Source: a virus. From it: DNA of 64,000 bases. The notes beneath the pieces are model-generated. The model saw only the letters and a list, made by a program, of their open reading frames with translations, ran no database searches and was not told the origin of the DNA. Numbering within the stretch: the stretch's first letter is position 1; the number at the start of each line of letters is the position of its first letter. Positions 1 to 64,000 of the stretch are shown here, piece by piece. The position numbers and the translations under genes were made by a program. The stretch is taken from the UHGV virus genome UHGV-1351772, one strand, 5' to 3'.

Positions 1-1
1 C

Positions 2-568
2 TATTACCTGGACGACATGAAAACCGGTGGACGTCCAATACTTGATGTCCATATGGCCGTCACGCCTGTGGCAGGACAAGCCTATACCTTGCCGCCTGCC
101 GGGTCTTATTTAGATGGTGCAACGTCTGGTGTACTAGCCTCTACCCAATTTGTTGTGGATAGTCAATCTGCAATGCCACGCATTTCTTCACCTGAGGTGA
201 AAAAGCTTGGACCTAACACGATTAAAATCAAAGACCCTGGCATGTTCGTTTATGCGACCAAACTCCAGGTTAAATTCGAGATGTCTGAAGACTTGAACGA
301 AATCAAACCGGCCTTCTATCCGGTTGTTGCAGATATGGCACTCTACGCTACAAAACAATATATCTACAACAAAATGATTTTCGATATGGATTCTGGTCGT
401 CTCGAAAACGGTATGGAGTTCGGTGCGTTTAAAAACGTCATCGAGGGCTATTCCGATGCGGGTGAAATGTTCAACGACAATTTACCACGTCTACAACGCG
501 CAATGGTACACAACGACGACTCGGGCAACCGTTACAACTACATGTCAGGTGGTCGCTTCAAATCGTAA
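2..568 (+). CDS. hypothetical protein; the ORF is open to the window edge and the first ATG is at 17
   Basis: The frame is stop-free from nt 2. The ATG at 17 has no Shine-Dalgarno. TAA at 566-568 is followed by a strong hairpin. No motif recognised. Confidence 0.6.
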   Translation, partial: YYLDDMKTGGRPILDVHMAVTPVAGQAYTLPPAGSYLDGATSGVLASTQFVVDSQSAMPRISSPEVKKLGPNTIKIKDPGMFVYATKLQVKFEMSEDLNEIKPAFYPVVADMALYATKQYIYNKMIFDMDSGRLENGMEFGAFKNVIEGYSDAGEMFNDNLPRLQRAMVHNDDSGNRYNYMSGGRFKS

Positions 569-584
569 CAAAAAAAAGAAATTC

Positions 585-614
585 TACCCACTACTCGTTT
601 CGGAGTAGTGGGTA
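585..614. terminator. bidirectional rho-independent terminator between convergent genes
   Basis: 12-bp stem TACCCACTACTC/GAGTAGTGGGTA with loop GTTTCG. An A-run lies upstream and T-rich sequence downstream. Confidence 0.8.
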
Positions 615-622
615 CTATTCTT

Positions 623-1003
623 TCACTGCAACATATTCTTCAAATGACATGCCGTTCCTGTCGTCCACGCCACCCCATTACGGATGTTTTCAGGTTGTGC
701 ATTCACCAATCTGCGTAGGCTAATGATATTCTCCGCAGGTCCCGCAATCGGTAACGTGTAGGGTACCGTCATTTCAGCCATATACTGAACGACATCTTCA
801 AACCCTTCCGGTACAGACCAATCAATCACACTACCTTCTGGAATATCGTTGTATCGCGTGTTTTTATACTCGCCGGGGTGCATCACAAAACCCCATTCCA
901 GAGACGAAAGCAGCTTCTCGTCAAGCTGGCTCCGAATCTTAATTTTACTCAATGCGTCCGGATGCACCAAAATCACGTCCAGTGGACGCAGTGTAGTATT
1001 CAT
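623..1003 (-). CDS. hypothetical protein (126 aa)
   Basis: ATG is preceded by GGGAGAG. The gene is closely spaced in a co-directional block. No motif recognised. Confidence 0.65.
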   Translation of the reverse strand: MNTTLRPLDVILVHPDALSKIKIRSQLDEKLLSSLEWGFVMHPGEYKNTRYNDIPEGSVIDWSVPEGFEDVVQYMAEMTVPYTLPIAGPAENIISLRRLVNAQPENIRNGVAWTTGTACHLKNMLQ

Positions 1004-1022
1004 TTTTCTCTCCCACTATAAC

Positions 1023-1427
1023 TCAATGGATATTTGACAGCTTATTGGTTGCCTGGTACTGGAAACTGTATACCGCATCCAATAACACAGAGAAAGCTTC
1101 AACTAACGGTATCTGTTGACGTTTTACCCCGTTGGCTAATTCGCTCATAAACGAATTAACTAGTTTCGGAGTAATCGCATGGACTTCCGTTCGGGTAAGG
1201 TGGTAATTCGTACGTATTACCGGAACCTCATCGTTTAGTAGCAAAGCAGGTTCGTCAATGGATTTCATTTCAGTCAACCATGCTTTAAACTCGGGGTGAT
1301 TTGCCAGTATAGGTAAGAGCGTATACAGAATCAAATCGTCTAAACGACTGCGAACTAAAATCCGTTCTGGAAAGATGTTGTTCTCTAACAAACTATAAAA
1401 ATCGTAATGTGGTTCTTCGATGTTCAC
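1023..1427 (-). CDS. hypothetical protein (134 aa)
   Basis: GTG start is preceded by AGGAGG. No motif recognised. Confidence 0.65.
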   Translation of the reverse strand: MNIEEPHYDFYSLLENNIFPERILVRSRLDDLILYTLLPILANHPEFKAWLTEMKSIDEPALLLNDEVPVIRTNYHLTRTEVHAITPKLVNSFMSELANGVKRQQIPLVEAFSVLLDAVYSFQYQATNKLSNIH

Positions 1428-1477
1428 GGTACCACCTCCTATAAATACATACCAGTACCGTAAAAATCAAAAAAAAT

Positions 1478-1494
1478 GGGGACGTATAGTCCCC
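1478..1494 (-). terminator. rho-independent terminator after CDS 1522..1962
   Basis: GGGGAC/GTCCCC hairpin is followed on the minus strand by a T8 run. Confidence 0.7.
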
Positions 1495-1521
1495 TAATCA
1501 CCCTCTATAGCTGATTTATAG

Positions 1522-1962
1522 TTATAGTAGCTCTACGGCATGACGCTCGTGGTAAAGCTCCGCCAACTGTTTCGTTTTAATCCGTAATTCGCCTCGGTCG
1601 TAAACTAATACCCGACCTGCGCCGTTTGTTCCTAACTCTGTGTAAAGTGCTAACCCGTACCGTCTTACAAATTCAATAGCTGGAAACGTAAATTCTTCGT
1701 CATCACAACGAAACACCAACATACACCACGGGCTCGGGTTTAAGTGCTTACGTTCTTTCCCATCCGCCCACCGTAAACTAAATTCATTTCGATTACGATT
1801 CAGCACCCGCTCAACAAATCGTTCTACTAACTTACCAGTCGGTCCATCTTTGGGTAGTGCTTGCCACACCGAGAAACGGCGTGACAAAAACGGTCGAATC
1901 ACCGCTGCTTCATCAAACGAATACCCCAAACACATCAAACCCTCAATGGCATCTATTTTCAT
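1522..1962 (-). CDS. hypothetical protein (146 aa)
   Basis: ATG is preceded by TTAGGAGCAGG. No motif recognised. Confidence 0.65.
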   Translation of the reverse strand: MKIDAIEGLMCLGYSFDEAAVIRPFLSRRFSVWQALPKDGPTGKLVERFVERVLNRNRNEFSLRWADGKERKHLNPSPWCMLVFRCDDEEFTFPAIEFVRRYGLALYTELGTNGAGRVLVYDRGELRIKTKQLAELYHERHAVELL

Positions 1963-2007
1963 TTTACCTGCTCCTAAAAAGTCGAATTAAAACGCTTAGT
2001 ACCAACG

Positions 2008-2032
2008 TTCATACAGGTAACATCTATCTCTA
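2008..2032 (-). promoter_or_regulatory. degenerate copy of the recurring promoter-like motif (minus-strand reading GAGATAGATGTTACCTGTATGAA)
   Basis: It sits directly after terminator 2057..2082 and about 45 nt upstream of the ATG at 1962. It matches the GATAGATATTATC-N3-GTG family with 2-3 mismatches. Confidence 0.35.
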
Positions 2033-2056
2033 AAAATTTGCGATAAAAAAAGAATA

Positions 2057-2082
2057 TACCTACCCCCTTTCGGAGGTAGGTA
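2057..2082 (-). terminator. rho-independent terminator (TACCTACC..GGAGGTAGGTA family)
   Basis: The hairpin has one mismatch and is followed on the minus strand by TATTCTTTTTTT. Confidence 0.75.
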
Positions 2083-2187
2083 CGTTCCCTGTCATCGGCA
2101 ATGAAACTACAGGATTAAAACCCTTCAGGGCATGAGAATGGGCGTTCTCGAAGGGTGGGCTTTTAGCTTTCGGCGGAGCTAAACTGG

Positions 2188-2835
2188 TTATCGGAGAGTA
2201 TCAATGGTTTTACCTTCATTGTTCATGATGTAAACCACATCCCCTGGATAGAAAAATTCGTAAGCATCATCGACGTGTAAAACACCGATCGCCTCGTCAA
2301 CCGAATGCTTACCACTACGGAGCTGATTCTGATAGAAGGTATCGCCATCTTCGTTGATCAACTCACGGATTAATTGGATTTCTTGAGGTGGCATCACATA
2401 CGTCATTTCACGCTGTGTAAAGCCACAAAACCGGCAATAGAAATTATTGCCAGGAATATAAATTTCGTCGACTGGCGAATTCTTTTCTTCGACGGACGGC
2501 ATACGCGGGTTAACGATCACCACACGTGGCACATCCTCTGGAATAGGTCGACCACCGATGACAACGGTCCAATTTGACACATTGTGCAAAAACGGATGCA
2601 GGTTGGCTAAGGTGCTTTTCTGTTCCTCTACGGACATATCAGTTAAAGCTGTATAACCCACCGGTTTCGGTTTTCTCGGCAAATCAATCGCGTTATCAAA
2701 ACACAATTCATTATCTTCGCCATTGGCGACTTTAAGTGCTTCTTTGTAAACACGGGACATTTTGTCACCCAAACGTACACGTTCGTGAACAGTGATGACA
2801 CGGTCGCCGTTAATAACACGTTTTACTGTAAGCAT
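2188..2835 (-). CDS. hypothetical protein (215 aa)
   Basis: ATG is preceded by GAGGTAACAG. No motif recognised. Confidence 0.65.
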   Translation of the reverse strand: MLTVKRVINGDRVITVHERVRLGDKMSRVYKEALKVANGEDNELCFDNAIDLPRKPKPVGYTALTDMSVEEQKSTLANLHPFLHNVSNWTVVIGGRPIPEDVPRVVIVNPRMPSVEEKNSPVDEIYIPGNNFYCRFCGFTQREMTYVMPPQEIQLIRELINEDGDTFYQNQLRSGKHSVDEAIGVLHVDDAYEFFYPGDVVYIMNNEGKTIDTLR

Positions 2836-3379
2836 TTCTGTTACCTCGTACTGTTACTACTACTCGTTCTGTTGTACGTCGCTATACCCCGACGTGTGGG
2901 TTAATGGGACGCGTTGACGTCTGATGAGGCGCAGCAGGCAGTGGCAGCAATGACAGCAAGGGCAGCAATGGTACAAACGCCAACGCGAATAAAAAACGCT
3001 ACTGATCAAATAAAACGACAAGGAAAGTATGAGAAACAAAGACCAGTACCGTCGAGTTAACGCGTAACTCTCAATTCACATTACAGGGTATTCACGTTGC
3101 ACTTAGGGGAAATACCCAGTAATTAAATTCTTGGTGGGAGTAGGTGGGAGGATACCCTCCCACCGTACCACCGTTTCGGCAGTCGTGCTACCAGGACCCT
3201 ACGGCCCTAAACGTAAGTCCGAACTTAATCGGTAGGTGTTTACACGTTTTTAAGGAGCTTTCTACCCGTGAGCAAGAGCAGAAAATATCAGAGCAGGCGT
3301 AACTCAGTTGAAGGCTGACGGGAAAATCTACCCAACATACGTCTGTTCTAATTAGGTTAGTGGGCCGAAGCCCACTGTT

Positions 3380-3616
3380 TTAGCCGTATAGGTAATCAGT
3401 GTAAAGAACCTCCCCCTCAGGATAGTGCGTTGTACCGAGGAGTGTGGCTTCGAGGGTAACCTCTTCCACATCACCATCCGATAACAACTCGCCAGTCCAA
3501 CCTATTTCGGATGGAAGAATTGCACATGCAGCTTCTTCCGTAGGGGCTGCCACAATCATTGCGGAATATTCATCCCAACCAACGTGGTCGGTTCTTTCTA
3601 CTAGATACAAGTTCAT
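3380..3616 (-). CDS. hypothetical protein (78 aa; start moved to the internal ATG with an RBS)
   Basis: GGGAGAAAATT-ATG at 3616. The longer ORF start at 3640 has no RBS. Confidence 0.55.
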   Translation of the reverse strand: MNLYLVERTDHVGWDEYSAMIVAAPTEEAACAILPSEIGWTGELLSDGDVEEVTLEATLLGTTHYPEGEVLYTDYLYG

Positions 3617-3680
3617 AATTTTCTCCCACAGATAACACATCTCGTTTTCTGTGTTGAGAATGAACTTACTGGCTAAAATC

Positions 3681-3756
3681 TGGCGGGGGTGGGAAGTTTC
3701 GAACTCCCAACCTTCGGTTTTGGAGACCGCTGCACCACCAATTGTGCTACACCCCC
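3681..3756 (-). tRNA. tRNA-Trp (anticodon CCA), 76 nt with encoded CCA end
   Basis: Hand-folded cloverleaf. Acceptor stem is GGGGGTG/CACCCCC and D stem is GCAC/GTGC with a GG in the loop. The anticodon loop is CT-CCA-AA. T stem is GGGAG/CTTCC with loop TTCGAAA, and the discriminator is G. There is one G-A mismatch at positions 27-43. From memory, the anticodon and T arms look close to E. coli tRNA-Trp. Confidence 0.9.
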
Positions 3757-3763
3757 TAATACA

Positions 3764-4264
3764 TCAAAACAGCTTAAGTGTTTGCGTTTGACCACCGCTG
3801 TACAGGTCGTAACGTTTCGCCACTTCCACCGCAGTGGGGGCGTCAACGCCAGCACCTAATGCACCCAGGGCATAGTGAGCACCTGAGCCTATCGCATACG
3901 GCGGCTCTACAAACACGTAACTGGCGTATTTGTTGTCTTTGCACTTCGAGGCGTCGATAACGCGTCCGTCTGTCAAAACAGCAAGTACGATAAAATCAAT
4001 CTGCTCGGGATACGTCGTTTCGAATCTAACTCCACCCCGTTCGATACCGCCGAAACGTTCAAGCGTGAGTTCTTGGCGCACGGATTGCAATGCGGCGACA
4101 TCACCTGCCAAACCGATCGCTTTCACGTCTTCACCCAAAAGCTTCCACGACGTACCCTCAGGCGGCGTGTGAATCTTACGGTATTGCGTGGCAGCACTAC
4201 GTTCTTCCACGGTGACTTGACCGTCGCAAGCTAACGTCTTTCCGTCGAAAACAATCGTGGTCAT
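3764..4264 (-). CDS. HslV/proteasome beta-type N-terminal-nucleophile (Thr) peptidase homolog (166 aa)
   Basis: The N-terminus MTTIVFDGKTLACDGQVT parallels E. coli HslV MTTIV..AGDGQAT. Further matches are GLAGD (GFAGG) and AIGSGAHYALGALGAG (AIGSGGPYAQAAA). Confidence 0.65.
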   Translation of the reverse strand: MTTIVFDGKTLACDGQVTVEERSAATQYRKIHTPPEGTSWKLLGEDVKAIGLAGDVAALQSVRQELTLERFGGIERGGVRFETTYPEQIDFIVLAVLTDGRVIDASKCKDNKYASYVFVEPPYAIGSGAHYALGALGAGVDAPTAVEVAKRYDLYSGGQTQTLKLF

Positions 4265-4626
4265 GACAGATTTCCTAACTCATTGCCGACCTCCTGGTCA
4301 GCAGCTACCATCGAATTCGTGCAACGCGTAACATGTTCACGAATCGCTCGAGCCAAACCTTCACGAACGGCTACCAGGAGACACTCTCGATAGCTCGGAT
4401 AATGCGCAATAGGGCTAGGGATGTGTTCCACGCAATAACCATCGTGAACTTCCACCACTACCGTGATGTAAATCTCGACGGGTTGGTAAATCCGCACGCT
4501 CTTGATCAAATCAAGTAACGCTGGCTCCGTGCATCCCCAGTCCTCCGGGGCTTTTAACAGCACTGCCAACTCATCGAGCCTGTACTGAACATCCAATTCC
4601 ACGTTAGTGGTGTTTTTGGAATCCAT
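4261..4626 (-). CDS. hypothetical protein (121 aa; start moved to the ATG with a GGAG RBS)
   Basis: GGAGATTTTAAT-ATG at 4626. There is an ATGA overlap with the HslV-like gene. Confidence 0.6.
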   Translation of the reverse strand: MDSKNTTNVELDVQYRLDELAVLLKAPEDWGCTEPALLDLIKSVRIYQPVEIYITVVVEVHDGYCVEHIPSPIAHYPSYRECLLVAVREGLARAIREHVTRCTNSMVAADQEVGNELGNLS

Positions 4627-5486
4627 ATTAAAATCTCCTGTCGTGGTCTGTGTCACACCAACAGGAAATCCTGTAAAAAAATAATTCAGCTGCGTACCGG
4701 CGTTTCTCAACGGGAGTACGCACCCCTCTCGTCTTTGCGAGCCGTCAAGCTAGAGGACATCACACTGCCAGCGCTACCTGGAGCAGGGTCATTCGACGCA
4801 ACGTCGTAATTCGCATTTTGGCCGCACCTCTGGGAGCGTATCCCACCGTCGGCTGCCCGCAGGTAAGTTCTACGGACCTTTCGCCAACGTCGCTCCCAGA
4901 GGCTGCCACGGTTCACTCGGATTTTCTCATGTGGTCCACGCGTCACTGATAGCGCGGGTTCCCCAACACTCGTAAGTCGGGGAACGGTACCGAGCACCTG
5001 AACTCTGGGGATTCCAAAAATCCCTCGGGGTAAGTACGATTCGCAAATCGATTTTCAAACCCCATAGTAAAACAAACTCCAGTGTTAGGCTGAACGTTTT
5101 GTTTTTCCCAGTACACGGCGAAATAAATTCCATGCACTCGAAAAAACAACCCCCAAACCAACACCCGGTCAGGGGGCTTCGAGCTCTGCTGAATCTTCGC
5201 AGACAGAAATCGTGTTTGAGCTGTGAGCAGTAAACTCCTGAACTCCGAAAAATCTTCGTGGTTGGATTTGTAAATCATCCCACGCAAATCCTCCGAACAT
5301 ACCATAGGGTTTTAACGTTCGAAAAAGGGGAATGGGTTTTACCCCCCTCGGTCAGGTGTTCAGGGTAGACCCCCTACCCGATCCCCCAGGTGGGGATTTT
5401 ACCCTGGTGAATTACCCCGGGTTCGATTTTCGGATTTTCTGGAAAATACCGCTCACCGATCCCTACCCCCTCAGGGGGGTCAGACC

Positions 5487-5496
5487 GAGATCAGAT
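5487..5496 (+). repeat. left copy of the 10-bp direct repeat GAGATCAGAT
   Basis: Identical to 5718..5727. The two copies bracket the CG-block/A+T-core/CG-block unit. Confidence 0.9.
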
Positions 5497-5518
5497 CTCA
5501 TAATAAGGATCGCGCGCG

Positions 5519-5680
5519 TTTTATATATATTTATATATAATATATATTATATATAATAATTATTATATTAATAAATATATTAATATATTTATTTAAATAA
5601 ATAATTAAATAATACCTAAAGGTATTATTATTTTGATCCTAAAGGAATAATATATTTATAAATAAATATATTATACTATA
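5519..5680. repeat. A/T low-complexity core, about 93 percent A+T, with 5519-5614 being 96 nt of pure A/T
   Basis: Direct reading. It contains a perfect 24-nt palindrome at 5570-5593 (AATAAATATATTAATATATTTATT) and a hairpin AATACC-TAAA-GGTATT. It is bounded by CGCGCGCG (5511-5518) and by alternating Pu/Py sequence at 5676-5703 that includes an 18-bp perfect palindrome (5683-5700). Confidence 0.95.
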
Positions 5681-5717
5681 CGCGCGTGCGTACGCACGCG
5701 TATAAGGAAGAGATCTT

Positions 5718-5727
5718 GAGATCAGAT
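5718..5727 (+). repeat. right copy of the 10-bp direct repeat GAGATCAGAT
   Basis: Identical to 5487..5496. Confidence 0.9.
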
Positions 5728-6331
5728 TTTTGAGAGAGTTAAAAATTTAAGATCGATCCGAGAGACTTAGTGTCTCTCGAAGAGTATTAAAAAATTTAAA
5801 AGATCAAAAAACCAAAGCTAGAGAACTACTCAACCTGAATCTTCAGTGTGTGAAGATTCAGTAAGTTGATCAATCCAGCTGATCCGCTAGTACGCGAAGC
5901 GTGAATGTTTTTTTGATCGTCGCGGCGGCCGGTCCGCCGACCCGAGGGTGGGGTGGAACTGGTCGAGGGGAATGCCCCTCAGGCGCTCTCAATCGCGCTG
6001 TAACGAGTTAAACGGGGTTCTGGTACCCAAGTGTACCCCTTGAGGAGATTTTTGCGTCAAAATGCGTTCTAGAGCGTTTTACGATGGGGTGGGTTTTCGA
6101 CCCACTCAGGGATAGGGGTTGGCGTGACAGCTCGAACGACAAAATCGTGGTTTCATGGCGTTGAGTGAAAATAAATTCAAAACCCACAACCAAAAACACC
6201 CTCAAATTCTTCGTAGGAAGCTCTCTGACGAGATAAACGTGGGTAAGGGGTACGAACGTACCGCCTGGAAAGAAAAATGCGTTAGAATCGCTCTCAGCGC
6301 GTTTTTGATTTTTGGGCAAAAAAATAAAACG

Positions 6332-6351
6332 GGGGAGACTTCGGTCTCCCC
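6332..6351 (-). terminator. rho-independent terminator after CDS 6362..7486
   Basis: GGGGAGAC-TTCG-GTCTCCCC is followed on the minus strand by GTTTTATTTTTTT. Confidence 0.85.
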
Positions 6352-6361
6352 AGAATATTTT

Positions 6362-7486
6362 TTACAGAGTCGTCAGTTCTTTTGACGGATAGTACAGTTT
6401 CACATCGACCAAACTGTAACCGGTGGCGTAGAACACCTGATTTCCGACCGAAGCAATAAACCCTTCAGGGTCGATAACGTCAACCGAGAAATCGGAATCG
6501 AATAGCCAGGTTTCTTGTTCCCCTTCCCGTTCGAAAACGGCAGCGTAACGCCCGTATTCTGGGCCTCGGCGGAAACGAAACAGCGTTAATCCTGTCTCAC
6601 GTTCTAAGCCATAAATCACCCCATTTTCTTCGTAGATTTCAGCGCGATTACAGCGTGTAACCGTCAACAACGCAGGCCGTTGTGTCGGGATTGTTTTAAA
6701 CGGTGAAGGCCCATCGTATGTCGTTGAAACCCAATCACCGAGACTGTCTAACGCCAGTGCTCGATACGCGATAGGTGACTTGTAGTTACACAACCTGTTG
6801 CCCTCGGTGTACATCGTGTATTCGATGCGTAACGTAGTACCGATGATGTCGTTCAAACTCAGTTTGTAGTGCGCTAACTGGGCTTGTATACGACAGGACA
6901 GAATTGTACACAGGAAAGTGTGACCCTCTGTAGAACGGCACACAACTCCGTAATCGGTCACTGCCAGTAACGTGGCATCTGTTTTACGGACGGGTTCCAG
7001 GCGAAACACCTCATTTTCAGTTTCTACGAGGAACTGCGAAACCGCTTGGTTTCTGGATTTAGCTTTAATCGTATCGAACACATCACCCGCTTTTACGATT
7101 AACGGTTCTACCACGTTTACCTGAAACGGCAGCGGTTTAGTTGGGTATTGTCCCAACGTTGTAATCGTTACTGAGTTGAGTTCTGGGTCCGATGCGTCAG
7201 GATCACCAGACAACCAATACGTTAGCCATTTCGACAACGTCTGGGGAATGACGCGCGTGGTGTAAAACAGAATTTCGCCATGTAAACCTGCCTCTGCCAA
7301 TTCGCGTGCAAGAAACGAGTTGACCGCGTCGTAGGTACCGTTGCGCAAGATGTCCATACCCCCGACACGAACCAAATCACAAATTACGCCGTGTGGAAGA
7401 ACCCACATTTTGACGTTTTGATTTCGGTCGATGGTACCTTCGCGCAGCATTCTGTGCCAAACGGGTTTACGTAAGTAATTTCTCAT
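6362..7486 (-). CDS. hypothetical protein (374 aa)
   Basis: ATG is preceded by AAAGGAG. No motif recognised. Confidence 0.7.
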   Translation of the reverse strand: MRNYLRKPVWHRMLREGTIDRNQNVKMWVLPHGVICDLVRVGGMDILRNGTYDAVNSFLARELAEAGLHGEILFYTTRVIPQTLSKWLTYWLSGDPDASDPELNSVTITTLGQYPTKPLPFQVNVVEPLIVKAGDVFDTIKAKSRNQAVSQFLVETENEVFRLEPVRKTDATLLAVTDYGVVCRSTEGHTFLCTILSCRIQAQLAHYKLSLNDIIGTTLRIEYTMYTEGNRLCNYKSPIAYRALALDSLGDWVSTTYDGPSPFKTIPTQRPALLTVTRCNRAEIYEENGVIYGLERETGLTLFRFRRGPEYGRYAAVFEREGEQETWLFDSDFSVDVIDPEGFIASVGNQVFYATGYSLVDVKLYYPSKELTTL

Positions 7487-7513
7487 TTTAAAACTCCTTT
7501 AGGTAGAATAAGA

Positions 7514-7538
7514 CTCTCACTAGGATAATATCTATCCG
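7514..7538 (-). promoter_or_regulatory. recurring promoter-like motif (minus-strand reading CGGATAGATATTATCCTAGTGAGAG)
   Basis: The core GATAATATCT(A/G)TC preceded by CAC-N3 is shared exactly with 52611..52635 and 61728..61753. It lies about 27 nt upstream of the ATG at 7486 in a divergent intergenic region. Confidence 0.5.
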
Positions 7539-7559
7539 TAATTATTTCGAGGTTCACTA

Positions 7560-8936
7560 ATGGCTGAACTGGTTTATGATTTTACATCCGGCTGCTACCA
7601 GAAAGCTGGAACTCGCGTCGCTCAGGAATCGTTCGGCCGTGATCCGTTCTTCGATGACGCGGAAACCTCATCGGGTTTGTACTACGACTACGGTTTTGGT
7701 GGCTACGTACCGATGGGATTCTCTGTTGCACACGAAGCCCGTCGCGACGACCGTTTACGTAAAGCGTTTGACGGCGTGTTTAATAAACTCGTGATTGACC
7801 GCAAATTGGCGTCTAAGCTGCGTCACTACGTAAGCGGAATACTCTCTCGTGAAGGTAACGTGGAGTGGTTAGGGTCGAACCTCCTCGGTGTTCACAGCAT
7901 CCGTTTTTTCGATTCGGACCGTAATCGTCTGTTCGATGAAGTTATCAACGTTGACGAAGATTATCTGTCGGAACTGATTAAAGAGTCCCAGTCGATTAAT
8001 ACCGATTGGCAGGTCGCGGGTGATACGTATAACCTGACCATCGTGTATTTGTTGCACCTGATGATTCCAAAGTTTGGCGACAAAGAAATCCTCGCTGCAG
8101 CCATCGACCTGGTGACGATACTCCAGTTTAAATTCTACTCGAGTATTTACTATCACTTCTTTCCGAAACCGGTTGATCTCCCTGCAGCAGAAGCGGCGTA
8201 TTCGATGCTCTCAATGAAATTCGATATTCGACGTTTGGGTAACTGGGGGCTGCATATGGCAGAACGTGCAACGTATTTCTGTTCGCCCGAATACCCGAAC
8301 TACGACGCCGTAAAACGTTTCGATACCCCCGACTTGGTACTGCGTTATATCACCGATTTAAATACACGTACGAAACAAACCGTGAAAGACTACTACGCGG
8401 TGCTCGATCGTGTACGTCGTGAGAATACTCGCGTGGTTAGTCAATCCGCGCGTATCGAGTTAGATGGCCAGTCTGTAATCCGTGATAAAGTCGGTGCACT
8501 AGAGATTGCAAAACAGAATCTGTTTGATGCGTCTTACGACATTAACAATCTGTACAAGGAAGAGTTGGCTCGTGTGGTGCTAGAAATGGTGCCCAAAGCA
8601 TCTCCCGCCGCGCTGAAAACGCTGCTGACTTATATCGCCAGTTTGCCGATTGGTAAGAAGCGTGATGAAATCAATAGCATTATGGAGGATACACTCTCAC
8701 ATGCTTTTGATGAGATTGTTACCAACCGTATCAACTTCAATGATGCGGTAACGGTGTTGCAGCGTATGCGTGCGTTGTATCAAGCATCGAAATCACCGAA
8801 CCCGTATGTGTTATCCCTACGGTCGAGAATTGAGAAATTGGCGGCGAAGGAAACACACATCCGACACGAATCCGCGTTAGCAGCTTTGCGTAATGCGTTG
8901 TTGTTATATTTCTTAATCCGGTCGTTACAGAAATAA
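7560..8936 (+). CDS. hypothetical protein (458 aa)
   Basis: ATG is preceded by GAGGT. It ends at a shared bidirectional terminator. No motif recognised. Confidence 0.7.
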   Translation: MAELVYDFTSGCYQKAGTRVAQESFGRDPFFDDAETSSGLYYDYGFGGYVPMGFSVAHEARRDDRLRKAFDGVFNKLVIDRKLASKLRHYVSGILSREGNVEWLGSNLLGVHSIRFFDSDRNRLFDEVINVDEDYLSELIKESQSINTDWQVAGDTYNLTIVYLLHLMIPKFGDKEILAAAIDLVTILQFKFYSSIYYHFFPKPVDLPAAEAAYSMLSMKFDIRRLGNWGLHMAERATYFCSPEYPNYDAVKRFDTPDLVLRYITDLNTRTKQTVKDYYAVLDRVRRENTRVVSQSARIELDGQSVIRDKVGALEIAKQNLFDASYDINNLYKEELARVVLEMVPKASPAALKTLLTYIASLPIGKKRDEINSIMEDTLSHAFDEIVTNRINFNDAVTVLQRMRALYQASKSPNPYVLSLRSRIEKLAAKETHIRHESALAALRNALLLYFLIRSLQK

Positions 8937-8945
8937 AAAAAGAGT

Positions 8946-8975
8946 TAGCCAGTAACCCTAACGGGTTACTGGCTA
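8946..8975. terminator. bidirectional terminator between convergent genes
   Basis: 13-14-bp stem TAGCCAGTAACCC/GGGTTACTGGCTA with loop TAAC. It is flanked by an A-run and a T-run. Confidence 0.85.
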
Positions 8976-8992
8976 GTTTATTTTAGCTGGGT

Positions 8993-9232
8993 TCAATGGG
9001 GCCCTGACATTACCACGAGGTGTATAGAGTAGACCATATTTAGCGCATAGGTAGCTGACGAACCTGCTACCATCAGACCAAATACTGCAAATGCCTGTAC
9101 ATACCGTGTTTTTCGTAGTGGGAAACCTTGCGAACGTCCGTATTGTTTTATCGCTTGGTAACTCTCGCGGATCATTTTATACGTCGCTATCCACGAAAAG
9201 AACACAAGTAAATAGTAAATTGGAGCCATCAC
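8993..9232 (-). CDS. small membrane protein (79 aa, two hydrophobic segments)
   Basis: There is a 4-nt overlap with the terminase stop, which suggests translational coupling. Hydrophobic stretches are APIYYLLVFFSWIA and AFAVFGLMVAGSSATYAL. Confidence 0.55.
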   Translation of the reverse strand: MMAPIYYLLVFFSWIATYKMIRESYQAIKQYGRSQGFPLRKTRYVQAFAVFGLMVAGSSATYALNMVYSIHLVVMSGPH

Positions 9233-11337
9233 TTCATCCTCTGGCGTTGGATAAGCTCTCTTAAGCTTTCCATTGACGCCACGTTTTGTGTATCAGTGTT
9301 AAGTTGAGCAATGAGGGACTGGAGACGGTTACGAGCAGCCATTGCTTGAACCGGGTCTAATAACCCGTTTGTGGTTCGCACAAGACGCTCAATTTCCCCC
9401 ATCAGTTCCTGCTGTCGCGCCTCCTCCTCGAGTTGTAATTCCTCATCCACCCCTTCACGATTTTCGACTAAATTACGATTGCGCATCATCAATCGACTGT
9501 TGTTGATTTCATAATGCCCCAGGTTATTCCCAAGCAGCAATAACCACATCGCAAGTAACCAAGAAATCACGAGGTCGTCATGACCTGAAGCTTTGTGGTC
9601 AATACGACCATTTTTCTCCACGAGGTTAAGTATCTGGTCGATGAGTTCTCCGCAACGGAGTTTATCCGCGGATAAGCGCAACGCTGTGGTGAATACCTCA
9701 CCGTACAGTTTACGACGTTTTTCCTGGTCGGTTGAGAAACCGATATATTTACGGAATTTATTCCAGAACTTCTCAGCGTTACCAATAGGTCCACGGTGAT
9801 ACTCTTTGTAGAGATCGTCCGTACGTGAGTAGTCCTGAGTGATTCTCACAAATAAACGGCGATGTAAGTCCGTGACGCGAGACTGTAACTGCAGGATAAT
9901 TGCATCAGCCACAGACGAGCCAGTAGACCGTCGTTCCAGGATTAGTACCGTGTTAGGATATCGCACCATAAAATCCGCTAAATGAATCGCGAAAGAGATA
10001 ACGTTAGATTCGTTAACGGTTAATTTACCTGCATACTCTGCGGTCACAGAGTTAACAATAGACATGGCGATCGCGTCTCGACCCACCGCCTCAGAGGTAT
10101 CCAACCCGATGACGTGTCGGTCTTTGAGCTTCGTCATCATCTCCTCTTCGGTGTAGTACCAGTCGGTAACGTAGTTTTGTGGTGAAATATCTTTAAACAC
10201 AGCACGCATACGGGAAGCATTCATACGATCTGCATCTTCCGCTGAGAACGGCTTGTTCAGACCACCGGTAGTCCATTCACCCCCGAAGTCACGACGGATC
10301 TGGTCAGGGGTACCTTTGGCGTTCGCAATCATTGCCGCTAACTGCTCATCGCTGGTACCGAGCTGACGGTGGTTGTACTTCACGTAGAACATGATACGTG
10401 GGACTTCTGCCGTGGAGTTAGAACGGATGATATCAATGAGCTGTTTACGGGTTGGAATGTCGATATAGCGCTCATCCCACATAATCCCCGACGTCATCAG
10501 CTCGTACATGTACTTGCCTTCTTCCGTCGCTAAGTCACCAGGGGTTGTTGCGAATACGTTACCGTAAGGAACACCTTCCGCTTCGTTAATACGGCGAGCC
10601 GCTGTACCGGATGCCAGGGCTGCCGGTAGAATGTGGTGTACGTTTTTGGTAAAGGGGCCTTCGTCCGAGAACAGACGACCAGCGGTGAGTCCACGACCGA
10701 TACCGTTAGCAGATTCTGGGTCGTTTTGGCCGATACCCGTAATCAGTTTGTTACCCTGGGCTAAACACGCAAAAGTTTCGCGGTTATCTGGATCATCTGG
10801 ATGTGCTGGCCACAAGTAAGACGGTAGACCGTTACGTAGTTGCTTAAGTTTGTTAATGGTTTCTTCACGCAGTGCCGGTCCTTTTGTGATAAGAATCGTA
10901 CGAGAGTTTTCCAGAAACCGAATTAACCACAATAGTAATCCGCTCATCCCGACGGTTTTACCATGCTGACGGAGGAACTCGACGGCGGCGTCGATGTTGT
11001 TGAAGAAAATCCAATACATCGAAAAGTTACCACGGTCGATACGGAACGGCGACCCGTATTTCATACCGTCCGCAGGTACCCTGACGCACTCTCGAAACCA
11101 GTACCAAGGGTTTTCAGCACACTCGATGGCGATATACGCTTTCTGCTCGTCCGTTAGGTTTTCGTCAAAAGGATCGACCCCTTGCAGTAAAGGGTTATGT
11201 AAGGCGAGATGAATATAGTAGTGCTTTACACCCAGCTTTTTTAGGATATTTGCAAACTTGATAAACGATTTGTTTGTGGTTTTATCGTCAACAATAGCGC
11301 CTGGATAATAACGCCAGTCCGATTCACGTAGTATCAT
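9229..11337 (-). CDS. terminase large subunit (702 aa)
   Basis: Walker A-like LRQHGKT (compare T4 gp17 SRQLGKT) and Walker B-like RLFSDE. The size and a GAGGAG RBS fit. Confidence 0.8.
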   Translation of the reverse strand: MILRESDWRYYPGAIVDDKTTNKSFIKFANILKKLGVKHYYIHLALHNPLLQGVDPFDENLTDEQKAYIAIECAENPWYWFRECVRVPADGMKYGSPFRIDRGNFSMYWIFFNNIDAAVEFLRQHGKTVGMSGLLLWLIRFLENSRTILITKGPALREETINKLKQLRNGLPSYLWPAHPDDPDNRETFACLAQGNKLITGIGQNDPESANGIGRGLTAGRLFSDEGPFTKNVHHILPAALASGTAARRINEAEGVPYGNVFATTPGDLATEEGKYMYELMTSGIMWDERYIDIPTRKQLIDIIRSNSTAEVPRIMFYVKYNHRQLGTSDEQLAAMIANAKGTPDQIRRDFGGEWTTGGLNKPFSAEDADRMNASRMRAVFKDISPQNYVTDWYYTEEEMMTKLKDRHVIGLDTSEAVGRDAIAMSIVNSVTAEYAGKLTVNESNVISFAIHLADFMVRYPNTVLILERRSTGSSVADAIILQLQSRVTDLHRRLFVRITQDYSRTDDLYKEYHRGPIGNAEKFWNKFRKYIGFSTDQEKRRKLYGEVFTTALRLSADKLRCGELIDQILNLVEKNGRIDHKASGHDDLVISWLLAMWLLLLGNNLGHYEINNSRLMMRNRNLVENREGVDEELQLEEEARQQELMGEIERLVRTTNGLLDPVQAMAARNRLQSLIAQLNTDTQNVASMESLRELIQRQRMK

Positions 11338-11383
11338 ACAGACTCCTCACCTCCTACCCTTTCGGGTAGGAGGCTTGTTATAT

Positions 11384-13024
11384 TTATTCGATGTGGTGCG
11401 CCAACATTGGCGACGCGGCTAAGTTTAACGTATCTGTTGGTGTGCGACGTATCCAACGAATCACTAGCGGAGCGTCCAGTGGTACGCGGTAGTCGATAAC
11501 CTTTTTATCCAACCACTCATCTACGCTATAGGTGTAAACTTTACCCCCGACGTGGATTTCGAAGTGTGTTGGTTCAGGTGGCTCTGATTCATTACGGCGG
11601 TCGTACAACGGATAAATCGGCTCGTACAACAGCTTCAACCATTCCGCCTTAGAGGCCACTTTGTTACTGACGTCGATTTCAGAATAATTGACGTTGGAGT
11701 ATTTAAATTCCGCCCATACGTTTTCCCCATACTTCATACCGTCTGGGAGGTATTCCAGAATGAAGTTCGAGTTCAGTTCGTTACCCGGATTTACAAGCGT
11801 AATAGCGAATGACTGAGACTGAATAAACGCACGGAATTTACTGTCTACTTTACTGATATCGACCTGAACGTTAAGGCGTTGTTTAACACCCATCAGTAAC
11901 GGATCGAAGGTCGTGCCCGTGGTGTAGTTAACGTGTGCTGTTGCATCGTAGACTTTACCGCGTGTCAGGTTATACAGCAAGAAGTCCAGACGATAACCGC
12001 GTGTGGCATCCAACCATCTCGGTACAACGAAAAGTTTCATGCTGTAGGCACCGTCGACCTGCTCTGTTACCGCCGTATAGTTTTTCACAATGGTGTCACC
12101 TACGACATCGGTACCCCCGTAAGTTTCACCTCTGGATAACTTATAGCTTAGTACGCATGGTAGCGTGTTGCCTGAGTTAGAAGCGATGTAGAACGTGTCG
12201 TGTGAACCTGCGTTACGTAGGCCGTTGAATTTCACACGAGCCTGGTCGATAGGTAGACGTTTTGTGCCATCGCTGTAAACAACATCACACCAAAGCGGTA
12301 TAGACTCGATTGGCATGTTGATCGGCAGCGTCAGTGTGGTGCCGTCGTTGTCTACCAAGAACGGTGACACTAACTTAATACCTAACACCGTGCGCGCTGG
12401 CGTTTCTTGCGGCATTACCAGGTTCGTTTTGATAATGTGTGCGTGACCGATTTGCACCACGTTACCGACGTCGGAGTAAACAGCGAACATACATTCTTCG
12501 CCGTTCTCGACCTCAGCTAAGCAAGCACCAGGTAACGTTTGTTTAACGACACGCTCTGCACCTTCGACAGAAATCGTCTGGACCGGTAAGTAAGTGTATT
12601 TCAATTTACCGTCTTTGTAGTAGCCGGAGAGTATTTCCGCACTGTCGTCAACTTTACTGCCTCGGAAAATGCGCACCCCGTCCACATCCGGTCCTTCAAA
12701 GGTGAGTGCGTTATCTAACACCATTGTTGCCGGGAGCTTCGTAGAATCCACGTAGACGCGATATTTATCGCTACGCAGTGGGTAGTGTCCGTTCAGACGA
12801 CCGTCTTGATTAGCCACCCCTACACCGCCCCACGGTTCTGTTTCCCACGACGGTTTGGCGTAGTTAACGCTTATGACGATATCGAAACCGGAGGTGATAT
12901 CGTTAACGATCAGATCTTTCGGGTTCGGTACGTATCCGGTTGGGCGTTCCGGCGCATAGAGTTCTTCAGGACGCCATACACGGAACCCGCGATCCTTATT
13001 AATAATGTCGGTTGTTAAGGCCAT
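11384..13024 (-). CDS. hypothetical virion-module protein (546 aa)
   Basis: Long ORF lying between the terminase and the sheath block. No motif recognised. Confidence 0.65.
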   Translation of the reverse strand: MALTTDIINKDRGFRVWRPEELYAPERPTGYVPNPKDLIVNDITSGFDIVISVNYAKPSWETEPWGGVGVANQDGRLNGHYPLRSDKYRVYVDSTKLPATMVLDNALTFEGPDVDGVRIFRGSKVDDSAEILSGYYKDGKLKYTYLPVQTISVEGAERVVKQTLPGACLAEVENGEECMFAVYSDVGNVVQIGHAHIIKTNLVMPQETPARTVLGIKLVSPFLVDNDGTTLTLPINMPIESIPLWCDVVYSDGTKRLPIDQARVKFNGLRNAGSHDTFYIASNSGNTLPCVLSYKLSRGETYGGTDVVGDTIVKNYTAVTEQVDGAYSMKLFVVPRWLDATRGYRLDFLLYNLTRGKVYDATAHVNYTTGTTFDPLLMGVKQRLNVQVDISKVDSKFRAFIQSQSFAITLVNPGNELNSNFILEYLPDGMKYGENVWAEFKYSNVNYSEIDVSNKVASKAEWLKLLYEPIYPLYDRRNESEPPEPTHFEIHVGGKVYTYSVDEWLDKKVIDYRVPLDAPLVIRWIRRTPTDTLNLAASPMLAHHIE

Positions 13025-13026
13025 GA

Positions 13027-15543
13027 TTAACCCTTGATTTTCAGATACTGGTTCAGCTGAACTTCACCATTCAGATACCGCTCGTTAACGCGATCCAAAA
13101 ACGCGAACCCGAGTTCGTTAACTTCTACGGTTTGGTATTTCACATGCGGATGGAGCTTGACAAACGCTTTATCGTAACCGATGTACGCGGGGTCGAACGG
13201 AAGCAGGTCTTTATACCGCTCCATAATCTCATCCAACTGTGTTGTTGAAATACGATAATCTGGATCGTCTTCCACGAGGGTGAGAACACCCTGTAAGTAG
13301 TCCCACAGGATTTTATTCAACGTAGGTGAATATAGGTGATACAGGTGCGGTAAAGGCACCGGGTTCTGTGGAGGCGGTGTCGGGAACCAGTTAGTCATGT
13401 AATTTTCTACTCGACTATCCAGATCACGCGCTACGTCTCTGAGCGCATACGTGTTCCCCGTTACCAGTGTACGCAACGGTATTGTAGGGTCGTCGACAGA
13501 GTAGGGATAACCATCATCAACAATTTTGACGCCTACCGTGTTGTCCTCGCGGAACACTACCTCGTCGCGTAATAGCAAGGAACCGCCAGCAACGACACGA
13601 ATAACTTTGTCGTCACGACAATCGAATTGGTTGTTATTTGATAACAGCCCGCTTGAGACGAAACCGTGTTTCGGAATACGAAGTTCACCGGTGACACCAC
13701 GACAACGCACCGCGATGTGGTTTTCATCAGTATCGCTCATCCAAGCTTTACAGACTACAACGATTTCTGGCCAAATGACGTGATAATCGATACCGTGTAC
13801 CAGAGGGTGTCCGTTTAACCACACTTCAACAGTTTCCATCGGAATCCACAGAGTGCGTTGTTTACCTTCTTGGTTTCGGGCCAGAATAGGAATACGAATC
13901 TCCCCTTCCCTGACCGCCACATCGATTTCGAAATACAGATGACGATCGTCGTAAATCACCGTAGGATGACGACGAGTACGGTCCACAGTCCAGGTAATGC
14001 TATTACCTTCACGGGTGTAATCCGTCCCTTCCACTGCCTTCAGATATTCGTCTCGTGGAATGTCATCGATAACCTTACGTAACCACAAGTTAACGTTTTG
14101 GCCTTCCTGAATCTCGAAATCGGCGGCGTTATCAACGATAGTTACTGTCTCGGCTTTATCGCCTTCAATCGCCTCGATAATTCTGGTGTTGGGGTTGCGT
14201 GCTTGGTATACGTCGTAACCACGGTTTTGATGTGCCTCTAACAGCAAACCATCGCCATCATACTCGTACACAGTCGAGTTGGTTGCCAATAACGCAGGTA
14301 AGGTAGCGCGGTACCCTCCTTCCGTTAACGTAAGACGCTGAGGGGTATCGGCGGCATAACGGCTTACGGCGTTGTAACCGTAGGCATCAGTACACAAATC
14401 GCGCGTAATATTCTCAAGCTTAGCTGCTGCCAATCGGTTAAAAGCAGCTTGTTCCAGATTAGCAGCCTGCCACTCTGTTACGTTCGCATTCGCACCGATC
14501 ATCGCGTCGATAATCAGGTCATCTGATAATCGGTATAAATCGTGTATGTGCGATGAGTTAAACAACGGCGTAATATCCAGATAGTCATCGCGGATAATCA
14601 GCCTGATGATCAGATCGTCCAGGTCGGTGATTGAGCCACTAAAAACGTTGCGATATTTTGCAATGCGTTCAGTCGGGATTGATAAATCGTTCCATGTTAG
14701 CTGACGTAGCGCCTGGTGGCGGTGACGATGGTAATAACGCCCCCGGCCTTTCCAATAAAGCTGGATCTCCGCATCGTTGTTAAAAATCCAGATGCCATCT
14801 TTTTTCGGAATATGGAGCAAGTATTTTCGTTTGCTATCCAGTTTGGACATAAACGTTTGTAAGTCGCCGCAGCGAAACTCTACAACACGACGAACGCGAC
14901 CATCGACGCGGATGTCGATATCGTCCCACGTTTTAATATCCGCAGGCTTTGGAGAATCAACCAGTTCTCCGTTTAACCAGAACTCAACGTACCCTTTGTT
15001 TTGTTGTTTCAGGTAATTAAACCGATCGATGACCTTTTGGACCTGTTCACGATTCGGCGGTGAATAAAACTCGACGGTCGTCGGGTTGATGTACGGTGCG
15101 TTTTCACCCCCGTTGTAACCAGGATAAATTCGCAGGTAACAAGGGTCGTTGTCCAACCAGGCATACCGATCGGATTGCGGAATAGCCATGTAAACCATTC
15201 CCGCACTGTTACGGTAGAAATAAACGTATTCGGAAGGAATTGTCGTTCCGTTTTCGTTATAGACCTGAATCCAGGTGCTAAAACCGTTTACGCAAGTGGA
15301 CAGTTTCTTCCAACGGTTTAGGGGGATAGCAAGATTCCCCCAGTTTACGTGAAGTTTATCCACCGCATAGGCGTGCCACCACGAATTCTCTTTCGGTAAA
15401 GCGACCGGAATCCGACCGTGTTTGAAAAAGCCGATCGCCCCGGTCTTGGGTGAAAGACGGAAGGGTGCGATGTTGAGCACCCCGTCAAGATATGGACGCT
15501 GCCACGCTTTTTGGATGGCGTGGGCGACCAGCCAGTTCTCCAT
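13027..15543 (-). CDS. hypothetical large virion-module protein (838 aa)
   Basis: Long ORF with an AAGAGG RBS. Its function cannot be assigned from the sequence (see the rejected portal call). Confidence 0.7.
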   Translation of the reverse strand: MENWLVAHAIQKAWQRPYLDGVLNIAPFRLSPKTGAIGFFKHGRIPVALPKENSWWHAYAVDKLHVNWGNLAIPLNRWKKLSTCVNGFSTWIQVYNENGTTIPSEYVYFYRNSAGMVYMAIPQSDRYAWLDNDPCYLRIYPGYNGGENAPYINPTTVEFYSPPNREQVQKVIDRFNYLKQQNKGYVEFWLNGELVDSPKPADIKTWDDIDIRVDGRVRRVVEFRCGDLQTFMSKLDSKRKYLLHIPKKDGIWIFNNDAEIQLYWKGRGRYYHRHRHQALRQLTWNDLSIPTERIAKYRNVFSGSITDLDDLIIRLIIRDDYLDITPLFNSSHIHDLYRLSDDLIIDAMIGANANVTEWQAANLEQAAFNRLAAAKLENITRDLCTDAYGYNAVSRYAADTPQRLTLTEGGYRATLPALLATNSTVYEYDGDGLLLEAHQNRGYDVYQARNPNTRIIEAIEGDKAETVTIVDNAADFEIQEGQNVNLWLRKVIDDIPRDEYLKAVEGTDYTREGNSITWTVDRTRRHPTVIYDDRHLYFEIDVAVREGEIRIPILARNQEGKQRTLWIPMETVEVWLNGHPLVHGIDYHVIWPEIVVVCKAWMSDTDENHIAVRCRGVTGELRIPKHGFVSSGLLSNNNQFDCRDDKVIRVVAGGSLLLRDEVVFREDNTVGVKIVDDGYPYSVDDPTIPLRTLVTGNTYALRDVARDLDSRVENYMTNWFPTPPPQNPVPLPHLYHLYSPTLNKILWDYLQGVLTLVEDDPDYRISTTQLDEIMERYKDLLPFDPAYIGYDKAFVKLHPHVKYQTVEVNELGFAFLDRVNERYLNGEVQLNQYLKIKG

Positions 15544-15553
15544 AGTGGACCTC

Positions 15554-16462
15554 TTACTGGTTGTTTATCGGTTTGGTGTTTTGGTTAAGTAATGTGTCGT
15601 ATGCCATGATAAAAGCGTCTTTACGTTTTGCCACGTCACATTTCTTAATTAGCCCACCTAAACGGGAGCGGTTAAATATCACGTTCTCTAAGCATGTGCG
15701 GGTAATAACAAAGAGAGACGGTGGATATTCGATGGCGCTGGTAACAAGTTGACGATCGTAGCTAATAAAGCTACCCAGGCTCGTTGCCAGCATACCTTGC
15801 AAACTTACTACGCTGAGATCTTTTAAGCGTGCGGTAATGTCTGCAGCTTTTACCATCTCGACAAATTCACCGATATTGCGTGGGAACAGGAACTCTGTGT
15901 TTCCGGTAACAGTTTCAAAAATCTGTGGTCCGAGGCGAAGTTCACGTTCTAACTGTTGCTGCATTCTTAACATTTTAACTTCATCTTCGAAGTTGTTGTA
16001 GAACTGCCCTACGGAGAACAGGGCAGCGAGTGCCTTGACTTGACCACTTTGATATGGAGCAAGTGCGTAGGTGTGTTCAATTGCATCGCTAATCCACCTG
16101 CTGAAGATCTCATGGTGATAAGACATACGTGACATTAATGCACCGAGCTTATCATTGTTCCGTTTCCACACTAATTCCCAACGTGCTTCGTCGAGACGTA
16201 ATTGGTGCTCAATGGGGTTACGGATTTTCAGTACGCCGTTTTTATCGAGCGTAGTGAAAGTTCGTGCGTCAACGTACACGTCATCACCGATGACGATCGG
16301 TAACGGGAACGGTTTTACATCGGCGGTTTCGATAACGTAATGTACTTCGTCAGACTGTGCAACGGTCTGATTGACTTTACGCGCCAGTTCCAAATCCGCG
16401 TGTAAGCGGGTAAGGTCTATGGTATTAAACGGAGTACCGTTGTAAGCGTTTTTGAGTGCCAT
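15554..16462 (-). CDS. hypothetical protein (302 aa)
   Basis: First gene of the minus-strand block, divergent from the sheath gene. Confidence 0.65.
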   Translation of the reverse strand: MALKNAYNGTPFNTIDLTRLHADLELARKVNQTVAQSDEVHYVIETADVKPFPLPIVIGDDVYVDARTFTTLDKNGVLKIRNPIEHQLRLDEARWELVWKRNNDKLGALMSRMSYHHEIFSRWISDAIEHTYALAPYQSGQVKALAALFSVGQFYNNFEDEVKMLRMQQQLERELRLGPQIFETVTGNTEFLFPRNIGEFVEMVKAADITARLKDLSVVSLQGMLATSLGSFISYDRQLVTSAIEYPPSLFVITRTCLENVIFNRSRLGGLIKKCDVAKRKDAFIMAYDTLLNQNTKPINNQ

Positions 16463-16524
16463 GAGTATGATACCTTAGTATGACCCTTTTTCAAGGTCTT
16501 AAAGACTGAATATGGAGACGTTCC

Positions 16525-18582
16525 ATGAGTTTTATTCCACGAAACGGCGCGCCATTGAATAACAAGCAAGGGTGGCAGGATAACTCTGTCCCTGAGCTTG
16601 TCCGGACCCCCACGGGTGATCCGATTCATAAGCCGCTGATCTTCACCTTTGCATCACGCGGGGTAGACGACGAGGCGTTCCCGTTATCCGGGGATAATGC
16701 ATTGTCTCTGCTTGGTCGTGATTTGTTCGACCTGCGTGGCGATTACGCGACGTTCAACACACCCTTCCAGGCGATGTTTAATGCCAATGGTAACGAGTGT
16801 ATGTATCAGCGTCTGGTACCGGAAGATGCGAAAGTCGCAGCTGTCCGTCTGGTGGCTGACGTCCTCGAAACCAAAGTTCCTTCATACGAGCGTGTGAACG
16901 GCATTATCCAGTATGAAACTAACGGTAAGCCGAAGAAGAAAGCGGACGTTGATGGCTTGAAAGTGGTTTTCCGTCTGCAAGTTGTCGAAGATGTAAGCAC
17001 CCTGAAAAAAGGTGTGGTTACTGAAGGGACAATGACCGACGAAACTACCCAGGCGAAATCAAAGCTCTATCCGATCTTCGACATTAAAGGCCCGTACGCG
17101 GGTGCTGATGTCAACGGTTTCGGTTTTAAACTGGTTCCGCTGAACGAAAAATCCAGCCCATCTATCGCGTCTGCTTATCAGACCAACGTAGGTGGACGTA
17201 TGTACGCACTGCAATGGTTTGAAACCTTAGCAGGGGTTACATCGCCGGTAATTTGGAAGACCCTTAAAGGTCTTAGCAGCATCAATGTTAGCTTCAAGCC
17301 CGATGCATACTATCAGCCGATGGCTACTCAACTGGACTTCGAAGTCGTTGTTCCAGATGCCTATCGTCAGACGATGCCAGACATCGGTGGTCTGCCGGAC
17401 TACGGTCCTTTCGAAGAGTTCTACATTTACCGTGAAAACCTGGAAACTGTTCTGAAACTGGCACAGTCTAAAATTCAGAATGCGAAACCAGCGATCACCG
17501 ATCCGTATATGGTCGATATCTTCGGCGGCCTGGATTTAACCGGTCAAATGTACGATGGTCTGCAAGTTAGCCCATCTGATGAAGTGGGTAAAGTTGTCTT
17601 TTCTGCTTCTAACATTCACTATCTGCAGGGCGGTAGTGACGGGACGATGGGTAATGATGCTTACGACAAACTCGTGCGTCGTGAGATGAGTCAGTTCCCG
17701 GACGGCGGTAAAGTCCGTTACGATAACGAACTGAAATATTCGTTAGGCTGCTTCTGGGACTCCGGTTTTAGCATGGATACCAAGAAAGTGCTGACCAATT
17801 TCATTGGTCGTTCTCGTAACACGTTCTTGACACTCTGTACTCACGTTTATAACGAAGGTCGTAATGACTTACAAACCGAAGAGAACGTGAAGACAGCGCT
17901 GATCGAAATGATTACGTCCGTGCCTGAGTCGTCCTATTACGGTACCCCGGCGTGCCGTGGGATGATTACTGGCCAGTCTGCTTTCATCCGTAACTCGAGC
18001 TACAAGAAACCGGTTCCGATGTGTTATAGCATTGCGAACTTCTTCTCGAAGTATCTCGGTTCCGGTGAAGGACGTGCAAAACCGGCGTATCGTTTCAGCC
18101 GTGGTGAAGAGACGATCATCGAAGATCTGTACGATTTGAGTATGCCGTGGAAAGGTAACGAGATTTACGCGTCCGACTGGGATGTGTCCCTGGTTACCGC
18201 ACGTTCCCGCGACTACTATCGTTTGTTCATCCCAGCTATCCAGTCCATCTATAGCGAAGAACGTTCAGTGCTGAACAATGCACTGTTTAACTTTATCCTG
18301 ACTTACGTTTATCGTGTCAGCGATCAGGTTTGGGCAGATATGTCCGGTGAAAGCCGTATGACGGACGACGAACGCGCGAAAATGATTGAAAACAAAATCA
18401 CCGAGCGTTTGGAAGGTCGCCTGGATAATATTGCCGACATTACCCCGAGTGCGTATATGACAGCGGACGATAAAGCCAATGGCTACTCTATCACGCTGGA
18501 CATTAAAGCTGAAGGCGGTGTACTGTTGTCGCAGTTCAACACGACGATCAAAGTTTATCGTCGCAACAGTACGGAGGTCTAA
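16525..18582 (+). CDS. probable contractile tail sheath protein (685 aa)
   Basis: Sheath-like pattern seen by eye. The N-terminal part reads KPLIFTFASRGV..FPLSGDNALSLLG..FNANGNECMYQRL. A mid segment reads YLQGGSDGTMGNDAYDKL. It is followed immediately by a roughly 290-aa gene (tube position). GGAG RBS. Confidence 0.55.
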   Translation: MSFIPRNGAPLNNKQGWQDNSVPELVRTPTGDPIHKPLIFTFASRGVDDEAFPLSGDNALSLLGRDLFDLRGDYATFNTPFQAMFNANGNECMYQRLVPEDAKVAAVRLVADVLETKVPSYERVNGIIQYETNGKPKKKADVDGLKVVFRLQVVEDVSTLKKGVVTEGTMTDETTQAKSKLYPIFDIKGPYAGADVNGFGFKLVPLNEKSSPSIASAYQTNVGGRMYALQWFETLAGVTSPVIWKTLKGLSSINVSFKPDAYYQPMATQLDFEVVVPDAYRQTMPDIGGLPDYGPFEEFYIYRENLETVLKLAQSKIQNAKPAITDPYMVDIFGGLDLTGQMYDGLQVSPSDEVGKVVFSASNIHYLQGGSDGTMGNDAYDKLVRREMSQFPDGGKVRYDNELKYSLGCFWDSGFSMDTKKVLTNFIGRSRNTFLTLCTHVYNEGRNDLQTEENVKTALIEMITSVPESSYYGTPACRGMITGQSAFIRNSSYKKPVPMCYSIANFFSKYLGSGEGRAKPAYRFSRGEETIIEDLYDLSMPWKGNEIYASDWDVSLVTARSRDYYRLFIPAIQSIYSEERSVLNNALFNFILTYVYRVSDQVWADMSGESRMTDDERAKMIENKITERLEGRLDNIADITPSAYMTADDKANGYSITLDIKAEGGVLLSQFNTTIKVYRRNSTEV

Positions 18583-18585
18583 TAG

Positions 18586-19461
18586 ATGTCTATCAAAGAA
18601 CGCATGATTTTACCTGACCAGGGCCTCCACGTCGATGGCGGCCAGTACGATATGGTTAACCCCTTTTCGTCTGGTCAAAACGGTCCGGTCGGCCAGGTTG
18701 GTAAGTTCGTTACCAACGCCCACCGTCTGCGTCGTAACGTAATCGCACGTGTGATGGAATTCCCTCGTTGGGTTGATTACATGCCGAACCCACAACTGTG
18801 GCGTCAGGCAATCAAATCGTTCATCGAGGTTCACACCACGATTACCGGTCTGGACAAATCCCTGAGTGCTGAGTACGTACAGACCCAGCAGGGACGTAAC
18901 AACCGCGTTCAGTATGAAGCTGGTCTGGTAACGGAAGCACTGTCTTCGGTTACGCACACGACCCCGGATAAACTGGGTAAAGTGTATCAGAACATGCTCT
19001 GGGCGTGGTTGGTTTACGGTGTTTGTGATCCGCACACAGGCCACCCTGGTCTGGCGGCAATCAACCCGAACGTGCCAGATCACTTGCCGGATATGTACAG
19101 CATGACAGTGCTGTATTTCGAACCGGATGCGTATCAGCGTAAACCGCAGAACGCTTGGTGGCTGACGAACATGGCTCCTGAGTCTAACGGTCAGGATATC
19201 GGTGAACGTGACCCGAACACCGGACCTCAGACCAACGAACTGTCTATCACCTTCACCTCCCAGCAATGGACAGGTTGGGGTCCGATGCAGGCAGCTCAGA
19301 AAGAACTGGAGCGCATGAAGCTTTACGGTCTGCGTCCTTACGAACGCAAACTGTGGCTTACTCCGTCTCAACAGACCAACGGTATCAACCCAGACGTCGA
19401 TGCTACGGCTGGCGGTTATCGTTCTGTGTCCGACGAGCAGATGGCAAATCAGCTTCGTTAA
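18586..19461 (+). CDS. probable tail tube protein (291 aa)
   Basis: It starts 3 nt after the sheath stop with a GGAGG RBS. A 253-aa stop-free antisense frame is consistent with strongly biased codon usage. The call rests on position only. Confidence 0.4.
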   Translation: MSIKERMILPDQGLHVDGGQYDMVNPFSSGQNGPVGQVGKFVTNAHRLRRNVIARVMEFPRWVDYMPNPQLWRQAIKSFIEVHTTITGLDKSLSAEYVQTQQGRNNRVQYEAGLVTEALSSVTHTTPDKLGKVYQNMLWAWLVYGVCDPHTGHPGLAAINPNVPDHLPDMYSMTVLYFEPDAYQRKPQNAWWLTNMAPESNGQDIGERDPNTGPQTNELSITFTSQQWTGWGPMQAAQKELERMKLYGLRPYERKLWLTPSQQTNGINPDVDATAGGYRSVSDEQMANQLR

Positions 19462-19477
19462 GCAAAAAAAATAAGTT

Positions 19478-19504
19478 TACCTACCTCCGTCAAGGAGGTA
19501 GGTA
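19478..19504. terminator. bidirectional terminator (TACCTACCTCC..GGAGGTAGGTA family)
   Basis: 11-bp perfect stem with loop GTCAA. A8 lies upstream and a T-run downstream. Confidence 0.9.
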
Positions 19505-19508
19505 GCTT

Positions 19509-20066
19509 TTATTTTTCTTCTTGCGCCAGTTGTTTACGGGCAGAAGAACGAATAATTAAGTTTTTCATCTGCATTAACAGCAGGAACGTAGAGAGTAGAT
19601 CGAACGTGGTGGGTGGTGTGTTGGTGGTGTCGCTGGGATAAGCAACACGCCACAGTGTTAGTTCTGTGTCACCGTTTCCTTTTTCGTTACGTATAATTTC
19701 GTTGTTGTGCAAGCTAACCAATTCAGATTCCAACGCTTCTAATACATCTTCACCGAACTCAATCCGTAAGAGCTGTTTGAAACGGATAACGTAACCGGCG
19801 ACGACATTACCGACTGAACTGCTACGTATTTCGGTTAAGAAACGCTGGTAGCCGTTGATAGTGTGTGGGATCGTTTCAGCAGGCCATCCCGCGATGTGTG
19901 GAAACGCATCACCTAAAGTGGCTTGCATAGACAACGTAAAGATTTCACCGATCTGGTTAAGATGGCTAATGACTTCTGTACGGTTCATGACGTTAGGAAG
20001 CGCGACGGCCCGTTCTGTATTCGGCTTTTCTTGAGCCACGGGATAACCATCGAATAAGTTTTGCAT
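19509..20066 (-). CDS. hypothetical protein (185 aa; start moved to the ATG with an AGGAG RBS)
   Basis: CAGGAGATAAAACA-ATG at 20066. Confidence 0.6.
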   Translation of the reverse strand: MQNLFDGYPVAQEKPNTERAVALPNVMNRTEVISHLNQIGEIFTLSMQATLGDAFPHIAGWPAETIPHTINGYQRFLTEIRSSSVGNVVAGYVIRFKQLLRIEFGEDVLEALESELVSLHNNEIIRNEKGNGDTELTLWRVAYPSDTTNTPPTTFDLLSTFLLLMQMKNLIIRSSARKQLAQEEK

Positions 20067-20095
20067 TGTTTTATCTCCTGAAATCAAAAAAATAA

Positions 20096-20113
20096 GGCGG
20101 TCATAAGACCGCC
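20096..20113 (-). terminator. hairpin terminator or attenuator immediately upstream of the RBS of CDS 19509..20066
   Basis: GGCGGTC-ATAA-GACCGCC is followed on the minus strand by TTATTTTTTT. Confidence 0.6.
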
Positions 20114-20237
20114 CTAGATTTTATTTTCTCCGTCGATGGCTCAGGTAAACCAGACCATCAATCGGTCTAGGTGGCCCTGGCTTCCGAGAAAGAGGTTGTT
20201 GCCATTTCGTAGGATTGATTTTCTCTTCAGGAACAAA

Positions 20238-20256
20238 AGCCCGATATAGTCGGGCT
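20238..20256 (-). terminator. terminator after CDS 20275..20757
   Basis: AGCCCGA..TCGGGCT hairpin is followed on the minus strand by TTTTGTTCC. Confidence 0.65.
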
Positions 20257-20274
20257 CCTGAAATAATGCCGATC

Positions 20275-20757
20275 TTATTCGTCGTCTTCGTCATCGCCCG
20301 CCATCATCGCGTCGGCAAACACTTTGCGCATTTTCCCTTCCAGCTCTTTTGACTTAGGTACACCGTAACCAAAGCCGATAGAAGCTGCCCATTCAGACGC
20401 CCCTACTGTTTCCCCAGTCGGACGTGAGAACACCGTAGAGAACGACGCGTTACCAATATTCGTGGTAAGGTCCAGTGCGACCAGTTCGTCGTCTGCTTTC
20501 GCTTTCTCAACGATAAGTTCTGACGCAACCTTACCGTAGACTTCCAGGAAGTTCGCATCGTGTTGGCGAACCGCATCCGCATCCTGTAGCGTCAGACGAT
20601 AATCGGTGTCGTTCACTTTGATGACCGGAAGTGATTCTTCGTAGATTTTGATTAACGGGTCTGCGTTAAGTACCGCGCTTTCGTCCAGAGTCATTGCCGG
20701 AGTTTCCAGCGCATCGATCATTGCAGCCAGTTCTTTAGTAGACATTACTTGTGCCAT
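20275..20757 (-). CDS. hypothetical acidic protein (160 aa, C-terminus AGDDEDDE)
   Basis: AAGGAA RBS. No motif recognised. Confidence 0.65.
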   Translation of the reverse strand: MAQVMSTKELAAMIDALETPAMTLDESAVLNADPLIKIYEESLPVIKVNDTDYRLTLQDADAVRQHDANFLEVYGKVASELIVEKAKADDELVALDLTTNIGNASFSTVFSRPTGETVGASEWAASIGFGYGVPKSKELEGKMRKVFADAMMAGDDEDDE

Positions 20758-20776
20758 TTGATTTATTCCTTAAGGT

Positions 20777-21448
20777 TTACTGTTGTTGAAGACGGCTTTC
20801 TAAGCCAGTGATGATTTCGTCGGTGAAATACGCTAAGTCGAGCATTTCAACGTACTCTTGGCGTTCCAAGATTTCTTTCGCAAACAATGCGTTATACCAA
20901 TCAGGAACACGAGATTTACCATTACGACCGAACTTATTTTGTACGTGACTGATTGCATGGAATTTTGAATCGGTAACGGATTTTCCATGGTCACGTGCGT
21001 ATAAGTAAGAGCGGTGCATGTAATTTTTAACTTCTTCGACGGTAGGGATACCGCGATCGGCGGCAGCGACAATTTCAGAAACAATGGAATTATAACCACC
21101 TTTGTGGGAACTCCGATGTTCTAATACTGCATACGCTACCTCGGTTACATCGTCGGAACTAAGTTTAAAACGACGTCTGAGAATAGGCGCAGAATCAAGC
21201 ACGTAATTGAATGCTTTGATGTGGTGGGAGGCACGGTCGGCAGGTGTGGAGAAAATATCGTGCGCTGCTACAGCAACCAGAACATTCTTTAAGTGTTGAG
21301 TTTCGTTCAACAGGTAAGCGATACGGACAGCGTTCGACTTCACAGAAAGAATGTGGTCTAGTCGATGTGCGCTATCGGTATAGCGATAGAAATCGCGGAA
21401 GTGGCTAAGTACACGTTCCCAGAATTTATTAATTTCGGTAGCTTCCAT
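20777..21448 (-). CDS. HD-domain phosphohydrolase (223 aa)
   Basis: H..H then HD signature: HRLDH ... VAVAAHDIF ... LEHRSSH. Confidence 0.6.
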   Translation of the reverse strand: MEATEINKFWERVLSHFRDFYRYTDSAHRLDHILSVKSNAVRIAYLLNETQHLKNVLVAVAAHDIFSTPADRASHHIKAFNYVLDSAPILRRRFKLSSDDVTEVAYAVLEHRSSHKGGYNSIVSEIVAAADRGIPTVEEVKNYMHRSYLYARDHGKSVTDSKFHAISHVQNKFGRNGKSRVPDWYNALFAKEILERQEYVEMLDLAYFTDEIITGLESRLQQQ

Positions 21449-21469
21449 TGATAATACCTTACAAGTCGA

Positions 21470-21859
21470 TTAAGAGAATGTGAACTGACAGCGTGCCAAC
21501 AGAATACGATGGTTTTTCCAATCGTCAGGTTCTTGGATAATGTTTCGATAAAGGATATGGTCGGTGCTTACTACCCTTGCAAGCTCTTGCACCATATCCG
21601 GGAGCGTAGATGCTTTTAGCCGATGCGCTTCACGCCACTTAGGAGACGCCATACGGCACAGAAACGCATCTTTAGGTACGATGGTATTGCTTTCCTCTTT
21701 TAACGTCTCTAAATGCGCCTCAACGCGTTTTACGTGGAGCTCAAGTGCTTGTGGGTCTGTTACGAAAGTATAGAATCTGTCATCGCGACGTAAGCTACAC
21801 AGAATCCATAAGGTAAAGGGGTCACGACAAATATCAATGAATTGTTCTGACCAGACCAT
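21470..21859 (-). CDS. hypothetical protein, paralog of 21834..22259 (start moved to the ATG after GGGAG)
   Basis: Shares DPF and KWR(K/E)AH(P/R)L segments with the upstream gene. Confidence 0.55.
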   Translation of the reverse strand: MVWSEQFIDICRDPFTLWILCSLRRDDRFYTFVTDPQALELHVKRVEAHLETLKEESNTIVPKDAFLCRMASPKWREAHRLKASTLPDMVQELARVVSTDHILYRNIIQEPDDWKNHRILLARCQFTFS

Positions 21860-22259
21860 GAGCTGCATCTCCCTGAGTGTTACCTGCGAGTTCAATTGTT
21901 ACTATATCGATATTCGTCATGGCCGCACGCAAGACAATTGCTAAGACCTCATGGTCAGATTCATCCAGTTTGGTCCAAAGCTTTTTATCCGCTTTCACTT
22001 CTGGAAGTAGTTTTTCAATTGATAAATTAATGTATTCGGATAACGGATGTGCTTTTCTCCATTTTTCGTCTTTAAGTGTCTCAACCAACACTTTCATGTT
22101 GCCCGGGAATTCCAGGATTTCTTTTTCTAAATACGCAGAGCTTTGTTCGCGCAGGTATGCTTCATCGGAGAGGAGACGGTTTAAATCTTCAGCAACACCT
22201 GCTGCTCTGACAGCGACCATCATTACAACAAACGGGTCTTTAAATAATTCGTTTTTCAT
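21834..22259 (-). CDS. hypothetical protein (141 aa), paralog of 21470..21859
   Basis: AAAGGAG RBS. Shared motifs are listed for the paralog. Confidence 0.6.
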   Translation of the reverse strand: MKNELFKDPFVVMMVAVRAAGVAEDLNRLLSDEAYLREQSSAYLEKEILEFPGNMKVLVETLKDEKWRKAHPLSEYINLSIEKLLPEVKADKKLWTKLDESDHEVLAIVLRAAMTNIDIVTIELAGNTQGDAAHGLVRTIH

Positions 22260-22308
22260 CTTTAATACTCCTTTAGGTTAAACAGTCGAATAGCGTGTAA
22301 TTCTACAA

Positions 22309-22335
22309 CGCTCACCTAAGTAAAATATATCTAAG
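22309..22335 (-). promoter_or_regulatory. variant of the recurring promoter-like motif (minus-strand reading CTTAGATATATTTTACTTAGGTGAGCG)
   Basis: It lies between terminator 22365..22393 and the ATG at 22259. Confidence 0.4.
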
Positions 22336-22364
22336 ATAATTTTCAATAGGGTTAAAATAAAGGT

Positions 22365-22393
22365 GGGCTAGTCTATTCGATGAATAGACTAGC
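22365..22393 (-). terminator. rho-independent terminator after CDS 22403..22954
   Basis: 13-bp stem GGCTAGTCTATTC/GAATAGACTAGCC, followed on the minus strand by CACCTTTATTTT. Confidence 0.8.
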
Positions 22394-22402
22394 CGAATGG
22401 TT

Positions 22403-22954
22403 TTACTGCACGCACAAAATCTGACCTGAGTATTCGAAGGGATTTTCTGCGAATGTTCTGAGTTGTCGACAAATGGCGTCAACGTCAGGCTCATCCGTCC
22501 GCGTATAGATCGCGGTCCCGTTCTTTAACACCCACTCACGGCAATTCCGGCCATAGTCATCCACTAACAATCTCCCCTTATCAGCGTAAGTCGCTTTTTC
22601 TGCAGAGTTTGTGGTTACGATAACTTTGTGACCAGGCACACCAAAGTGTTTCTCGAAGAATAATTTTTTACACTCAACAACACGGTCGTGATCGAAATGG
22701 TCTTCCGAACCCGACGTTAATATCGCCCAGCATTCCCCCAGACTTTCTACCGTTTCGAGGATTTTTGCGGCCTCGGGTATAGGGTCTAGTTTATAGAAAA
22801 GATCCGGGTCCTTTAAATACATTTCCCGGACCAGTGCACGGCGGTGCAATTCCGGCATTCCATGAAATTCTTGTATGGACATTCCTTGAAAGTGGTGGGT
22901 CAGCACGTATTTGCGCCAACTTGCGAATACGCCGTCACTATCTAAATTGAACAT
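22403..22954 (-). CDS. HAD-superfamily 5'(3')-deoxyribonucleotidase-like protein (183 aa)
   Basis: N-terminal motif I FNLDSDGVFA (DxDG). The size and layout fit NT5C-type nucleotidases. Confidence 0.5.
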   Translation of the reverse strand: MFNLDSDGVFASWRKYVLTHHFQGMSIQEFHGMPELHRRALVREMYLKDPDLFYKLDPIPEAAKILETVESLGECWAILTSGSEDHFDHDRVVECKKLFFEKHFGVPGHKVIVTTNSAEKATYADKGRLLVDDYGRNCREWVLKNGTAIYTRTDEPDVDAICRQLRTFAENPFEYSGQILCVQ

Positions 22955-23020
22955 TTTTGATTATCCTTTTTGTAGAAGTTCCTCCGACACAATAACGGTA
23001 GAAATCGTAAAATAAAAAAA

Positions 23021-23320
23021 TTAAGACTGCTTAATCGAAAGAATGAACCGAAACGGTTCAGTTAACAAGAGGTAAGTACGTGTAAAGTCGATTTCGGTAC
23101 CGGCTTGACGCACATCGCAATAAAATTTCGCGATATCTTGTTGTGAAATACCTGCGACAATGTTGTTGACTTTACGTTTGGTGTCAAAACGTTCAGCGAG
23201 TATCGAAGAAAGCACTTCCTTTCCAGCACGCTCTTGAACGGCATAGATTGTTAGTGCTTTCAATTCCTCAGGCGTTAAAGTTTGCAAAGTCGGAGGTATG
23301 GCAATGTTAACCACTTTCAT
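23021..23320 (-). CDS. hypothetical protein (99 aa)
   Basis: GAGGGAAGC-ATG. Confidence 0.55.
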   Translation of the reverse strand: MKVVNIAIPPTLQTLTPEELKALTIYAVQERAGKEVLSSILAERFDTKRKVNNIVAGISQQDIAKFYCDVRQAGTEIDFTRTYLLLTEPFRFILSIKQS

Positions 23321-23369
23321 GCTTCCCTCACAATCGACAAATTCGGGTTGCAGACCATGAACTGGGCGA

Positions 23370-24008
23370 TTATGGAGTTACAGTGTATTCGTTTAACGCA
23401 GCGTCAAAAATACCCCGAGAGATTTCCTTTGCATCAGAAATCGTAATCTGAGGTTCCCGTTCACTACACGCTACAGTAAGCTCGTAGAATGAACCACCCT
23501 TTAATAGCTGGTTAGCATTCAAACGAACGTCTTGGTTAAGCGCTACTGCTAACGTGTGAGTGTATCCGTTGTTTGCCAGTCGAACTAAACGCAGTTCACC
23601 GACCATACTGGGTTTAATTTCCCAGTTTGATAAGCGGTGAGGAACAATCCACACTTCATTAGCGCGGTAAGGCTCAGCCGACAGCTCTATCGAGGGCTGG
23701 ACAACATCACGTTCGTCGAACCCATACAGATAAAAACGTGGCACAGCGGTTGTGGTTTCCGCAGGTGTAAAGTAGCGACGGACACCACGCAGGCAGCGTT
23801 CTAAATCGACAGAGCAGCAAATACGGGGTACCGTTTTGTCTTCGTCTCTGTAAACGCTATAAGGAATCCGAGGTGTGAAAACCGAAATCTTTCGATCGCT
23901 GATATGCAACGGGGCGCTATCTAACTTTTTCAAAGAAACTTTCTTTGCGGTGCGCGGCAGTTGTTGCTCTAACCACTTCACCAACGAAGGTTCAATAGTA
24001 TCAGCCAT
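23370..24008 (-). CDS. hypothetical protein (212 aa)
   Basis: It abuts the protease gene with no gap. Confidence 0.65.
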   Translation of the reverse strand: MADTIEPSLVKWLEQQLPRTAKKVSLKKLDSAPLHISDRKISVFTPRIPYSVYRDEDKTVPRICCSVDLERCLRGVRRYFTPAETTTAVPRFYLYGFDERDVVQPSIELSAEPYRANEVWIVPHRLSNWEIKPSMVGELRLVRLANNGYTHTLAVALNQDVRLNANQLLKGGSFYELTVACSEREPQITISDAKEISRGIFDAALNEYTVTP

Positions 24009-24812
24009 TTACCACTTCCCGTTACCTAAACCCATAACACGCAGGTTAGTTTTCTTATTAGCGATGGCCAGGTACTCCTGCGCTAACGCACGAACTTCAC
24101 CACGACGAGATTCTGTCGCGATAGTAGACGTAGTGTTAGGATTTCGCAGAATGTCCTCCAGCGCCTGGAGGGAGACGCGACGGTCCAGCAGAACGCGTGT
24201 GGATTCTTGAGCCACTTTACTACCGCGTTGAATCGCAGAGTATTTGTTACAAATCTGCAACCCGTCCTCGATAACCCAGTCAAACGTTACCAGGCGATCC
24301 AGGCGACGCGTTTTCACACCACCTACATAACCTTCACGCACGATTGCACGCAGAGAGAAACACACATTCTGGTGTGGGTTTTCGAGCGCTTCTGCTAAGT
24401 ACGGACCACGTTCACGGTTCGGCTTAATCCAGCCCCAGATTTCCATAACCGGCAACCCGTTACAGGTTTGGTCGGTTGGAATCACTTCAACTTCACGAAT
24501 GTGCATACAGACGTTTTTCGTCTCAATCCATTCGTTGCGATCAATCCATTGCGCTTCGGTCATACCAGGTTCTGGTGCTGGGTGATCTTCTTCCCCGAAC
24601 AGATTCCCTGCCTTCACTTTACGCATAAAGATATTCGAGCGTTCGAATACGTGCTTAGACTCGTTATAGGCGTAAAAAATCCCTTCCGAGTTAAAGATAT
24701 TCAAAGCACCCAATAGTACGCGGTAATAACCATCCGCGTCTTTCTCCAGTGTGGCTGGAGCGTTAACACCGGCTAACGCTACGCAGTTGTAACGCAGTGT
24801 TAAATTGTCCAT
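24009..24812 (-). CDS. probable prohead protease, T4 gp21-like (267 aa)
   Basis: LFGEEDHPAPE parallels T4 gp21 ALGELNHPP (catalytic His region). A downstream segment CFSLRAIV lies at the position of the gp21 Ser motif. This is a by-eye match only. Confidence 0.5.
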   Translation of the reverse strand: MDNLTLRYNCVALAGVNAPATLEKDADGYYRVLLGALNIFNSEGIFYAYNESKHVFERSNIFMRKVKAGNLFGEEDHPAPEPGMTEAQWIDRNEWIETKNVCMHIREVEVIPTDQTCNGLPVMEIWGWIKPNRERGPYLAEALENPHQNVCFSLRAIVREGYVGGVKTRRLDRLVTFDWVIEDGLQICNKYSAIQRGSKVAQESTRVLLDRRVSLQALEDILRNPNTTSTIATESRRGEVRALAQEYLAIANKKTNLRVMGLGNGKW

Positions 24813-24843
24813 TGTTTTCCCCGAGTAAAAGTAAAAGGTAAGA

Positions 24844-25578
24844 TTACCTCATAAACAAATCTTCGAGCGGTTCGGCACGCACCGGGTCAACCTGTAGCGC
24901 AGAACGAATACCACGTTTAAGTTCTACGTCTGCAAGTTTCGCCAGTCTCGACGTTTTGTTAAGTGAACCACTGCGCAACGGAATAAACTGCACAGGGTTG
25001 TTAAGATCGCTATCTTTCTTCAGCGTGTAACGGAAGAACGTTCTCGGATCACCTACTTTACGCTGCGTGTGTGCTGCGTAAACGTCAGCGGTAATCTGAT
25101 CGGCAAATACAGTAAAACCGTTCCATTTCTTGACTTTATCAGGTGCCAAGAGTTCAGCATCATCCGCTGCAGTAAACCAGAAAGGACGATTACCAAAGTC
25201 GTAAATATACGACGCAATGTTGTAAATAGGGTGAGACAACACCTGTAAATTGCGGTTGGGGAAAACCACTGTACCGGGATCAAAACGAAATTCGTAATAA
25301 GGAACGCCAAAGACGTCGATCTCTTCAAACGCCGTTGGGGTAATTTCCATAAGCGTTGTCACGCTGGACACCCCATATGTTTTACGGTCGGTAGAAATCG
25401 CAAAGATCCCTACAATTGTTACCGTAGAAGAAATAACCGCCAACTCCTTCGCCACAAACCCAACGGGGATGTAAATGTAACACCCCCCTTTGGTAGTGGT
25501 GACCGTGCCGTTATTTACCAAGTCCGCATGAACCTTAGTAGGGTCACGACGGGCTGTTTCAATCGCACTCACGATCAC
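24844..25578 (-). CDS. hypothetical protein (244 aa)
   Basis: Long ORF in the block between the RNAP genes and the protease. Confidence 0.65.
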   Translation of the reverse strand: MIVSAIETARRDPTKVHADLVNNGTVTTTKGGCYIYIPVGFVAKELAVISSTVTIVGIFAISTDRKTYGVSSVTTLMEITPTAFEEIDVFGVPYYEFRFDPGTVVFPNRNLQVLSHPIYNIASYIYDFGNRPFWFTAADDAELLAPDKVKKWNGFTVFADQITADVYAAHTQRKVGDPRTFFRYTLKKDSDLNNPVQFIPLRSGSLNKTSRLAKLADVELKRGIRSALQVDPVRAEPLEDLFMR

Positions 25579-25590
25579 CTCCTAAGCGCG

Positions 25591-27051
25591 TTAAAGTTTA
25601 TCGACAAATACTGAGCCTGCGATCCAGTTCAGTACATAGTCAATCATCCAACTGGTTGCGGCTTCTGCCGGGTCGGTGTTCTCAATCATCGCGGTATGAA
25701 TCGTACGCATCAGCGGATCAATTTCGTAGGCGCAGAATACGGAGTTACATGCAGTCCGGATGATAAACAACGTAATGTCTTCGTCTGCGTTGACAAAGAA
25801 ATCATCACAAATACCCATAACAACCTGCTTGACTTCTTCGCGAGTACGCGTCAGTTCGCCAACAGTCAGGTAGCCCTGGTCGAGTTGGTCGATTGCAATC
25901 GAGAACGCTGTTTTCAGCGCCTGACGGTTACGACTTACCCAGTCGAGTTCATTTCGTTTCTGAACGATAATCGCACGACGATTGTAAGCTTCAACGTAGG
26001 CTTTCTGGTTTTCCAGCAGAGATGCGACACGTGCGGAAACGTTATAGTCACCTTCGTCCATCAGGTAAATGGCACCCAACAGGGCTTCAACGATGCCGCC
26101 TTTTTCCAGGTAGTCGTCCATCGTTTCCTGACAGATATAGACGTTTTTCTCGTTGGTATCGTAAGAGTAAACGATGTTACCTGTGGCGACACGGTTAGCC
26201 ACCGCTTTTTCGAAACCGTATACCCAACCGATAGATGTGTAATACGCACGACCCATTTCCGCTTTCCATTTCAGGGCGTCAACACCTGAGTCAGGCCATG
26301 GACGTTCAATGAAGAACGAAGACAACAGCAGTACCAGAACACGTTCTTTTACCATCTCCGGCGCTTTATCTGCAACAGGTACGGTGTAGTTACCTGCCAG
26401 CAGCAGTTTTGCTGCATCGTACATGCTGAGGTTCAGGTCGTTCAGTAATTTACGTACCAGTTCATCGTACGCTTTTACACCTGTTTCCGGAATCTCGATG
26501 TCGGTCGGTACATCGAACTTGATTGGGTCGTAAGTTGTGCCATTACCCATCGGGTTGGCGATTTCTTGAATCAGCGCCTGGACAACCGGGGAATCTACAC
26601 ACGGATCGATACCTACCGGAATCAGGTTCCAGTCTTCGACCAACGGTTTGACATCTTCAATCGTGTTATTCTGGATAACCAGCTGCACAAACGGTTGAAC
26701 AACGTTACGGGCAAAGTCCAGCATCCCGTTGCAACGCTGAATGGCCATGTTTTTCAGTTCGAATAGCGTGGTTTCATGATCGTCAACACGCAGCGCTTCA
26801 ACTTCAACAGCACCGTCACGAATAATCGAAGCTTCCGCTGTACCGTCTACTGGACGTTTAAGCTGCGTAATCGCGGGCAGTTCCTGGAAGAACTGTTCGT
26901 CGGTGATTGTGGTATCGAAAACGCGGGTAGGGTCGACCGCACGGTTGAGCAAATCAACCGGAGAGTCAACGTCTGTGCCAAGCTGAACATTATGCTGTTT
27001 GCACAGTTTCATGGCGTTAGTAACCGCATTCAGCGAGTATAAACTGATCAT
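25591..27051 (-). CDS. hypothetical protein, possibly highly expressed (486 aa)
   Basis: A 197-aa stop-free antisense frame suggests strong codon bias. No motif recognised. Confidence 0.7.
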   Translation of the reverse strand: MISLYSLNAVTNAMKLCKQHNVQLGTDVDSPVDLLNRAVDPTRVFDTTITDEQFFQELPAITQLKRPVDGTAEASIIRDGAVEVEALRVDDHETTLFELKNMAIQRCNGMLDFARNVVQPFVQLVIQNNTIEDVKPLVEDWNLIPVGIDPCVDSPVVQALIQEIANPMGNGTTYDPIKFDVPTDIEIPETGVKAYDELVRKLLNDLNLSMYDAAKLLLAGNYTVPVADKAPEMVKERVLVLLLSSFFIERPWPDSGVDALKWKAEMGRAYYTSIGWVYGFEKAVANRVATGNIVYSYDTNEKNVYICQETMDDYLEKGGIVEALLGAIYLMDEGDYNVSARVASLLENQKAYVEAYNRRAIIVQKRNELDWVSRNRQALKTAFSIAIDQLDQGYLTVGELTRTREEVKQVVMGICDDFFVNADEDITLFIIRTACNSVFCAYEIDPLMRTIHTAMIENTDPAEAATSWMIDYVLNWIAGSVFVDKL

Positions 27052-27341
27052 TGTTTAACCTCTTTATTCGTGCTGATGTTCGCCTGAAGCATCGCGTACA
27101 AACGCGCGCCCACCAGATCTGCGATATCACGTTTCAGCAGTTTCTGATCACCGATACGGTCAGACATTCCTGAGTTACCGCGAATCAGACCATGCACAAT
27201 CTCCGTTGCTAATTCGACAGTATTACCTAAAGACACGTAGTTGGTACGTTGAATGGGACTGTATCCCTCCACGTTTTGCTGGGTAATATTTTTCCCAGTC
27301 GGAATACCGTGTCGCTGTTTGATTTTATCTAGAATAGACAT
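27048..27341 (-). CDS. hypothetical protein (97 aa)
   Basis: 4-nt overlap with the downstream gene. Confidence 0.55.
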   Translation of the reverse strand: MSILDKIKQRHGIPTGKNITQQNVEGYSPIQRTNYVSLGNTVELATEIVHGLIRGNSGMSDRIGDQKLLKRDIADLVGARLYAMLQANISTNKEVKQ

Positions 27342-27388
27342 TCTCTTCTCCGGAGTTTACAAGGGTGGGAGCGACCCACCCCTCGAGA

Positions 27389-30300
27389 TTATTTAAGTGT
27401 CGCGGGTAAATCAGGCACAGCCTCCCCATCGAGTATACGCCCGATGAGAATCCCGGCTTGTTCACCTACAGCATTCGCGGTACCGATACGTTGGATTGAA
27501 CCTACGATACGCGCATCGACGGAATCACGACCGAACAACACGTCCAGGTCATCACCATCCTCTGTTTTGTTGTCGCCGTACATGACTTCTTGTACGGTGG
27601 TTTTTAGCTGGTTAGCAATAACCATCTTATCCGCAGCGGCCATCTCAACGTCGTGTGTAATAAAGAATCGAACACAAAGTGAGTTAAAGGCCAAGGGTAC
27701 ACCTTCAACACGGTAGTCGCCGTTTACACTGCCTGAAACCGGATCACCGCGTCCGACTGCCAGTGCGGCCTTACGACGAATTCTGTCGTATTTACGCACC
27801 AGTTCAGCAAGACTTGGTGTCATGTCTTCGGTTTCACCGTGATACACCACTTCGATTTTATCCACGATACCACGTACCCCTGCACGAGGTGCGTACGAAC
27901 TTAAACTTTGCAACGTTGCGGCTGCTTCCTGACTAAAGGCACTCATATCGCCTGTCAAGTCGTCAGTAAACGTGCATAGGATTGTGTCGACGTCTACGTG
28001 GTCGCCCTCATTCACGATTTCCAAAAGCATTTGGTTGCTGTTAATCGTTACTTCTTTCAGCTTTGTTACCTGCCCCACCATTTTCTTCGCGAACCGTTCA
28101 GAAATTGCGTTGGAGTCTTCGATAACTTCTTCAGCTTCTAATAAAGCAACGGTAGCCAGCACCCCGTTTTTCCAGGAAACCTGAGTAGGATCGTAAATAT
28201 CAGGTTCAAAGTGTTGCTCGTTATACGTAATCACTGCTCCGGCCGGGAGCTTGTCACCGGCTTTCCAGCGTGTTACCAAGGTGTGCGGATAGAAGGTACC
28301 TTCGTGGGGGCCGAACCAGCGCCCTAGAGGAAAGGCTTCTTTACTTCCATCTTCGTACGTAATTTCAATGTGGTCTTTCGACAGACCAGTAATCTTACCT
28401 GCTTTATCAATAACGCGTGCATGTTTCACCGACGTACGGTGTGCGACGAATTTCTCCTGTTCAGTACGGTACGGGGTTGTGGTTGCCCCATTACAACTGG
28501 TGGCAGAACCTAACTGAATCCCAACGAAGTTTTGACGCTTTGCGTCGTCCATTAACGTATCGGGTACTAACCCGTCAATAAACGAAAGGGTATCGCTTGG
28601 TTTCGGGGTTTTCTCTTCACGTTTAAACGTAGTACCGTCAACGGTGTCAAAACGTGGGTTATTGGTGACGAAAGCAGTAATACCTACGTCGCCGTTATCT
28701 ACGGTGTTACCCGAGACTATCCCGATATCGCTGGGTTGGAACTCACGTGTGTGGTAGACCATCGTTTTACGATTACGACCACCTGTACCCCCCATCGTAA
28801 TAACGTCTTTTTCTTTAATTGACTGGATAGGGTTAGCACCTGGTGCCAAAAGTACCGACGGGTCGGAGTTAATTGCACCCCAAACCATGTCTTGCGTCAG
28901 TTCGAACTTACGGTTACTGCCCGGTGCGTTATTGTAGTTACGCATCGCTCTGACCATCGCGGTATAGATGTGGTAGGCAATCCTCTGATTTCCTAAGAAC
29001 ATCATTTCATCGCCGTTAATCTCTGGTAAAGAGTGGTCAGTTTGTAACAGTTCGTTAGAACGTTCCAGCAAGCCAATAAAGGTTTCCGGCTCACCCATTT
29101 TCCTGAGGATACGTGCGTGCATGTCGTCAACAAACGCGGACCGCATCTGTTTCAGCTCGTTGATGTACCGTGGTGTTAGGCCATCTGCATCACGTAATAA
29201 GTTCAGGTAAATGTCTTCACGGTCTGCTTCTGATTCGGTATAAGCAACCAGGTGTTTGAGATAACGATCCAAACCATGCAGAATCATCTTCTGTTGATCG
29301 TTATCGCAAGTAACTAAAAGTTTACAGTCTTGTAGTCGAATAATGCTGTCGTAGGCATTCTTATCAACACGTTGCCCTGCGGGAACCAACTCGTATTGGA
29401 TACCGAAATGTTTCAACATTCCCTGGAGTCCAAGATAGAACGAGAAGATAAAACCAAGCGACAAAGATTTACCCATCAAAGACAGCTCGGTCATTTCGCG
29501 AGGCACTTTCTGGTTATTAAAGCCCAGTACCTCTGCGATAGTTCCCACCGGTTCAACTTTGTTTCCGTTCACACCGTAAAGCATGGATTTGTCATCCATT
29601 GCCAGGATTGTTTCACTACGCGGACGTTTCGCCACCGGCAAAAGTTTGGCAGCATCGGCGTCTCTGAGTTGCTCGTCGTTAAAGAAGTTAACGGCTTCTT
29701 TGTAGTCGAAGTTCCACATATAGCCGTTCGCATTAAAGCTGGCAATACGACGCGCAATCTCCGTATACTGACGCGGCAGATGTTGCGTAGGATCGAACAC
29801 ATTTGCTAAACGTGCGTCGGTGACTTCGGTGTTTGTCGGGTCAACGGCGCGTGTGATGATCGCATTGGTTAACCAACGACCGTAGTCGTTTGCGACCTTA
29901 TCACTACGACGGACAAAGTTTTTACCGTAAGCGGTAGTCAGTGCGACAGTATCCGGTGCAACCTTACGGATCGGTAAGTCCACACGTTGCCGACGCATGG
30001 TGTATTCGACACCATTAGCGACCCAGGTACCGTCTTCGGTCAAGCCTGGGATGGAGAAGCGAACGGTTGTTGGTTCACCACCGACTGGCTGAACACGTAA
30101 AGTGTGGTGCTCGATAGTCCCTGTAACAGAAACCTCTTTTTCCACCGTGTGGTTGTGAACTGCCAGACCCAAACGTTGTGAGCTGGCGACCGCCGCCAGT
30201 ACGTCCTTCGTCATCATGGTCTGGTTGTACTGTTTCACCATCTGGTCGGTGACGTTCTCTGCCCACCCTTCATCAGTAACAAGTCGCTGAACTTTTTTCG

Positions 30301-31555
30301 GTTCGGCTTTAACGACAATATCTTTCTCGTGAACAGTCAGTGCTTCCCCGTAGGTTTCTTTCGGGTTATACGGGTTAGGTAACTGAACGAAACGTTTAGA
30401 CGATTCTGACAGGAACTGATATGCTTTAGAACTTAAGCGGCCCGCTTCAGCTAAGCGTTGTGCTTCCTGTTTAATAATCTCGTCATGCGGAATGACTTTC
30501 TCGACGACGATAGTCGTCGGTTTGACGTCTTCCTTCGGTTCTTCAATAACAACGTCTTCTTTTTCATCGAAGGTGTTATCGGATTCGACCACAGCGTCAT
30601 TAACAACGTCGTCATCATCGACAACATCAACGGTTTCTTCTTCGACGTCTTTAAGGAAAACACGCTCGTCGCCTTCAGGCGTTAGGAATTCCGCTTCGTA
30701 CGCGTTAGACGGTGCTTGTGTCATTACACGCACCAGCGTACGGTAGAACATCCTGGCCATTTGGTCGTCACTTAAACGACCGCCGGATGACTTACGCATT
30801 TTCTCTACAACACCCATGTTCATGGACGTAAAGCCCGTGTTGTGGGTGAAGATAAAGTTCATTCGTGACAGCTGAGTTAAATCCATTCCCGCGAATAAGG
30901 AATCGGATTGTTTTCCATAAGCCCAAGCAAACAACTCCAATAACCACAGCAAGTTGAAGTCCTGGAACTTCTCAATCTTACTCTTAACGCGATCGTTATA
31001 GGTTGTTTGAAACTTCTGGAACGAAGGTAGAGTCGAACCTAGTTCAATAACGAAATAGTTCTGACGCATGTATTCTTGCGTGTCGTATTTGAACTGGTTA
31101 ATCATCAACAGTTGGATGTTACGCAGTCTATCGTACCAGGCTAACTGGGTATCAGGATAGTAATAGTGCGATAGCATCGGTGTGTAGTTCTCGACCAGGA
31201 GAACTTTTAAGTCTTTGCGAACCAGATCGTCTGAGGTAAGACGACGCATCGGTCGGTTTGCACGGTGGTAAGCAAAGATAGCACGTTCTTGCCCCTGAAC
31301 AGGTTTGTTGCGCGGATGACCGCTAATACCGTCTTCCGGTAATTTAAAGTGGTGACGAACCTGTGCAGGTTTTTCTAACGGTTGAATAATCTCGAGTGTT
31401 GCAGGTGGCGCTAACACCACCTGGTCGAGATCAATGACATGGAGTACAGAACCACGTGGTATCTGTAGCTTCTCGAGCGGGATAATCCTCGGATTACCAA
31501 ACTCGTCAGTTTTACGCACCGAGAAGCGTTGGTTAAACTGTTTAATGAGCAGCAT
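27389..31555 (-). CDS. multisubunit RNA polymerase beta-like subunit (1388 aa), lacking the extreme beta C-terminus
   Basis: MGGTGGRNRKTMVYHTREFQPSDIGIVSGNTVDNGDVGI aligns with bacterial beta GPGGL..EVRDVH.SHYGR.CP.ETPEG.NIGL. EDSNAISERF aligns with FEDAILISER. AADKMVIANQLKT sits at the GDKMAGRHGNKG position. An acidic low-complexity insert lies at about aa 300-370. Confidence 0.7.
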   Translation of the reverse strand: MLLIKQFNQRFSVRKTDEFGNPRIIPLEKLQIPRGSVLHVIDLDQVVLAPPATLEIIQPLEKPAQVRHHFKLPEDGISGHPRNKPVQGQERAIFAYHRANRPMRRLTSDDLVRKDLKVLLVENYTPMLSHYYYPDTQLAWYDRLRNIQLLMINQFKYDTQEYMRQNYFVIELGSTLPSFQKFQTTYNDRVKSKIEKFQDFNLLWLLELFAWAYGKQSDSLFAGMDLTQLSRMNFIFTHNTGFTSMNMGVVEKMRKSSGGRLSDDQMARMFYRTLVRVMTQAPSNAYEAEFLTPEGDERVFLKDVEEETVDVVDDDDVVNDAVVESDNTFDEKEDVVIEEPKEDVKPTTIVVEKVIPHDEIIKQEAQRLAEAGRLSSKAYQFLSESSKRFVQLPNPYNPKETYGEALTVHEKDIVVKAEPKKVQRLVTDEGWAENVTDQMVKQYNQTMMTKDVLAAVASSQRLGLAVHNHTVEKEVSVTGTIEHHTLRVQPVGGEPTTVRFSIPGLTEDGTWVANGVEYTMRRQRVDLPIRKVAPDTVALTTAYGKNFVRRSDKVANDYGRWLTNAIITRAVDPTNTEVTDARLANVFDPTQHLPRQYTEIARRIASFNANGYMWNFDYKEAVNFFNDEQLRDADAAKLLPVAKRPRSETILAMDDKSMLYGVNGNKVEPVGTIAEVLGFNNQKVPREMTELSLMGKSLSLGFIFSFYLGLQGMLKHFGIQYELVPAGQRVDKNAYDSIIRLQDCKLLVTCDNDQQKMILHGLDRYLKHLVAYTESEADREDIYLNLLRDADGLTPRYINELKQMRSAFVDDMHARILRKMGEPETFIGLLERSNELLQTDHSLPEINGDEMMFLGNQRIAYHIYTAMVRAMRNYNNAPGSNRKFELTQDMVWGAINSDPSVLLAPGANPIQSIKEKDVITMGGTGGRNRKTMVYHTREFQPSDIGIVSGNTVDNGDVGITAFVTNNPRFDTVDGTTFKREEKTPKPSDTLSFIDGLVPDTLMDDAKRQNFVGIQLGSATSCNGATTTPYRTEQEKFVAHRTSVKHARVIDKAGKITGLSKDHIEITYEDGSKEAFPLGRWFGPHEGTFYPHTLVTRWKAGDKLPAGAVITYNEQHFEPDIYDPTQVSWKNGVLATVALLEAEEVIEDSNAISERFAKKMVGQVTKLKEVTINSNQMLLEIVNEGDHVDVDTILCTFTDDLTGDMSAFSQEAAATLQSLSSYAPRAGVRGIVDKIEVVYHGETEDMTPSLAELVRKYDRIRRKAALAVGRGDPVSGSVNGDYRVEGVPLAFNSLCVRFFITHDVEMAAADKMVIANQLKTTVQEVMYGDNKTEDGDDLDVLFGRDSVDARIVGSIQRIGTANAVGEQAGILIGRILDGEAVPDLPATLK

Positions 31556-31564
31556 TGCTTAGCC

Positions 31565-33184
31565 TTATGGGTTCTTTAATAACGCTTGCGTTGCACGTTT
31601 AATCACGTTGTTGATAGGATTGATTTTAAAGTTCCCATCAGAATCGAACCAGTAGTTTTTCGAGTGTATCCAGTTCCGGTTTTCCTCGAGCGCTTCCTGG
31701 GACATAGGCGCGTTAAACGACCCGGTATCGCCATCGTAGTCACCCCCTAAGCCACCTAGACGTGAAGGGTGTGGTGCCATCGACTCAACGAAGGTAGGAA
31801 CCGACCGGTCAGGGTAGCTGATAGCCCCTCGGGGTTTTTCAGTTTCCCAGTCATCTTCCAGTTCTTTTAAATATAAAGATGACGTGGTGGTCTCCAATCT
31901 TATGGTCGATGAATACGTCGAGCCTCGGCCTGTAACGGGATAACGTGTAACGAAACCGAAATAATCGTTCCAAAGTTCGTAGCCCGACAAATAAAGCAAT
32001 TCGACGAGTGTCATACCGTGGACGAATTTTCGGTCAAACGTTTTAGGAAGTTCTTCAATATCGTAGAACACCTTAAAATGTTTGGTGTCTTGGTAAACCA
32101 ACGCAACGTAGTGGGTGTCGTCCAACATAATCGGCTGATGGCGAAGCCCGCGAGCTTCCATTCGGTTGATTAAGGATTCAATCCCATCGTCGGTGGTGAA
32201 GGTGTCGTATACACGACCACCTACTTCCAAGAATTCACGTTTAAGGGTTTTGGTGTTTACGCCGTAAAGGTTGCCATCACCGGCACGGATGTTACCGAGG
32301 TAACGTTCACGTATCTGGTATTGGGCGACAGGGAGTAATGCTTTTAAACCCTGGTATAAACCAATTTTGGTGTCGGTAGGACGAATAGCGTCTTCACGAC
32401 CCATGCACTTAGACCCCGTCGAGAACGAGGACAGTACGTTACGTGTCCCGTTCATTAATTTACGAGACGTCACTTTACGACGTTGGAAACCCCCTTTACC
32501 GTCTTGGATGTTAAAGAAATACATCCAGATATCGTTGAAGGTTTGTTGCAGCTTCCAGCGTACGGGGTTAGTTAATTCAACACGGGTTGCCCGGTCAGGG
32601 ATCGCCCTGGCGAGAGATACCAACCGACGATACATCCCGCCGATTTCTTCTTCCTGTTCTCTACCATCTTGTCGAATTACTAAATCGCGTAAACCCGCGG
32701 GTAACACGAGAACGTATCGACTAAGACTAACGGGACGGAATTTCAAAAAGAAATCCACGGTTTCGTCACGTTGTAGGGACTCGTTACGCTTAGGTTTTAA
32801 ATCGTTATAGTGATTGAGGAAGAAGTTAAAACCGGTATCTGCGCCTGGGTCTCCCGGCAAGGCCGGTTCGAAATCTTTTTCTTTTTCGCTCCACGTTGCG
32901 TAGCGTTTTCCAGAACAAATTTCTTCGTAGAGTTGTTTGAGTTGGAATAACGCCAAACACACTGTCGGCGAAATGATATCGAGTTTAATATCGATATAAG
33001 AGAAAGTAGAGTCTCGCGCTTCACTCCCCGTGAGTCCAAATATCTCTGTAGAGTAAAGACCTTCGGGGTGAAAGTTTTTTGTTAACCCCTGGAAAGTATC
33101 CGTGGTCGTGACGGGTCGTAATCGCGACACAAGAGACTTGTTTACATTGAGCAGATAAAAGTCAACCCAATTAAGTTTATTCAC
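31565..33184 (-). CDS. multisubunit RNA polymerase beta-prime-like N-terminal fragment (539 aa)
   Basis: GGDYDGDTGSFNAPMSQEALEE (nt 31727-31741 encode DYDGD) aligns with beta-prime [23 protein letters not shown]. GTG start follows AGGAG. The ORF ends about 45 aa after the metal-binding motif. Confidence 0.75.
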   Translation of the reverse strand: MNKLNWVDFYLLNVNKSLVSRLRPVTTTDTFQGLTKNFHPEGLYSTEIFGLTGSEARDSTFSYIDIKLDIISPTVCLALFQLKQLYEEICSGKRYATWSEKEKDFEPALPGDPGADTGFNFFLNHYNDLKPKRNESLQRDETVDFFLKFRPVSLSRYVLVLPAGLRDLVIRQDGREQEEEIGGMYRRLVSLARAIPDRATRVELTNPVRWKLQQTFNDIWMYFFNIQDGKGGFQRRKVTSRKLMNGTRNVLSSFSTGSKCMGREDAIRPTDTKIGLYQGLKALLPVAQYQIRERYLGNIRAGDGNLYGVNTKTLKREFLEVGGRVYDTFTTDDGIESLINRMEARGLRHQPIMLDDTHYVALVYQDTKHFKVFYDIEELPKTFDRKFVHGMTLVELLYLSGYELWNDYFGFVTRYPVTGRGSTYSSTIRLETTTSSLYLKELEDDWETEKPRGAISYPDRSVPTFVESMAPHPSRLGGLGGDYDGDTGSFNAPMSQEALEENRNWIHSKNYWFDSDGNFKINPINNVIKRATQALLKNP

Positions 33185-33260
33185 GCTAAATCTCCTGATA
33201 CGGATTAAACGTTATGGCTAAAAAGGTAAAGATGATTTCGATGAAATCGATCTTGATAAC

Positions 33261-36200
33261 ATGGACGACTGGGACGATTTTGATGAGCCCCCTCGTCAAC
33301 AAGACCAATCGCGTAACCCGGTCATGGACACATTTCGTGCTGCCCGTAAGTCGGCGTTGTCGACTATCTGGCCCGAAAACAAACGTGATCAGGTTATTTT
33401 AAAAGGGATGCCTAAACCTGCGGCAGAAGCCTACGAAGGCTATCAAAACGTTAAAGCTGCAGGTCAAGACATTCTGGCCCATACGAAAGACGAGATTGAA
33501 AAGACGTCTCGCGTCGTCAAGATGCAAGCGAGACAGTTAGGTCCAACACTGAAACGGTATTTACCGGAATCCGTAACACGGAAAATCGACAAGTGGGCAC
33601 GTAACGATCAAATCGACTATGGGAATTACGATCCTAAACAAGCGATGATGGATCGTGAGCTGGACAGCGTGTTCTCAGGCGCACCGCAAACAGCGGACCA
33701 GCAACGTGAGGCGCAAGAGGGGATGGTTGAAGACCGCTTGCGCGACACGATTAAGGACATGAAGTCCGACGCACTGTTCCAGACCGTAATCGGTATTGCA
33801 AAAGACGTCAACTTAACGACTAGCCTAAGTCGTGGCGTGTTGTTGAATGTTCAGCGTAAGCAGTTAGAGCTGCAATATCGGACGCTGTTTGCTTTGCAGG
33901 ATATTGCGAAACTCAAACAAGACGAGTTTGCACGCAACACCCCGGCATTAGAAGCCATCGTTAAGAACACGGCACTACCCGACTACGCGAAGGAAGAGTT
34001 TTCTGAAATTCGTTGGGCTAATGTAAAACGTAAAGCTGCGGAGTGGATGAACCCCTTACACTACGCAGATAATTTCATTGGCCAGATTCGCGAAAACGCG
34101 AAGAAGAAAATCTCGAACATCTTTAGTGATGGTCGTGGGATTCTAGAACAAGTTCTAGGGATGGCTCAGGAAGATGACTTTGACATGTCGGACAGCTCAT
34201 CGTTGTCTCCTGACCGTCGTAACACAAACTCGCGTAATAAAGCGGCAGGTTTTGCAGGTGGTTGGTTAGCAAAACGTCTCTTACAACCCCAGATCGAACG
34301 ACTTCAGAACTGGACGCGTGGCGAGCTAGAGAAAAACCCAGAAGTCATGAAACGCCTACAGTTGGCGAAGTATGGCTTTGGAAATTTGTCGTCTATTTCT
34401 AACTCGGCAATAGCGGGAGAAACAAGCGGTCCGTTAGCTGATCTGTTTCGACTAATGCACGATTTGGGACTAGTTAACCCGCTACGTCGCGAAACCTTAG
34501 CATTAGACGATCGTTCTGCGGAATCTCTTTCTGCGGCGGCGAAGTTCGATCGTAAAGCTTACCTTAGTATCACAGAAGTTATTCCGACGTTACTGTCCGA
34601 GATTAACAAATCTATTCGTCGTGGGTATGGCGAACACCACGATCAGGTTTATGACCTGACCACGCGCGGTATGGTGGATCGCAAAGTTATTGGTAATCGT
34701 GTACGTAAGGCCGTTGCTAATGACGATCAGCGCAAACGTTTACAGACGTACATCAACGACACTGTCGACTTTATCGATAAAGATAAAACGCTCGATAGGA
34801 AAACACGTCAAGCGTTAGCGGACTACATCGAGTCTCGTGCCTCGGAAGGGAAAGCGTTCGATGTAGGGTCTTTATTGAAAGACCCGATGCACATGTATCG
34901 ATACATGAACGCAAACGCTGTGGAAGCGATTCAGGGTGTTTTAGAAGCCCGTTCTGCGGAACTGGTTGGCGGACACCATGAACTGAGTAATGCGATTTCA
35001 AACAAAATCGCCGCTATCCAGTCAACGATTCGTGCACGTCAAGACACGGTTGATGCTGCGTCTGTGATTTACGGCGAGAACGCACTTCGTGATTCCGGTA
35101 TTTTTAAATACGATGCGAAGAAAGACATTTTCGAGGTCGATAAGGACATTAACGATCCCTATACGTTATTTAATGACCTGTCGATGGGTAAGACCCGCTC
35201 TGGACGTTCGTTAACCCGTGAGCAAGAGATTCAGCGTAAATTGCAAAACGGTTCTGCGCTGGGTGATTACTTGCGACGGATGGGTGCAGGCGCAGAGCCG
35301 AGCTTTGAAGACAAAGAACTGTCCAATGTACGTGGCGGTGGAAAAGGAGGTCGTGGTCGCGGTTTAAGCGCACGCCAACTCGCTGCGGTACTTTATGGAG
35401 AGAAATCCACTAACTTTGTTGAACTGTTAAGCAGTCGTCCAGACACGAACGCCGGGTTGGAACAGCAATTCGACCGTTTGATTGATGCTGTACGTAAACA
35501 GCCCGAATCTAGCACAGTGCAAGATATCCTCAAACACGTTAAGAACATGGATGAGGAAGGTATTCTCCTAGCCAGTTTAGGCGGTAGTCGTGATGACGGT
35601 GACGAATCTGAAAGTTCGAGTGACTCGGGTCGTAAACGTCGTCGTAAACGCAAACGTATTGTGCTAGGCGAGACAGGCTTGTTACGCCGTTGGGCTGGGG
35701 TGCTTTGGGATACCGGTTCAGGTGTAGGGCGGTTTGGTAAGAATCTGTTCCTACGTGGGAAAGATCGTCTGCAGGCTTTAGGTGGTTTTATCCGTGGGAA
35801 ATTCTCAGGCGGCTCCTCCGAAGGACCCGGTGTATTTAGCCGACTGAAAGGGTTAGTAACAGGTACTCTATCGACAGGTTGGAATTCTGCTGTAGCTTTC
35901 GGTAAAGGCGTTTTAGGTGTTCGTGATATTTACGATGAACGTGGCAACGTCGTATTACAAGGAAGTCGTTTAGAAGCTGGGGAATATTACCAGGCTGACC
36001 CGAAAACTGAGAAGCTGATTCAACTTAAAACCCTCGACGATATTAAACTGGGACGTGATATTGTCGATGAAGCGGGTAATTTAATCTTAGCTGCTGCTGA
36101 TTTGGCTGCCGCAGGTAAACTGCGTTTCTACAAAGGTGGTAAAGTTCAAGCGCTTTTCCAGTACATTTCTGGGAAAGCAGGAACGGCGGTAAACAAAGCT

Positions 36201-39200
36201 GTGACTTTACCGAAGAAACTTTTAGGCTTCATTTCACCTAAAGCGGCTTCGTTGTTCGAGAAAGCACGTGAGTGGCTAAATGAGGTTCCAGAGGGCGCAG
36301 AGAAAACCCGTTTACAAAGCATGATTTCCCGTGTAACGGGAATGCCAGCGCGTTTGTGGAACAATGCAAAACGCGGGTTTGAGAAGCTCAAAGAGTTGGC
36401 TTCTGATAACCCTCTGACACGTTGGTGGCAGAACCGTAAGGAAGGGGGTTCTGGTGGTGGGTTTAGTGTGTTCTCATGGTCGAACGGCCGTAAAACTAAC
36501 CACATCTTAATCCGTATCTACAAACTCCTTAACCGGAGATTGCCAGGTGAACCAGAAGATGATACCTGGACAGAACAGATGGAGCGGAATACGGGAGCCA
36601 GTTCAGTTAAAGGATTATTCCAACGTGCTAAAGACATACGCGATGGGTTCCGTGAACATTTTCAGGGGTTCCGGGATTGGCGCGGTCGGATGCGTGACAG
36701 AATGTCCCGTTATCGCGGTGCGGTAGGCGATCGTCTTTCTCGTTGGGGCGGTACCGCACGTGGTTGGTTTGATCGTTTCCGTGGCCGTGCAAGCGATATG
36801 GTCGATACTTTCCGCGATCCGCGTTACGATATCGGCACACGTTATCGAATGGAGAGTCGTTTAGCAGGACGCGATGACGATGTTGCTGAGTTTTATCGTC
36901 AACACATCTACGCAAGAGGTAAGGTGTCTAAAACACGTATCATCGATGCGGCAAAAGAAGACTTAGACACCGTAACGGATAGCGCTGGACGTGTGATTAA
37001 TAAAGGGAAACAGAAAGCCCGTAGCGTTGGGTCAGCTTTACTGGAACGCCTGAACCGAATGGTTAATCTTCAGGAAATGTCATGGTTTAACACCATGCGT
37101 GATTCTGCGGAAAAAGCAGGTGCTTCGGATGGTTTGTTAAGAACTATGTTCAGTAAGTTCGGCCAACGCAATAAACCGCCTGCCAGTGATGAAAAACGTG
37201 ATTACTTCCAGTTCTTCCGACGCCGTCGTCGTTCTAAGGAAGAGGAAAAGGCTAAGAAAGAAGCCGAGAAGAAAGGTGGTAAGCGCGGGGTGATGGATTT
37301 CCTTAAAGGACTGCCGTTGGTAGGACCGATTGTGAGTATTTTAGGCACAGTAGGTTCAATCTTAGGTAAAGTCGCGAAATGGGGAATCTTTAAGCCGGTT
37401 GGGTTTGCAGGCAAAGCGTTGTGGAACGTTGGTAAGTTTGCTGTGACTCGTTTGGCTGTCCCTGCGGTGAGTGCTGTCGCGACGGCAGCATCTGCAGTGG
37501 TAACTGCGGTTGGCTGGCCGATTATCGGTTTGGTCGCTGCAGGCGCTGCGCTATCTTGGTTTGCATATAAAACTGCAACCCGTGTGAATGCTCAGTATTT
37601 GGATAACATGCGATTGGCACAGTACGGATTTAGAGATCACGATGAGTGGTCTTCCGACGATGGCGCAAAAGCACGTTATTTAGAAGACAACTTGAAACCG
37701 TACATCTCTTATACAGAGAATGGCCAAGCACAGTTGCGTGGTTTGTCCGGTGACGACGTGAAGAAACTGGCCGAAGGGTTTGGTACTAACGTAGAAGACA
37801 AAGGCGAAATGCTGGCGTTTAGTGCGTTTATGCTACAACGTTTTGTGCCGATCTATTTACGTTGGATTACGGCACTGAAATCCATGGATAATGATATCGC
37901 GTTAGCAGATGTCGGTAATCCTGCGAAAGTGTCGAAGGCAGACATGTTGAATATCTTCAACAAAATGAAGATGTCGAAAGATGCGCCTGCATTCCGTGCA
38001 TTAGAAGATCCCCGCAAGGTTAACCAAGGTTGGTTCTCTAAAGCGTGGGATTTCGTAACGTTTACCCCGGCCGAGTTTTTGTCAGGCGAAGAAGTCGTTG
38101 AAGCGCAAGAACGCGTGCTTCGTTCGATTAACATGCGTCGTGATGAAAAACGTAAGGATGTAAATGCTACAGGCGGTGTGGCCGAAGGACACAAAGTTGC
38201 TTCTGTGGCAGAATCGACCCAAGCGTTGGCTCAAGCGGATGCGGAACGCAACAAAGAAGTTGCGAAAGTCGAAGGTTGGGAAGACGGCACCGAACAAGTT
38301 CAGGTTCAAGTCGACTGGAGAAGCTTACCTAAAGAAACCGATCTCCGTGATTTGGAGTCCGTAAGGTTGAAAGCTTATGGTGCGGTGAGTATTACTCAAA
38401 CAACCCGTAACCTCTATACGCTCTTGGAACGTCAAGTGTTGCAAGACACCGATGTGAAAAGCTGTACGTATAAAGGCGACTGGAAACGTGCGATTGCGGT
38501 GATTGCGCCTGACGCCATTGGTGGGCCAAAAGAAGATCGGTACAAGAACTGGTTCTATAACCGCTTCTTACCTGTCTTCATGACGTACGTGGTTGGGGTG
38601 AAACGTTATGTCCCTGCTGCCGATCCGATGGACCTACGCGTTACGGGTGGGTTCTTGTATGAAATCGCACTGATGATGCGTGGTGCATACAACCTGAAAG
38701 GGGGTATTCGTCAGTCAGTGTGGGAGGTACCGTTTAACCCGTTAGGGGGAGACGCTAACACCGACGCCGGTTCAGTTGCAACGGAGTTAGAGAACCTGAA
38801 AGAACTGTCTAAGGAAGCTGATTTGGCAGTACGTAAAACGCTGCGTGCTACGCCTTCTGCGGGTTTCCGTGTGAACTGGCAGCGAAAAGATCGCGCGACT
38901 CAGATGTTCTTGACCGACGATGAGAAGGAGCAACCGTCTCGACCACAGATGAACACCTCCTCCTCTTATCGTGACCTATTGCAACCAGCGGCAAACGACG
39001 GTGGGAATTACGGCACACCAAACGATTTGGCCGGTGCTTACGGTCAGATGGGAGCTAAGAATTACGCTGCATTTACTACCGGTAACTTCGGCGTGAAACT
39101 TGGCGATATGCAAGACGGTGACTATAAAACGTTAGCGGCTAAGTATCCAATTTCAACGTTGGGTGACGGATTGAAGCCTAACTTGAATGCGGTTGCAGCA

Positions 39201-40337
39201 CTGATTACAGACGTAGCGAAGATGATGGGTGTTCCTCCAGCGTTAGCACTGGGAATGGCACAAGCAGAATCTGGGCTTAGATACGGTATCAAAGCTAAAG
39301 GAAGTTCTGCGGCTGGCTTGTTCCAGTTCATCAACGATACCTGGGGTGCGCAGATGAAAGCTTATGCGAGACGTTATGGTATCCCGCAAACCAACCAGTA
39401 TGACCCGTGGGCGAATGCTCTGCTTGGCGTCCGTCATATTCGTGATAATATCGAGAAAGCCAGAAAGGATTTAGGTGGTATCGATCCTCCAGGTGCAGCT
39501 GTTTACCTCTACCACTTCTTAGGACAAGGTGGCGGTAAGAAATTCCTGCAAGAATGGAAGCGTGATCCGAACGGGCCATCGTCGCGTGGTGCGTCGGCCG
39601 ATCAAATCGCGGCAAACAGCACAATTTTCTACAAGAATGGAAAATTGCGTAGTTTGGATGAAGTGCTCAACATCATGGGTGGTAAGATTGGTGCTGTAGG
39701 AACAAACGCGATCGCGGCTAACCAGGCATCGCTGAAAGACTTGACGACAGGCGTAACACCAATGCCGTCTTCCCCGGCTATCGCTGCAGGCGCTGCTAAC
39801 GATCCGTCTATCACAGGCCCGGCAGATAACCTGCCAGCCGCGAACGAGGCGAATCGCGACTCCGCTTTAGCAGACAAAGGCGCGATGGGTGCTGAAGATA
39901 TTAAAGCTGCAACTGGTGGTGGTCCGGCTGTGCCGAGTCCTGGCGGCGATGTCACGCCGAGCGATGCGTCAGTTGTTGTAGAGACGGTGGGTCAAAATGC
40001 ACGTGCTGATGGCCTGGCCGAAGAAGAGGTTGCTAAAGTAAAAGAAGGTGCTAGACAGCAGATGGAGAAATCGGCCCGTCCTGCACCAACGGTAACTTCC
40101 GATGCTCAGAGCGGTTCTACAGTGAACAGTGGTGATCCGATCAGTGTACAACAGCTGGCGGTTGCAAAAGAGTCTGCAGGCTATCTGAAAGAGATTGTAA
40201 CAATTCTTCGCCAGCGGCCACAGGCTATGCAAAACGGTCCGGCTAACCCGGCGTCAACCGCTCCGGGTTCGGCGTCACGTAACGTGTCAATAACTCAACC
40301 CGCGCCGCAACTCGACGTTAGTCGTAAATCAGCGTAA
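33261..40337 (+). CDS. giant virion-associated protein (2358 aa) with a hydrophobic cluster and a C-terminal-region lytic transglycosylase (SLT) domain
   Basis: SLT signature AQAESGLRYGIKAKGSSAAGLFQFINDTW (Glu codon at 39267-39269) followed by VYLYHFLGQGG. Several predicted TM helices lie at about nt 37290-37575. Basic KRRRKRKR tracts are present. From memory the architecture resembles phiKZ gp181. The start codon is uncertain. Confidence 0.75.
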   Translation: MDDWDDFDEPPRQQDQSRNPVMDTFRAARKSALSTIWPENKRDQVILKGMPKPAAEAYEGYQNVKAAGQDILAHTKDEIEKTSRVVKMQARQLGPTLKRYLPESVTRKIDKWARNDQIDYGNYDPKQAMMDRELDSVFSGAPQTADQQREAQEGMVEDRLRDTIKDMKSDALFQTVIGIAKDVNLTTSLSRGVLLNVQRKQLELQYRTLFALQDIAKLKQDEFARNTPALEAIVKNTALPDYAKEEFSEIRWANVKRKAAEWMNPLHYADNFIGQIRENAKKKISNIFSDGRGILEQVLGMAQEDDFDMSDSSSLSPDRRNTNSRNKAAGFAGGWLAKRLLQPQIERLQNWTRGELEKNPEVMKRLQLAKYGFGNLSSISNSAIAGETSGPLADLFRLMHDLGLVNPLRRETLALDDRSAESLSAAAKFDRKAYLSITEVIPTLLSEINKSIRRGYGEHHDQVYDLTTRGMVDRKVIGNRVRKAVANDDQRKRLQTYINDTVDFIDKDKTLDRKTRQALADYIESRASEGKAFDVGSLLKDPMHMYRYMNANAVEAIQGVLEARSAELVGGHHELSNAISNKIAAIQSTIRARQDTVDAASVIYGENALRDSGIFKYDAKKDIFEVDKDINDPYTLFNDLSMGKTRSGRSLTREQEIQRKLQNGSALGDYLRRMGAGAEPSFEDKELSNVRGGGKGGRGRGLSARQLAAVLYGEKSTNFVELLSSRPDTNAGLEQQFDRLIDAVRKQPESSTVQDILKHVKNMDEEGILLASLGGSRDDGDESESSSDSGRKRRRKRKRIVLGETGLLRRWAGVLWDTGSGVGRFGKNLFLRGKDRLQALGGFIRGKFSGGSSEGPGVFSRLKGLVTGTLSTGWNSAVAFGKGVLGVRDIYDERGNVVLQGSRLEAGEYYQADPKTEKLIQLKTLDDIKLGRDIVDEAGNLILAAADLAAAGKLRFYKGGKVQALFQYISGKAGTAVNKAVTLPKKLLGFISPKAASLFEKAREWLNEVPEGAEKTRLQSMISRVTGMPARLWNNAKRGFEKLKELASDNPLTRWWQNRKEGGSGGGFSVFSWSNGRKTNHILIRIYKLLNRRLPGEPEDDTWTEQMERNTGASSVKGLFQRAKDIRDGFREHFQGFRDWRGRMRDRMSRYRGAVGDRLSRWGGTARGWFDRFRGRASDMVDTFRDPRYDIGTRYRMESRLAGRDDDVAEFYRQHIYARGKVSKTRIIDAAKEDLDTVTDSAGRVINKGKQKARSVGSALLERLNRMVNLQEMSWFNTMRDSAEKAGASDGLLRTMFSKFGQRNKPPASDEKRDYFQFFRRRRRSKEEEKAKKEAEKKGGKRGVMDFLKGLPLVGPIVSILGTVGSILGKVAKWGIFKPVGFAGKALWNVGKFAVTRLAVPAVSAVATAASAVVTAVGWPIIGLVAAGAALSWFAYKTATRVNAQYLDNMRLAQYGFRDHDEWSSDDGAKARYLEDNLKPYISYTENGQAQLRGLSGDDVKKLAEGFGTNVEDKGEMLAFSAFMLQRFVPIYLRWITALKSMDNDIALADVGNPAKVSKADMLNIFNKMKMSKDAPAFRALEDPRKVNQGWFSKAWDFVTFTPAEFLSGEEVVEAQERVLRSINMRRDEKRKDVNATGGVAEGHKVASVAESTQALAQADAERNKEVAKVEGWEDGTEQVQVQVDWRSLPKETDLRDLESVRLKAYGAVSITQTTRNLYTLLERQVLQDTDVKSCTYKGDWKRAIAVIAPDAIGGPKEDRYKNWFYNRFLPVFMTYVVGVKRYVPAADPMDLRVTGGFLYEIALMMRGAYNLKGGIRQSVWEVPFNPLGGDANTDAGSVATELENLKELSKEADLAVRKTLRATPSAGFRVNWQRKDRATQMFLTDDEKEQPSRPQMNTSSSYRDLLQPAANDGGNYGTPNDLAGAYGQMGAKNYAAFTTGNFGVKLGDMQDGDYKTLAAKYPISTLGDGLKPNLNAVAALITDVAKMMGVPPALALGMAQAESGLRYGIKAKGSSAAGLFQFINDTWGAQMKAYARRYGIPQTNQYDPWANALLGVRHIRDNIEKARKDLGGIDPPGAAVYLYHFLGQGGGKKFLQEWKRDPNGPSSRGASADQIAANSTIFYKNGKLRSLDEVLNIMGGKIGAVGTNAIAANQASLKDLTTGVTPMPSSPAIAAGAANDPSITGPADNLPAANEANRDSALADKGAMGAEDIKAATGGGPAVPSPGGDVTPSDASVVVETVGQNARADGLAEEEVAKVKEGARQQMEKSARPAPTVTSDAQSGSTVNSGDPISVQQLAVAKESAGYLKEIVTILRQRPQAMQNGPANPASTAPGSASRNVSITQPAPQLDVSRKSA

Positions 40338-40346
40338 TAACAACAG

Positions 40347-40373
40347 GGGGGTAGGAAACTACCCCCGTTTTTT
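40347..40373 (+). terminator. rho-independent terminator after the giant gene
   Basis: GGGGGTAG-GAAA-CTACCCCC followed by GTTTTTT. Confidence 0.85.
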
Positions 40374-40384
40374 AGAGGTATAAC

Positions 40385-42556
40385 GTGGACGCTAGATCAG
40401 CTAACGACTCAAGCTGGGTCAGAAATCTATTTAAGGGAGAGTTGGAAGGCCGAGATGAACGTTTTCTGGCCTTGCGACGCTACTCTAACGGTATGATGTC
40501 TTTTGAAGATACGACCATGGGCGGTAGCAAAGCGATTAATAGCCCTCCACAGTTTACGTGGTTTGCAGACCCCCCATCAACAGGGGCATTTGCACGACCC
40601 GGTAATCGTGAAGCGGAGAAAAAGGCGTTGGCTAACGGTATGCCAACCTCTTCTTATCGCTTAGGGACGTATTATTACGAAAGCATTAACCAAAATTCGT
40701 TTTACGTACATTGTCGCTTCGGCAAGCCGAAATATCTGGGAATGGCCGCATTCTTTGCGAATATGTACGATTCCAACTTAGCGTATTTAGCGCGTACGGG
40801 CGATTATCCGGGAATGATCCGCACGATAGCAAGTTATATCGGTGCGGCAGCGATATGGGCCACTGTAGGCACTGTCGCTTTTGCGGTAATTTTAATTACT
40901 CCTCGCATTCTCGCAGCAGCGTTGAATAAACAAACGTCGCGTTACTATTACGTTAAACCGACGATGCATCTGTATTTGCGTGCTGTACAGAACATCTTGA
41001 ATACGCAGCTTGTTTATCGTCGTTTGGTTCCCACGGGTATCTTAGGTACCTTCCAGGTTAGTCAAGACGGCGATGGAAAAGGGAACAAAAAAGCACGTGA
41101 TGATGCTTTTGAAGCGTTGCCGGAGGTTTGGAAAAAAGACGGTGAATTCGATGTCTTTAAGATGATCAACCGTTATCAAACCCTGGCGAACTATCAGAAT
41201 CAACGTTTAAAAGAACTTCGTAAGCAGTCCTCAAGTGACGATGATTTCGCCGAGCGGATACGAAATTTCTATTTGGACAGCACATATGGTGCGGCTTCGT
41301 ATTCTGACGATGTGAGAAATTACGAAGTTTCTTTGCAAGACATGGAGCGGTTAGCTGCATCCGAGCGCGGTGGCTATGCGGCGAAAGACGCGTCGGGCAA
41401 AGATATTAATAGTGTTGATGAACTGGAAAAAGGGGTTCTCGATGCGTTTAGTTCCGGGCTACAAACTGGGGGAACGGCAAGCGACCTAGAGGCGCAGGCG
41501 GCAGAAATCCAAAACAAAATGAACGAGGATTTGGAAAATGCCGATGCGAGTAACCTCACCGAGGGACAACAGATTACGATACAGTCCTGGGCGGATAAAG
41601 GTAAAGAATCGACTATGGAGACGTTCTTCGGCGACTTTGTTAAAGTGGTTGGCGAACAGATTGAAGGGATTAAAGCACAGGCGCTGTCCGAAATCTACAA
41701 CGGTTCTCAGTGGGTAACCTGGAGAATCGATGGGAAGGACACCGTCTCTCGTTCGTTCTCTAACTCTACAAAAGAGCCGGAGATCTCTAGCACAGTTAAC
41801 TCAATGACAGCGAAAGCTCGTCAACTTGAAGTAAACTTGTCCGGCGGGCAAACCGGCTTCAACGCGGTCGATTCATTAATTACGGGCTTTAAGTCCGTAA
41901 TGCGTGGGTTAGCAGATACGTTGCATCTAACGGGGATTATGTCGTTATATAATTCATCCGTCATTGACTTCCCAGAGGTGTGGGACAGTTCAGATGCCTC
42001 GGGCGATGATATTAACTTGACAATACCTTTACGTGCATGGTCTGGAAGTGACCTGGATATCTTCCAGGAAATTCTAGTGCCACTATCCTTTTGGATCGCC
42101 GCAGTATGTCCAATTGCGACAGGTAAACAATCGTTCACTCATCCGTTTTATCTGGAGTGTTACTCGCAAGGTCGATTCTCGTTCCGTAATGCTATCGTAA
42201 CATCTTTGTCTTTACAATTCGGTGTGGGTGGTTTAGGTTGGCGACCAGGTGATTCTGTTCCACTGTCTTGTGATATCAATGTTACCATCCGTGATTTGTC
42301 GCGTGTGATGTATATGCCCATCGTTACAGACACAGGTGTTTGGGACGACGATAATAAATTCAGTGAGTTTATGGCGTGTTTGGGTGCAGCGACGTTGTAC
42401 GAACGTACGAACGGTATAGAGCGTGCCAAGATCCAAGGAAGCATTTGGGCGCAGAACTGGGCATCTGCGTGGTCACAGGGCAGTTTTATTAACTCTGCGT
42501 TTGATGTGCTTCCAGCACGCCAGATCGCGAACATCTTCTTGCCGCAAGCACGTTAA
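40385..42556 (+). CDS. hypothetical protein (723 aa) with one hydrophobic segment
   Basis: GTG start after AGAGGT. Hydrophobic segment is IGAAAIWATVGTVAFAVILITP. No motif recognised. Confidence 0.7.
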   Translation: MDARSANDSSWVRNLFKGELEGRDERFLALRRYSNGMMSFEDTTMGGSKAINSPPQFTWFADPPSTGAFARPGNREAEKKALANGMPTSSYRLGTYYYESINQNSFYVHCRFGKPKYLGMAAFFANMYDSNLAYLARTGDYPGMIRTIASYIGAAAIWATVGTVAFAVILITPRILAAALNKQTSRYYYVKPTMHLYLRAVQNILNTQLVYRRLVPTGILGTFQVSQDGDGKGNKKARDDAFEALPEVWKKDGEFDVFKMINRYQTLANYQNQRLKELRKQSSSDDDFAERIRNFYLDSTYGAASYSDDVRNYEVSLQDMERLAASERGGYAAKDASGKDINSVDELEKGVLDAFSSGLQTGGTASDLEAQAAEIQNKMNEDLENADASNLTEGQQITIQSWADKGKESTMETFFGDFVKVVGEQIEGIKAQALSEIYNGSQWVTWRIDGKDTVSRSFSNSTKEPEISSTVNSMTAKARQLEVNLSGGQTGFNAVDSLITGFKSVMRGLADTLHLTGIMSLYNSSVIDFPEVWDSSDASGDDINLTIPLRAWSGSDLDIFQEILVPLSFWIAAVCPIATGKQSFTHPFYLECYSQGRFSFRNAIVTSLSLQFGVGGLGWRPGDSVPLSCDINVTIRDLSRVMYMPIVTDTGVWDDDNKFSEFMACLGAATLYERTNGIERAKIQGSIWAQNWASAWSQGSFINSAFDVLPARQIANIFLPQAR

Positions 42557-42572
42557 TGTTTGAGAGGAAATA

Positions 42573-43136
42573 ATGGCTAATACGCTATTAGGTAAATCAG
42601 GAAAACAACTGGTTTATGAGTTATTAGTAAAAAAGAATCCTGGTTTGGTAGAGAAAGGTATTACAATCGATAAGTTGAATTTTGGTACACCGTCACATAT
42701 TCCTGCGGTAGAAACACCAGAAACCCAATTTACACGATTAAATACCCAACTTAGCGTCCAGGGAATTATTGAACAGAAAACGTTTGGTAAAATCGACGTT
42801 ATTTATCGTCGATTGGATTTAGAGCACCTCTTAGGTGACTTTGTAGTTTCTGTTGCGGGTGTTAATGCGGCTACGGTATCTGAGGTACTACAGCTTTTCC
42901 GCAATAAGTACAATTTACAGATTACCGACGATGAAGTTGAGAACCCAACAGCTGCACCAGACAGCAAAGATAAAACCATCATTATCATGAATGGGACATC
43001 TTTGGCATGGACAGGGCGGCTGGAAGTGTACTTAACAGAGCTGCCGTCCGACGGTAAGGATATTTCGAAGTTGATTAAAGTCACTGAACTTGACGGTTTG
43101 ACGTATATCTCTTCTGGGATTGTTCCAGGCGCTTAA
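42573..43136 (+). CDS. hypothetical protein (187 aa)
   Basis: GAGAGGAAATA-ATG. Confidence 0.65.
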   Translation: MANTLLGKSGKQLVYELLVKKNPGLVEKGITIDKLNFGTPSHIPAVETPETQFTRLNTQLSVQGIIEQKTFGKIDVIYRRLDLEHLLGDFVVSVAGVNAATVSEVLQLFRNKYNLQITDDEVENPTAAPDSKDKTIIIMNGTSLAWTGRLEVYLTELPSDGKDISKLIKVTELDGLTYISSGIVPGA

Positions 43137-43159
43137 AAAAGAAAAAAAATAAGAAAGTC

Positions 43160-43185
43160 TACCTACCTCCGAAAGGAGGTAGGTA
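43160..43185. terminator. bidirectional terminator (TACCTACCTCC..GGAGGTAGGTA family)
   Basis: 11-bp perfect stem with loop GAAA, flanked by an A-run and a T-run. Confidence 0.9.
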
Positions 43186-43192
43186 CTTTTAT

Positions 43193-44023
43193 TTATTTCG
43201 CCAGATCTGCTTCTTTTACAAAGATACCGTCGGCGTTCAGATAACCTTTACGGTCTTTGATTTCGTGCCAGGCCAAAGAGAAACAATGGCGAATGTTAAG
43301 ACGATAATAGAGAGCGAGTCGCGCAAGACGATGTAAAGCCCAACCTAACGTAACAGTACCCAGTTCAGTACGTAAGAACGCAGTAGCGAAGATTTCGGTA
43401 GCCTCTAAATACAACTGGTGTGGATATTTGGTATCGTTTAAACGTTCTTCAACGTCAGCGACATCATCTACCTGCAATTGTAAACCGCGTTCGATGACTT
43501 CAGCGGTTGTCATTCCGCCAGTCACTCTGTCCTTATCCAGTTCCAGGATGTTTACCAGAACCACCAACGCATCGCCGATGCCGTCCATGATCAGTTCAGG
43601 TTTGTTTTTGCTGATACCTGTTGCAATCTCACCAAATTCTTCATAGAACTTTGTGATTTGAGTTTCCAGTTTACCGTTGTCGAGAATACCACGTTCTTTA
43701 GACCAACCTTTAACACGTTCTACACAGTTTTCAATAGAGTAGACCGGAACAGATTCTGTATGCATTACCGTGCCGTTGTAAACAGCATCGGTAAGCTTAA
43801 TAGGCGCTACAATTGTTTCGATGTCCAGTTCTTGATTACCGGTGTGACGTTTACCTTCTACACGAATACGGTTGGTACCAGGGTTTACACCAATTGTGTA
43901 AATAGCATCGAACTGTACTGCATTCTCATTCAGAGCGCGCAGTTGTGCGTTAACTTCTTCCAGGTGCTGACCAGGATTAACCACGATGTTGTAAATAGTG
44001 TTGATGTCAAAACGTTCGCCCAT
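43193..44023 (-). CDS. MazG-like all-alpha NTP pyrophosphohydrolase with an N-terminal extension (276 aa)
   Basis: KFYEEFGEIATG (EExxE) and MDGIGDALVVLVNI (DxxD) motifs lie in the C-terminal half. Confidence 0.6.
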   Translation of the reverse strand: MGERFDINTIYNIVVNPGQHLEEVNAQLRALNENAVQFDAIYTIGVNPGTNRIRVEGKRHTGNQELDIETIVAPIKLTDAVYNGTVMHTESVPVYSIENCVERVKGWSKERGILDNGKLETQITKFYEEFGEIATGISKNKPELIMDGIGDALVVLVNILELDKDRVTGGMTTAEVIERGLQLQVDDVADVEERLNDTKYPHQLYLEATEIFATAFLRTELGTVTLGWALHRLARLALYYRLNIRHCFSLAWHEIKDRKGYLNADGIFVKEADLAK

Positions 44024-44063
44024 CTTAAAACTCCATTAGTTTAAACAAAAAGAATAAGGATTA

Positions 44064-44084
44064 GGGGTGCTACATAAGCACCCC
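44064..44084 (-). terminator. terminator after CDS 44093..44455
   Basis: GGGGTGCT..AGCACCCC hairpin followed on the minus strand by T-rich sequence. Confidence 0.65.
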
Positions 44085-44092
44085 ATGAACTG

Positions 44093-44455
44093 TTAAATTT
44101 TGCAAGCCCCGCCTGAGCAGTTATCGTCTTCCGTGGTTGGATCAGCACCCTTCTCTACGGTAGCTTCCGGGTCTAACCCAGGGATTGCAAATTCGTCAGT
44201 TTCTTTAACGTTTTCTACTTTAACTTCTTCAGACATTTTAGTTCCCAAATTTCTTACAAAGGGGTTAACAGTTTTGATTTTAAGATTGGCAAATGGTGAT
44301 AGTAGCATTGCCAACCGTGGTAGACTTGGCGGTGCCTCTTTATATTGTACAACGCGCACCTTCGACCTACCAGGACCCTTACGTACACGGTTGTAGCCAA
44401 TAAAATATACAGTACCTGTAAAGTATCTAAGGCTGTGAAAGCGTGGTTTCTTCAT
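44093..44455 (-). CDS. hypothetical protein (120 aa); alternatively only the acidic 47-aa C-terminal part from the internal ATG at 44235
   Basis: AAGGAAGTGCG-ATG at 44455. The N-terminal half is oddly basic and the C-terminal half is acidic, ending DDNCSGGACKI. Confidence 0.4.
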   Translation of the reverse strand: MKKPRFHSLRYFTGTVYFIGYNRVRKGPGRSKVRVVQYKEAPPSLPRLAMLLSPFANLKIKTVNPFVRNLGTKMSEEVKVENVKETDEFAIPGLDPEATVEKGADPTTEDDNCSGGACKI

Positions 44456-44575
44456 CGCACTTCCTTTTCGACAACTAACCCATTAAATGTATTACGACGT
44501 CTTTAGTTACTGAGTTTGCCAGTAAGCGGAAGAACTTCATGTAACGGAAAATGCTAAAGAAAACCCCAGCGTTAT

Positions 44576-44920
44576 CTACAATAACAAGACTGTATTTTTC
44601 TTTTCTGTACCCATTTGGTAACCGATGATTTGAGTGATACTCTTCGGTAAGTCTTCGAGACCCAAACGGAATAGCACATCGTCCTCTAAGAACCCTTTTG
44701 GATTAACGAACAATACTTTCCCTTTATGGTTCTTAGCTAACTCGACAGCAAAGTCTGTAAGTCCTGTCTGTCTACCTGTACCGTAGCGGATAGTACGGAA
44801 CTCAGATAAAGCTTTGGCTCCATAACGATCGGTAAACGGATTATCTTTAGAATCCAGATCAGTTAAACCTTTTGATAATTCTTCTACTACGATGTTATAG
44901 TTAACATGAGTTTTAGACAT
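44576..44920 (-). CDS. hypothetical protein (114 aa)
   Basis: AAGGAA RBS. Confidence 0.6.
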   Translation of the reverse strand: MSKTHVNYNIVVEELSKGLTDLDSKDNPFTDRYGAKALSEFRTIRYGTGRQTGLTDFAVELAKNHKGKVLFVNPKGFLEDDVLFRLGLEDLPKSITQIIGYQMGTEKKNTVLLL

Positions 44921-44954
44921 TTCATTGTTCCTTTTAATTACAAGCGAAATAACT

Positions 44955-45251
44955 TTATTGAAAATCTCGTTTGGCCTTGCTGATGATTTGAGATATTCGG
45001 CTTGGCGTCACTCCGTGTATTTCGGCCAATTTCTTGTTACTTAGGCCACCCAATTTACCAACAAGAATATTCAATACACGTAAGTCTTTTAACGTTGCCG
45101 AAATCTTTTCTAAGATTTCGATATCAGCTTGATCAAACTTACCTTTGGTCTGCAATGCTATCCCAGCACGCTCGGTAATAGTTTTTAGCTCAGCTAATCG
45201 ACTAATGCCGAAAGAAGTTAACTCCGCGTACGATTTCTCATTAATCATCAT
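44955..45251 (-). CDS. small helix-turn-helix DNA-binding protein (98 aa)
   Basis: C-terminal LSNKKLAEIHGVTPSRISQIISKAK resembles sigma-70 region 4 / LuxR-type HTH. Confidence 0.5.
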   Translation of the reverse strand: MMINEKSYAELTSFGISRLAELKTITERAGIALQTKGKFDQADIEILEKISATLKDLRVLNILVGKLGGLSNKKLAEIHGVTPSRISQIISKAKRDFQ

Positions 45252-45258
45252 GTACCCC

Positions 45259-46293
45259 TTAGACAGCTATGGGAGCTTTAATTGTGTCGTGCGATTGATA
45301 TCCAACCAATTCGAAGTCTTCGAATTTGTAATCGAAGATGGAATCAGGTTTACGTTTGATAACCAGTTTAGGTAGCGGGTAAGGTTCGCGAGTAAGTTGA
45401 AGTTTTGCCTGCTCCAGATGGTTAGAGTAAAGATGAACATCTACGCCACTATAAACCAACTCGTCTGGAACCATATTGAGTTGTTGAGCAATCATGTGAG
45501 TTAACAACGCGTAAGAAGCGACGTTAAACGGTGCGCCAAGTAGGTAATCGTTGCTCCGCATCATGTAAAAACACGAAAGTTTACGACGAGGGATACCTTC
45601 ACGATCTAAGGTTTCATGAAGTCGTTCTTCGTTATCGATATCTTCGTGGTTAATAAGCGGTGCGTTCGCAAACTTTTCCGGTTCGTTTACTTCGTACCAA
45701 TCCAGTCGTTCAAGCAACGTCATTTCTGTTGTGTAAAATTGGAAATAGTTGTGACATGGATTGAGTGCCATATCGTCCAGGTCACCTACATTCCAGGCAC
45801 TAACGATAATACGGCGGGAGTCAGGGTCTTCACGAAGTTGTTGGATAACTTTACTGATCTGGTCATGTGCTTTTTCATAAACCAAATACGTCGTACTATC
45901 TTCCTTCATATTCCCGATATACTTGTAACCCCGCTGCATTAGTTGTTGTGTACGTCTTACGTCATGACACTCCACAACTTTACAGTCGCGCCATTCCCGC
46001 CACTGGTGTCCGTAGACAGGACCTAAATTCCCTTCTTCATTCGCCCAAGCATCCCAGATTTTTACCCCGTTCTCTTGCAGGTACTTCACGTTAGTGTCAC
46101 CGTTTAAGAACCACAATAGTTCATGAATGATACTTTTCAGGTGAACCTTTTTCGTAGTAACTAATGGGAAACCTTCTTTCAGGTCAAAACGTAGTTGACG
46201 ACCAAATACAGAAAGTGTCCCTACACCTGTGCGGTCTTTCTTGACAACACCGTTATCCAGAATGTCTTGCATTAACGCTAAATACTGTTTCAT
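45259..46293 (-). CDS. thyA: thymidylate synthase ThyA with two insertions (344 aa)
   Basis: Collinear with my recollection of E. coli ThyA: MKQYL..DRTG(V/T)[64 protein letters not shown], and C-terminus IKAPIAV. Confidence 0.9.
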
Positions 46294-46610
46294 TTGTTAT
46301 TATTCCCCATTCGTTTCGTTAAAATGTCTAAATTACGTTGCGCTTGCTCAGGACTAAAAATAATGTTTTCCTGGCTATACGTTACATGGAAATGTTTTTT
46401 GTTAACAATCTCAACCTTAAGGCCACGAACTTCGAATTGCCGTTTAGCCTCTTCAACCTTTTTTGGTGAGATTCTAAGAAGACCCGGAAATAGTTCGTCT
46501 GCAGGAACGTAGTATTTGATTTCCTTAGTTTCGGGAATTAATTCGATTCTATCTAAACTGACGCTTATAATCTCGTCAATCTTTTTCTTTATATTGTCGT
46601 TCACAGTCAT
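46290..46610 (-). CDS. hypothetical protein (106 aa)
   Basis: ATGA overlap with thyA. Confidence 0.6.
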
Positions 46611-46918
46611 TAGATTTTGTCCTTTTCGAGTTCAGTTAAAATTTCAAATAGGTCTGCGTTGGACTGCAGTACGATTTCACTGCCTTCTGCTACAACGGTA
46701 ATTGAAGGCTTCTTACCACGTAGCAAGAACTCCCAACGCATTGTTCTTACGTGGCTGTCGAGTAACTGCTTTAATTTGTGGTTAACTTCGACTTCCAATT
46801 TGCCCAGTAACTGAGGTGTAATAGCTTCGCCTGAGTTTTTGTTATAAAGTGTACGCACTAAAGAACGTAAAGAATAACCAATGCACTGCGAAATTGCCCA
46901 ACCCGAATAGTTTTCCAT
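46610..46918 (-). CDS. hypothetical protein (102 aa)
   Basis: AAGGA RBS and a 1-nt overlap with the next gene. Confidence 0.6.
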   Translation of the reverse strand: MENYSGWAISQCIGYSLRSLVRTLYNKNSGEAITPQLLGKLEVEVNHKLKQLLDSHVRTMRWEFLLRGKKPSITVVAEGSEIVLQSNADLFEILTELEKDKI

Positions 46919-46919
46919 G

Positions 46920-47465
46920 TTAATCCTTCAAAATGTCTTTAAGCTTTAGTTTTGTATAGAACGGAGAACTGCTTAGTTCTTCTGTCCAACTTATACGTCC
47001 GTTCTGTAGAACCCGGTCGAAGATTAGGCCGTTCATCTTTACAATTCTAGCCAACTGATAAAAGAGCGTCGTGAGGTGTAGTCGACGCTCCATTTGTGCG
47101 CGTGCGGTACAACTACGTACCGCTTTGATAGCAAGTACCGCTTCCGGCATCAACGTCACCGCGATTGTCTCAGGATGTTCGTTTTTCCATTTCTTAATGG
47201 CTAGTAGTCTGTGTAACGATTTTTCAAGGGGACGTAAATCCCCGTTATTCATCACGTAAACCAAAGCAGCAAGATCCCACAAGGCAATACCTACTGCTTT
47301 AGCAACAAACAGCCCGTCGTGTGTTGTCGTGGATTCACAGACTTTGCCAATACTTCCGTAAACACGTGCAGTCCATGCGTCTGTCTGTTCGCCAGGTTTT
47401 ATACCCGCGTTATCCAGAAAGTGTTTAAACGCATTAACGTGTTCAGTTAACTGTATTTGTTTCAT
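46920..47465 (-). CDS. MazG-like fold protein with degenerate catalytic motifs (181 aa)
   Basis: Aligns by eye with the MazG at 43193..44023. VNAFKHF..AGI matches VERVKGW..RGI. However EEFGE is replaced by GSIGK and DGIGDA by KAVGIA. Confidence 0.4.
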   Translation of the reverse strand: MKQIQLTEHVNAFKHFLDNAGIKPGEQTDAWTARVYGSIGKVCESTTTHDGLFVAKAVGIALWDLAALVYVMNNGDLRPLEKSLHRLLAIKKWKNEHPETIAVTLMPEAVLAIKAVRSCTARAQMERRLHLTTLFYQLARIVKMNGLIFDRVLQNGRISWTEELSSSPFYTKLKLKDILKD

Positions 47466-47479
47466 TTCCGATACCCGAT

Positions 47480-47944
47480 TTAGTCACGAGACTTTATTTT
47501 AAGGTACGCAACCGCAGCTCCCATGATTGCAATACCGGCACCCCAACCTATCTTTTCTATTACACTCATATCGTCCCATCTTTTCTCTACGTTACGTCGT
47601 TTGGCCTCTTCTGCCCGTTCTCTCCACATCGCTTCGCGTTCCAGACAGCTGGGATTTATTTCCTCTTCACAACGACGTTTCCGTTCTTCTTCCCCAATCA
47701 GTTCTTCTAAATAGAGTCTCGTTTCTTCCACAGCTTGTTCATAGACGTCTATGTGATCAGGAAGAACTCTCCTGTGAGCGGCTTTGTTGCGAACGGAAGC
47801 AATCATGTGGAGTTTCCGTTCGTATTTTGGTTCGAGAAGATGAGCTATGCTTTTGGTCTTCCCATGAAGCCCATGACCGGTACCGCCGAGTTTTTCCACA
47901 AGTTCTTCTACAGAAATTGCAAGATCGAGAATATATCCACGCAT
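47480..47944 (-). CDS. HEPN/DUF4145-like protein with a C-terminal membrane anchor (154 aa; start moved to the ATG with a GGAG RBS)
   Basis: The Rx4H motif SVRNKAAHR is encoded at 47774-47791. A charged coiled segment follows. The C-terminal hydrophobic helix is IGWGAGIAIMGAAVAYL. Confidence 0.45.
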   Translation of the reverse strand: MRGYILDLAISVEELVEKLGGTGHGLHGKTKSIAHLLEPKYERKLHMIASVRNKAAHRRVLPDHIDVYEQAVEETRLYLEELIGEEERKRRCEEEINPSCLEREAMWRERAEEAKRRNVEKRWDDMSVIEKIGWGAGIAIMGAAVAYLKIKSRD

Positions 47945-48004
47945 AATTGTTTCTCCGCTTAAACGTAGTCTTGGGAGACATAAGTTTGTTCCCAACTGTA
48001 AAAA

Positions 48005-48373
48005 TCATTTCAACAAAACAAGATGAATTTGGTATTCGTCATCCGCAGGAGAAGAATAATCGCCAGTTACAGGTAACGTTATATCTTCCAGTAGAGCGTG
48101 GAAGGGTAATCCACGAGCAGCCTCAACAATTCGTACAAGCGGAAAACCCGTTCTTTTAATCCAATTGTAATCGACAAACATAACACCGCCAGGATTTTCC
48201 GAACCTTCCCACACACGAATTTCCACAGTCTTTCCCGAAAAGTTGGCCAGAACGGTGCGCAGTCCTAATTGCACATAACGGGGGAAGGGTACTTCAATAA
48301 CTTGTTTTGGTAAAACAAATTCAGGGAATTTAAAACCGAAACCTTTGGGTGTACTAAAAAACTGAGCTTGCAT
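48005..48373 (-). CDS. hypothetical protein (122 aa), possible ASCH/PUA-like fold
   Basis: FSGKTVEIRVW resembles the ASCH GxKxxExR motif. This is a weak call. AAAGGAG RBS. Confidence 0.3.
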   Translation of the reverse strand: MQAQFFSTPKGFGFKFPEFVLPKQVIEVPFPRYVQLGLRTVLANFSGKTVEIRVWEGSENPGGVMFVDYNWIKRTGFPLVRIVEAARGLPFHALLEDITLPVTGDYSSPADDEYQIHLVLLK

Positions 48374-48404
48374 GATAATTCTCCTTTAGGGTAAAAAATG
48401 AAAA

Positions 48405-48432
48405 TACCCTACTCCTAGTCAGGAGTAGGGTA
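48405..48432 (-). terminator. rho-independent terminator after the CYTH gene
   Basis: 12-bp stem TACCCTACTCCT/AGGAGTAGGGTA with loop AGTC, followed on the minus strand by TTTTCATTTTTT. Confidence 0.85.
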
Positions 48433-48436
48433 GATG

Positions 48437-49096
48437 TTACATACGGGTAACTGAATCCCAGTAATCACGAAGATATTCTTGGTCTTCTGGGTCTTTCGGT
48501 GTAGCAGGGATATGACCGTCAAACTCAAACGGAATCACAGACAGAACATCGGCAATCTCGTAACGTTCGACTTCCAGTTCAACTTTCACCCAGTCACCGA
48601 CGCTGGTACTGCTACGCATTTCGGTGAGGAGATCGTTAAAGTCACCCGAAACCTCAATTGCTGGGTGTCCGGTGGTGACAGTGAAAATATCAATATCCCA
48701 ATGCTTAGCACCCTTATCGGCTAATTCACCCGGTTCTAAGTGAATACGTTTCACCAGGTGCGCCAAATAACCGTCCTTGTAAAAAGAGAGTGCAGAACTA
48801 ATCCCGATATCCGAATTCTCTTCAACCTTTCCGTCCAGGAATTTACGCTTAAGCGTTAGCTGTGCTGTACCGTCTTCTTTAATACGGATACGGCGACGCC
48901 CACCTTCTATCGGCATGAGAATGTCCATGAACATCTTAGTGGACTGTGCGTGTAGCCAATCCCATCCCGCTTGCGTAGGTTTAACCCAGACGCAATATTC
49001 CTTTTCCACTTCGCGTTTAATGGATTCGCCCGCAACGCGAATAACCTCTTCTTCCTGCGCTTTTTCCAATTGCGCAAGGGTATCGAATAATCCCAT
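48437..49096 (-). CDS. CYTH (triphosphate tunnel metalloenzyme) domain protein (219 aa)
   Basis: ExExK motif REVEKEY (nt 49001-49012). Further matches are RRRIRIKEDGTAQLTLKRK, VKRIHL..WDIDIF and VKVELEVE, in canonical CYTH order. Confidence 0.6.
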   Translation of the reverse strand: MGLFDTLAQLEKAQEEEVIRVAGESIKREVEKEYCVWVKPTQAGWDWLHAQSTKMFMDILMPIEGGRRRIRIKEDGTAQLTLKRKFLDGKVEENSDIGISSALSFYKDGYLAHLVKRIHLEPGELADKGAKHWDIDIFTVTTGHPAIEVSGDFNDLLTEMRSSTSVGDWVKVELEVERYEIADVLSVIPFEFDGHIPATPKDPEDQEYLRDYWDSVTRM

Positions 49097-49917
49097 TAGA
49101 TTAATCCCATACTTTCACTGACGCTCGTAATGTCGAACGTTGTGTCGTTAAAGTCGATGTTTTCTACAATAGAAACCACCAGATTAGGAAGCCATTCCGA
49201 ATGGGGTGGTGTAATAACCCGGCCGTTCATAACGTAGTAATGCAAGAACGGTAATCCCATCGAATGGCAGTACGATAACACATTACCTAAGCAGCTTCCG
49301 TCAAACTTCAAGAGTCGGAGCTTACGCAATAATGCGTTTTGAAATGCACCGTTCGCGTAATCGCTAAACTCGCCAGGCCGATAATCCGTGCCCCCGTAGA
49401 TACTCGCCTTTAATCGTCGTCCGTGTTGTATACATTCAGCCCCAGTCAGGGTGCGTAATAAACGGATGTCAGGATATTCAGTTTCCAAACGACCCAAAGC
49501 GTTTATTCCGTAGCCTTTGTAGAACAGATAGTCTACGATCCTTAAATAATGATAGTAGCCTTCTAACGTTAAAAACTGACCGTGAATTGTGTCGAATTTC
49601 GCACCGTTAGGTTGCGCGTAGAAGTTACTGATCATTTTCCCTACGGTAGTACGACCGTTAGAGTAAAGGTTAAGATGGTTGATACCATCGGTAAAAGGGA
49701 GTTTTTCGGGTAACGCACAAACGTAGCCTAAACGACGAAGGTATAGGACATAAACAAAGCGCTCATCAGGAGTAAGCACGATGTTTGACGCGTTAACGTA
49801 TCCATTAGGATTATTTCGCCCAGGTTGATAACCCAGCGTTAATGCCAAAGCTTGATTGTCTTCGCCCTGGCTTTTGATCTTCTTTAATACGGAACGCAGT
49901 AATTGTGGTTCGGACAT
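49096..49917 (-). CDS. hypothetical protein (273 aa), possible NADAR (YbiA-like) domain
   Basis: LYSNGRTTVGKMISNFY ... LTLEGYYHYLR parallels YbiA FYSTSDDYGDFSNFA ... PTSEHYFQAQK. GAGG RBS at ATG 49917. There is a 1-nt overlap with the CYTH gene. Confidence 0.3.
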   Translation of the reverse strand: MSEPQLLRSVLKKIKSQGEDNQALALTLGYQPGRNNPNGYVNASNIVLTPDERFVYVLYLRRLGYVCALPEKLPFTDGINHLNLYSNGRTTVGKMISNFYAQPNGAKFDTIHGQFLTLEGYYHYLRIVDYLFYKGYGINALGRLETEYPDIRLLRTLTGAECIQHGRRLKASIYGGTDYRPGEFSDYANGAFQNALLRKLRLLKFDGSCLGNVLSYCHSMGLPFLHYYVMNGRVITPPHSEWLPNLVVSIVENIDFNDTTFDITSVSESMGLI

Positions 49918-49927
49918 AACCGGCCTC

Positions 49928-51202
49928 TTAAATTGCAAAATAGTCTTCCACGATTTTATCGGTAGACTGGTAACTTACACTGCCTGCAGCAATCACGTAA
50001 TTACGTTTCTCGGTGGTTAGTAGCGCCTGAATCGCATTTACGCCCGCATAGGTGTAAAGTTTAAGTTCAGTCATTTCTGGCGTGATGTTTTTCGCTTTGT
50101 CCCATTTTGCATCTAATCCTTTAAATAGCGTTAATAGACGAGTGCCATACGTTTTGAAACTGACACCGGGTTCAACCCGAAGGTTAGCCATAAGGTTCTG
50201 GATAACGGTGGTTGCGATCTGAGTCCCTTGCCCCGGTTGGAGTTTATCCAGATAGTATTCCGTTGAATCCAGATTACCTGTCGCTGCTGCCTGAATCATC
50301 AGCTCGCCGTACAGTACCTCTTTCGCTTGTGCATCAGTAATCGCTTGAAGCATCGGTTCGATTTTAGCCGGTAAACCATAACTGTTCAGTTTAGTAGACA
50401 GGCCATAAATCAGCGCTGAAGAGGTATTAATGTCTAACGTGGAGAAACTGTTGCTGCCTTTAAAGCTGTTAATCAGGTTATCGATGGCTAGGAAGTCGTC
50501 TAAGTCTTTGTAGCTGTCGAAAGTATGCTGTACGTCATCAACGATCGAGGTGATTTGATAACGCATACTGTTGACTTCGGACATAAAGCCGTTGACTTCT
50601 TGACTAACTTCCGAGGGGAGTTTAGCCAGTTGCCCAGCAATGTTCATCGTCCCTTCGAGACGTTTTTTCACTGAGTTAAAGTCGGTGCCGATACCTGATA
50701 AAACAGAGTCGGTTAAGCTGCCGATGCTGTCCCACCCTTTATTTAACAGTTTCCCCATCCCACCCGGACTTAGGTAGTCTAGCGCTTTTAGACCATCTTC
50801 ATCCTTTTTCTTAAAAGGTTCAGAAACGTCACGCTTTTGTGGATCGAGGACAGGAAGTGTTTCTTTGGTATTAGATGCAAACCCGGGAACTTTTTGTCCC
50901 GGAGATACACCGGAAGCCGAACTCCCAGCAGTCTTACTTCCGCCAACACTGGCGGTATCACTACCGCCAAAAAGGTTACCAATTTTGCTGGTCAGTTCGT
51001 TACCACCGCCAATCAGTTTGTTGAATGTTTCACCCGCACGTTCTGACAATCGGTTGACGCTATCGACCGTGCTTTTAATACCACGCTCCGCATTCTCCAC
51101 CGTCGATTGTACGCGGTTTGCGGCGTTCTTTGCCGTATTAACGGAATTATCGATTGCTGACTGACCTTTATTTATCTGACTGGTTATTTGGTCGATTTTC
51201 AT
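49928..51202 (-). CDS. hypothetical protein (424 aa; start moved to the ATG after GGAGACCAGA)
   Basis: The N-terminal part is coiled and Gly/Ser-rich. No motif recognised. Confidence 0.65.
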   Translation of the reverse strand: MKIDQITSQINKGQSAIDNSVNTAKNAANRVQSTVENAERGIKSTVDSVNRLSERAGETFNKLIGGGNELTSKIGNLFGGSDTASVGGSKTAGSSASGVSPGQKVPGFASNTKETLPVLDPQKRDVSEPFKKKDEDGLKALDYLSPGGMGKLLNKGWDSIGSLTDSVLSGIGTDFNSVKKRLEGTMNIAGQLAKLPSEVSQEVNGFMSEVNSMRYQITSIVDDVQHTFDSYKDLDDFLAIDNLINSFKGSNSFSTLDINTSSALIYGLSTKLNSYGLPAKIEPMLQAITDAQAKEVLYGELMIQAAATGNLDSTEYYLDKLQPGQGTQIATTVIQNLMANLRVEPGVSFKTYGTRLLTLFKGLDAKWDKAKNITPEMTELKLYTYAGVNAIQALLTTEKRNYVIAAGSVSYQSTDKIVEDYFAI

Positions 51203-52010
51203 TCTGGTCTCCAATTTGGTATTCGTCAAGGTTTACCGTGACCTGAACTTCGTAGATTTTATTGTCTTTCTGACGCCTTAAGGTCAGAAGGATTTCGAAA
51301 CTACGAACATCAATTGCCTTGAGTACCCTCATAAACCATTTCCAGGAAAACTTCTTTTTTAACCTTAGATTGTGCTGCATGTTGTGCCGCAAATCATTTC
51401 GTTTCGACGGTGTCTGCTCACAGTTAGCAGGATCGTTAACGAAGTTTGTGGAAAGACGGTACCACCAATCCGCATTCATTTTCATGTTTGCGAAGATAGT
51501 CCAAGTTAGCCGAGATAACGGATGCACCATCATCTTTGCGGTCTCACCACAGTTCTGGAAATAACGGTTCAATTGCGCAGTTGCAGACTCTTTAGGTCGT
51601 TCGTCGTTATCTTCGAACAAATCCCGAGCGAGATCTTCACGCACGCGTGTGGTAATTTCAGATACGGTTTTTGTTTTGAAGTGTCCTCGGTAAGTGGTTA
51701 CACAAATCCGCAGTGTCTCCACTCCGGTAATCACCAACCCTTCTGTAAAACCTCGCCAGGTAAGATCGACAGGTAGTGCAGGAATGTTACCTGAACTCAG
51801 CTTCGTGGAGATACGTTGTATTCGATCGTCCATCGTTGCTTTTGAACGTGTTTTAAATTCCGGAGACAGAATATGTTTGGCGACGGCGAGTTTATAATCC
51901 GAAGGCTTCCATCCGATCAATTCTTTATAATTCCAATATAGTGTTTGAAGTGGTCCGCCTGCACGTTCGTCTTCAGCGTCCACGACCACACTTACTTTTT
52001 TGCTATCCAT
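51168..52010 (-). CDS. hypothetical protein (280 aa)
   Basis: AAGGTG RBS. The 3' end overlaps the next gene by 35 nt. Confidence 0.6.
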   Translation of the reverse strand: MDSKKVSVVVDAEDERAGGPLQTLYWNYKELIGWKPSDYKLAVAKHILSPEFKTRSKATMDDRIQRISTKLSSGNIPALPVDLTWRGFTEGLVITGVETLRICVTTYRGHFKTKTVSEITTRVREDLARDLFEDNDERPKESATAQLNRYFQNCGETAKMMVHPLSRLTWTIFANMKMNADWWYRLSTNFVNDPANCEQTPSKRNDLRHNMQHNLRLKKKFSWKWFMRVLKAIDVRSFEILLTLRRQKDNKIYEVQVTVNLDEYQIGDQNENRPNNQSDK

Positions 52011-52043
52011 CACATCACCTTGTTACAAGGGGTTACTGGTTTA

Positions 52044-52592
52044 TTAAATAGGACGTTCTAAAAGGTAGTGTTCAATCAACGTTTCCAACTCCCGGAATAA
52101 ATGCGCAGTTTGATTTACCAGCGCTTTGTCTTCGTCGGACTCCGGTTTAAGGAACGCCGATTCATAGGGTTGAATTAGCGCGAGTAATTTACCCAGCTTA
52201 TAAGCGGCAACCTCAGGACTGGACGTCCCAAAATAAGTGTCTAGCCATCGGTATTCCGCCAAGTCGTTTCGTTTATTTAAAGCGTCAGGTAATGGCAGCC
52301 ATTCGATTGAACTCCTGTTAATTGCTCGTTGGTATTCATTAATGAGAAATGCCAAACGTTGATAAACGAGGTCAATGTTATTGATACGCAATTCGAGGAA
52401 ACCGCGAAGGCTGGGACGAAAGGGTTCTTCATTTATGTTTAAAGGCAACGTAAGCAATTGTAAGCCGGTAAAGACTCTGACATAGGGGTTGTGGGTGTTC
52501 TTATGGAACTCCTGCTTCAGAGACTCTCTGAGGGCTTTTAAACGATTATTCTCTAACCGTTGTTTAAAACGAGTTATTATTCCTGTTAACAT
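52044..52592 (-). CDS. hypothetical protein (182 aa)
   Basis: TTAGGAGTG RBS. The promoter-like motif lies 19 nt upstream. Confidence 0.65.
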   Translation of the reverse strand: MLTGIITRFKQRLENNRLKALRESLKQEFHKNTHNPYVRVFTGLQLLTLPLNINEEPFRPSLRGFLELRINNIDLVYQRLAFLINEYQRAINRSSIEWLPLPDALNKRNDLAEYRWLDTYFGTSSPEVAAYKLGKLLALIQPYESAFLKPESDEDKALVNQTAHLFRELETLIEHYLLERPI

Positions 52593-52610
52593 AATTCACT
52601 CCTAAAGAAT

Positions 52611-52635
52611 GTCTCACGTAGATAATATCTGTCTG
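52611..52635 (-). promoter_or_regulatory. recurring promoter-like motif (minus-strand reading CAGACAGATATTATCTACGTGAGAC)
   Basis: Exact GATAATATCT core with CAC-N3, in a divergent intergenic region. Confidence 0.5.
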
Positions 52636-52663
52636 ACTTCTTTTTGAAATTGAGGTAGTAAGA

Positions 52664-53128
52664 ATGGCTGACGAAGAAGTGAAATATCAGGCGTTTGATG
52701 GAGATGTGGACGACGAAGAATCGCTTCTCCGCCAAACGCAACAAGCCCGTGTACGGATTGTGAATCTCATCTTAGACGATCCACAAGCACACAAAGACTT
52801 GAAAACGGTAGACCGATTAGGGTCTTTGCTTAACGACGTTGACAAACAAATCATTTCCAAACGTCGCGTCGCTGCTGCACAGAAAAACAGCGAAGCTAAC
52901 CAAGATTTGGCGAATGCACTTAATAGCATCCTCATGCAACGTGGTAATATCAAAATACGTCGTCACGATGAGGAAGTCGAAGAAACCCAGGGCTACCAGC
53001 CCCCCGTTCCTGTTATTCCGGATGTTGAAGTAACAGAAGGGGAGCTGGCACCAGTAGGCGAACAAATCGATGTTAGGTCCATTATGACGGCGGCGTTTGC
53101 ACGTCCTGAGCAGGGCGAGCAAGACTAA
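52664..53128 (+). CDS. hypothetical acidic protein (154 aa)
   Basis: GAGGTAG RBS. It is a lone plus-strand gene in a minus-strand block. Its 3' end overlaps the convergent gene by 47 nt. Confidence 0.55.
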   Translation: MADEEVKYQAFDGDVDDEESLLRQTQQARVRIVNLILDDPQAHKDLKTVDRLGSLLNDVDKQIISKRRVAAAQKNSEANQDLANALNSILMQRGNIKIRRHDEEVEETQGYQPPVPVIPDVEVTEGELAPVGEQIDVRSIMTAAFARPEQGEQD

Positions 53129-53804
53129 ATAAAGCGGCATCTCGTGGGTCGACACCGACCCACTCTGCCATAAACCGGATATGTTCCTTAAACGGGTTAA
53201 CCCCGTCTTGTTTGATTTGTTCAACCAATTCCCCGGTCAGTTCTGGTGTGAGCATGGCAGGGTGTGTGATGGTAAAGCTCGGAATCGGTTTTTTCAAGTG
53301 CGTAGCATTAAGCTTAATCCACTCGAACCAATCGTACATTATCCAGCAATCCCACGCCAACGACAATCTCCCCGGTGTGAGATCTTCTAACGACCAAGAC
53401 ACTAATTCAACTTGTACGTTATTGTAGTACATCCGAAACAGATTCAAAAAGGCTTGAAGTTCTTCGCCCGTTAAATCCGTATAAGGCCACGTATTGATGG
53501 TCAGAGTGGGTTTTTCAATTGGCGAATGCATTTCGATTTCAAGCAACATACACTCGAATTCGTTTTTCATTGTTGCCAATAATTCAGTAGGCTGCGCATT
53601 AATCAACGCGCGCTTATCCCGCTTCCGCCACACTTCATCCCATTTTTCAAATCCAAGTACGCCAGCCCAAGCTTCTGTATAGCGACGACGATAAACGTCG
53701 TAGTCTAGCAATGTTAAGCTTTCAGGCTTAACGGCTTTTACCCAACCTAAACGCGTATCAAATAACGTATCAATATCGATTAAGAAACGCCGAGATAATC
53801 TCAT
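53082..53804 (-). CDS. hypothetical protein (240 aa) with an N-terminal HAD-like DxDxT motif
   Basis: FLIDIDTLFDTRLG is the only support and it is weak. Confidence 0.55.
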   Translation of the reverse strand: MRLSRRFLIDIDTLFDTRLGWVKAVKPESLTLLDYDVYRRRYTEAWAGVLGFEKWDEVWRKRDKRALINAQPTELLATMKNEFECMLLEIEMHSPIEKPTLTINTWPYTDLTGEELQAFLNLFRMYYNNVQVELVSWSLEDLTPGRLSLAWDCWIMYDWFEWIKLNATHLKKPIPSFTITHPAMLTPELTGELVEQIKQDGVNPFKEHIRFMAEWVGVDPRDAALFSLARPAQDVQTPPS

Positions 53805-54469
53805 GACGGATGGCCTATGTTGTTACCGATATGCATCGCTTTTAGGTACGCCGACCACGTACGCGTTGCTTTAGAACTCGTTCGCTCCGCCCCAGGCAAA
53901 TCAATACGCCCTTTACCGGTTTGGCGTAGCGACTGATAGAAAGCACGTTGTAATGCGTCGTTACCACCACGCGCCCACAAGAACTCTTTCAGCGTCCAGT
54001 CGTGACCATCGGAATACATGATGTATGCTTCTGGGAAGGACACCCCAGATGCTTTGGAAGGACCAACGACTTGACCGGAGAGCTTATCGCGGACTTTGTC
54101 GTTTTTCGCAACCGCCATTTTCTTTTCTTGCATCTGTGTCTGACGACGGACAGGCAAGCGTAAGACTAAGTGAGGGTAACGAGTACGGTGATAGACACCC
54201 GTTTTTGGTTCTGTTAACCAGAGTCGTTGCTCCAGGTTTACCCCGAGAATTTTGCACACCTCGATATTGCGCAGGTGGTCAATTTCGACTTTACTTCCCA
54301 CCGGGTTGTAAATAGGTAAACCGTTACGAAGTCGATTAAACTGTTCGTCGGTCATTCGTGCGAAGGCTTTCTTCGCGGCTTCAGCATTAATGCCAGAAGG
54401 GTCTACCAACTTTAAGATTTGTAAGGCGTAGGCTTCCGCCTTTTTACGCCGTGCTGGTTCGAGTTTCAT
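53801..54469 (-). CDS. possible RNA polymerase beta-like C-terminal fragment (222 aa)
   Basis: LTEPKTGVYHRTRYPHLVLRLP..KNDKVRDKLSGQVVGPSKASGVSFPEAYIMYSDGHDWTLKEFL aligns by eye with beta L.[44 protein letters not shown]. Confidence 0.4.
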   Translation of the reverse strand: MKLEPARRKKAEAYALQILKLVDPSGINAEAAKKAFARMTDEQFNRLRNGLPIYNPVGSKVEIDHLRNIEVCKILGVNLEQRLWLTEPKTGVYHRTRYPHLVLRLPVRRQTQMQEKKMAVAKNDKVRDKLSGQVVGPSKASGVSFPEAYIMYSDGHDWTLKEFLWARGGNDALQRAFYQSLRQTGKGRIDLPGAERTSSKATRTWSAYLKAMHIGNNIGHPS

Positions 54470-54743
54470 TGTCTACCGCCTTACGTAAATTGGATAACGT
54501 TTCTGCTTCAAGCAGGTCAATCCAGTAGCTGATAGCTTCCGTGTTTTCAGGAAGTTCGGAACGTACTGGCGCATACCCGTAACGTACTAATAGATTCGAG
54601 TAATACTCAGCGACCTTTAAACAAAAAGATTCCAGATCGGGAAACGGAAGAGTGAAGGCTTCACGAAATTCGGCCGCTGTTTCTAAATTAACACTTGCCA
54701 ATCCTTCACTTAAGCGTTCCACAATCTCCGTTTGATAACGCAT
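54444..54743 (-). CDS. hypothetical protein (99 aa)
   Basis: TAAGGAGTC RBS. Confidence 0.6.
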   Translation of the reverse strand: MRYQTEIVERLSEGLASVNLETAAEFREAFTLPFPDLESFCLKVAEYYSNLLVRYGYAPVRSELPENTEAISYWIDLLEAETLSNLRKAVDNETRTSTA

Positions 54744-54787
54744 GATGACTCCTTAGGTCGGGTAGGGTTTACCCTACCCGAGCCTAT

Positions 54788-56284
54788 TTATTTCTTTTTC
54801 GTCAGGAACTTCGGTTCTAGTCCATCGACAGCCATACCCAGAATGGTACGTGCAGTCAGTGTACGTTTACCACCTTTGGTTTCCTGGTCTTTAAACATCC
54901 AGTATTCTACCGTGTTGTCCAGAATTTCATTCCAGTCCCACTTCTCGTCAATCATTTTGTAAATCTCACCCATGCTGAGATGATACTTCATTTCAAGACG
55001 ATGGTAGTTGTTTTGCATATAAGCAATTGCCGCCGTGATCTCTAAAGCGCGACGTAAGCGTGCGTTATCAGAAATCATATCACGGATTGTCGTGCGTTGG
55101 AATTTCACACCAGGTAGAATGTCCAGTTCTTTGATGGAGCCGCCACTACCGCTTGACGTAAAACCAAAGTCTGACTTCTTCAGCGTGTCACTTAAATAGT
55201 GCCACAGGCTCAGGTGATATAACAGACCCATTTCCTGAGAGAAGATCATCTGGAATTTCACACCAGTGTGACCACCCTTCGCACGATACTGAGTAAAGGT
55301 GATAATCTTCAAGTCGTTTACCGAAGCATTCATCGCTTTAGAACGTGACGTCGGATAAAGTTCTTCGTTAACACCGGTCTGCGCGTTATAGCTCTGGTCT
55401 TTTTTCAGCTCCCCTGATTTCGTCGCGACGATAAAAGAGTTTGTTAAAAAGCTAAGCTGACGGCGAGGAATACCTGCGAATTTTAAATCGTCGTTGGCAT
55501 CGTCAAGAATTTTCGCATTTGCTTTTTGTGCCTGACGGCCACCTGCCATCGCTTTCCCAGAGTCATCGGCCATCTGTGCCACGAAGCCCATGTAAAAACC
55601 ACCACGTGCAAACGCAGACGGCCAGCGGCTCATCATATTCGATTTTTGCAGCGCATCGTGGGCGTTCAGGATGTTCTGATCAGAATCCCCAATATCCGTT
55701 TTTGCGTGCTTGTCTTCCAGCGAACTGGAATGCCACTCTGACAGGGAGTCGATAGAATAAAGCCAGGGGTCCAGGATTTCTTTTAACTTACGACGAACCG
55801 GATCGGGGAACGGTGTTACGCGGGTTTTACCAGACATATACTGTTTGAAGCGTTTTTCAACTTCATCACGAATATAATCACTGTAATACTGTTCCCCAGG
55901 CATTACGTCAGAACCGACCAGGTTATAACGACCTTCGTGGATAAGTTCCAGTACGGATGTTCCGTCGTCGATACCGTTGGCGTTCATGGCAGAGATGTAC
56001 CCAGTTTCTAAACGATCGAGGGCAGCTGACACTTCTGTATCGTACTTAGAACCCCACTCTGCTTTATAACGTTGCAGGATTTGGAAAATACAGAAATCTA
56101 ACAAGGTGGATTTAAAAGTGTTACCGCGCCCTGCGAAACCCATGATGTGGGCAAAACCACCGTTAAGGTAGTACAAACCATCTTCACCTTTTTCGTAGTT
56201 ACCTAAGGCATGATCCATGATGGTGTAAACGTTAAAACGTGGACGAATTACTTCACCGATAACTTGCTTAGTTGGGCCTGCCAT
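54788..56284 (-). CDS. UvsX/RecA-like recombinase (498 aa)
   Basis: GFAHIMGFAGRGNTFKSTLL..YDTE parallels T4 UvsX GLLILAGPSKSFKSNFG..YDSE. A later segment LYSIDSLSEW parallels VFIDSLGNL. Confidence 0.55.
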   Translation of the reverse strand: MAGPTKQVIGEVIRPRFNVYTIMDHALGNYEKGEDGLYYLNGGFAHIMGFAGRGNTFKSTLLDFCIFQILQRYKAEWGSKYDTEVSAALDRLETGYISAMNANGIDDGTSVLELIHEGRYNLVGSDVMPGEQYYSDYIRDEVEKRFKQYMSGKTRVTPFPDPVRRKLKEILDPWLYSIDSLSEWHSSSLEDKHAKTDIGDSDQNILNAHDALQKSNMMSRWPSAFARGGFYMGFVAQMADDSGKAMAGGRQAQKANAKILDDANDDLKFAGIPRRQLSFLTNSFIVATKSGELKKDQSYNAQTGVNEELYPTSRSKAMNASVNDLKIITFTQYRAKGGHTGVKFQMIFSQEMGLLYHLSLWHYLSDTLKKSDFGFTSSGSGGSIKELDILPGVKFQRTTIRDMISDNARLRRALEITAAIAYMQNNYHRLEMKYHLSMGEIYKMIDEKWDWNEILDNTVEYWMFKDQETKGGKRTLTARTILGMAVDGLEPKFLTKKK

Positions 56285-56299
56285 TTAGCGCTCCGATAA

Positions 56300-56599
56300 T
56301 TAACGATTCTTGGTCGGAAGAAGAAGACGGCGGTTGTGCCAGAATTCAAAGTAGGTCTCTACCCACTCAGTAACTTCTTCCGCATTTTCAGGATAAGGGT
56401 TTTCAATAGACTCGAAACGGCGTTTATTACGCTCGTCAATTTCCAGTTCCATAACACGTTTACCGCTCGGGCACGACGTTACGCTCAAGACTTTTCCAAC
56501 TTGAATAGGTTTACCGTTCTGACCTTTTTTAACAGGGGTCAGATAAATTTCCGGTTCTAAACGCGGTGTGGTGTTTCGAGTCAGTAATTTGATTTTCAT
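56300..56599 (-). CDS. hypothetical protein (99 aa)
   Basis: AAGGTAAAG RBS. Confidence 0.6.
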   Translation of the reverse strand: MKIKLLTRNTTPRLEPEIYLTPVKKGQNGKPIQVGKVLSVTSCPSGKRVMELEIDERNKRRFESIENPYPENAEEVTEWVETYFEFWHNRRLLLPTKNR

Positions 56600-56655
56600 C
56601 GAGCTTTACCTTTATGGAAGAGTCTCGGTCATAAGGTTTGGGTGAACTGTAAAAA

Positions 56656-56684
56656 GACTTTACTATGTAACCCTGACTTATAAT
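56656..56684 (+). promoter_or_regulatory. possible sigma70-type promoter for CDS 56698..57486
   Basis: A perfect TATAAT lies at 56679-56684, 14 nt before the ATG region. The -35 is poor (GACTTT at 17-nt spacing). Confidence 0.3.
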
Positions 56685-56697
56685 CCGAGGTTTTAGA

Positions 56698-57486
56698 ATG
56701 AATGTAAATCCACTTGCAGCGTTATCTAGCTTCGCCGCTAAAGCGTCTGCAATCTTACCGAAAGGGTTTAGTGGCCCTCAACAAGAGATTGCATTAACCA
56801 CTTATGACGAGATGTCGGACGTTTCCAAGTGGATGCAACAAGAAAAATTCCTACACTTTGCGGGAATGTTGGTTATCGTTCCACCTGGGTTTAATACCTA
56901 CGTGATGGATCACTTGAACCGCTTAGAATCTGTATGGAGTTCACTACAAAACATCTATACGGGTATTCTGCTACCGGTCGATAAACAACTTTCGGCCCTT
57001 ACACATGATGTGGGGGTACTGTCATTACCGATTGGTTTCCGTTACAAAAACGTTAATTTACCGTTACGTAATGTTAACCCGAAAGACCTGGTTAACTTAT
57101 TAGCGAAATCGTACACTAATAACGTTATTGACCAGCGACCAATTGAGAAGACGTACCACAGCGCGTCTGAGATTGACGTTGCGTTCAATCGTGCTAAAGC
57201 CCTGAACGTTGAAATTACGAAACGTTTACGGACGAATATCGACAAGTCAATCGAGTCCATTCGCACTACGTCAGAAATCTTGTCCGAACAAAACATTCAT
57301 CCGAATGTAGCAAAAGAACTGACGATGATGTTAGATTTTGCATCCGATTGGGTGGAGCTGTTTGGTCTGTTCATGAAACAGGTTAACGAGTTAATCGAAT
57401 GCCTGAACGTTACTGCCGAACGCTTAAAAGCGCTTAAGGCAAACAAAAATAAAAAAGTAAAGTTACCCCTAGACCGTGTGGTCTAG
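56698..57486 (+). CDS. hypothetical protein (262 aa)
   Basis: GAGG RBS. The stop codon is embedded in a terminator hairpin. Confidence 0.65.
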   Translation: MNVNPLAALSSFAAKASAILPKGFSGPQQEIALTTYDEMSDVSKWMQQEKFLHFAGMLVIVPPGFNTYVMDHLNRLESVWSSLQNIYTGILLPVDKQLSALTHDVGVLSLPIGFRYKNVNLPLRNVNPKDLVNLLAKSYTNNVIDQRPIEKTYHSASEIDVAFNRAKALNVEITKRLRTNIDKSIESIRTTSEILSEQNIHPNVAKELTMMLDFASDWVELFGLFMKQVNELIECLNVTAERLKALKANKNKKVKLPLDRVV

Positions 57487-57492
57487 GGGTAA
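57463..57492. terminator. bidirectional terminator between convergent genes
   Basis: 13-bp stem TTACCCCTAGACC/GGTCTAGGGGTAA. Confidence 0.8.
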
Positions 57493-57497
57493 ACTAT

Positions 57498-58397
57498 TTA
57501 TTTCCCACGATAAAATCCAGAAATGTAACTCGGCGCTATCCATCGCCATTCGCGCCAGCGCATTTCTGACATCTTACCACACCATACACGCTTCCAATGC
57601 GCACGACGGATATGTGCGGCGCAATAAATCGCCAAACAAACCTCGTGTCCTTCCTTGCGTTGCTGTTCTATATCTTCCCATTGTACCGGACTTACATCTA
57701 AAACGACTGCTTCACTACGTGGGCGAATCTCTGTATCGGGAACATAACGAATGGTCCTTCCGCGAAATTCTTTCTTCTCACGTTCAGTACGTTTAATTCG
57801 TGACGAAAGGTATAGTCCGATATAGACAGCGTCGAGTAGTCGTTGATTCTCCTTAACCGAAATAAGGAGCGGCTTTAGCTCGACGAAATCATCTTTACTT
57901 TTATCGATTTTGTAAATCTCAAACTCCATGTATACCGATTCTTCACGTTCTTCGCATGACATCACAAAGAGAACTTCTTCGCCTTCGTAAAGACGTCTTC
58001 CGATAAATAACGTGATTGGACTTTCGTCGAGATTTACAGTAACCGAGAAAGTAAATGAAGGGATGGTTTCTATCCAGAAGTACGGGATGTTTTTTAGTCT
58101 CTCAGTTTTTGCTAAGAGTGCCATCAGTTCTTCATCCGAGATGATTTCAACAGCAGCGTATTGCCATCCTAGTCCCAGGGACTGCTTAATCAGTCTGGGA
58201 ATCTGTTCGGTAACGCCATACTCTCGATAGGTCGGATCTTTAACTGGCATAAACGTTACGGGTATTTGACGTTTATGCTCGTTAATGAACCGAATAAAGC
58301 GGCACTGATCTAATCCGTGAATTGTTTGGTGTGCCTTTTCTATTTGTTCGCTCATGCGTCTTAGCGCTTTCCCGTAAAGTCTATTATTCGTTGTCAT
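57498..58397 (-). CDS. hypothetical protein (299 aa; start moved to the ATG after AGGAG), member of a tandem paralog pair
   Basis: C-terminus CAAHIRRAHWKRVWCG...WIAPSYISGF. The longer ORF-track start would overlap the upstream gene by 130 nt. Confidence 0.6.
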   Translation of the reverse strand: MTTNNRLYGKALRRMSEQIEKAHQTIHGLDQCRFIRFINEHKRQIPVTFMPVKDPTYREYGVTEQIPRLIKQSLGLGWQYAAVEIISDEELMALLAKTERLKNIPYFWIETIPSFTFSVTVNLDESPITLFIGRRLYEGEEVLFVMSCEEREESVYMEFEIYKIDKSKDDFVELKPLLISVKENQRLLDAVYIGLYLSSRIKRTEREKKEFRGRTIRYVPDTEIRPRSEAVVLDVSPVQWEDIEQQRKEGHEVCLAIYCAAHIRRAHWKRVWCGKMSEMRWREWRWIAPSYISGFYRGK

Positions 58398-58422
58398 TTT
58401 AATACTCCTAAACACTTTTAGC

Positions 58423-59349
58423 TTAATTGTGGGGTACGTAGCCACGGACAAATGTAGGTGGAATCCAACAAAGTTTTCTCTTTCTTTCACCATTTCTAGG
58501 GCCGACCCAATATCTGCGCCAGTGAGCGCGACGGATGTGGGCAGCCTTAGCATGTTTGATACCCTGCATGGTTTTCAAGTCAGTGTTAAACCCTTTTAGA
58601 TAATTCACTTGTCCTGGCGTGATATCTATCTTAACATCGCGTTCACGAGGTTTAACGTCGTAGCTAATACTACCGTTCTTTTTGATTTCTTTGAACTTAA
58701 TATCATTAAAAGACTCCCTGTAATTGGGCGGGATTAGCGTACACAGAAATATCATCGAAGTAGCGGCTTTGGCCAGAGATAACCATAGCATCTTTTCTTG
58801 TTCGTTCTCCACACCGTCGGCATAGTCGATTTCCACAAGCCCGTTTCCTGCGCTACGAAGCTCTAACGAACAAGTGGCAATTGTGGTAACGCCTTCTGTT
58901 AACCCGTAATCAGTATTTGTAGCAATTATAATAAACCTTCTCTTCCCGTTTTTTCGATAGCCGAGAAAGAAAGTCTCATCCTCTTTACCTACGTCGATTG
59001 CTACAGTCCAAGTAGGTATAAAGTCCAACCATTCTTCAGGGAATTTACTGGGCATCTCAGTCTCGAAAACAAGTTCTCTAAGTGCTTGGTTGGATATTAA
59101 GGAAGCACCACCGTATAGCCATCCAATTGCCAATGTTTGAGCGTGAAGGGAACGGGGATCTTTGAGACCTAACTCAGCGTCGTAAGGTATAAAGGCATTG
59201 GTTAAATGGTTACGATTCTTTTTTATCCATTTCGAGACAGGATTTTCCTTTATTCGGTTTTCTTCCATGACATTTTCAAGATGCTGAGACCCCATTTGTC
59301 TAAGGCAGTCTTTAATACCTTTTACTTTTTTACTTTTGTACAAATACAT
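58423..59349 (-). CDS. hypothetical protein (308 aa), member of a tandem paralog pair
   Basis: C-terminus KAAHIRRAHWRRYWVG...WIPPTFVRGY. AGGAGAATAAACC-ATG. Confidence 0.65.
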   Translation of the reverse strand: MYLYKSKKVKGIKDCLRQMGSQHLENVMEENRIKENPVSKWIKKNRNHLTNAFIPYDAELGLKDPRSLHAQTLAIGWLYGGASLISNQALRELVFETEMPSKFPEEWLDFIPTWTVAIDVGKEDETFFLGYRKNGKRRFIIIATNTDYGLTEGVTTIATCSLELRSAGNGLVEIDYADGVENEQEKMLWLSLAKAATSMIFLCTLIPPNYRESFNDIKFKEIKKNGSISYDVKPRERDVKIDITPGQVNYLKGFNTDLKTMQGIKHAKAAHIRRAHWRRYWVGPRNGERKRKLCWIPPTFVRGYVPHN

Positions 59350-59384
59350 GGTTTATTCTCCTAAAATGGTTAAAAATAAAGTAA

Positions 59385-59402
59385 CCCTAGCCGAAGCTAG
59401 GG
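59385..59402 (-). terminator. rho-independent terminator after CDS 59409..59894
   Basis: CCCTAGC-CGAA-GCTAGGG followed on the minus strand by TTACTTTATTTTT. Confidence 0.8.
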
Positions 59403-59408
59403 TGTCTA

Positions 59409-59894
59409 TTAATCGATTTGGACGTAGTTCGGATAATTGGCTTTTAACCACTCCCACAACTGATATGCAAGTTGACTTTGATCGGCACTGATAAGAGCTA
59501 CTATTTCAAGATAAACGCTTTCATTACTCCAAATCTGGCTATAAAAGCGTCGCCATTCAGGAGCAGTGTAGGGTACTATTACGTCAGGCATGTACCCGTT
59601 GTGCCAGCCATTAACTATCGAACGTAGGGTTTCGATACGGATGTCGTAAAACCGACGTCTGATAGAAGTCCATGTAATAGGCCCTGGCTGATCGAAGAAA
59701 TTGTCCAGATTCATTAGTAATGTCGCACGATATCTCGCAACGATAACGCCAGCTGCCTGTGAAGCTATCCAAACAGCGTCCACTGTTTTTGGAGCTAACA
59801 AGTTACGTATCGACTGTTCCATGCGATCGCAGTGGTTCAGAAACTCATGGACAATGTCGCTATTAGAGAGATTGATAATTGCATTTACGTTCAT
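59409..59894 (-). CDS. hypothetical protein (161 aa)
   Basis: Part of a tightly packed run of five small ORFs. Confidence 0.6.
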   Translation of the reverse strand: MNVNAIINLSNSDIVHEFLNHCDRMEQSIRNLLAPKTVDAVWIASQAAGVIVARYRATLLMNLDNFFDQPGPITWTSIRRRFYDIRIETLRSIVNGWHNGYMPDVIVPYTAPEWRRFYSQIWSNESVYLEIVALISADQSQLAYQLWEWLKANYPNYVQID

Positions 59895-59895
59895 T

Positions 59896-60420
59896 TTATT
59901 GTCCTAAAATTGGGGAGAGTTTGTCTGCGGTGTTTAACAACGCTTTTGTAATTTCGTGGTTGGTCTCTTTTAGGATGGCGCAACAGAGAGTGGTATAAAC
60001 CTCGATTGCTAACGCGATTTCTTGTTCAGTCAGGCACGGTTCGGTACCGTCAATCCCGTAACGTTGCGCCGCATATTCAATTTCAAGTTTCAAACGTTTT
60101 CGTAGTGCCTCATCGTTAGTTAAACGCGTACACGCCCGATCGAAACGTCTATTGTAAGCCTCGATCTTGTGGACAATTTCGCGTCGCAGTTGGTCGACAT
60201 TTACGTTATCATCAAGAGTGATGGTGACGTTGTCAACTAAACAGTAATGTACTGTGTGTCGTAAGTTGTGTAATGTGGCGACAGTAACGACCCGCTCCTG
60301 ATGGTCGCTAAAGCCATGAGCACCACAGAGCTTGCGTGCAACCGCGCCAGAGATTTTCTCCTCTAACGCTATCGGCGTGGCAATGGTTGTTTTCTTACGA
60401 AGCTGAATTAAAATATCCAC
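59896..60420 (-). CDS. hypothetical protein (174 aa)
   Basis: GTG start after CCTAAAGGAGTATAATC. Confidence 0.6.
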   Translation of the reverse strand: MDILIQLRKKTTIATPIALEEKISGAVARKLCGAHGFSDHQERVVTVATLHNLRHTVHYCLVDNVTITLDDNVNVDQLRREIVHKIEAYNRRFDRACTRLTNDEALRKRLKLEIEYAAQRYGIDGTEPCLTEQEIALAIEVYTTLCCAILKETNHEITKALLNTADKLSPILGQ

Positions 60421-60422
60421 GA

Positions 60423-60965
60423 TTATACTCCTTTAGGTTGACCGTATTTTGATGACAGGTAGATGAGCTCGGCATGGCAGATTTTCTCAACTAACCCGAG
60501 TGTTTCAAGGAAAATATCCCGGATACGGGACATTGTTTCGTTGGTAAGAATATCGCTCCAACACGTTGTGTCTATTATATCCGTCGTTGAAGATTGCCGC
60601 TGCAATATGGCGACATACACTTCGTCGAGGGTATCTGGAGCATTATTCTGTAAGTAATGCGCGGCATGTAGAAAGGCTTTCTCAAGAATCAGGTGAATAT
60701 CCGTATCGGGATCAGTTACCCGCACCAAATGTGGGTATGTCATGGCCGAATGGATTTTTCGCTCTAACTGTTCAATGAGATTATTCACCATCGCTTCTGA
60801 ATCCAGGATAGTAATTTCGACCCCACTGTGTTCTTCAGAAATCTTGTTCTCATGTACTGCTATCGCGTCGTGCAGTTCAAACGCAACGCGGCTACGCATC
60901 CCACTTAACAGTTTGTTTAATTTACCCCGTGACTCGCTGAGTGAGAAATCGATAAGTATTTTCAT
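60423..60965 (-). CDS. hypothetical protein (180 aa)
   Basis: 1-nt overlap with the upstream gene. Confidence 0.6.
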   Translation of the reverse strand: MKILIDFSLSESRGKLNKLLSGMRSRVAFELHDAIAVHENKISEEHSGVEITILDSEAMVNNLIEQLERKIHSAMTYPHLVRVTDPDTDIHLILEKAFLHAAHYLQNNAPDTLDEVYVAILQRQSSTTDIIDTTCWSDILTNETMSRIRDIFLETLGLVEKICHAELIYLSSKYGQPKGV

Positions 60966-61708
60966 TATGCATATTCCTGATAAATTGCCCGACCCCGATC
61001 TTCTCGAATCTGGCAGTAAGTTACAACAGCACCATTAGGGATTTGTGCTCCGCTGTCTTCAAGGTAAATAACGCCCGTAGCTTCACAGAGATAAAACGAC
61101 CACAATCGTGAGATACCAAGCCGTGCGTTCTCGTAGTCACTGAATGGCCAGAAACCACAGTGAAGCTCAACATAGTCTCCACGTTCTATCCCGTAAGCAA
61201 TCAATTCTTTTTCCCACAACGTACATTCGGCGTCGTAAATCGAAAACCAGAAACCAACGAGGTTCTTTGTTTGTTTAACGTTGAGCAAGTCGTTATAAAT
61301 GGGGAAGAGTGCTTTATTGAAACTTTCTAACATCTCTGGAGAGAATAGAAAATTCATGTAGTATTCTAGCCATTGATAAACGGCCTCCCAGACATCTTCA
61401 GAAGAGAAATGTTCGAATACAGCGTCATCGCAATCGTAGTTATCGAAGATCCCTGAGAGATCTATTTCGACTACGCCGCGAAGGTCAAAGTTTCGGTTGG
61501 TATTGACAGCCTCGATAACTTCGGAGATGAGACGAGTAAAGACGATTGTGCAAGCCGTCTGTGCGGTATAAAAGAATTCTCCTTGTACGGTTGACCACTT
61601 CGGGTCCTTCAAGTGTTCATTGAAGTATTGTGGCCAAATTTTATAAAAGATTCCCTCGAACAACGAGGGATTGATACGTTGTAATTGAGGGACATAAACT
61701 TTTAGCAT
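60965..61708 (-). CDS. hypothetical protein (247 aa)
   Basis: TGGAG RBS. The promoter-like motif lies 19 nt upstream. Confidence 0.6.
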   Translation of the reverse strand: MLKVYVPQLQRINPSLFEGIFYKIWPQYFNEHLKDPKWSTVQGEFFYTAQTACTIVFTRLISEVIEAVNTNRNFDLRGVVEIDLSGIFDNYDCDDAVFEHFSSEDVWEAVYQWLEYYMNFLFSPEMLESFNKALFPIYNDLLNVKQTKNLVGFWFSIYDAECTLWEKELIAYGIERGDYVELHCGFWPFSDYENARLGISRLWSFYLCEATGVIYLEDSGAQIPNGAVVTYCQIREDRGRAIYQEYA

Positions 61709-61727
61709 TTTAATAACTCCAATGGTG

Positions 61728-61753
61728 TTACACCTGGATAATATCTATCTAAG
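61728..61753 (-). promoter_or_regulatory. recurring promoter-like motif (minus-strand reading CTTAGATAGATATTATCCAGGTGTAA)
   Basis: Exact GATAATATCTATC core. It overlaps the stop codon of the upstream gene. Confidence 0.5.
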
Positions 61754-62413
61754 AATATTTTTAGCGAAAAAAGGATCGACTGTAAACTCCCTCACCTGTG
61801 AGTCATAACCCGAATGTATCTGATCGCTACTGAGCAAATACCCGTCTAAATCGTGTGGAAGAATCCAAGAATCGCCTTGTTTAAAAATACCATAATCTGT
61901 TGTTCCAGAGGAAAAAACGATTTCCTCTGGAGACGAATAGATGTGGCGTAAGGCAAGATCTGACGGCTTTAACACGATTAATCGAACGGGATGTTGACTG
62001 ACTGCCTCTTTAATAAACTGTTCACGATTAAACCAAATTATTTTTTCGGGGTAAGTTTCGAATTCAGCCCATGTCCGCGTGATAACTAATTTGGAAATCT
62101 TTCTCAATTCTTCAGAATGCTCTGCGTAGCCGATACACTCCTTGCGCACTTCATGATTTTCTACCGATGCTGTGAATTTTTGGAATAGGTGTTGTTGGAA
62201 AAAGCCGTTCTCCGGGATATCACAACCCGCGTTGTATAGTGCAATGATCTCCCACAACAACGAAAGAGAAAACACAAATGCTAACTTTTCCACAACTTCC
62301 CAATCTTCGGAGTAAGGGGCTTTAAAGCCCCAATACTGCCGTGCGTTATACATAAAGTGAGTTTGTAAAAACCGAGGGGCTTTTGACAAGACCTCACTAT
62401 AAACGATCAGCAT
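61745..62413 (-). CDS. hypothetical protein (222 aa)
   Basis: 7-nt overlap with the RNase H fusion gene. Confidence 0.6.
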   Translation of the reverse strand: MLIVYSEVLSKAPRFLQTHFMYNARQYWGFKAPYSEDWEVVEKLAFVFSLSLLWEIIALYNAGCDIPENGFFQQHLFQKFTASVENHEVRKECIGYAEHSEELRKISKLVITRTWAEFETYPEKIIWFNREQFIKEAVSQHPVRLIVLKPSDLALRHIYSSPEEIVFSSGTTDYGIFKQGDSWILPHDLDGYLLSSDQIHSGYDSQVREFTVDPFFAKNILR

Positions 62414-63927
62414 TCAAGCTCCTTATCCGTCAATATTCGTTTGTTTGAATAATAGCCGCACCACAACCCATGATATTTTTCCCCAATATAAACCAACGCG
62501 TACTCGATATACTGCCGTTCTGGACGCCGTACCGCCACGTAGAATCGTCCTTCTGGTTCTTTCATACGGTTGATTTCCGTACGCGTCGGTATGTCGATAC
62601 CACGAGTAAGGATAGTTTTAACCTTGTTTTTACTACCAGGGATATGGATGGTTACGTCAAAACCTTTATCTACGTTACGATAAAAATCTTTCTTCGGCTT
62701 ACCTTTCTCATCGTAAAGCAGGTCAGTAATGTCGTTCATCACGACTGAGTTTTTCCCTTCCATGGCATCGCGTAACCAACCTGCAAGCTCATCACGAATC
62801 GTAATGCAGCGATAAGACAATAACGCGGGACGAAGAATTCGTGTAATCGAAAGATCTTCAAACATCCATAGGTTTTTGTCTTCGCTAAAATGCATCCGAT
62901 CGACAGGAATACCGTTACCTGCGGCTTCTGCGAACTTCTTACGTTTTACGAATAAGTTAAAAACAACGGCGATGGGATCAAACTGACGTAAACGGGGCAC
63001 CCCTTCCCACGCTTTCGCAGAGTGGGTATTTACCAACTCGTATACGTTGTTCCATGGTTCTTTGGTAAACATTACGCAGAATTGCGCGTCTGGAATGTAC
63101 TTACCAACGAAGACGATATCGTCCTTCTGTTTTGCATGGTTCCCACCGAACATGTAATAAAGTTTATTACCGTTAACTGTAACAGTGGGATGCGGTTCGT
63201 TCACCATCGGGTAACAGAACTTCGTAACACAGATATCGGGAAAAGCAGACAAATTGACGCCTTCACCAACAACTTCTGGTTGCTGATCTTCCTCAGGCAT
63301 CTCGTCTTTTGACCAATACGGTGTATAGTCTAGCCCATCGCCTCGTGCCGAGATACTTGAACCCTTCCGTGCTAACTCGTCGGCACGCTCGTTTCCATAA
63401 CGTCCTGAATGCCCTTTAATTTTAAGGACACGAACACCTTTCCCTTCTTTCTTTAACCGCTGTTTAACCTCCCACATCCGTTGGATTAATTCCAAGTTCG
63501 CAATGGGCGTACCGTCTGCGCGACGCCAACCGCGTGCAGCCCAACCATCAATCCAATCGTTATACGTGTTGACAACGTAAGATGCGTCGATATAGATAAC
63601 ATAGTTTTTAGCAACGAAAGGTGCATGTTCGAAAACGGTCAGGAAAGCCACGAGTTCTGCAACGTCGGAGTGTGACATTTTTGGTACAGGCACAACACCG
63701 TCAATAAACTCCACAGCTTCTGGTAAAGATGGAAGTTTTTCATCCTTGTTTATCTGGCGGTATCCTGACGTCGTAATCCCCTCGGGAATAGAGGGATGGC
63801 GGTAAACCCGACCATCCTCAATCGTTTCACGATTAAATAAGTATCCATGAATCCCCGCTCCTGTACCGAGCGGGGAGGTCAAATGGCTACCATCCGTGTA
63901 AATTACTGCAACATCAACGTTCTTCAT
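62407..63927 (-). CDS. RNase HI domain (about aa 1-195, with an internal insert) fused to a roughly 310-aa C-terminal region of unknown function (506 aa)
   Basis: IYTDGS (D10), SDVAELVAF (E48), YIDASYV (D70), WRRADGTPIAN, IKGHSGRYGNERADELARKG (H124, D134), collinear with E. coli RnhA. Confidence 0.75.
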   Translation of the reverse strand: MKNVDVAVIYTDGSHLTSPLGTGAGIHGYLFNRETIEDGRVYRHPSIPEGITTSGYRQINKDEKLPSLPEAVEFIDGVVPVPKMSHSDVAELVAFLTVFEHAPFVAKNYVIYIDASYVVNTYNDWIDGWAARGWRRADGTPIANLELIQRMWEVKQRLKKEGKGVRVLKIKGHSGRYGNERADELARKGSSISARGDGLDYTPYWSKDEMPEEDQQPEVVGEGVNLSAFPDICVTKFCYPMVNEPHPTVTVNGNKLYYMFGGNHAKQKDDIVFVGKYIPDAQFCVMFTKEPWNNVYELVNTHSAKAWEGVPRLRQFDPIAVVFNLFVKRKKFAEAAGNGIPVDRMHFSEDKNLWMFEDLSITRILRPALLSYRCITIRDELAGWLRDAMEGKNSVVMNDITDLLYDEKGKPKKDFYRNVDKGFDVTIHIPGSKNKVKTILTRGIDIPTRTEINRMKEPEGRFYVAVRRPERQYIEYALVYIGEKYHGLWCGYYSNKRILTDKELEC

Positions 63928-63929
63928 TC

Positions 63930-64000
63930 TTAATCCCTGGTTAATTGATCACGAATCTGCGGCGCAACATACTCGCCCGTTTTCAGTTCTTCGTGACAGG
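63930..64000 (-). CDS. 3' end of an upstream gene truncated by the window edge
   Basis: The frame reading ..CHEELKTGEYVAPQIRDQLTRD* stops 3 nt before the RNase H ATG. A second frame is also open, so the call is tentative. Confidence 0.3.
   Translation of the reverse strand, partial: CHEELKTGEYVAPQIRDQLTRD

What the first reader, a model, noticed from the sequence alone, without database searches (positions are those of the whole stretch)
5327..6111. Same-orientation G-run / C-run-TCAGG motif repeated on both sides of the A/T core
GGGGAATGGGTTTTACCCCCCTCGGTCAGG (5327-5356), GGGGAATGCCCCTCAGG (5967-5983) and GGGGTGGGTTTTCGACCCACTCAGGG (6086-6111) share a GGGG(AA)TG...CCC(C)CTC..AGG frame in the same orientation. 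A related sequence, CCCTACCCCCTCAGGGGGG, lies at 5461-5479. Each can form a short hairpin. Repeated, oriented elements that flank an A/T core resemble iterons or binding sites for a phage protein.
Basis: seen in the sequence. Interest (0 to 1): 0.4.

Follow-up and report, generated by a model that had tools for sequence, protein, structure and literature searches.

The report
GC hairpins around phage AT core
The repeated G-run/C-run "TCAGG" sequences are real, but they are arms of short GC-rich hairpins that differ between related phages, not protein-binding iterons; they lie in a conserved, unannotated 1.7-kb non-coding locus of SPN3US-like jumbo phages that looks like a replication origin and borders an undescribed ~530-nt structured RNA.

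Summary
The window comes from a phiKZ-like (SPN3US-clade) jumbo phage. All four quoted sequences are at the stated coordinates. A regex for their frame matches only these three places in 64 kb.

The iteron reading does not. In the 81%-identical relative, instances 2 and 3 are replaced by unrelated hairpins. At instance 4 only the stem is kept, and the loop holding "TCAG" differs in each lineage. The frame is absent from nine phages of three other genera that share the locus. TCAGG lies in a loop in some copies and in a 3' tail in others. Instance 1 corresponds to a hairpin plus T-run on the minus strand, a strong terminator-like site in phiEaH2.

What is conserved is the locus, 4627-6361:
- an extreme A/T core;
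- alternating-CG blocks on both sides;
- the densest GATC cluster in the window;
- a series of palindromic hairpins at fixed positions.

In phiEaH2 the locus is unique in the genome and also carries locus-specific direct repeats.

My best reading is a replication-origin-like control region. This is inferred, and a packaging site or a transcription hub remain possible. Positions 4676-5211 (minus strand) encode a strongly covarying structured RNA with no Rfam match.

The parts
4627..6361 (.). The whole non-coding locus, the largest ORF-free gap in the window. It lies between the probable ATG of the left gene (CAT at 4624-4626, RBS AGGAGA) and the stop of ORF 6362-7486(-).
   Evidence: Frame-breaking indels between the window and L011 rule out the small ORFs. 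The locus is syntenic and unannotated in all relatives.
4676..5211 (-). Conserved structured RNA element of about 530 nt. It has long-range helices, GNRA loops and an invariant AUCUUGRCGGCUCG..AAGACGAGAGGGG block. It contains the extra 'CCCGGTCAGGG' copy at 5164 as the arm and loop of a covarying hairpin (5148-5175).
   Evidence: 84 pairs; 36 have compensatory double changes; 94.8% of cells are paired against 40-44% in slid controls. I count about 12% G.U cells from the table, so the structure reads on the minus strand. There is no Rfam family in the window or in 9 relatives.
5322..5356 (-). Instance 1. On the minus strand it reads GAGGGGGGTAAAACCCATTCCCC followed by TTTTT, a weak terminator-like hairpin plus T-run.
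   Evidence: The T-run is conserved in all 11 aligned relatives. phiEaH2 has CCCTGGGGTAAAACCTCGGGG followed by a T-rich tail (CGATTTTTTT) and Sal1252 has CCGTCCGGGGACGG+ATTTTTATT, both on the same strand.
5363..5397 (.). Two further GC hairpins, GGGTAG/CTACCC and ATCCCC/GGGGAT.
5465..5480 (.). Instance 4: the perfect palindrome ACCCCC-TCAG-GGGGGT. The stem is conserved and the loop differs in each lineage.
5380..5918 (.). GATC cluster, 14 sites in 536 nt.
   Evidence: about 1.5 expected, Poisson P about 1e-9, and the densest 600-nt window of the 64 kb. The cluster is conserved around the core in most relatives and is the genome-wide maximum in phiEaH2.
5487..5518 (+). Left border block, GAGATCAGATCTC-ATAATAAGGATC-GCGCGCG. 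It is nearly invariant across genera.
5519..5675 (.). A/T core. It has a pure A/T run of 96 nt (5519-5614) plus one of 30 nt. GC over 150 nt is 6%, against 29% for the next lowest window.
5608..5629 (.). Central palindrome in the core, AATAATACC-TAAA-GGTATTATT. Relatives have ATATCTAAAGATAT or ATCCCTACGGGAT at the same place.
5677..5704 (.). A 28-nt perfect alternating pyrimidine/purine, CG-rich near-palindrome, the longest such tract in the window. Together with (CG)n at 5511-5518 it brackets the core.
5701..5725 (+). Right border block, TATAAGGAAGAGATCTTGAGATCAG. Its ATAAGGA box has the same orientation as the one at the left border.
5759..5779 (.). Hairpin H2, CGAGAGAC-TTAGT-GTCTCTCG. The stem is invariant in the lineage, and the loop is inverted in L009 (ACTAA).
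5835..5861 (.). Hairpin H4, with an 11-bp stem and loop GTGTG. Other genera have unrelated stems at the same position.
   Evidence: For example, pair 182/199 is UA in 7 sequences and CG in 7.
5891..5915 (+). Hairpin H5, containing GCGAAGC (a GAA triloop), followed by T7 and then the conserved GATCGTCGCGGCGG.
   Evidence: Stems covary: CGC/GCG, GCAC/GTGC, CCGC/GCGG, GCGC/GCGC.
5965..5983 (.). Instance 2: the perfect 6-bp hairpin GAGGGG-AATG-CCCCTC plus AGG. Only its 5' half matches a semi-conserved cGGGgATGG element. The hairpin itself is specific to the window/L009/L010 lineage.
6064..6080 (+). GCGTTCTAGAGCGTTTT, a conserved quasi-palindrome plus T-run just before instance 3.
6086..6111 (+). 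Instance 3: hairpin GGTGGGT-TTTCG-ACCCACT. G.T wobbles in the window and in L010 are valid only on the + strand. It occupies the position where relatives carry the TGGTTAAAAAGTGTACA repeat.
6332..6351 (.). Bidirectional intrinsic terminator of ORF 6362-7486. Its loop, TTCG, is inverted relative to L009, L010 and most other relatives (CGAA).

Best explanation
The G-run/C-run-TCAGG strings are not one recognition sequence. They are the arms, and sometimes the loops or tails, of short GC-rich stem-loops scattered through a conserved 1.7-kb non-coding locus (4627-6361) of SPN3US-like nucleus-forming jumbo phages. In phiEaH2, the one complete genome checked, the locus is unique in the genome.

Shown:
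- Selection keeps the hairpin and its position, not the sequence.
- Instance 1 is the weakened homologue of a minus-strand hairpin plus T-run, which is terminator-like.
- Instances 2 and 4 are perfect palindromes.
- Instance 3 replaces a repeat element found in relatives.
- The copy at 5164 is a helix of a large structured RNA.

Inferred: the locus itself is most likely the phage's replication-origin control region. The 96-nt pure A/T run would act as the DNA-unwinding element. It is clamped on both sides by alternating-CG tracts prone to Z-DNA or cruciform formation. It is surrounded by a Dam-site (GATC) cluster that could couple firing to methylation by a phage Dam. It is flanked by arrays of palindromic hairpins. 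These could insulate the core from read-through transcription, or could fold in unwound single strands. Relatives add locus-specific 22-nt tandem direct repeats, which would be the real iteron candidates.
For: Hairpin, not sequence:
- Stems are kept while loops vary.
- Hairpins H2, H4 and H5 and the terminator sit at fixed positions but have unrelated stems across four clades.
- The frame is absent outside the window lineage.
- TCAGG sits in different structural contexts in different copies.
- Right-flank stems are almost purely Watson-Crick, and their loops flip between close relatives. This points to palindromes acting at the DNA level or on both strands.
- Terminator-like sites are enriched in the gap: 6 against 2.2 expected in the window, 10 against 2.1 in Sal1252 and 7 against 2.2 in phiEaH2.

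Origin-like locus:
- It holds the lowest-GC segment of the window, 6% against 29% for the next lowest. In phiEaH2 it holds the lowest-GC segment of the whole genome.
- It holds the densest GATC cluster in both, although GATC is under-represented genome-wide.
- phiEaH2 encodes a Dam with a DPPY motif.
- Conserved CG clamps and border boxes bracket the core.
- The TGGTTAAAAAGTGTACA repeats occur only here in 243 kb.
- It is the largest non-coding gap in the window.
- GC skew changes sign at the core.
Against: - No experiment or replication-profile data exist for any of these phages.
- Cumulative GC skew of phiEaH2 is monotonic and uninformative.
- There are no DnaA or IHF boxes. That is expected if host factors are excluded, but it removes a positive marker.
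- The window lineage lacks the TGGTTAAAAA repeats.
- The locus sits about 3 kb from the large terminase gene, and GATC-flanked A/T regions also describe the P1 pac site.
- The same hairpin plus T-run modules would be expected if the region were simply a set of small transcription units.
- Huxley has only 83 nt where the window has about 340 nt (5177-5512). The part holding instances 1 and 4 is therefore dispensable in that phage.
Confidence: 0.5

Rival explanations
1. The motifs are elements of non-coding transcripts: intrinsic terminators and stabilising or processing hairpins of small RNAs made from A/T-rich phage promoters in or beside the core. On this view the locus is a transcription hub rather than an origin.
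For: The adjoining 4676-5211 element is clearly an RNA. Hairpin plus T-run modules are enriched, mostly on the strand of the flanking genes. Early promoters of phiKZ-like phages are about 10-nt A/T-rich motifs, and late promoters use TATG (PMC7598289). Instance 3 tolerates G.T only on the + strand. GNRA-type loops occur in several right-flank hairpins.
Against: Outside the left RNA there is no consensus structure and only local hairpins covary. Right-flank stems carry about 1% G.U, against about 12% in the real RNA. Their loops flip orientation between close relatives, which strand-specific RNA function would not favour. The 5318-5500 segment does not fold better than shuffles (z -1.7 and -1.0). 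A 96-nt pure A/T run and a GATC cluster are not needed for promoters.
Confidence: 0.25
2. The locus is the packaging-initiation (pac) site of a headful-packaging phage. The GC hairpins and GATC sites would be part of a terminase recognition region regulated by methylation, as at the P1 pac site.
For: The cis-element is unique in the phiEaH2 genome and lies about 3 kb from the large terminase gene in every relative. GATC sites lie on both sides of a central region. One relative encodes its own Dam. These phages are described as headful packagers (PMC6256631).
Against: The GATC sites share no common hexamer such as P1's TGATCA/G. No IHF-like site is present. Records that start here do so by convention, not because ends were mapped. 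An extreme unwinding-prone A/T run with CG clamps is not a known pac feature. For two other giant phages PhageTerm found no obvious termini (PMC12390700); the passage read does not state how they are related to this clade.
Confidence: 0.15
3. One reading: same-orientation iterons bound by a phage initiator or other DNA-binding protein.
For: The motif is confined to the island and all copies are on the + strand. It lies on both sides of an A/T core.
Against: The motif is not conserved beyond the immediate lineage. Spacing is irregular (about 130, 500 and 120 nt). The copies need two or three indels to align, and TCAGG sits in different structural contexts. Instance 1 has a better explanation as a terminator homologue. 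Relatives have a different, truly repeated element at the position of instance 3.
Confidence: 0.07
4. The resemblance between the copies is a by-product of composition. Any set of G-run/C-run hairpins in a G/C-patchy region will share GGGG, CCCC and short words by chance.
For: G4..C4 and C4..G4 hairpin-type patterns are enriched about tenfold in the gap as a class. GGGGAATG alone is not significant. The frame was defined after the fact.
Against: CCCNNTCAGGG gives 5 hits against 0.18 expected, 3 of them in 1.7 kb. TCAGG enrichment has P about 0.003 against dinucleotide shuffles of the gap itself.
Confidence: 0.03

Closest known systems
Dam-regulated origins with an A/T-rich unwinding element (E. 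coli oriC; phage P1 oriR)
   Same: An A/T-rich core with an unusually dense GATC cluster, in a phage group where a relative encodes a Dam methylase. The locus is unique in the phiEaH2 genome.
   Different: There are no DnaA boxes and no 13-mer or 9-mer organisation. The core is far longer and purer (96 nt A/T) and is clamped by alternating-CG tracts. Function is untested.
Transcription-primed phage origins (T4 oriF/oriG; T7 primary origin)
   Same: The phage carries its own RNA polymerases. Promoter-like A/T-rich boxes (CATAATAAGGATC, TATAAGGAAGAGATC) lie next to an unwinding-prone tract, which would suit R-loop priming.
   Different: No transcription start has been mapped. The border boxes are not the promoter-like motif seen elsewhere in the window (CTCACnTAGATAATATCT). 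This comparison rests on my own knowledge of T4 and T7 and was not tested here.
Iteron-type origins (plasmid oriV, lambda ori)
   Same: In relatives, 2-3 same-orientation copies of TGGTTAAAAAGTGTACA, often as a 22-nt tandem, occur only at this locus beside the A/T core.
   Different: The window lineage lacks them. No initiator gene has been identified.
P1 pac site
   Same: GATC sites on both sides of a central region, a phage-encoded Dam in a relative, proximity to the terminase gene and headful packaging.
   Different: There is no repeated TGATCA/G hexamer, no IHF site and no mapped cleavage.
Single-strand initiation hairpins and the d(GCGAAGC) mini-hairpin of G4/phiX174-type origins; RSF1010 ssiA/ssiB
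   Same: Stable GC hairpins flank an A/T-rich region, including a literal GCGAAGC at 5893-5899 whose stem covaries across genera.
   Different: The link to priming is only a resemblance recalled from the literature. Most stems are strand-symmetric, and no primase recognition was tested.
Large ornate bacterial and phage RNAs (ROOL, GOLLD, OLE), for the adjoining RNA
   Same: It is 500 nt or longer, has multi-helix covarying structure, is phage-encoded and lies within about 1 kb of a tRNA gene.
   Different: It matches no Rfam model of these or any other family. So far it is found only in SPN3US-like jumbo phages.

Membership tests
Iterons (origin-binding direct repeats) | Several copies of one sequence in the same orientation, at regular spacing phased with the DNA helix | tested here: not met
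   The copies lie at 5327, 5461, 5967 and 6086 with irregular spacing and need indels to align.
Iterons (origin-binding direct repeats) | Sequence conserved in related replicons that share the locus | tested here: not met
   The frame is absent in 9 phages of 3 genera, and instances 2 and 3 are lost in the 81%-identical lineage.
Iterons (origin-binding direct repeats) | Bound by a cognate initiator protein | not testable with these tools
   Needs EMSA, footprinting or ChIP.
Replication origin with DNA-unwinding element | An A/T-rich, easily melted segment that is exceptional for the genome | tested here: met
   A 96-nt pure A/T run; 6% GC against 29% for the next lowest window; the genome-wide minimum in phiEaH2.
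Replication origin with DNA-unwinding element | A single conserved locus per genome, with locus-specific repeats | tested here: met
   Met for phiEaH2: the GATC maximum, the GC minimum and the TGGTTAAAA repeats all fall only here. The window itself is only 64 kb of a genome of about 225 kb.
Replication origin with DNA-unwinding element | Strand-composition switch at the site | tested here: inconclusive
   Local GC skew changes sign at the core, but the genome-wide cumulative skew of phiEaH2 follows gene orientation.
Replication origin with DNA-unwinding element | Replication actually initiates there | not testable with these tools
   Needs marker-frequency sequencing or 2D gels.
oriC/DnaA-type origin | DnaA boxes (TTATCCACA) | tested here: not met
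   No match with up to 1 mismatch in the gap.
P1-type pac site | Repeated GATC-containing hexamers (TGATCA/G) flanking the cut region, plus an IHF site | tested here: not met
   GATC contexts are heterogeneous and no IHF-like site is present.
Intrinsic (rho-independent) terminator, for instance 1 | A GC-rich hairpin immediately followed by a T-run on the transcribed strand | tested here: inconclusive
   On the minus strand a hairpin (4-bp outer stem, 13-nt loop) is followed by TTTTT. It was not called by the scanner in the window, but homologous positions are called in phiEaH2 and Sal1252, and the T-run is conserved.
Structured RNA gene (4676-5211, minus strand) | Base pairs maintained by compensatory changes well above controls, and specific to one strand | tested here: met
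   36 of 84 pairs have double changes against 5-13 in slid controls; 94.8% of cells are paired against about 42%; I count about 12% G.U cells.
Any Rfam 15 family | A covariance-model hit at the gathering score | tested here: not met
   Only tRNA in the window and in 9 relatives. Nothing significant at E up to 10 in 4700-6500.

The most novel reading that the evidence does not exclude
The locus at 4627-6361 is the so far unidentified origin of DNA replication of SPN3US-clade nucleus-forming jumbo phages. On this reading an extreme A/T unwinding element with CG clamps is governed by phage Dam methylation and lineage-specific repeats or hairpins. It is physically coupled to a new class of large (about 530 nt) structured phage RNA, whose function could be linked to replication or to tRNA and translation control.
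Probability: 0.3. Interest if true: 0.75.

Novelty: new member of a known kind. Interest (0 to 1): 0.45.

Why it matters
The flagged motif is ordinary: lineage-specific GC hairpins. Its surroundings are not. None of my literature searches found a mapped or predicted replication origin for phiKZ/SPN3US-type nucleus-forming phages. Every GenBank relative leaves this 1.1-1.8-kb locus unannotated, and several records are simply cut open in it. A cis-element with origin hallmarks that is conserved across four clades, and unique in the one genome checked, gives a concrete place to test where and how replication starts inside the phage nucleus. The adjoining RNA has strong covariation and no Rfam family. 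It adds a candidate new large structured RNA from phages.

Tried and rejected
- Megablast of 4000-8000 against phages found nothing. Relatives had to be found through a flanking protein.
- The metagenome scan with TAATAAGGATCNCGCG was too unspecific: 120 or more mostly chance hits and only one real locus, L135.
- Comparing whole-segment MFE between + and - strands gave inconsistent signs across relatives and was dropped as a strand test.
- A consensus structure for 5177-5512 across genera failed because the region is not alignable. Only 4 pairs were predicted.
- Cumulative GC skew of the complete phiEaH2 genome was uninformative.
- Searches for DnaA and IHF sites were negative.
- I considered GGTTAAAAANNNNNCA and AAAATAAATTC as window-wide promoter motifs. 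The first is not enriched in the window. The second is weakly enriched.
- I considered that ORFs 4707-4997, 4943-5305 and 6008-6319 might be genes. I rejected this because of frame-breaking indels between close relatives.
- Literature searches for an SPN3US origin, transcriptome, termini or ncRNA found nothing relevant.
- No Dam homologue lies within this 64-kb window.
Full report
**Context.** Pfam and PHROG hits identify the window as a phiKZ-like (Chimalliviridae) jumbo phage: phiKZ gp28 and gp29 homologues, tail sheath, large terminase and DUF7193. The nearest GenBank relatives are Erwinia phages phiEaH2, Stratton and Asesino (Erskinevirus), at about 62% amino-acid identity on ORF 6362-7486. 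Next comes the Salmonella SPN3US group at about 55%. IMG/VR and one metagenome contig supply closer relatives. Identity over the gap is 94% for L009 and 81% for L011. L135 is 86% identical over the left half. L010 (94%) and L012/L018 (72%) cover only the right part.

The finding lies in the largest ORF-free stretch of the window, 4627-6361. The small ORFs listed there are broken by indels between close relatives. The left gene most likely starts at the ATG at 4626, which has an AGGAGA ribosome-binding site.

All three are in the gap and on the + strand, and none appears in shuffles. That regex is post hoc.
- CCCNNTCAGGG gives 5 hits against 0.18 expected, three of them in the gap.
- TCAGG is enriched about fourfold on the + strand of the gap (P about 0.003).
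- GGGGAATG alone is not significant.
- Instances 2, 3 and 4 fold into good 6-7-bp hairpins. Instance 1 does not fold better than shuffles.

One caveat applies: TCAGG is loop or arm in two copies and an unpaired 3' tail in two others.

**Conservation test.**
- In the 81% lineage (L011/L018), instance 2 becomes CGGCAAGGGGTCGTACG. Instance 3 becomes a different 8-bp hairpin, ATCCGGTT..AACCGGAT.
- At instance 4 the CCCCC/GGGGG stem is invariant, but the loop is TCA(G), TCACC or TGGAT in three lineages.
- The GGG..CCC..TCAGG frame and the TCAGG enrichment are absent from all nine phages of Erskinevirus, Seoulvirus and Machinavirus, although these share the locus.

What is maintained is pairing and position, not sequence. 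That argues against sequence-specific iterons.

**What each copy is.**
- Instance 1, read on the minus strand, is GAGGGGGGTAAAACCCATTCCCC followed by TTTTT. The T-run is conserved in all aligned relatives. phiEaH2 has CCCTGGGGTAAAACCTCGGGG followed by a T-rich tail (CGATTTTTTT) at the homologous place, and Sal1252 has CCGTCCGGGGACGG+ATTTTTATT. The scanner calls both as terminator-like.
- The copy at 5164 is one helix of the structured RNA described below (columns 53-79).
- Instance 2 is a lineage-specific perfect palindrome. Its 5' half overlaps a semi-conserved cGGGgATGG element.
- Instance 3 follows a conserved GCGTTCTAGAGCGTTTT module. It occupies the place where relatives carry TGGTTAAAAAGTGTACA.

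**The locus.** Across four clades the same architecture recurs:
1. GAGATC..GATCTCnTAATAAGGATC, then (CG)n;
2. an A/T core with a central palindrome (ACC-TAAA-GGT, ATC-TAAA-GAT or TCCC-TAC-GGGA);
3. an alternating-CG block, then TATAAgGAAAG;
4. a series of hairpins separated by conserved A/T-rich spacers;
5. GATCGTCGCGGCGG;
6. ACCCAAGTGTAC;
7. an A-run, then the terminator of the upstream gene.

In the window the core contains a pure A/T run of 96 nt. GC over 150 nt is 6%, against 29% for the next lowest window. The 28-nt alternating purine/pyrimidine tract at 5677-5704 is the longest in the window. Fourteen GATC sites fall in 536 nt against about 1.5 expected (P about 1e-9), the densest cluster in 64 kb.

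I assembled the complete phiEaH2 genome from five fetches. There the locus holds the lowest-GC 150-nt window genome-wide and the densest GATC window. It also holds all three genomic copies of GGTTAAAA[AT][GTA]T[GA], all in one orientation. GATC is otherwise under-represented (observed/expected 0.37), and the phage encodes a Dam with a DPPY motif. In Erskinevirus and Machinavirus two of the repeats form a 22-nt tandem. The window lineage has lost them; L011 keeps one.

**RNA or DNA?** Left of the finding, 4676-5211 on the minus strand is a bona fide structured RNA.
- RNAalifold on 13 sequences predicts 84 pairs, 36 with compensatory double changes.
- 94.8% of cells are paired against 40-44% when partners are slid.
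- The covariation score is 0.394 against 0.08-0.10, and no shuffle out of 500 reaches it.
- I count about 12% of cells as G.U in the table. This fixes the strand.
- No Rfam 15 family matches in the window or in nine relatives.

The segment holding instances 1 and 4 (5212-5500) behaves differently. It cannot be aligned between genera and yields no consensus structure. It does not fold better than shuffles. It shrinks to 83 nt in Huxley.

In the right flank only local hairpins covary. Their stems are almost purely Watson-Crick. Their loops are found in both orientations among close relatives: TTCG and CGAA at 6340, TTAGT and ACTAA at H2, GAAA and TTTC, and CGGA and TCCG. This is the behaviour of DNA palindromes, or of elements used on both strands, rather than of a strand-specific RNA fold. 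Hairpin plus T-run sites are about three- to fivefold enriched in the gaps.

**Interpretation.**
- Shown: the motif copies are hairpin components, and the locus is a conserved cis-element that is unique in the phiEaH2 genome.
- Inferred: an extreme unwinding-prone core, CG clamps, a Dam-site cluster, locus-specific direct repeats in relatives and hairpin arrays together fit a replication-origin control region best.
- A P1-like pac site remains possible. The evidence for it is the proximity to terL, the GATC sites and headful packaging. Against it, there is no common hexamer and no IHF site.
- A hub of small transcription units also remains possible.
- The placement of bp 1 of many GenBank records in this locus is a convention (PMC6256631).
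- Three metagenomic assemblies break inside the A/T core. This is most simply a sequencing or assembly effect.
- No paper in the searchable library describes an origin, termini, a transcriptome or an ncRNA for this phage group.

**Verdict.** The iteron reading of this motif is not supported, although the idea of an origin-like island is plausible. The motif itself is of low interest. The locus and the neighbouring RNA are of moderate to high interest and can be tested experimentally.

Noticed in passing
window 4676-5211 (minus strand); L001 8196-8729, L002 7815-8380 and others: A structured RNA element of about 530 nt, conserved in all SPN3US-like phages examined. 36 of 84 pairs show compensatory changes. 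It has GNRA loops and an invariant CGGCTCGnnAAGACGAGAGGGG block. It has no Rfam match and lies about 900 nt from tRNA-Trp. A pattern scan of IMG/VR found it only in jumbo-phage contigs of this clade (15 loci).
   Followed up: yes
L001 (phiEaH2) record 164653-164731; also L002-L008, L015, L017 right flank: The direct repeat cTGGTTAAAAAgTGTACA/..TGAGCA. There are 2-3 copies per phage, all in the same orientation, often as a 22-nt tandem. It occurs only at this locus in the whole 243-kb phiEaH2 genome. This is a better iteron candidate than the flagged motif. It is lost in the window lineage.
   Followed up: partly
window 6340-6343 vs L009; 5767-5771 vs L009; L003 vs L004; L005 vs L006: Hairpin loops are exact reverse complements between close relatives (TTCG/CGAA, TTAGT/ACTAA, GAAA/TTTC, CGGA/TCCG). 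These are repeated 'flip-flop' inversions of palindrome loops.
   Followed up: partly
L010, L012/L018, L135, L145; GenBank records of SPN3US, EC001, Lh1B, JN03 and others: Three independent metagenomic contigs end inside the A/T core; one 220.8-kb contig has both ends there. Many GenBank records are linearised in or next to the core. This is probably an assembly or coverage failure in the pure A/T run plus a bp-1 convention, but physical ends were not excluded.
   Followed up: partly
window 19465-19505, 43143-43186, 2072-2082: Two nearly identical palindromic terminators, A-run + TACCTACCTCC-loop-GGAGGTAGGTA + T-run, at two convergent gene junctions, plus a third half-copy at 2072.
   Followed up: no
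window 7516-7533, 52613-52630, 61729-61746 (+ strand): The motif CTCACnTAGATAATATCT has 3 hits against 0.09 expected. Two lie about 30-45 nt upstream of the minority + strand genes 7560-8936 and 52664-53128. It is a candidate phage promoter or operator.
   Followed up: partly
window 4624-4710: ORF 4261-4710 (TTG start) probably starts at the ATG at 4626, preceded by AGGAGA. The 4700-4752 segment, 88-91% identical to Salmonella phages, belongs to the 3' end of the RNA element and not to the gene.
   Followed up: partly
window 6059-6080 and 6274-6305; 6047-6062 and 6307-6322: The module AAAATGCGTT..(TC)TAGA..GCG(C)TTTT and the flanking GATTTTTGnG(T)CAAAA each occur twice in the right flank, and both are conserved in L011.
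   Followed up: no
window 6168-6215; L002-L004 right flank: AAAATAAATTC..(about 25 nt)..CCCTCAAATTC is conserved without hairpin potential between the window lineage and Seoulvirus. It lies in a roughly 200-nt insert that Erskinevirus and Machinavirus lack.
   Followed up: no
L139 (phiEaH2) 23062-23880: phiEaH2 encodes a Dam-type adenine methylase (DPPY motif), while GATC is strongly under-represented in its genome (observed/expected 0.37). No homologue lies within this 64-kb window.
   Followed up: partly

What the first reader, a model, noticed from the sequence alone, without database searches (positions are those of the whole stretch)
5487..5727. 96-nt pure A/T run bracketed by alternating-CG (Z-DNA-prone) blocks and 10-bp direct repeats
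The layout reads GAGATCAGAT, then ..TAAGGA-TCGCGCGCG, then the 162-bp core. The core is about 93 percent A+T, 5519-5614 has no G or C, and it contains a perfect 24-nt palindrome at 5570-5593. After the core comes ATACGCGCGTGCGTACGCACGCGTA-TAAGGA.., ending in GAGATCAGAT. The right CG block is a perfect purine/pyrimidine alternation of about 27 nt with an 18-bp perfect palindrome (5683-5700). Such a unit would unwind or extrude very easily under supercoiling, like a DNA unwinding element. The 10-bp direct repeats could alternatively be a target-site duplication of a small inserted element, although I see no terminal inverted repeats.
Basis: seen in the sequence. Interest (0 to 1): 0.65.

Follow-up and report, generated by a model that had tools for sequence, protein, structure and literature searches.

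The report
Conserved AT-rich unwinding module in jumbo phages
The odd stretch is a real, single-copy, non-coding DNA element conserved at the same place in several genera of giant (SPN3US-like) bacteriophages: an almost pure A/T core that should melt very easily, clamped between CG-rich hairpin-forming blocks. It is most likely a replication-origin-type unwinding site, not an inserted mobile element or an assembly error.

Summary
The window is a jumbo phage about 75% identical to Salmonella SPN3US and Erwinia phiEaH2. The unit lies in a ~1.65-kb non-coding gap about 3.5 kb from the large terminase gene.

The same plan recurs at the syntenic site in Seoulvirus, Erskinevirus, Machinavirus, Wellingtonvirus, Miamivirus and several uncultivated relatives. 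The plan is: TAAGGA box, CG-rich block, 65-190 nt A/T core with small hairpins, CG-rich palindromic block ending CGCGTA, TAAGGA box.

In the complete SPN3US genome it is unique. It holds the longest A/T runs, the longest purine/pyrimidine alternation, the most AT-rich window and the densest GATC cluster.

A stress-induced melting model opens the core by sigma about -0.035, and the bubble stops at the CG blocks. Z-DNA is outcompeted in that model.

- The 10-bp direct repeats exist only in the window's own lineage, so a target-site duplication is rejected.
- An assembly artefact is rejected, although public assemblies often break inside the core.
- No early-promoter motif and no protelomerase were found.

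Best reading: an origin-type DNA unwinding module (confidence about 0.4). The main rival is a P1-like methylation-controlled packaging site. Function is untested.

The parts
4711..6361 (.). Large conserved non-coding region that holds the unit. It runs from the end of the last conserved ORF (4261-4710, minus strand) to the stop of the ligase-like gene.
   Evidence: ORFs inside it have no protein-level conservation in Salmonella or Erwinia relatives. The equivalent ~1.7-kb stretch is un-annotated in SPN3US and is the largest gap in that genome. DNA identity to UViG L128 is 86-96% over 5100-5799, against about 77% in the adjacent gene.
5380..5918 (.). GATC cluster: 14 sites, paired on both sides of the unit.
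   Evidence: Searches give 13 sites in 600 nt against 1.8 expected. Salmonella, Erwinia, Huxley and Wellington homologues have 7-9 sites against 1.1-2.5 expected. The Miami homologue has only 1. GATC is under-represented genome-wide (O/E 0.46-0.78). SPN3US encodes a D12/Dam-class methyltransferase.
5487..5496 (+). Left copy of the 10-bp direct repeat GAGATCAGAT (contains a GATC pair).
   Evidence: It is exact in the window and L025, and the right copy is 9/10 in L128. It is absent from the other genera.
5500..5510 (+). Left box ATAATAAGGAT(C), with TAAGGA at 5504-5509.
   Evidence: TAATAAGGATC is conserved in Salmonella, Erwinia and Huxley phages; Wellington has TAATAAAGATC.
5511..5518 (.). 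Left CG block, CGCGCGCG.
   Evidence: Homologues have 18-52 nt CG/CA blocks at this position. It pairs with the start of the right block in the single-strand fold.
5519..5614 (.). 96-nt pure A/T run. This is the variable half of the core and contains palindromes of 26, 24, 18 and 18 nt.
   Evidence: Its length varies among close relatives: 51 nt in L025 and about 125 nt in L128. It is the predicted melted region at sigma -0.04 to -0.055.
5611..5626 (.). Central mini-hairpin AATACC-TAAA-GGTATT.
   Evidence: It is identical in Salmonella phages. L128 has a loop change (AATACCAAAAGGTATT). Erwinia phages have ATATC-TAAA-GATAT twice. Huxley-like lineages have AACCC-GTA-GGGTT and AACTC-GAA-GAGTT with compensatory changes.
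5637..5646 (.). Second small palindrome, TCCT-AA-AGGA, within GATCCTAAAGGAAT.
   Evidence: It is homologous to AAAGATCCTG(G/T)AGGA(T/A)A, which is conserved in Salmonella, Erwinia, Huxley and Wellington phages.
5646..5675 (.). 30-nt A/T run. This is the invariant right part of the core.
   Evidence: It is identical in the window, L025 and L128.
5677..5704 (.). Right block: 28-nt perfect purine/pyrimidine alternation, TATACG[CGCGTGCGTACGCACGCG]TATA, with an 18-bp palindrome at 5683-5700.
   Evidence: Three alleles in close relatives keep the 28-nt length, the full alternation and an 8-9 bp arm palindrome. The window allele equals the reverse complement of the L025 allele plus one compensatory pair and one centre change. 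The arms GCGTGCG/CGCACGC with a 0-6 nt centre recur in Wellington, Miami, Huxley and L155.
5703..5708 (+). Right TAAGGA box, in the context CGCGTA-TAAGGA.
   Evidence: CGCGTA(A)TAA(G/T)GA follows the right block in the window, Salmonella, Erwinia, Huxley and Miami phages.
5718..5727 (+). Right copy of the direct repeat GAGATCAGAT.
5760..5778 (.). Right-flank hairpin GAGAGAC-TTAGT-GTCTCTC.
   Evidence: It is exactly reverse-complemented (loop flipped) in L025.
5835..5861 (.). Right-flank hairpin CTGAATCTTC-AGTGTGT-GAAGATTCAG.
   Evidence: It is conserved through compensatory changes in Salmonella and Erwinia homologues (inverted repeat I8).
5891..5915 (+). Small hairpin ACGCGAAGCGT followed by a T run (terminator-like).
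   Evidence: It is conserved in L128, Salmonella and Erwinia phages.
6332..6351 (-). Intrinsic terminator that ends the ligase-like gene before the non-coding region.
   Evidence: 8-bp GC-rich stem, then CGTTTTATTT.

Best explanation
The unit is a conserved, single-copy, cis-acting DNA module of SPN3US-like nucleus-forming jumbo phages. It works as a bounded DNA-unwinding element and is most probably the phage's origin of replication, or one of its origins.

Proposed mechanism:
1. Negative supercoiling melts the almost pure A/T core.
2. The CG-rich blocks on either side act as clamps that fix the edges of the bubble.
3. Once the DNA is single-stranded, the blocks and the small conserved hairpins inside the core fold into defined stem-loops. 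These offer structure-specific landmarks for the phage replisome (helicase, primase or RNA polymerase).
4. The directly repeated TAAGGA boxes and the flanking GATC pairs are candidate protein-binding and Dam-methylation control sites.

Shown here:
- the anatomy of the unit;
- its uniqueness in a complete genome;
- its syntenic conservation across genera;
- retention of alternation and palindromy through substitutions;
- predicted preferential melting limited by the clamps.

Inferred, not shown:
- that melting happens in vivo;
- that anything binds the boxes or hairpins;
- that replication starts here.
For: **Conservation.** The same plan sits at the syntenic site, next to the phiKZ-gp32-like head gene and 3.5-8 kb from the large terminase gene. 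This holds in Seoulvirus, Erskinevirus, Machinavirus, Wellingtonvirus, the window's own lineage and Miamivirus. The neighbouring proteins of the window and Miami are only 23-28% identical.

**Uniqueness.** In the complete SPN3US genome the element holds the longest A/T runs (54 and 35 nt; next 21). It also holds the longest alternating run (23 nt; next 16), the most AT-rich 150-nt window and the densest GATC window. It lies in the largest non-coding gap.

**Constraint.** Non-coding DNA over 5100-5799 is 86-96% identical to L128, while the adjacent gene is about 77% identical.

**Biophysics.** The model opens the core at sigma about -0.033. The bubble is about 97 bp at -0.055 and 155 bp at -0.07, and it never crosses the CG blocks. 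All six other homologues tested open at -0.04. Phobos and Goslar loci, which lack the element, do not.

**Hairpins.** Single-strand folds have z-scores of -3.9 to -5.6, with the left and right blocks pairing. The right-block palindrome is maintained by a compensatory pair and by an orientation flip. Conserved arms with a 0-6 nt spacer argue for a stem-loop rather than a fixed duplex binding site. The mini-hairpins show compensatory changes.

**Core length.** The A/T core varies from 65 to 190 nt, as expected for an unwinding element rather than a coded binding array.

**Context.**
- A terminator shields the region from upstream transcription.
- The adjacent gene has a DNA-ligase fold.
- In SPN3US the ~45 kb that follows carries DNA polymerase, helicase and RNA polymerase genes, nearly all read away from the element.
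- A GATC cluster together with a phage Dam-class methyltransferase parallels methylation-controlled origins.

**Literature.** No origin is described for these phages in the papers searched.
Against: - No replication data exist for this element.
- No recognisable initiator gene was found, and no classical iteron array. There are only two TAAGGA boxes and the CG palindromes.
- Cumulative GC skew is dominated by the almost unidirectional gene orientation and shows no switch at the element.
- The element is absent from the syntenic region of Phobos, Vibrio pVp-JHP1101, N1M2, RisingSun, Aphrodite1 and Goslar, and from the first 40 kb of phiKZ. If it is an origin, it is a lineage-specific one.
- Its patchy presence (in Miami but not in the Miami relatives sampled) suggests a transferable cassette.
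- The melting prediction depends on low-salt parameters. With stiffer parameters nothing opens, although in the loci carrying the element the core stays the best site.
- These phages may rely on recombination-dependent replication.
- The P1-pac-like GATC layout and the nearness to the terminase gene fit a packaging site about as well.
Confidence: 0.4

Rival explanations
1. It is the packaging initiation (pac) site for headful packaging, built like phage P1 pac. Clusters of Dam-methylatable GATC motifs on both sides of a central cleavage region would be recognised by the terminase and licensed by phage Dam methylation.
For: GATC sites are concentrated on both sides of the core in all SPN3US-like lineages (7-13 in 600 nt against 1-2.5 expected), while GATC is avoided genome-wide. 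SPN3US encodes a D12/Dam-class methyltransferase. The unit lies 3.5-8 kb from the large terminase gene in every lineage, including Miami. It is single-copy. The SPN3US record starts 55 nt from the unit, and several other records start or end within it.
Against: The Miami-type element keeps the architecture but has no GATC cluster. Assembly breaks fall at different positions inside the A/T core (L127, L129, EC001, SPFM2, phiKp_32). That pattern fits sequencing drop-out in extreme A/T rather than a defined end. Many other records start elsewhere and read straight through. From my knowledge of P1, P22 and SPP1, no characterised pac site has a 100-190 nt pure A/T core of freely variable length.
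Confidence: 0.17
2. It is a transcriptional boundary or regulatory region. The CG hairpins would act as convergent terminators or insulators, and the A/T core as a promoter or UP-like region. Together they would separate the structural/terminase block from the leftward block, or drive the structured non-coding RNAs in the flanks.
For: The unit lies between an intrinsic terminator (6351-6332, minus strand) and leftward-read genes. In Miami it sits in a divergent intergenic region. The left blocks of Salmonella and Erwinia phages are a hairpin followed by TTTT. The flanks contain hairpins with covariation, and the left flank has G-U pairs on the minus strand. Early promoters of phiKZ-like phages are AT-rich (PMC5312081, PMC7598289).
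Against: The candidate early-promoter motif of this clade (…AGATAGATATTATCT) scores 37-43 at its true sites but about 0 anywhere in 5300-6400. The AT motifs of the flanks do not recur elsewhere in the genomes. A promoter or terminator needs neither a 100-190 nt pure A/T tract nor a 28-nt alternating palindrome. The sigma-70-like hits in the core are no more frequent than in shuffled sequence.
Confidence: 0.13
3. It is a programmed hairpin or cruciform processing site. The quasi-palindromic unit would extrude or fold during replication. It would then be cut or resolved by a structure-specific nuclease (the phage SbcCD-like enzyme or a telomere-resolvase-like enzyme). This would seed recombination-dependent replication or resolve concatemers.
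For: The left and right blocks pair, and the whole unit folds far better than shuffles in four lineages. Two independent palindrome flips separate close relatives (right block and hairpin 5760-5778), which suggests these palindromes do form intrastrand structures in vivo. The Erwinia right block matches the N15 telO half-site in 15 of 15 nt (TACGCGCGTATAATG). SPN3US carries a gene annotated as an SbcD-like subunit and one with a weak SMC/RecN-like N-terminal match.
Against: No TelN-like protelomerase is found in a six-frame search of SPN3US, the window and the Miami-like locus (best E 0.14). The dyad symmetry of the whole unit is weak in the window: only about 8 bp of the left block pair with the right block. 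Alternating CG blocks are self- and cross-complementary by nature, so the fold z-scores are not specific. Assemblies read through from one unique flank to the other, so these are not hairpin ends.
Confidence: 0.1
4. The unit has no function of its own. It would be a mutationally unstable low-complexity A/T tract plus CpG microsatellite-like blocks, tolerated in a large spacer and spread by recombination.
For: Core length changes by tens of nucleotides between near-identical phages. The right block is a substitution hot spot: 7 of 28 positions differ while the flanks differ by 2-8%. The element is missing in several related genera.
Against: The architecture, the boxes and the mini-hairpins persist across genera whose neighbouring proteins are about 26% identical. 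Compensatory changes keep the stems. Part of the core is invariant (5604-5676). The region is more conserved than the adjacent gene.
Confidence: 0.08
5. It is a small inserted mobile element with a 10-bp target-site duplication, or else an assembly artefact. These are the first reader's two alternatives.
For: Exact 10-bp direct repeats lie 231 bp apart. The Miami version has 13-bp terminal inverted repeats, TATTACGCGTGCG/CGCACGCGTAATA. The distribution among genera is patchy.
Against: The repeat is confined to the window's lineage and is already 9/10 in L128. Other genera carry the unit at the same site without it. There is one copy per genome. No transposase is present, and the window's unit has no terminal inverted repeats. 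No empty site was found among relatives with alignable flanks. More than ten independent isolate and metagenome assemblies share the structure.
Confidence: 0.02

Closest known systems
Origin DNA-unwinding elements bracketed by recognition or hairpin elements. Examples: archaeal oriC (ORB-DUE-ORB), herpes simplex oriS (A/T centre between inverted UL9 boxes), lambda ori (A/T-rich tract next to a 28-bp palindrome). Recalled from established knowledge, not tested here.
   Same: An A/T-rich, easily melted centre is flanked on both sides by GC-richer, partly palindromic elements. The unit is single-copy and lies in a large intergenic region.
   Different: The core is much longer and purer (96 nt with no G or C; 65-190 nt overall) and freely variable in length. 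The flanks are alternating CG/CA palindromes rather than known initiator boxes. No initiator protein is identified, and there is no functional evidence.
E. coli oriC and P1 oriR (GATC-rich, Dam/SeqA-controlled origins). From established knowledge.
   Same: GATC sites cluster strongly around an A/T-rich unwinding region, and a Dam-class methyltransferase is available (encoded by the phage in SPN3US).
   Different: No DnaA-box array is present. These phages replicate inside a protein shell (the phage nucleus) that is reported to exclude most host proteins. The Miami version lacks the GATC cluster.
Bacteriophage P1 pac site. It is 162 bp, with GATC-containing hexamers on both sides of the cleavage region, and cleavage needs Dam methylation. 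From established knowledge.
   Same: GATC groups lie on both flanks of a roughly 200-bp centre. The phage encodes a Dam-type enzyme. The phages are thought to package by a headful mechanism (my recollection; packaging was not tested here), and the terminase gene is a few kb away.
   Different: There is no conserved TGATCA/G hexamer. The centre is a pure A/T tract with CG palindromes. No termini have been mapped.
N15 / phiKO2 telRL protelomerase target.
   Same: Both have a palindrome with an alternating TACGCGCGTA-type centre. The window has TATACGCGCGT, and the Erwinia phages share 15 of 15 nt with telO.
   Different: No protelomerase homologue was found. The palindrome is only one flank of a larger asymmetric unit. 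The genomes assemble as permuted circles rather than with hairpin ends.
Stress-induced duplex destabilisation (SIDD) sites and Z-DNA-forming (CG/CA)n tracts in general.
   Same: The sequence features and the predicted behaviour under negative supercoiling match.
   Different: This is a phylogenetically conserved composite unit with boxes and hairpins, not a generic A/T tract. Z-DNA formation is not favoured once the core melts.

Membership tests
Replication origin (DUE-type) | A/T-rich region that is the preferred site of supercoil-driven unwinding | tested here: met
   The Benham-type model gives P(open) about 1 at sigma -0.04 in the window and 0.74-1.0 in six homologues. Control loci without the element stay closed. 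The result depends on the parameters used.
Replication origin (DUE-type) | Adjacent repeated binding sites for an initiator (iterons, DnaA or ORB boxes) and an initiator gene | tested here: inconclusive
   Only two direct TAAGGA boxes, the CG palindromes and the flank hairpins were found. No initiator was recognised among the neighbours: Pfam gave nothing, and the adjacent gene has a ligase fold.
Replication origin (DUE-type) | Single copy at a conserved position | tested here: met
   It is unique in the 240-kb SPN3US genome and syntenic in six lineages.
Replication origin (DUE-type) | Compositional skew switch at the site | tested here: inconclusive
   The cumulative GC skew rises almost monotonically with the one-strand gene orientation. 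The minimum at the record start is trivial.
Replication origin (DUE-type) | Initiation of DNA synthesis mapped to the site, or autonomous replication | not testable with these tools
   This needs marker-frequency analysis, nascent-strand mapping or plasmid amplification assays.
Transposable element with target-site duplication | Direct repeats flanking every copy, with an empty site in relatives | tested here: not met
   The repeat occurs only in the window's lineage. Orthologous units in other genera lack it.
Transposable element with target-site duplication | Terminal inverted repeats, multiple copies, a transposase | tested here: not met
   The window's unit has no terminal inverted repeats, although Miami has 13-bp ones. 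There is one copy per genome. No transposase lies nearby.
Protelomerase target (telRL) | Palindrome with an alternating pyrimidine-purine centre | tested here: met
   There is an 18-bp perfect palindrome at 5683-5700. The Erwinia block matches the N15 telO half-site in 15 of 15 nt.
Protelomerase target (telRL) | A protelomerase encoded by the same genome | tested here: not met
   phmmer --max with N15 TelN was run against six-frame translations of the complete SPN3US genome, the window and the Miami-like locus. The best E-value was 0.14. A very divergent enzyme could be missed.
P1-type pac site | GATC-containing motifs clustered on both sides of a central region, plus a Dam-type methylase | tested here: met
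   This does not hold for the Miami-type element.
P1-type pac site | Defined packaging-series ends at the site | not testable with these tools
   Only indirect evidence is available: record and contig ends fall at scattered positions within the core. That pattern fits coverage drop-out better.
Z-DNA-forming tract | An uninterrupted alternating purine-pyrimidine run rich in CG/CA | tested here: met
   The run is 28 nt in the window. It is 15-33 nt in Salmonella, Erwinia, Huxley, Wellington, Miami and L155, but only 7-11 nt in L166 and L186.
Z-DNA-forming tract | B-to-Z transition at physiological superhelicity in its native context | tested here: not met
   In the competition model, P(Z) is at most 8e-4 at every sigma tested, because the core melts first. 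This is a model result only and needs antibody or chemical probing.
Early (virion RNA polymerase) promoter cluster of phiKZ-like phages | Matches to the clade's conserved AT-rich early-promoter motif | tested here: not met
   A weight matrix built from 13 sites scores 37-43 at the true sites and at most 0.3 in 5300-6400.

The most novel reading that the evidence does not exclude
The unit is the first definable cis-acting replicator of a nucleus-forming jumbo phage (Chimalliviridae). It would be a supercoil-triggered origin whose bubble is bounded by hairpin-forming CG clamps, gated by phage Dam methylation of the flanking GATC pairs, and exchangeable as a cassette between genera. The last point would explain why Miamivirus carries it although the relatives of Miami sampled here do not. 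The same cassette could double as the packaging start.
Probability: 0.3. Interest if true: 0.75.

Novelty: new variant of a known kind. Interest (0 to 1): 0.58.

Why it matters
No origin of replication or packaging signal is described for SPN3US-like or other nucleus-forming jumbo phages in the papers I could search. That includes a 2026 review and a phiKZ transposon-mutagenesis preprint, neither of which mentions one.

A unique, conserved, roughly 220-bp unit gives a concrete target for several experiments:
- mapping where replication or packaging starts inside the phage nucleus;
- building shuttle or engineering vectors for these phages;
- testing how supercoiling and phage Dam methylation act on a shielded genome.

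There is also a practical point. Short-read assemblies of these phages tend to break at this site. Contig ends there should not be read as genome termini.

Tried and rejected
- **Rfam.** At gathering thresholds on the whole window, and with permissive thresholds on 4500-6500, it found only tRNA-Trp and two sub-threshold chance hits.
- **IMG/VR scan with the hairpin 17-mer.** This was mostly noise (about 120 loci). Only L025 and L066 were true homologues.
- **GC skew of SPN3US.** Uninformative, because nearly all genes share one strand.
- **Search for a recurring AT-rich motif in the window.** None was found beyond the element itself. The flank motifs do not recur in the window or in SPN3US. 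A GTTAAAGATA k-mer turned out to be coding noise.
- **phiKZ, first 40 kb (terminase and gp32 region).** No comparable unit.
- **Protelomerase search.** Negative.
- **CGCG avoidance.** Not present genome-wide, so the CG blocks are not islands of an otherwise avoided word.
- **Pfam, PHROGs and PDB sequence searches of the neighbouring proteins.** They gave no function. Only the fold search identified the 374-aa neighbour as ligase-like, which does not settle the role of the element.
- **Literature searches.** Searches for an SPN3US origin, termini or transcription map returned nothing relevant.
Full report
**1.

- GAGATCAGAT lies at 5487-5496 and 5718-5727.
- TAAGGA (5504-5509) is followed by CGCGCGCG (5511-5518).
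- 5519-5614 is a 96-nt run without G or C. The next longest A/T runs in the window are 30 nt (5646-5675, inside the same unit) and then 17 nt.
- Perfect palindromes lie at 5570-5593 (24 nt), 5531-5556 (26 nt), 5551-5568 and 5586-5603 (18 nt each).
- The right block is a perfect purine/pyrimidine alternation of 28 nt (5677-5704; next longest 16 nt). It contains an 18-bp palindrome at 5683-5700 and is followed by TAAGGA (5703-5708).
- The 162-nt core 5519-5680 is 93.8% A+T.

None of this is plausible by chance. By my own calculation, about 5e-22 such A/T runs and about 5e-4 such alternations are expected in 64 kb.

One is a cluster of 14 GATC sites in 5380-5918 against 1.6 expected. The other is a small hairpin, AATACCTAAAGGTATT, at 5611-5626.

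**2. What the window is and where the unit sits**

The window is from a jumbo phage about 75% identical in DNA to Salmonella phage SPN3US (Seoulvirus) and to Erwinia phages phiEaH2 and Asesino (Erskinevirus). Near-identical uncultivated contigs exist in IMG/VR.

The genes to the right of the unit are:
- a 374-aa protein at 6362-7486 (minus strand);
- a homologue of the phiKZ gp32 head protein at 7560-8936;
- the large terminase at 9229-11337.

To the left lie small ORFs, tRNA-Trp and an HslV-like peptidase gene, all read leftwards.

The ORFs between 4711 and 6361 are not conserved as proteins in relatives. The equivalent ~1.7 kb is un-annotated in SPN3US, where it is the largest gap in the genome. 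An intrinsic terminator at 6351-6332 (minus strand) ends the 374-aa gene before this region.

**3. The unit is conserved, orthologous and single-copy**

The same plan occurs at the syntenic position in:
- Salmonella phages (L001, SPN3US);
- Erwinia phages Asesino and phiEaH2, Huxley (Machinavirus) and Wellington;
- Klebsiella phage Miami and its relatives;
- IMG/VR contigs L025, L128, L155, L166 and L186.

The plan, from left to right, is:
1. (T)AATAAGGATC.
2. A CG/CA-rich block.
3. TTTTA.
4. An A/T core of 65-190 nt containing one or two mini-hairpins.
5. In most lineages, AAAGATCCTGNAGGA.
6. A CG-rich palindromic block ending (C)ACGCGTA.
7. TAA(G/T)GA.

Synteny with the terminase and the gp32-like gene holds even for the Miami group, whose proteins are only 23-28% identical to the window's.

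In the complete SPN3US genome the unit is unique. It holds the longest A/T runs (54 and 35 nt; next 21) and the longest alternating run (23 nt; next 16). It also holds the most AT-rich 150-nt window and the densest GATC window.

The unit is absent from the syntenic region of Phobos, Vibrio phage pVp-JHP1101, N1M2, RisingSun, Aphrodite1 and Goslar. It is also absent from the first 40 kb of phiKZ. It is therefore specific to a set of enterobacterial jumbo phages. Miami carries it although the Miami relatives sampled here do not, which hints at transfer as a cassette.

**4. Micro-evolution says which properties matter**

Against L128, the non-coding stretch 5100-5799 is 86-96% identical, while the adjacent coding gene is about 77% identical.

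Within this conserved stretch, the left half of the A/T core changes length freely: the run is 51, 96 or about 125 nt. The right half (5604-5676) is invariant.

The 28-nt right block has three alleles that differ at up to 7 positions. All differences are transitions, so the length, the perfect alternation and an 8-9 bp arm palindrome are all kept. The window allele equals the reverse complement of the L025 allele plus one compensatory pair and one centre change. L025 and L128 differ by a flip of the central dinucleotide, TG against CA.

The flank hairpin at 5760-5778 is likewise exactly reverse-complemented in L025. Such flips are what intrastrand pairing of palindromes produces.

Across genera every right block has a short GC-rich palindrome with arms of 5-9 nt. 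In five lineages the arms are GCGTGCG/CGCACGC with a centre of 0, 2, 4 or 6 nt. That pattern fits a stem-loop better than a duplex site for a dimeric protein.

Long alternation is not universal. L166 and L186 have CGCG-rich palindromes with alternating runs of only 7-11 nt.

The mini-hairpins inside the core show compensatory changes: AACCC-GTA-GGGTT against AACTC-GAA-GAGTT, and AATACC…GGTATT against ATATC…GATAT. The flank hairpins do too.

**5. Predicted physical behaviour**

I wrote a single-run Benham-type model of stress-induced melting with competing Z-DNA states. It used a 5-kb domain and standard low-salt energies.

- The core opens at sigma about -0.033 and reaches P about 1 by -0.04. 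This is 10^4 to 10^20 times more likely than anywhere else in the domain.
- The bubble is about 97 bp at -0.055, which matches the pure A/T run. It is 155 bp at -0.07, which matches the whole core. It never passes the CG blocks.
- Z-DNA in the blocks stays below 1e-3, because melting removes the torsional stress.

The cores of the Salmonella, Erwinia (phiEaH2, Huxley, Wellington), Miami and L128 units also open at -0.04. Phobos and Goslar loci, which lack the unit, do not.

With stiffer energies nothing opens, although in the loci carrying the element the core remains the best site. The ranking is therefore robust, but the threshold is not.

As single strands, the units of four lineages fold far better than dinucleotide shuffles (z -3.9 to -5.6), and the left and right blocks pair with each other. 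That z-score is not very specific, because alternating CG blocks are intrinsically complementary.

**6. Alternatives tested**

*Inserted element with a target-site duplication.* Rejected. The repeat is lineage-specific and already 9/10 in L128. Orthologous units in other genera lack it. There is one copy per genome, no transposase, and no terminal inverted repeats in the window's unit.

*Assembly artefact.* Rejected, because many independent assemblies share the structure. However, at least six assemblies break at different positions inside the core (L127, L129, EC001/Lh1B, JN03, SPFM2/Proteus phage 7, phiKp_32). This is typical of coverage loss in extreme A/T sequence.

*Early-promoter cluster.* I found the clade's probable early-promoter motif, cTcnAAaaaatntnAGATAGATATTATCT. 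It has 10 sites in SPN3US and 3 in the window. It matches the published description of about 10-nt AT-rich early motifs in such phages (PMC7598289, PMC5312081). The motif is absent from 5300-6400: the best score there is about 0, against 37-43 at true sites.

*Protelomerase site.* The block resembles N15 telO, and the Erwinia phages match it in 15 of 15 nt. However, no TelN-like protein is encoded.

*P1-like pac site.* Not excluded.
- GATC is avoided genome-wide (O/E 0.46-0.78) but concentrated on both flanks in all SPN3US-like lineages.
- SPN3US encodes a Dam-class methyltransferase.
- The terminase gene is a few kb away.
- Against this reading, the Miami-type unit has no GATC cluster, and the assembly breaks are scattered.

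**7. Best explanation**

The unit is a bounded DNA-unwinding module, most probably an origin of replication (confidence about 0.4).

The steps that are shown:
- conserved composite anatomy;
- uniqueness in a complete genome;
- selection for CG-rich hairpin or alternating flanks and for the mini-hairpins;
- predicted preferential melting limited by the flanks.

The steps that are inferred:
- melting in vivo;
- recognition of the single-strand hairpins or the TAAGGA boxes by replication proteins;
- control by methylation;
- initiation of DNA synthesis at this site.

Supporting context is weak but consistent:
- The adjacent 374-aa protein has an ATP-dependent DNA-ligase fold (pLDDT 86). Foldseek matches ASFV, T4 and Chlorella virus ligases at E about 1e-6. 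Pfam and PDB sequence searches had found nothing for it.
- In SPN3US, the ~45 kb read away from the unit contains DNA polymerase, helicase and RNA polymerase genes.

The evidence against:
- there is no initiator and no iteron array;
- GC skew is uninformative;
- the unit is absent from other chimalliviruses;
- replication in these phages may be recombination-driven.

**8. Relation to what is known, and novelty**

In function the unit resembles origin unwinding elements flanked by recognition or hairpin elements: archaeal ORB-DUE-ORB, HSV oriS, lambda ori. It also resembles Dam-controlled GATC-rich sites (oriC, P1 oriR, P1 pac). I cite these from general knowledge, not from tests run here.

It cannot be filed as a member of any of them, because the defining functional features are untested. 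It fails the membership tests for a transposable element, a protelomerase site and an early-promoter cluster.

I found no description of this element, or of any origin or pac site, for SPN3US-like phages in the searchable literature. I rate it a new variant of a known kind. It is of moderate to high interest because it turns the question of where these shielded genomes start replication or packaging into a directly testable one.

Noticed in passing
window 7524-7537 (-), 52621-52634 (-), 61737-61750 (-); SPN3US L130-L133, 10 sites: A highly conserved motif, cTcnAAaaaatntnAGATAGATATTATCT, lies 30-40 nt upstream of ribosome-binding sites. It is probably the early (virion RNA polymerase) promoter consensus of this phage clade.
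   Followed up: partly
window 5050-5300 (minus strand): The non-coding left flank has several hairpins conserved through compensatory changes. It has many G-U pairs on the minus strand only. This suggests a structured leader or non-coding RNA read leftwards. It has no Rfam match.
   Followed up: partly
window 5760-5778, 5835-5861, 5891-5915: The right flank carries three conserved hairpins. The first is exactly reverse-complemented (loop flipped) in the near-identical contig L025. The second is kept by compensatory changes in Salmonella and Erwinia phages. The third (ACGCGAAGCGT plus a T run) looks like a plus-strand terminator, so a short rightward RNA is possible.
   Followed up: partly
window 6362-7486 (-): This 374-aa protein has no Pfam, PHROG-function or PDB sequence hit. 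Its AlphaFold model (pLDDT 86) nevertheless matches ATP-dependent DNA ligases (ASFV, T4, Chlorella virus). No KxDG motif is evident around the invariant lysine K117 (…TKPLP…), so it may be a divergent or inactive ligase.
   Followed up: partly
window 6332-6351: A strong GC-rich hairpin (GGGGAGAC-TTCG-GTCTCCCC) has T runs on both strands. It is a bidirectional intrinsic terminator between the ligase-like gene and the non-coding region.
   Followed up: no
whole window; SPN3US L131:46875-47669: GATC is under-represented genome-wide in SPN3US-like phages (O/E 0.78 in the window, 0.52 in SPN3US), and SPN3US gp161 is a D12/Dam-class methyltransferase. The Miami-like phage instead over-represents GATC (O/E 1.5).
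   Followed up: partly
L127 (end), L129 (end), records MN445185, OK428535, MT799840, LR535921, MT679221, LC768500: Many public isolate and metagenome assemblies of these phages start or end inside the A/T core, at differing positions. The core is a systematic assembly break point and should not be taken as a genome terminus.
   Followed up: partly
P0002 (homologue of window 6362-7486): A 99%-identical partial copy of the ligase-like protein is deposited in NCBI under Shigella flexneri. This hints that the window's phage infects Shigella or E. coli, or contaminates such an assembly.
   Followed up: no
window 3600-5100 against L128: Identity between the window and L128 is sharply mosaic: 94-99% over 3800-4199, about 50% over 4300-4499, and 88-98% over 4600-4999. 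This indicates recombination among these phages around the element.
   Followed up: no
L145 (Goslar) 4987-5296; L140 (Phobos) 480-1060: Phages that lack the unit still have a moderately AT-rich non-coding stretch at roughly the same relative position. It becomes the preferred melting site only at sigma -0.06. It may be a functional counterpart.
   Followed up: no

What the first reader, a model, noticed from the sequence alone, without database searches (positions are those of the whole stretch)
5489..5918. Cluster of 12 GATC sites with iteron-like repeats and long hairpins next to the A/T core
GATC occurs at 5489, 5494, 5508, 5635, 5712, 5720, 5751, 5755, 5802, 5868, 5881 and 5915. That is 12 in about 430 bp, against 1-2 expected for a random tetramer. 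Several are tandem (GAGATCAGATC, GATCGATC). The imperfect repeat TTAAAAA(A)TTTAA(AA)GATC appears twice (5739-5754, 5787-5805). Hairpins lie at 5759-5779 and 5835-5861. In enterobacteria, GATC clustering beside an A/T-rich element is the hallmark of Dam/SeqA-controlled origins such as oriC. I found no convincing DnaA box.
Basis: partly seen in the sequence, partly recalled or inferred. Interest (0 to 1): 0.6.

Follow-up and report, generated by a model that had tools for sequence, protein, structure and literature searches.

The report
Conserved GATC-studded A/T element, jumbo phage
A one-of-a-kind non-coding DNA element (a pure A/T stretch framed by G/C clamps, a dozen GATC sites and several hairpins) is conserved across five genera of SPN3US-like giant phages that also carry their own GATC methylase. 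It is the best current candidate for their unknown replication origin, or otherwise their DNA-packaging start site.

Summary
There are 12 GATC at 5489-5918 (14 in 600 bp) against 1.3 expected, and this is the only such cluster in the window. It abuts the only ~98% A/T stretch.

The window is a ~225-kb jumbo phage distantly related to Salmonella phage SPN3US. The same element, with the same module order and synteny, occurs in five genera. GATC is the most enriched non-A/T tetramer in 12 of 14 phages. The sites keep their positions while their flanks vary, and the hairpin stems covary.

In the complete SPN3US genome, GATC is depleted overall. The element is still both the top GATC cluster and the A/T-richest spot.

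These phages encode a full-length E. coli Dam orthologue. The window's 99% twin has it too; the gene lies outside the window.

- There are no DnaA boxes.
- The resemblance to the oriC 13-mer is at chance level.
- No SeqA or MutH homologue was found.
- The "iterons" are two copies that an 89% relative has already lost.

Best reading: a phage-autonomous, Dam-marked unwinding element, that is, a replication origin (~0.45). Rivals are a P1-like methylation-gated pac site (~0.2) and an RNA or promoter region (~0.15). None of these functions is demonstrated, and I found no published description.

The parts
5458..5518 (.). Left GATC module. It contains GATC 5458, the C/G hairpin CCCCCTCAGGGGGG (5466-5479), the palindrome GAGATCaGATCTC (5487-5499; GATC at 5489 and 5494), the conserved TAATAAGGATC (GATC 5508) and the CGCGCGCG clamp (5511-5518).
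   Evidence: GATCnnGATCTC(n)TAATAAGGATC(n)CGCG is conserved in the window genus, Seoulvirus and Erskinevirus, and in part in Machinavirus and Wellingtonvirus.
5519..5680 (.). A/T core, up to 98% A+T over 100 bp. It is the unique A/T maximum of the window. Its TA-repeat part varies in length between close relatives.
   Evidence: In SPN3US the homologous core is the A/T-richest 100 bp of the whole 240-kb genome (95% against 74% for the next). Indels between the 99% and 89% relatives are shown.
5608..5629 (.). Palindrome AATAATACC-TAAA-GGTATTATT inside the core.
   Evidence: As DNA it forms a 9-bp stem with z = -2.6. It is identical in Seoulvirus and replaced by other palindromes at the same place in other genera: ATATCTAAAGATAT x2 in Erskinevirus, and TACTACTACGTAGTAGTA plus ATATCCCTACGGGATAT in SPAsTU and SNUABM29.
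5635..5646 (.). GATCCTnnAGGA, the most widely conserved motif of the element.
   Evidence: It is present once in each of the 14 relatives examined, including those that have lost most other GATC sites.
5681..5710 (.). Right clamp: an alternating purine-pyrimidine CG/CA tract forming an imperfect palindrome (CGCGCGTGCGTACGCACGCG), followed by the conserved GTATAAGGAAG.
   Evidence: An equivalent tract is present in every relative. Its sequence varies but its alternating character is kept.
5710..5727 (.). GATC pair (5712 and 5720) within GAGATCTTGAGATCAGAT. GAGATCAGAT is a 10-nt direct repeat of 5487-5496, so the two copies bracket the core.
   Evidence: repeat family D5. A pair of GATC sites at this position, with variable spacing (7-13 nt) and variable flanks, occurs in Seoulvirus, Erskinevirus, SPAsTU, SNUABM29 and Wellington.
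5733..5805 (.). Hairpin CGAGAGAC-ttagt-GTCTCTCG (5759-5779) flanked by two copies of GAG(A/T)(G/A)TTAAAAA(A)TTTAA(AA)GATC. GATC sites at 5751, 5755 and 5802.
   Evidence: The second repeat copy is absent in IMG224k and in the two 'plasmid' relatives. Other genera have a single TTTTAAAAAGAAATTTT block here.
5835..5861 (.). Hairpin H4, CTGAATCTTCA-gtgtg-TGAAGATTCAG, followed by GATC at 5868 and 5881.
   Evidence: z = -7.5. At the same position six different, fully complementary stems are found across genera: GTAACCGACA/TGTCGGTTAC, GTATCCGACA/TGTCGGATAC, GTAATTCGCA/TGCGAATTAC, GACAAAC/GTTTGTC, GAGAGAC/GTCTCTC.
5892..5928 (.). Mini-hairpin ACGC-GAA-GCGT (5892-5902), then the conserved TTGATCGTCGCGGCGG (5913-5928; GATC 5915).
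   Evidence: The stem covaries (GCAC-GAA-GTGC, CCGC-GAA-GCGG, GCGC-AA-GCGC). TGATCG(T/G)CG is conserved in 13 of 14 relatives.
6332..6351 (.). Strong bidirectional terminator-like hairpin. It closes the upstream 374-aa gene, so that the element lies outside that transcription unit.
6362..7486 (-). Conserved neighbouring gene (374 aa, PHROG 8136, no Pfam family). Its predicted fold resembles ATP-dependent DNA ligases. Its own phage-type promoter motif lies at about 7536 (-).

Best explanation
The region 5458-5928 is a conserved cis-acting DNA element of SPN3US-like jumbo phages, and I think it most likely serves as their replication origin.

The proposed mechanism has four parts, all inferred:
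- The ~160-bp, almost pure A/T core is the place where the duplex opens.
- The alternating CG/CA tracts on both sides act as clamps that confine melting or absorb supercoiling.
- The GATC sites clustered on both flanks are methylated by the phage's own Dam-family methyltransferase. Their methylation state (full, hemi or none) marks the element and eases or gates opening and re-use. This is analogous to GATC clusters in E. coli oriC, P1 oriR and Vibrio ori2.
- The small palindromes in and beside the core are binding sites or extruded hairpins for a still unknown phage initiator or primosome.

Shown here: the anatomy of the element, its uniqueness, its conservation, selection on GATC itself, the presence of a phage Dam orthologue, and the absence of host-type DnaA boxes.

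Inferred only: that unwinding and initiation happen here, that the phage Dam methylates these sites, and that methylation matters.
For: 1. Twelve to 14 GATC against 1.3-1.7 expected, P about 1e-8.
2. The element is unique. It is the only GATC cluster and the only >90% A/T stretch in the window. In the complete SPN3US genome it is the top GATC window (10 against 6 for the next) although GATC is depleted genome-wide (489 observed against 862 expected). It is also the top A/T window there (95% against 74%).
3. The same ordered modules, in the same synteny, occur in five genera whose neighbouring proteins are only 42-62% identical to the window's. Unconstrained DNA would not align at that distance.
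4. GATC is the most enriched non-A/T tetramer in 12 of 14 phages. The sites keep their positions while flanks and spacings vary. This points to a reader of bare GATC or of its methylation.
5. A Dam orthologue is present in all these genera and in the window's 99% twin. It matches E. coli Dam 2G1P over its full length at E = 1.4e-62 and TIGR00571 at 240 bits. The CRYN and FNVP motifs and the N-terminal IKW lysine are kept.
6. The core varies in length by TA-repeat indels between near-identical relatives, while its A/T content and flanks are kept. This is what one expects of an unwinding region rather than a spaced protein site.
7. Hairpin stems covary with perfect Watson-Crick pairing and show no strand preference. 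That fits DNA-level structures.
8. No site of the phage's own promoter motif lies in the element, and a terminator insulates it.
9. The neighbouring gene has a DNA-ligase-like fold. This is weak contextual support.
10. The Derbicusvirus relatives lack the GNAT and gp160-like genes of the Dam cassette and show no Dam hit among the top 60. They also lack the GATC cluster.
Against: - There are no functional data of any kind. I found no paper on an origin in SPN3US- or phiKZ-like phages.
- No initiator gene and no true iterons were identified.
- Cumulative GC skew is monotonic and follows gene orientation, so it does not mark the site.
- Two Machinavirus-lineage phages keep the architecture and the Dam gene but have only 2-4 GATC. 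A dense cluster is therefore not indispensable.
- The absence of Dam in Derbicusvirus was not tested directly.
- The GATC specificity of the phage enzyme is inferred from homology.
- T4-like and many jumbo phages rely largely on recombination-dependent replication, so a single origin need not exist.
Confidence: 0.45

Rival explanations
1. The element is a packaging initiation (pac) site gated by methylation, as in phage P1. The terminase would recognise the GATC clusters on both sides of a central region and cut only when the phage Dam has fully methylated them, starting a headful packaging series.
For: - The geometry resembles P1 pac as I recall it: GATC-containing elements at both ends of a ~160-bp site, cleavage dependent on Dam, and a phage-encoded Dam.
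- The phage does encode a Dam.
- The element lies 3.5-6 kb from the large terminase gene in every relative.
- The genomes are reported as circularly permuted or headful (PMC6614189; PMC5000459).
- Several GenBank records and IMG/VR contigs start or end in the core.
Against: - There is no P1-type hexamer. Only 2 of 13 sites fit TGATC(A/G) (sequence).
- The element is intergenic and is separated from terL by two genes, one of them on the other strand, rather than lying inside or next to a terminase gene.
- phiKZ-type giant phages are reported without detectable termini or pac signal (PMC12390700).
- Record starts are arbitrary or set by homology for permuted genomes (PMC5000459).
- Contig breaks in a 160-200-bp TA repeat are expected assembly artefacts. 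Two closed circular assemblies run straight through the core.
- A ~100% A/T core of variable length is not a known feature of pac sites.
Confidence: 0.2
2. The element is a transcription or RNA element. It could be a promoter or regulatory region for the downstream operon (ORF149, HslV-like peptidase, tRNA-Trp), or a gene for a structured non-coding RNA whose hairpins are RNA stems. In that case the GATC sites would be Dam-sensitive regulatory sites, as in pap, agn43 or Mu mom.
For: - The downstream genes on the minus strand need a promoter, and none of the recognised class lies between 7536 and 2028.
- Early promoters of phiKZ-like phages are short A/T-rich motifs (PMC7598289).
- Hairpin stems covary.
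- The adjacent left flank (about 4790-4935, minus strand) does look like a structured RNA, with G-U pairs and 7 compensatory pairs.
Against: - No site of the phage promoter motif lies in the element on either strand, although there are 23 sites in SPN3US and 5 in the window.
- Sigma-70-like matches are at chance level (3 against 2.6).
- There is no Rfam match, even at E = 1.
- Folding energies and G-U counts show no strand preference.
- Known Dam-regulated promoters use 2-3 GATC sites, not 8-14.
- A TA-repeat core of variable length is not a conserved promoter motif.
Confidence: 0.15
3. The element is some other architectural or maintenance site, for example a loading or anchoring site for a phage SMC-like or partition-like protein. 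It could also be a recombination hot spot, or a maintenance site for a plasmid-like carrier state.
For: - The element is a unique site in the genome.
- SPN3US encodes an SMC-domain protein.
- Close relatives of the window phage are deposited as closed circular 222-kb 'plasmids' of an E. coli and an Enterobacter isolate.
Against: - No parS-like repeats and no partition genes lie next to it.
- Nothing specific ties GATC or an A/T core to these functions.
- The 'plasmid' records may simply be phage DNA co-purified with the culture.
Confidence: 0.08

Closest known systems
E. coli oriC (DnaA/Dam/SeqA-controlled chromosomal origin)
   Same: It has a dense GATC cluster (11 in 232 bp in L028) on and beside an A/T-rich unwinding region, and it is the single such site of its replicon.
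   Different: - The phage element has no DnaA boxes.
- Its resemblance to the 13-mer is at chance level.
- It has no dnaA/mioC/gidA context.
- Its core is far longer and purer in A/T, and is framed by alternating CG tracts and covarying hairpins.
- The methylase is phage-encoded, and no SeqA homologue was found.
Phage P1 pac site (Dam-dependent pacase cleavage site)
   Same: GATC sites are grouped on both sides of a ~160-bp centre, in a phage that encodes its own Dam and packages by headful.
   Different: - The phage element has no TGATC(A/G) hexamer consensus.
- It does not lie within a terminase gene.
- Its centre is an A/T repeat rather than an IHF site.
- This comparison rests on my memory of the P1 literature and was not tested against the P1 sequence.
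P1 oriR and Vibrio cholerae ori2 (origins whose repeats contain GATC and need Dam methylation)
   Same: GATC sites inside origin repeats couple initiation to methylation.
   Different: Those origins have clear repeated 7-mers or 11/12-mers and 19-bp iterons bound by RepA or RctB.
T7 primary origin and T4 oriF/oriG (promoter plus downstream A/T-rich unwinding element)
   Same: They are phage-autonomous origins built around an A/T-rich unwinding element, without host DnaA.
   Different: They depend on an identifiable phage promoter just upstream. No site of the phage's promoter motif is present here, and they have no GATC cluster.

Membership tests
oriC-type (DnaA-dependent) origin | A cluster of DnaA boxes (TTATCCACA or TTWTNCACA) | tested here: not met
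   There is no match with 1 mismatch or fewer in 5200-6200, and only one with 2 mismatches against a window background of 3.8 per kb.
oriC-type (DnaA-dependent) origin | A/T-rich 13-mers (GATCTnTTnTTTT) homologous to those of oriC | tested here: not met
   The best local alignment to oriC (GATCTC-T/ATAATAAGGATC) scores 23-24. That score is reached by 203 of 500 and 99 of 500 GATC-preserving shuffles.
oriC-type (DnaA-dependent) origin | A GATC cluster on or beside an A/T-rich unwinding region | tested here: met
Dam/SeqA-sequestered locus | A Dam methylase acting on the sites | tested here: inconclusive
   A phage-encoded Dam orthologue is present in the lineage, with E = 1.4e-62 to EcoDam and TIGR00571 above its cutoff. 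Hosts are Enterobacterales. Methylation of these particular sites cannot be read from sequence.
Dam/SeqA-sequestered locus | A SeqA-like reader of hemimethylated GATC available to the phage | tested here: not met
   tblastn of E. coli SeqA and MutH against SPN3US and the window gives only E > 0.8. The Dam-adjacent gp160-like protein shows no similarity to either. Whether host SeqA has access cannot be tested here.
Iteron-type origin (P1 oriR, Vibrio ori2, plasmid theta origins) | Three or more directly repeated 11-22-bp iterons, conserved among relatives, with an adjacent initiator gene | tested here: not met
   The only candidates are a 2-copy 16-19-nt repeat that the 89% relatives have lost, and a 10-nt repeat GAGATCAGAT x2. 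The flanking genes match no Rep family.
P1-type pac site | TGATC(A/G) hexamers grouped at both ends of the site | tested here: not met
   The GATC sites are grouped on both sides, but only 2 of 13 fit the hexamer. The flanks share no consensus.
P1-type pac site | Terminase cleavage at the site, with virion DNA ends mapping there | not testable with these tools
   This needs read-start or end mapping of virion DNA. Contig and record ends at the core are ambiguous. Two closed circular assemblies span the core.
Transcription-primed phage origin (T7, T4 oriF/G) | A phage promoter immediately upstream of the unwinding element | tested here: inconclusive
   No site of the one recognisable phage promoter motif lies in the element. 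Other promoter classes of these phages are not defined.
Known structured RNA family | A match to an Rfam covariance model | tested here: not met
   There is no hit in 4600-6400 apart from two sub-threshold chance matches outside the element.

The most novel reading that the evidence does not exclude
SPN3US-like giant phages may carry a self-contained epigenetic switch for genome replication or packaging. Their own Dam methylase would write, and an unknown phage factor would read, a GATC-studded unwinding element. My background knowledge, not tested here, is that these phages replicate inside a protein 'nucleus' that excludes host factors. If so, the element would be the first defined origin, or pac site, of a nucleus-forming jumbo phage, and it would work without host DnaA or SeqA. 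It would also give phage Dam a role other than anti-restriction in a phage whose DNA is already shielded.
Probability: 0.3. Interest if true: 0.8.

Novelty: new variant of a known kind. Interest (0 to 1): 0.62.

Why it matters
In the library I could search, no replication origin or packaging signal is described for SPN3US- or phiKZ-like giant phages. One paper reports that Ori-Finder gives only low-reliability predictions for such phages.

This element is a single, sharply defined and deeply conserved candidate, which makes the question directly testable. Useful experiments are marker-frequency sequencing, ori-trap or pac-trap plasmids, 6mA mapping, and Dam or GATC mutants.

A defined origin or pac site would help in engineering these phages for therapy. 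It would also help explain how replication is started and timed inside a phage-built compartment, and why phages that are already protected from restriction enzymes keep a Dam methylase.

Tried and rejected
- **Homology to oriC.** I fetched E. coli oriC and aligned it. The GATCTCTTATTAGGATC-like match is not better than GATC-preserving shuffles.
- **DnaA boxes.** None found.
- **Iterons.** The two-copy repeat is not conserved.
- **Phage SeqA or MutH.** No tblastn hit.
- **The gene after Dam (gp160-like) as a GATC reader.** It has no Pfam, PDB, SeqA or MutH similarity. The AF2 model was too poor to search (pLDDT 54).
- **GC skew on the whole SPN3US genome.** It is monotonic and driven by gene strand, so uninformative.
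- **GenBank records starting at the element as evidence of physical ends.** Base 1 is arbitrary for permuted genomes. Contig breaks in TA repeats are expected, and two closed circles span the core.
- **Rfam.** Nothing at the gathering threshold or at E <= 1.
- **Sigma-70 promoter scan.** At chance level.
- **Phage promoter motif.** I discovered the motif and scanned for it; there is no site in the element. k-mer motif discovery in the window alone was uninformative.
- **Strand of folding from G-U pairs.** No preference.
- **Protelomerase-type tel site.** I considered this because of TATACGCG...CGTATA. I rejected it because the palindromes are imperfect and variable and the genomes are circularly permuted.
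- **IMG/VR scan with TTTTAAAAGATCCTG.** Mostly chance matches. Protein-anchored scans returned few loci.
- **Plasmid database search for a related origin.** It returned only a relative of the phage itself.
Full report
**What the window is**

The region has no near-identical match among 50,697 GenBank phage records. Sensitive blastn hits the A/T core of Salmonella phage SPN3US and its relatives (Seoulvirus) and of Erwinia phages Asesino and phiEaH2.

Gene order around the finding matches those phages. From left to right it reads: tRNA-Trp (3681-3756), an HslV-like peptidase, about 1.65 kb without convincing genes, a 374-aa gene (6362-7486, minus strand), a 458-aa gene on the other strand, a 79-aa gene, and the large terminase (9229-11337).

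The neighbouring 374-aa protein is 62% identical to that of phiEaH2 and 55% to that of SPN3US. IMG/VR holds ~225-kb contigs whose protein is 99% and 89% identical.

The window is therefore part of a ~225-kb jumbo phage of a genus not represented in the phage collection searched here. It belongs to the SPN3US group of phiKZ-related phages that carry multisubunit RNA polymerases (SPN3US annotation). That this group forms a phage nucleus is my background knowledge and was not tested here.

**Check of the observation**

- Every GATC coordinate is right. Two further sites lie at 5380 and 5458.
- With 194 GATC in 64 kb, 1.3 are expected in 430 bp. P(>=12) is 1.5e-8, about 2e-6 after correcting for all windows. 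The next best 430-bp window has 6.
- The hairpins at 5759-5779 and 5835-5861 fold as DNA with z = -4.2 and -7.5.
- The two TTAAAAA(A)TTTAA(AA)GATC copies exist.
- The A/T core next to the cluster (5519-5680) reaches 98% A+T over 100 bp, against 75% for the next richest place in the window.

**Anatomy**

Reading the plus strand, the element contains:
- a C/G hairpin;
- the palindrome GAGATCaGATCTC;
- TAATAAGGATC, then a CGCGCGCG clamp;
- the A/T core, which holds the palindrome AATAATACC-TAAA-GGTATTATT (5608-5629) and GATCCTAAAGGA (5635-5646);
- a second clamp of alternating CG/CA (5681-5700), followed by GTATAAGGAAG;
- a GATC pair (5712, 5720) within a 10-nt repeat of the left-hand GAGATCAGAT;
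- a hairpin flanked by the two A/T-rich repeats;
- the long hairpin H4 (5835-5861), then two more GATC sites;
- a GAA-loop mini-hairpin ACGCGAAGCGT (5892-5902);
- the block TTGATCGTCGCGGCGG (5913-5928).

**Conservation**

I collected the homologous non-coding region from 14 phages:
- the window genus (three sequences, plus two more found later);
- Seoulvirus (MET_P1, SPN3US);
- SPAsTU and SNUABM29;
- Erskinevirus (phiEaH2, Asesino);
- the Machinavirus lineage (Huxley, SNUABM9, Caitlin and a 237-kb IMG contig);
- Wellingtonvirus (Wellington, SNUABM11).

All show the same order of modules, downstream of the 374-aa gene. GATCCTnnAGGA occurs exactly once in every one.

The palindromes inside the core sit at the same place but differ in sequence between genera. 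Hairpin H4 has six different, fully complementary stems, and the mini-hairpin stem also covaries.

The TA-repeat part of the core differs in length even between relatives whose flanks are nearly identical.

In Derbicusvirus (Phobos, Derbicus, CR5) I could not recognise the architecture.

**GATC itself is selected**

Within 600 bp centred on the element, GATC is the most enriched tetramer that is not pure A/T in 12 of 14 phages. The enrichment is 6.6-16.6 fold, with P between 4e-5 and 4e-10. The exceptions are SNUABM9 (2 sites) and Caitlin (4).

The sites occupy conserved positions, but the bases around them and the spacing within pairs change. The conserved unit is therefore the bare tetranucleotide. 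That is what a methylase, or a reader of methylation state, would select for.

In the complete SPN3US genome (fetched in five pieces):
- GATC is under-represented, with 489 observed against 862 expected from dinucleotides;
- the element still holds the densest cluster of the genome (10 in 450 bp; next 6);
- the element is also the A/T-richest 100 bp (95%; next 74%).

It is a single-copy landmark.

**A phage Dam**

SPN3US gp161 is a D12-class N6-adenine methyltransferase (PF02086, E = 2.5e-52). Orthologues are present in Seoulvirus, Erskinevirus, Wellingtonvirus and Machinavirus. They are also present in four IMG/VR contigs of the window genus, including the 99% twin. The gene is not inside the 64-kb window.

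The window-genus protein aligns with E. coli Dam over its whole length:
- 2G1P at E = 1.4e-62, which is better than the matches to DpnM or T4 Dam, both GATC enzymes;
- TIGR00571 at 240 bits against a cutoff of 115;
- the GYNGxCRYN and FNVP segments are kept;
- from the upstream ATG, the N-terminus reads MRKPIIKWMGGK, like FLKWAGGK of EcoDam.

GATC specificity is thus likely, but it is inferred.

The gene sits in a conserved cassette of a GNAT acetyltransferase, Dam and a 257-278-aa protein of unknown function. The two partner genes are absent from all Derbicusvirus records. Dam shows no Derbicusvirus hit among the 60 best, which reach down to 44% identity. The Derbicusvirus loci sampled have only 0.3-0.9 GATC per kb and no cluster.

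This natural comparison links the cluster to the phage methylase. The link is not absolute, because SNUABM9 and Caitlin have Dam but few sites.

**What it is not**

- There are no DnaA boxes.
- The similarity of the left module to the oriC 13-mer region, which looked striking, is matched by 20-40% of shuffles that keep the GATC sites in place.
- The 'iterons' are two copies, and relatives with 89% protein identity have already lost one.
- No SeqA or MutH homologue is detectable in SPN3US or in the window.
- There is no Rfam family.
- Sigma-70-like promoter matches are at chance level.
- SPN3US has a clear strand-specific promoter-like motif, aaaNatttcaGATA(T/G)ATATTA(C/T)cTAGGTGAG. It has 23 sites, all on one strand. 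The window has five, all on the minus strand, one of them in front of the 374-aa gene. None lies in the element.
- A strong terminator hairpin at 6332-6351 separates the element from that gene.
- The hairpins fold equally well on both strands, with similar numbers of G-T pairs. Nothing therefore points to one transcribed strand.
- Cumulative GC skew follows gene orientation and is uninformative.

**Origin or pac?**

Both are unique cis sites. For both there is a precedent of Dam-dependent GATC clusters in a phage with its own Dam (P1).

In favour of an origin:
- the very long, nearly pure A/T core, whose length drifts while its composition is kept;
- the GC clamps;
- the battery of DNA hairpins;
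- the intergenic position, insulated from transcription;
- reports that giant phages of this type show no defined termini and are circularly permuted.

In favour of pac:
- the two-sided arrangement of the GATC groups;
- the constant, though not close, linkage to the terminase gene;
- the number of assemblies that break in the core.

The assembly breaks are weak evidence. A TA repeat of 160-200 bp is a classic assembly breakpoint, base 1 of such records is chosen by convention, and two closed circular assemblies run through the core.

I put the origin reading at about 0.45, pac at 0.2, an RNA/regulatory role at 0.15 and other architectural roles at about 0.08. The remainder is left for something not thought of.

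**Context genes**

**Literature**

Searches for SPN3US or phiKZ together with origin of replication, genome termini, GATC, AT-rich and adenine methylase found no description of this element. The phage Dam is mentioned only as a possible defence against restriction.

**Verdict**

It is a deeply conserved, single-copy, GATC-studded unwinding-type element in a phage lineage that carries its own Dam.

It works like, but is not a member of, the oriC, P1 oriR or P1 pac families. Its function is unproven. It is a well-defined, testable candidate for the unknown origin, or pac site, of these giant phages.

Noticed in passing
window 4790-4935, minus strand (homologues at L001 5243-5403, L002 8455-8608, L004 8749-8909, L005 9269-9431): There is a highly conserved non-coding stretch between the element and the downstream ORF149/HslV/tRNA-Trp genes, with the blocks ACCGTGGCAGC, CGTTGAACTTACCTCCGG, GGCCAAAA and GAATTCGGCGTTGCGTCGA. 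RNAalifold predicts a long-range helix of 28 pairs. Seven pairs have compensatory changes, and G-U pairs occur on this strand. It is probably a structured RNA or a 5' leader. It has no Rfam match.
   Followed up: partly
window 2028, 7536, 22331, 52633, 61749 (all minus strand); SPN3US, 23 sites all on the plus strand: There is a strand-specific promoter-like motif, aaaNatttcaGATA(T/G)ATATTA(C/T)cTAGGTGAGa, in front of genes. It is probably one promoter class of the phage's own RNA polymerases. I did not find it described for SPN3US.
   Followed up: partly
L162 45846-48482 (SPN3US gp162-gp160); L192 498-3065 (window genus): The Dam gene lies in a conserved three-gene cassette: GNAT acetyltransferase, Dam, and a 257-278-aa protein of unknown function whose start overlaps or abuts the Dam stop. 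The unknown protein and the GNAT are absent from Derbicusvirus. The unknown protein has no Pfam or PDB match, and its AF2 model is poor.
   Followed up: partly
[not shown]
   Followed up: partly
L269 (NZ_CP134650.1, Enterobacter ludwigii, 222,441 bp) and L270 (NZ_CP173450.1, E. coli 98232, 221,873 bp): Close relatives of the window phage (83-86% DNA identity at the element) are deposited in RefSeq as closed circular 'plasmids' of bacterial isolates. Proteins 94-99% identical are labelled Shigella flexneri and Shigella sonnei, and some clusters have 300-400 member sequences in Logan assemblies. This could reflect a carrier state, or phage DNA co-purified with cultures.
   Followed up: partly
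L149 and L151 (contig ends), L016 (contig start); GenBank SPN3US, EC001, Lh1B, JN03, SPFM2, Proteus phage 7: Many assemblies and records begin or end inside or right beside the A/T core. This is most simply an assembly break in a TA repeat or a base-1 convention. It would also fit a real DNA end.
   Followed up: partly
window 5307-5317, 5334-5344, 5394-5404: There are three copies of an 11-mer, GG(G/A)TTTTA(A/C)C(G/C), spaced 27 and 60 nt apart, just left of the GATC cluster (repeat family D2). I did not check whether it is conserved in other genera.
   Followed up: no
SPN3US whole genome (L161-L165); Derbicusvirus loci L158-L160: GATC is under-represented in SPN3US (489 observed against 862 expected from dinucleotides). 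It is rarer still in the sampled Derbicusvirus DNA (2-7 sites in 7-8 kb). The window is only mildly depleted (194 against 221).
   Followed up: partly
Derbicusvirus loci L158-L160, downstream of the 374-aa gene: In place of the element these phages have a different conserved non-coding region. It contains CCCCCCTTGATCCCCCCTT, a hairpin GGTATCCCttggtGGGATACC, and a 77-79% A/T stretch. It may be a diverged counterpart.
   Followed up: no
window 6332-6351: There is a perfect 8-bp G/C-rich hairpin with T-runs on both strands. It is a bidirectional terminator-like site after the 374-aa gene.
   Followed up: no
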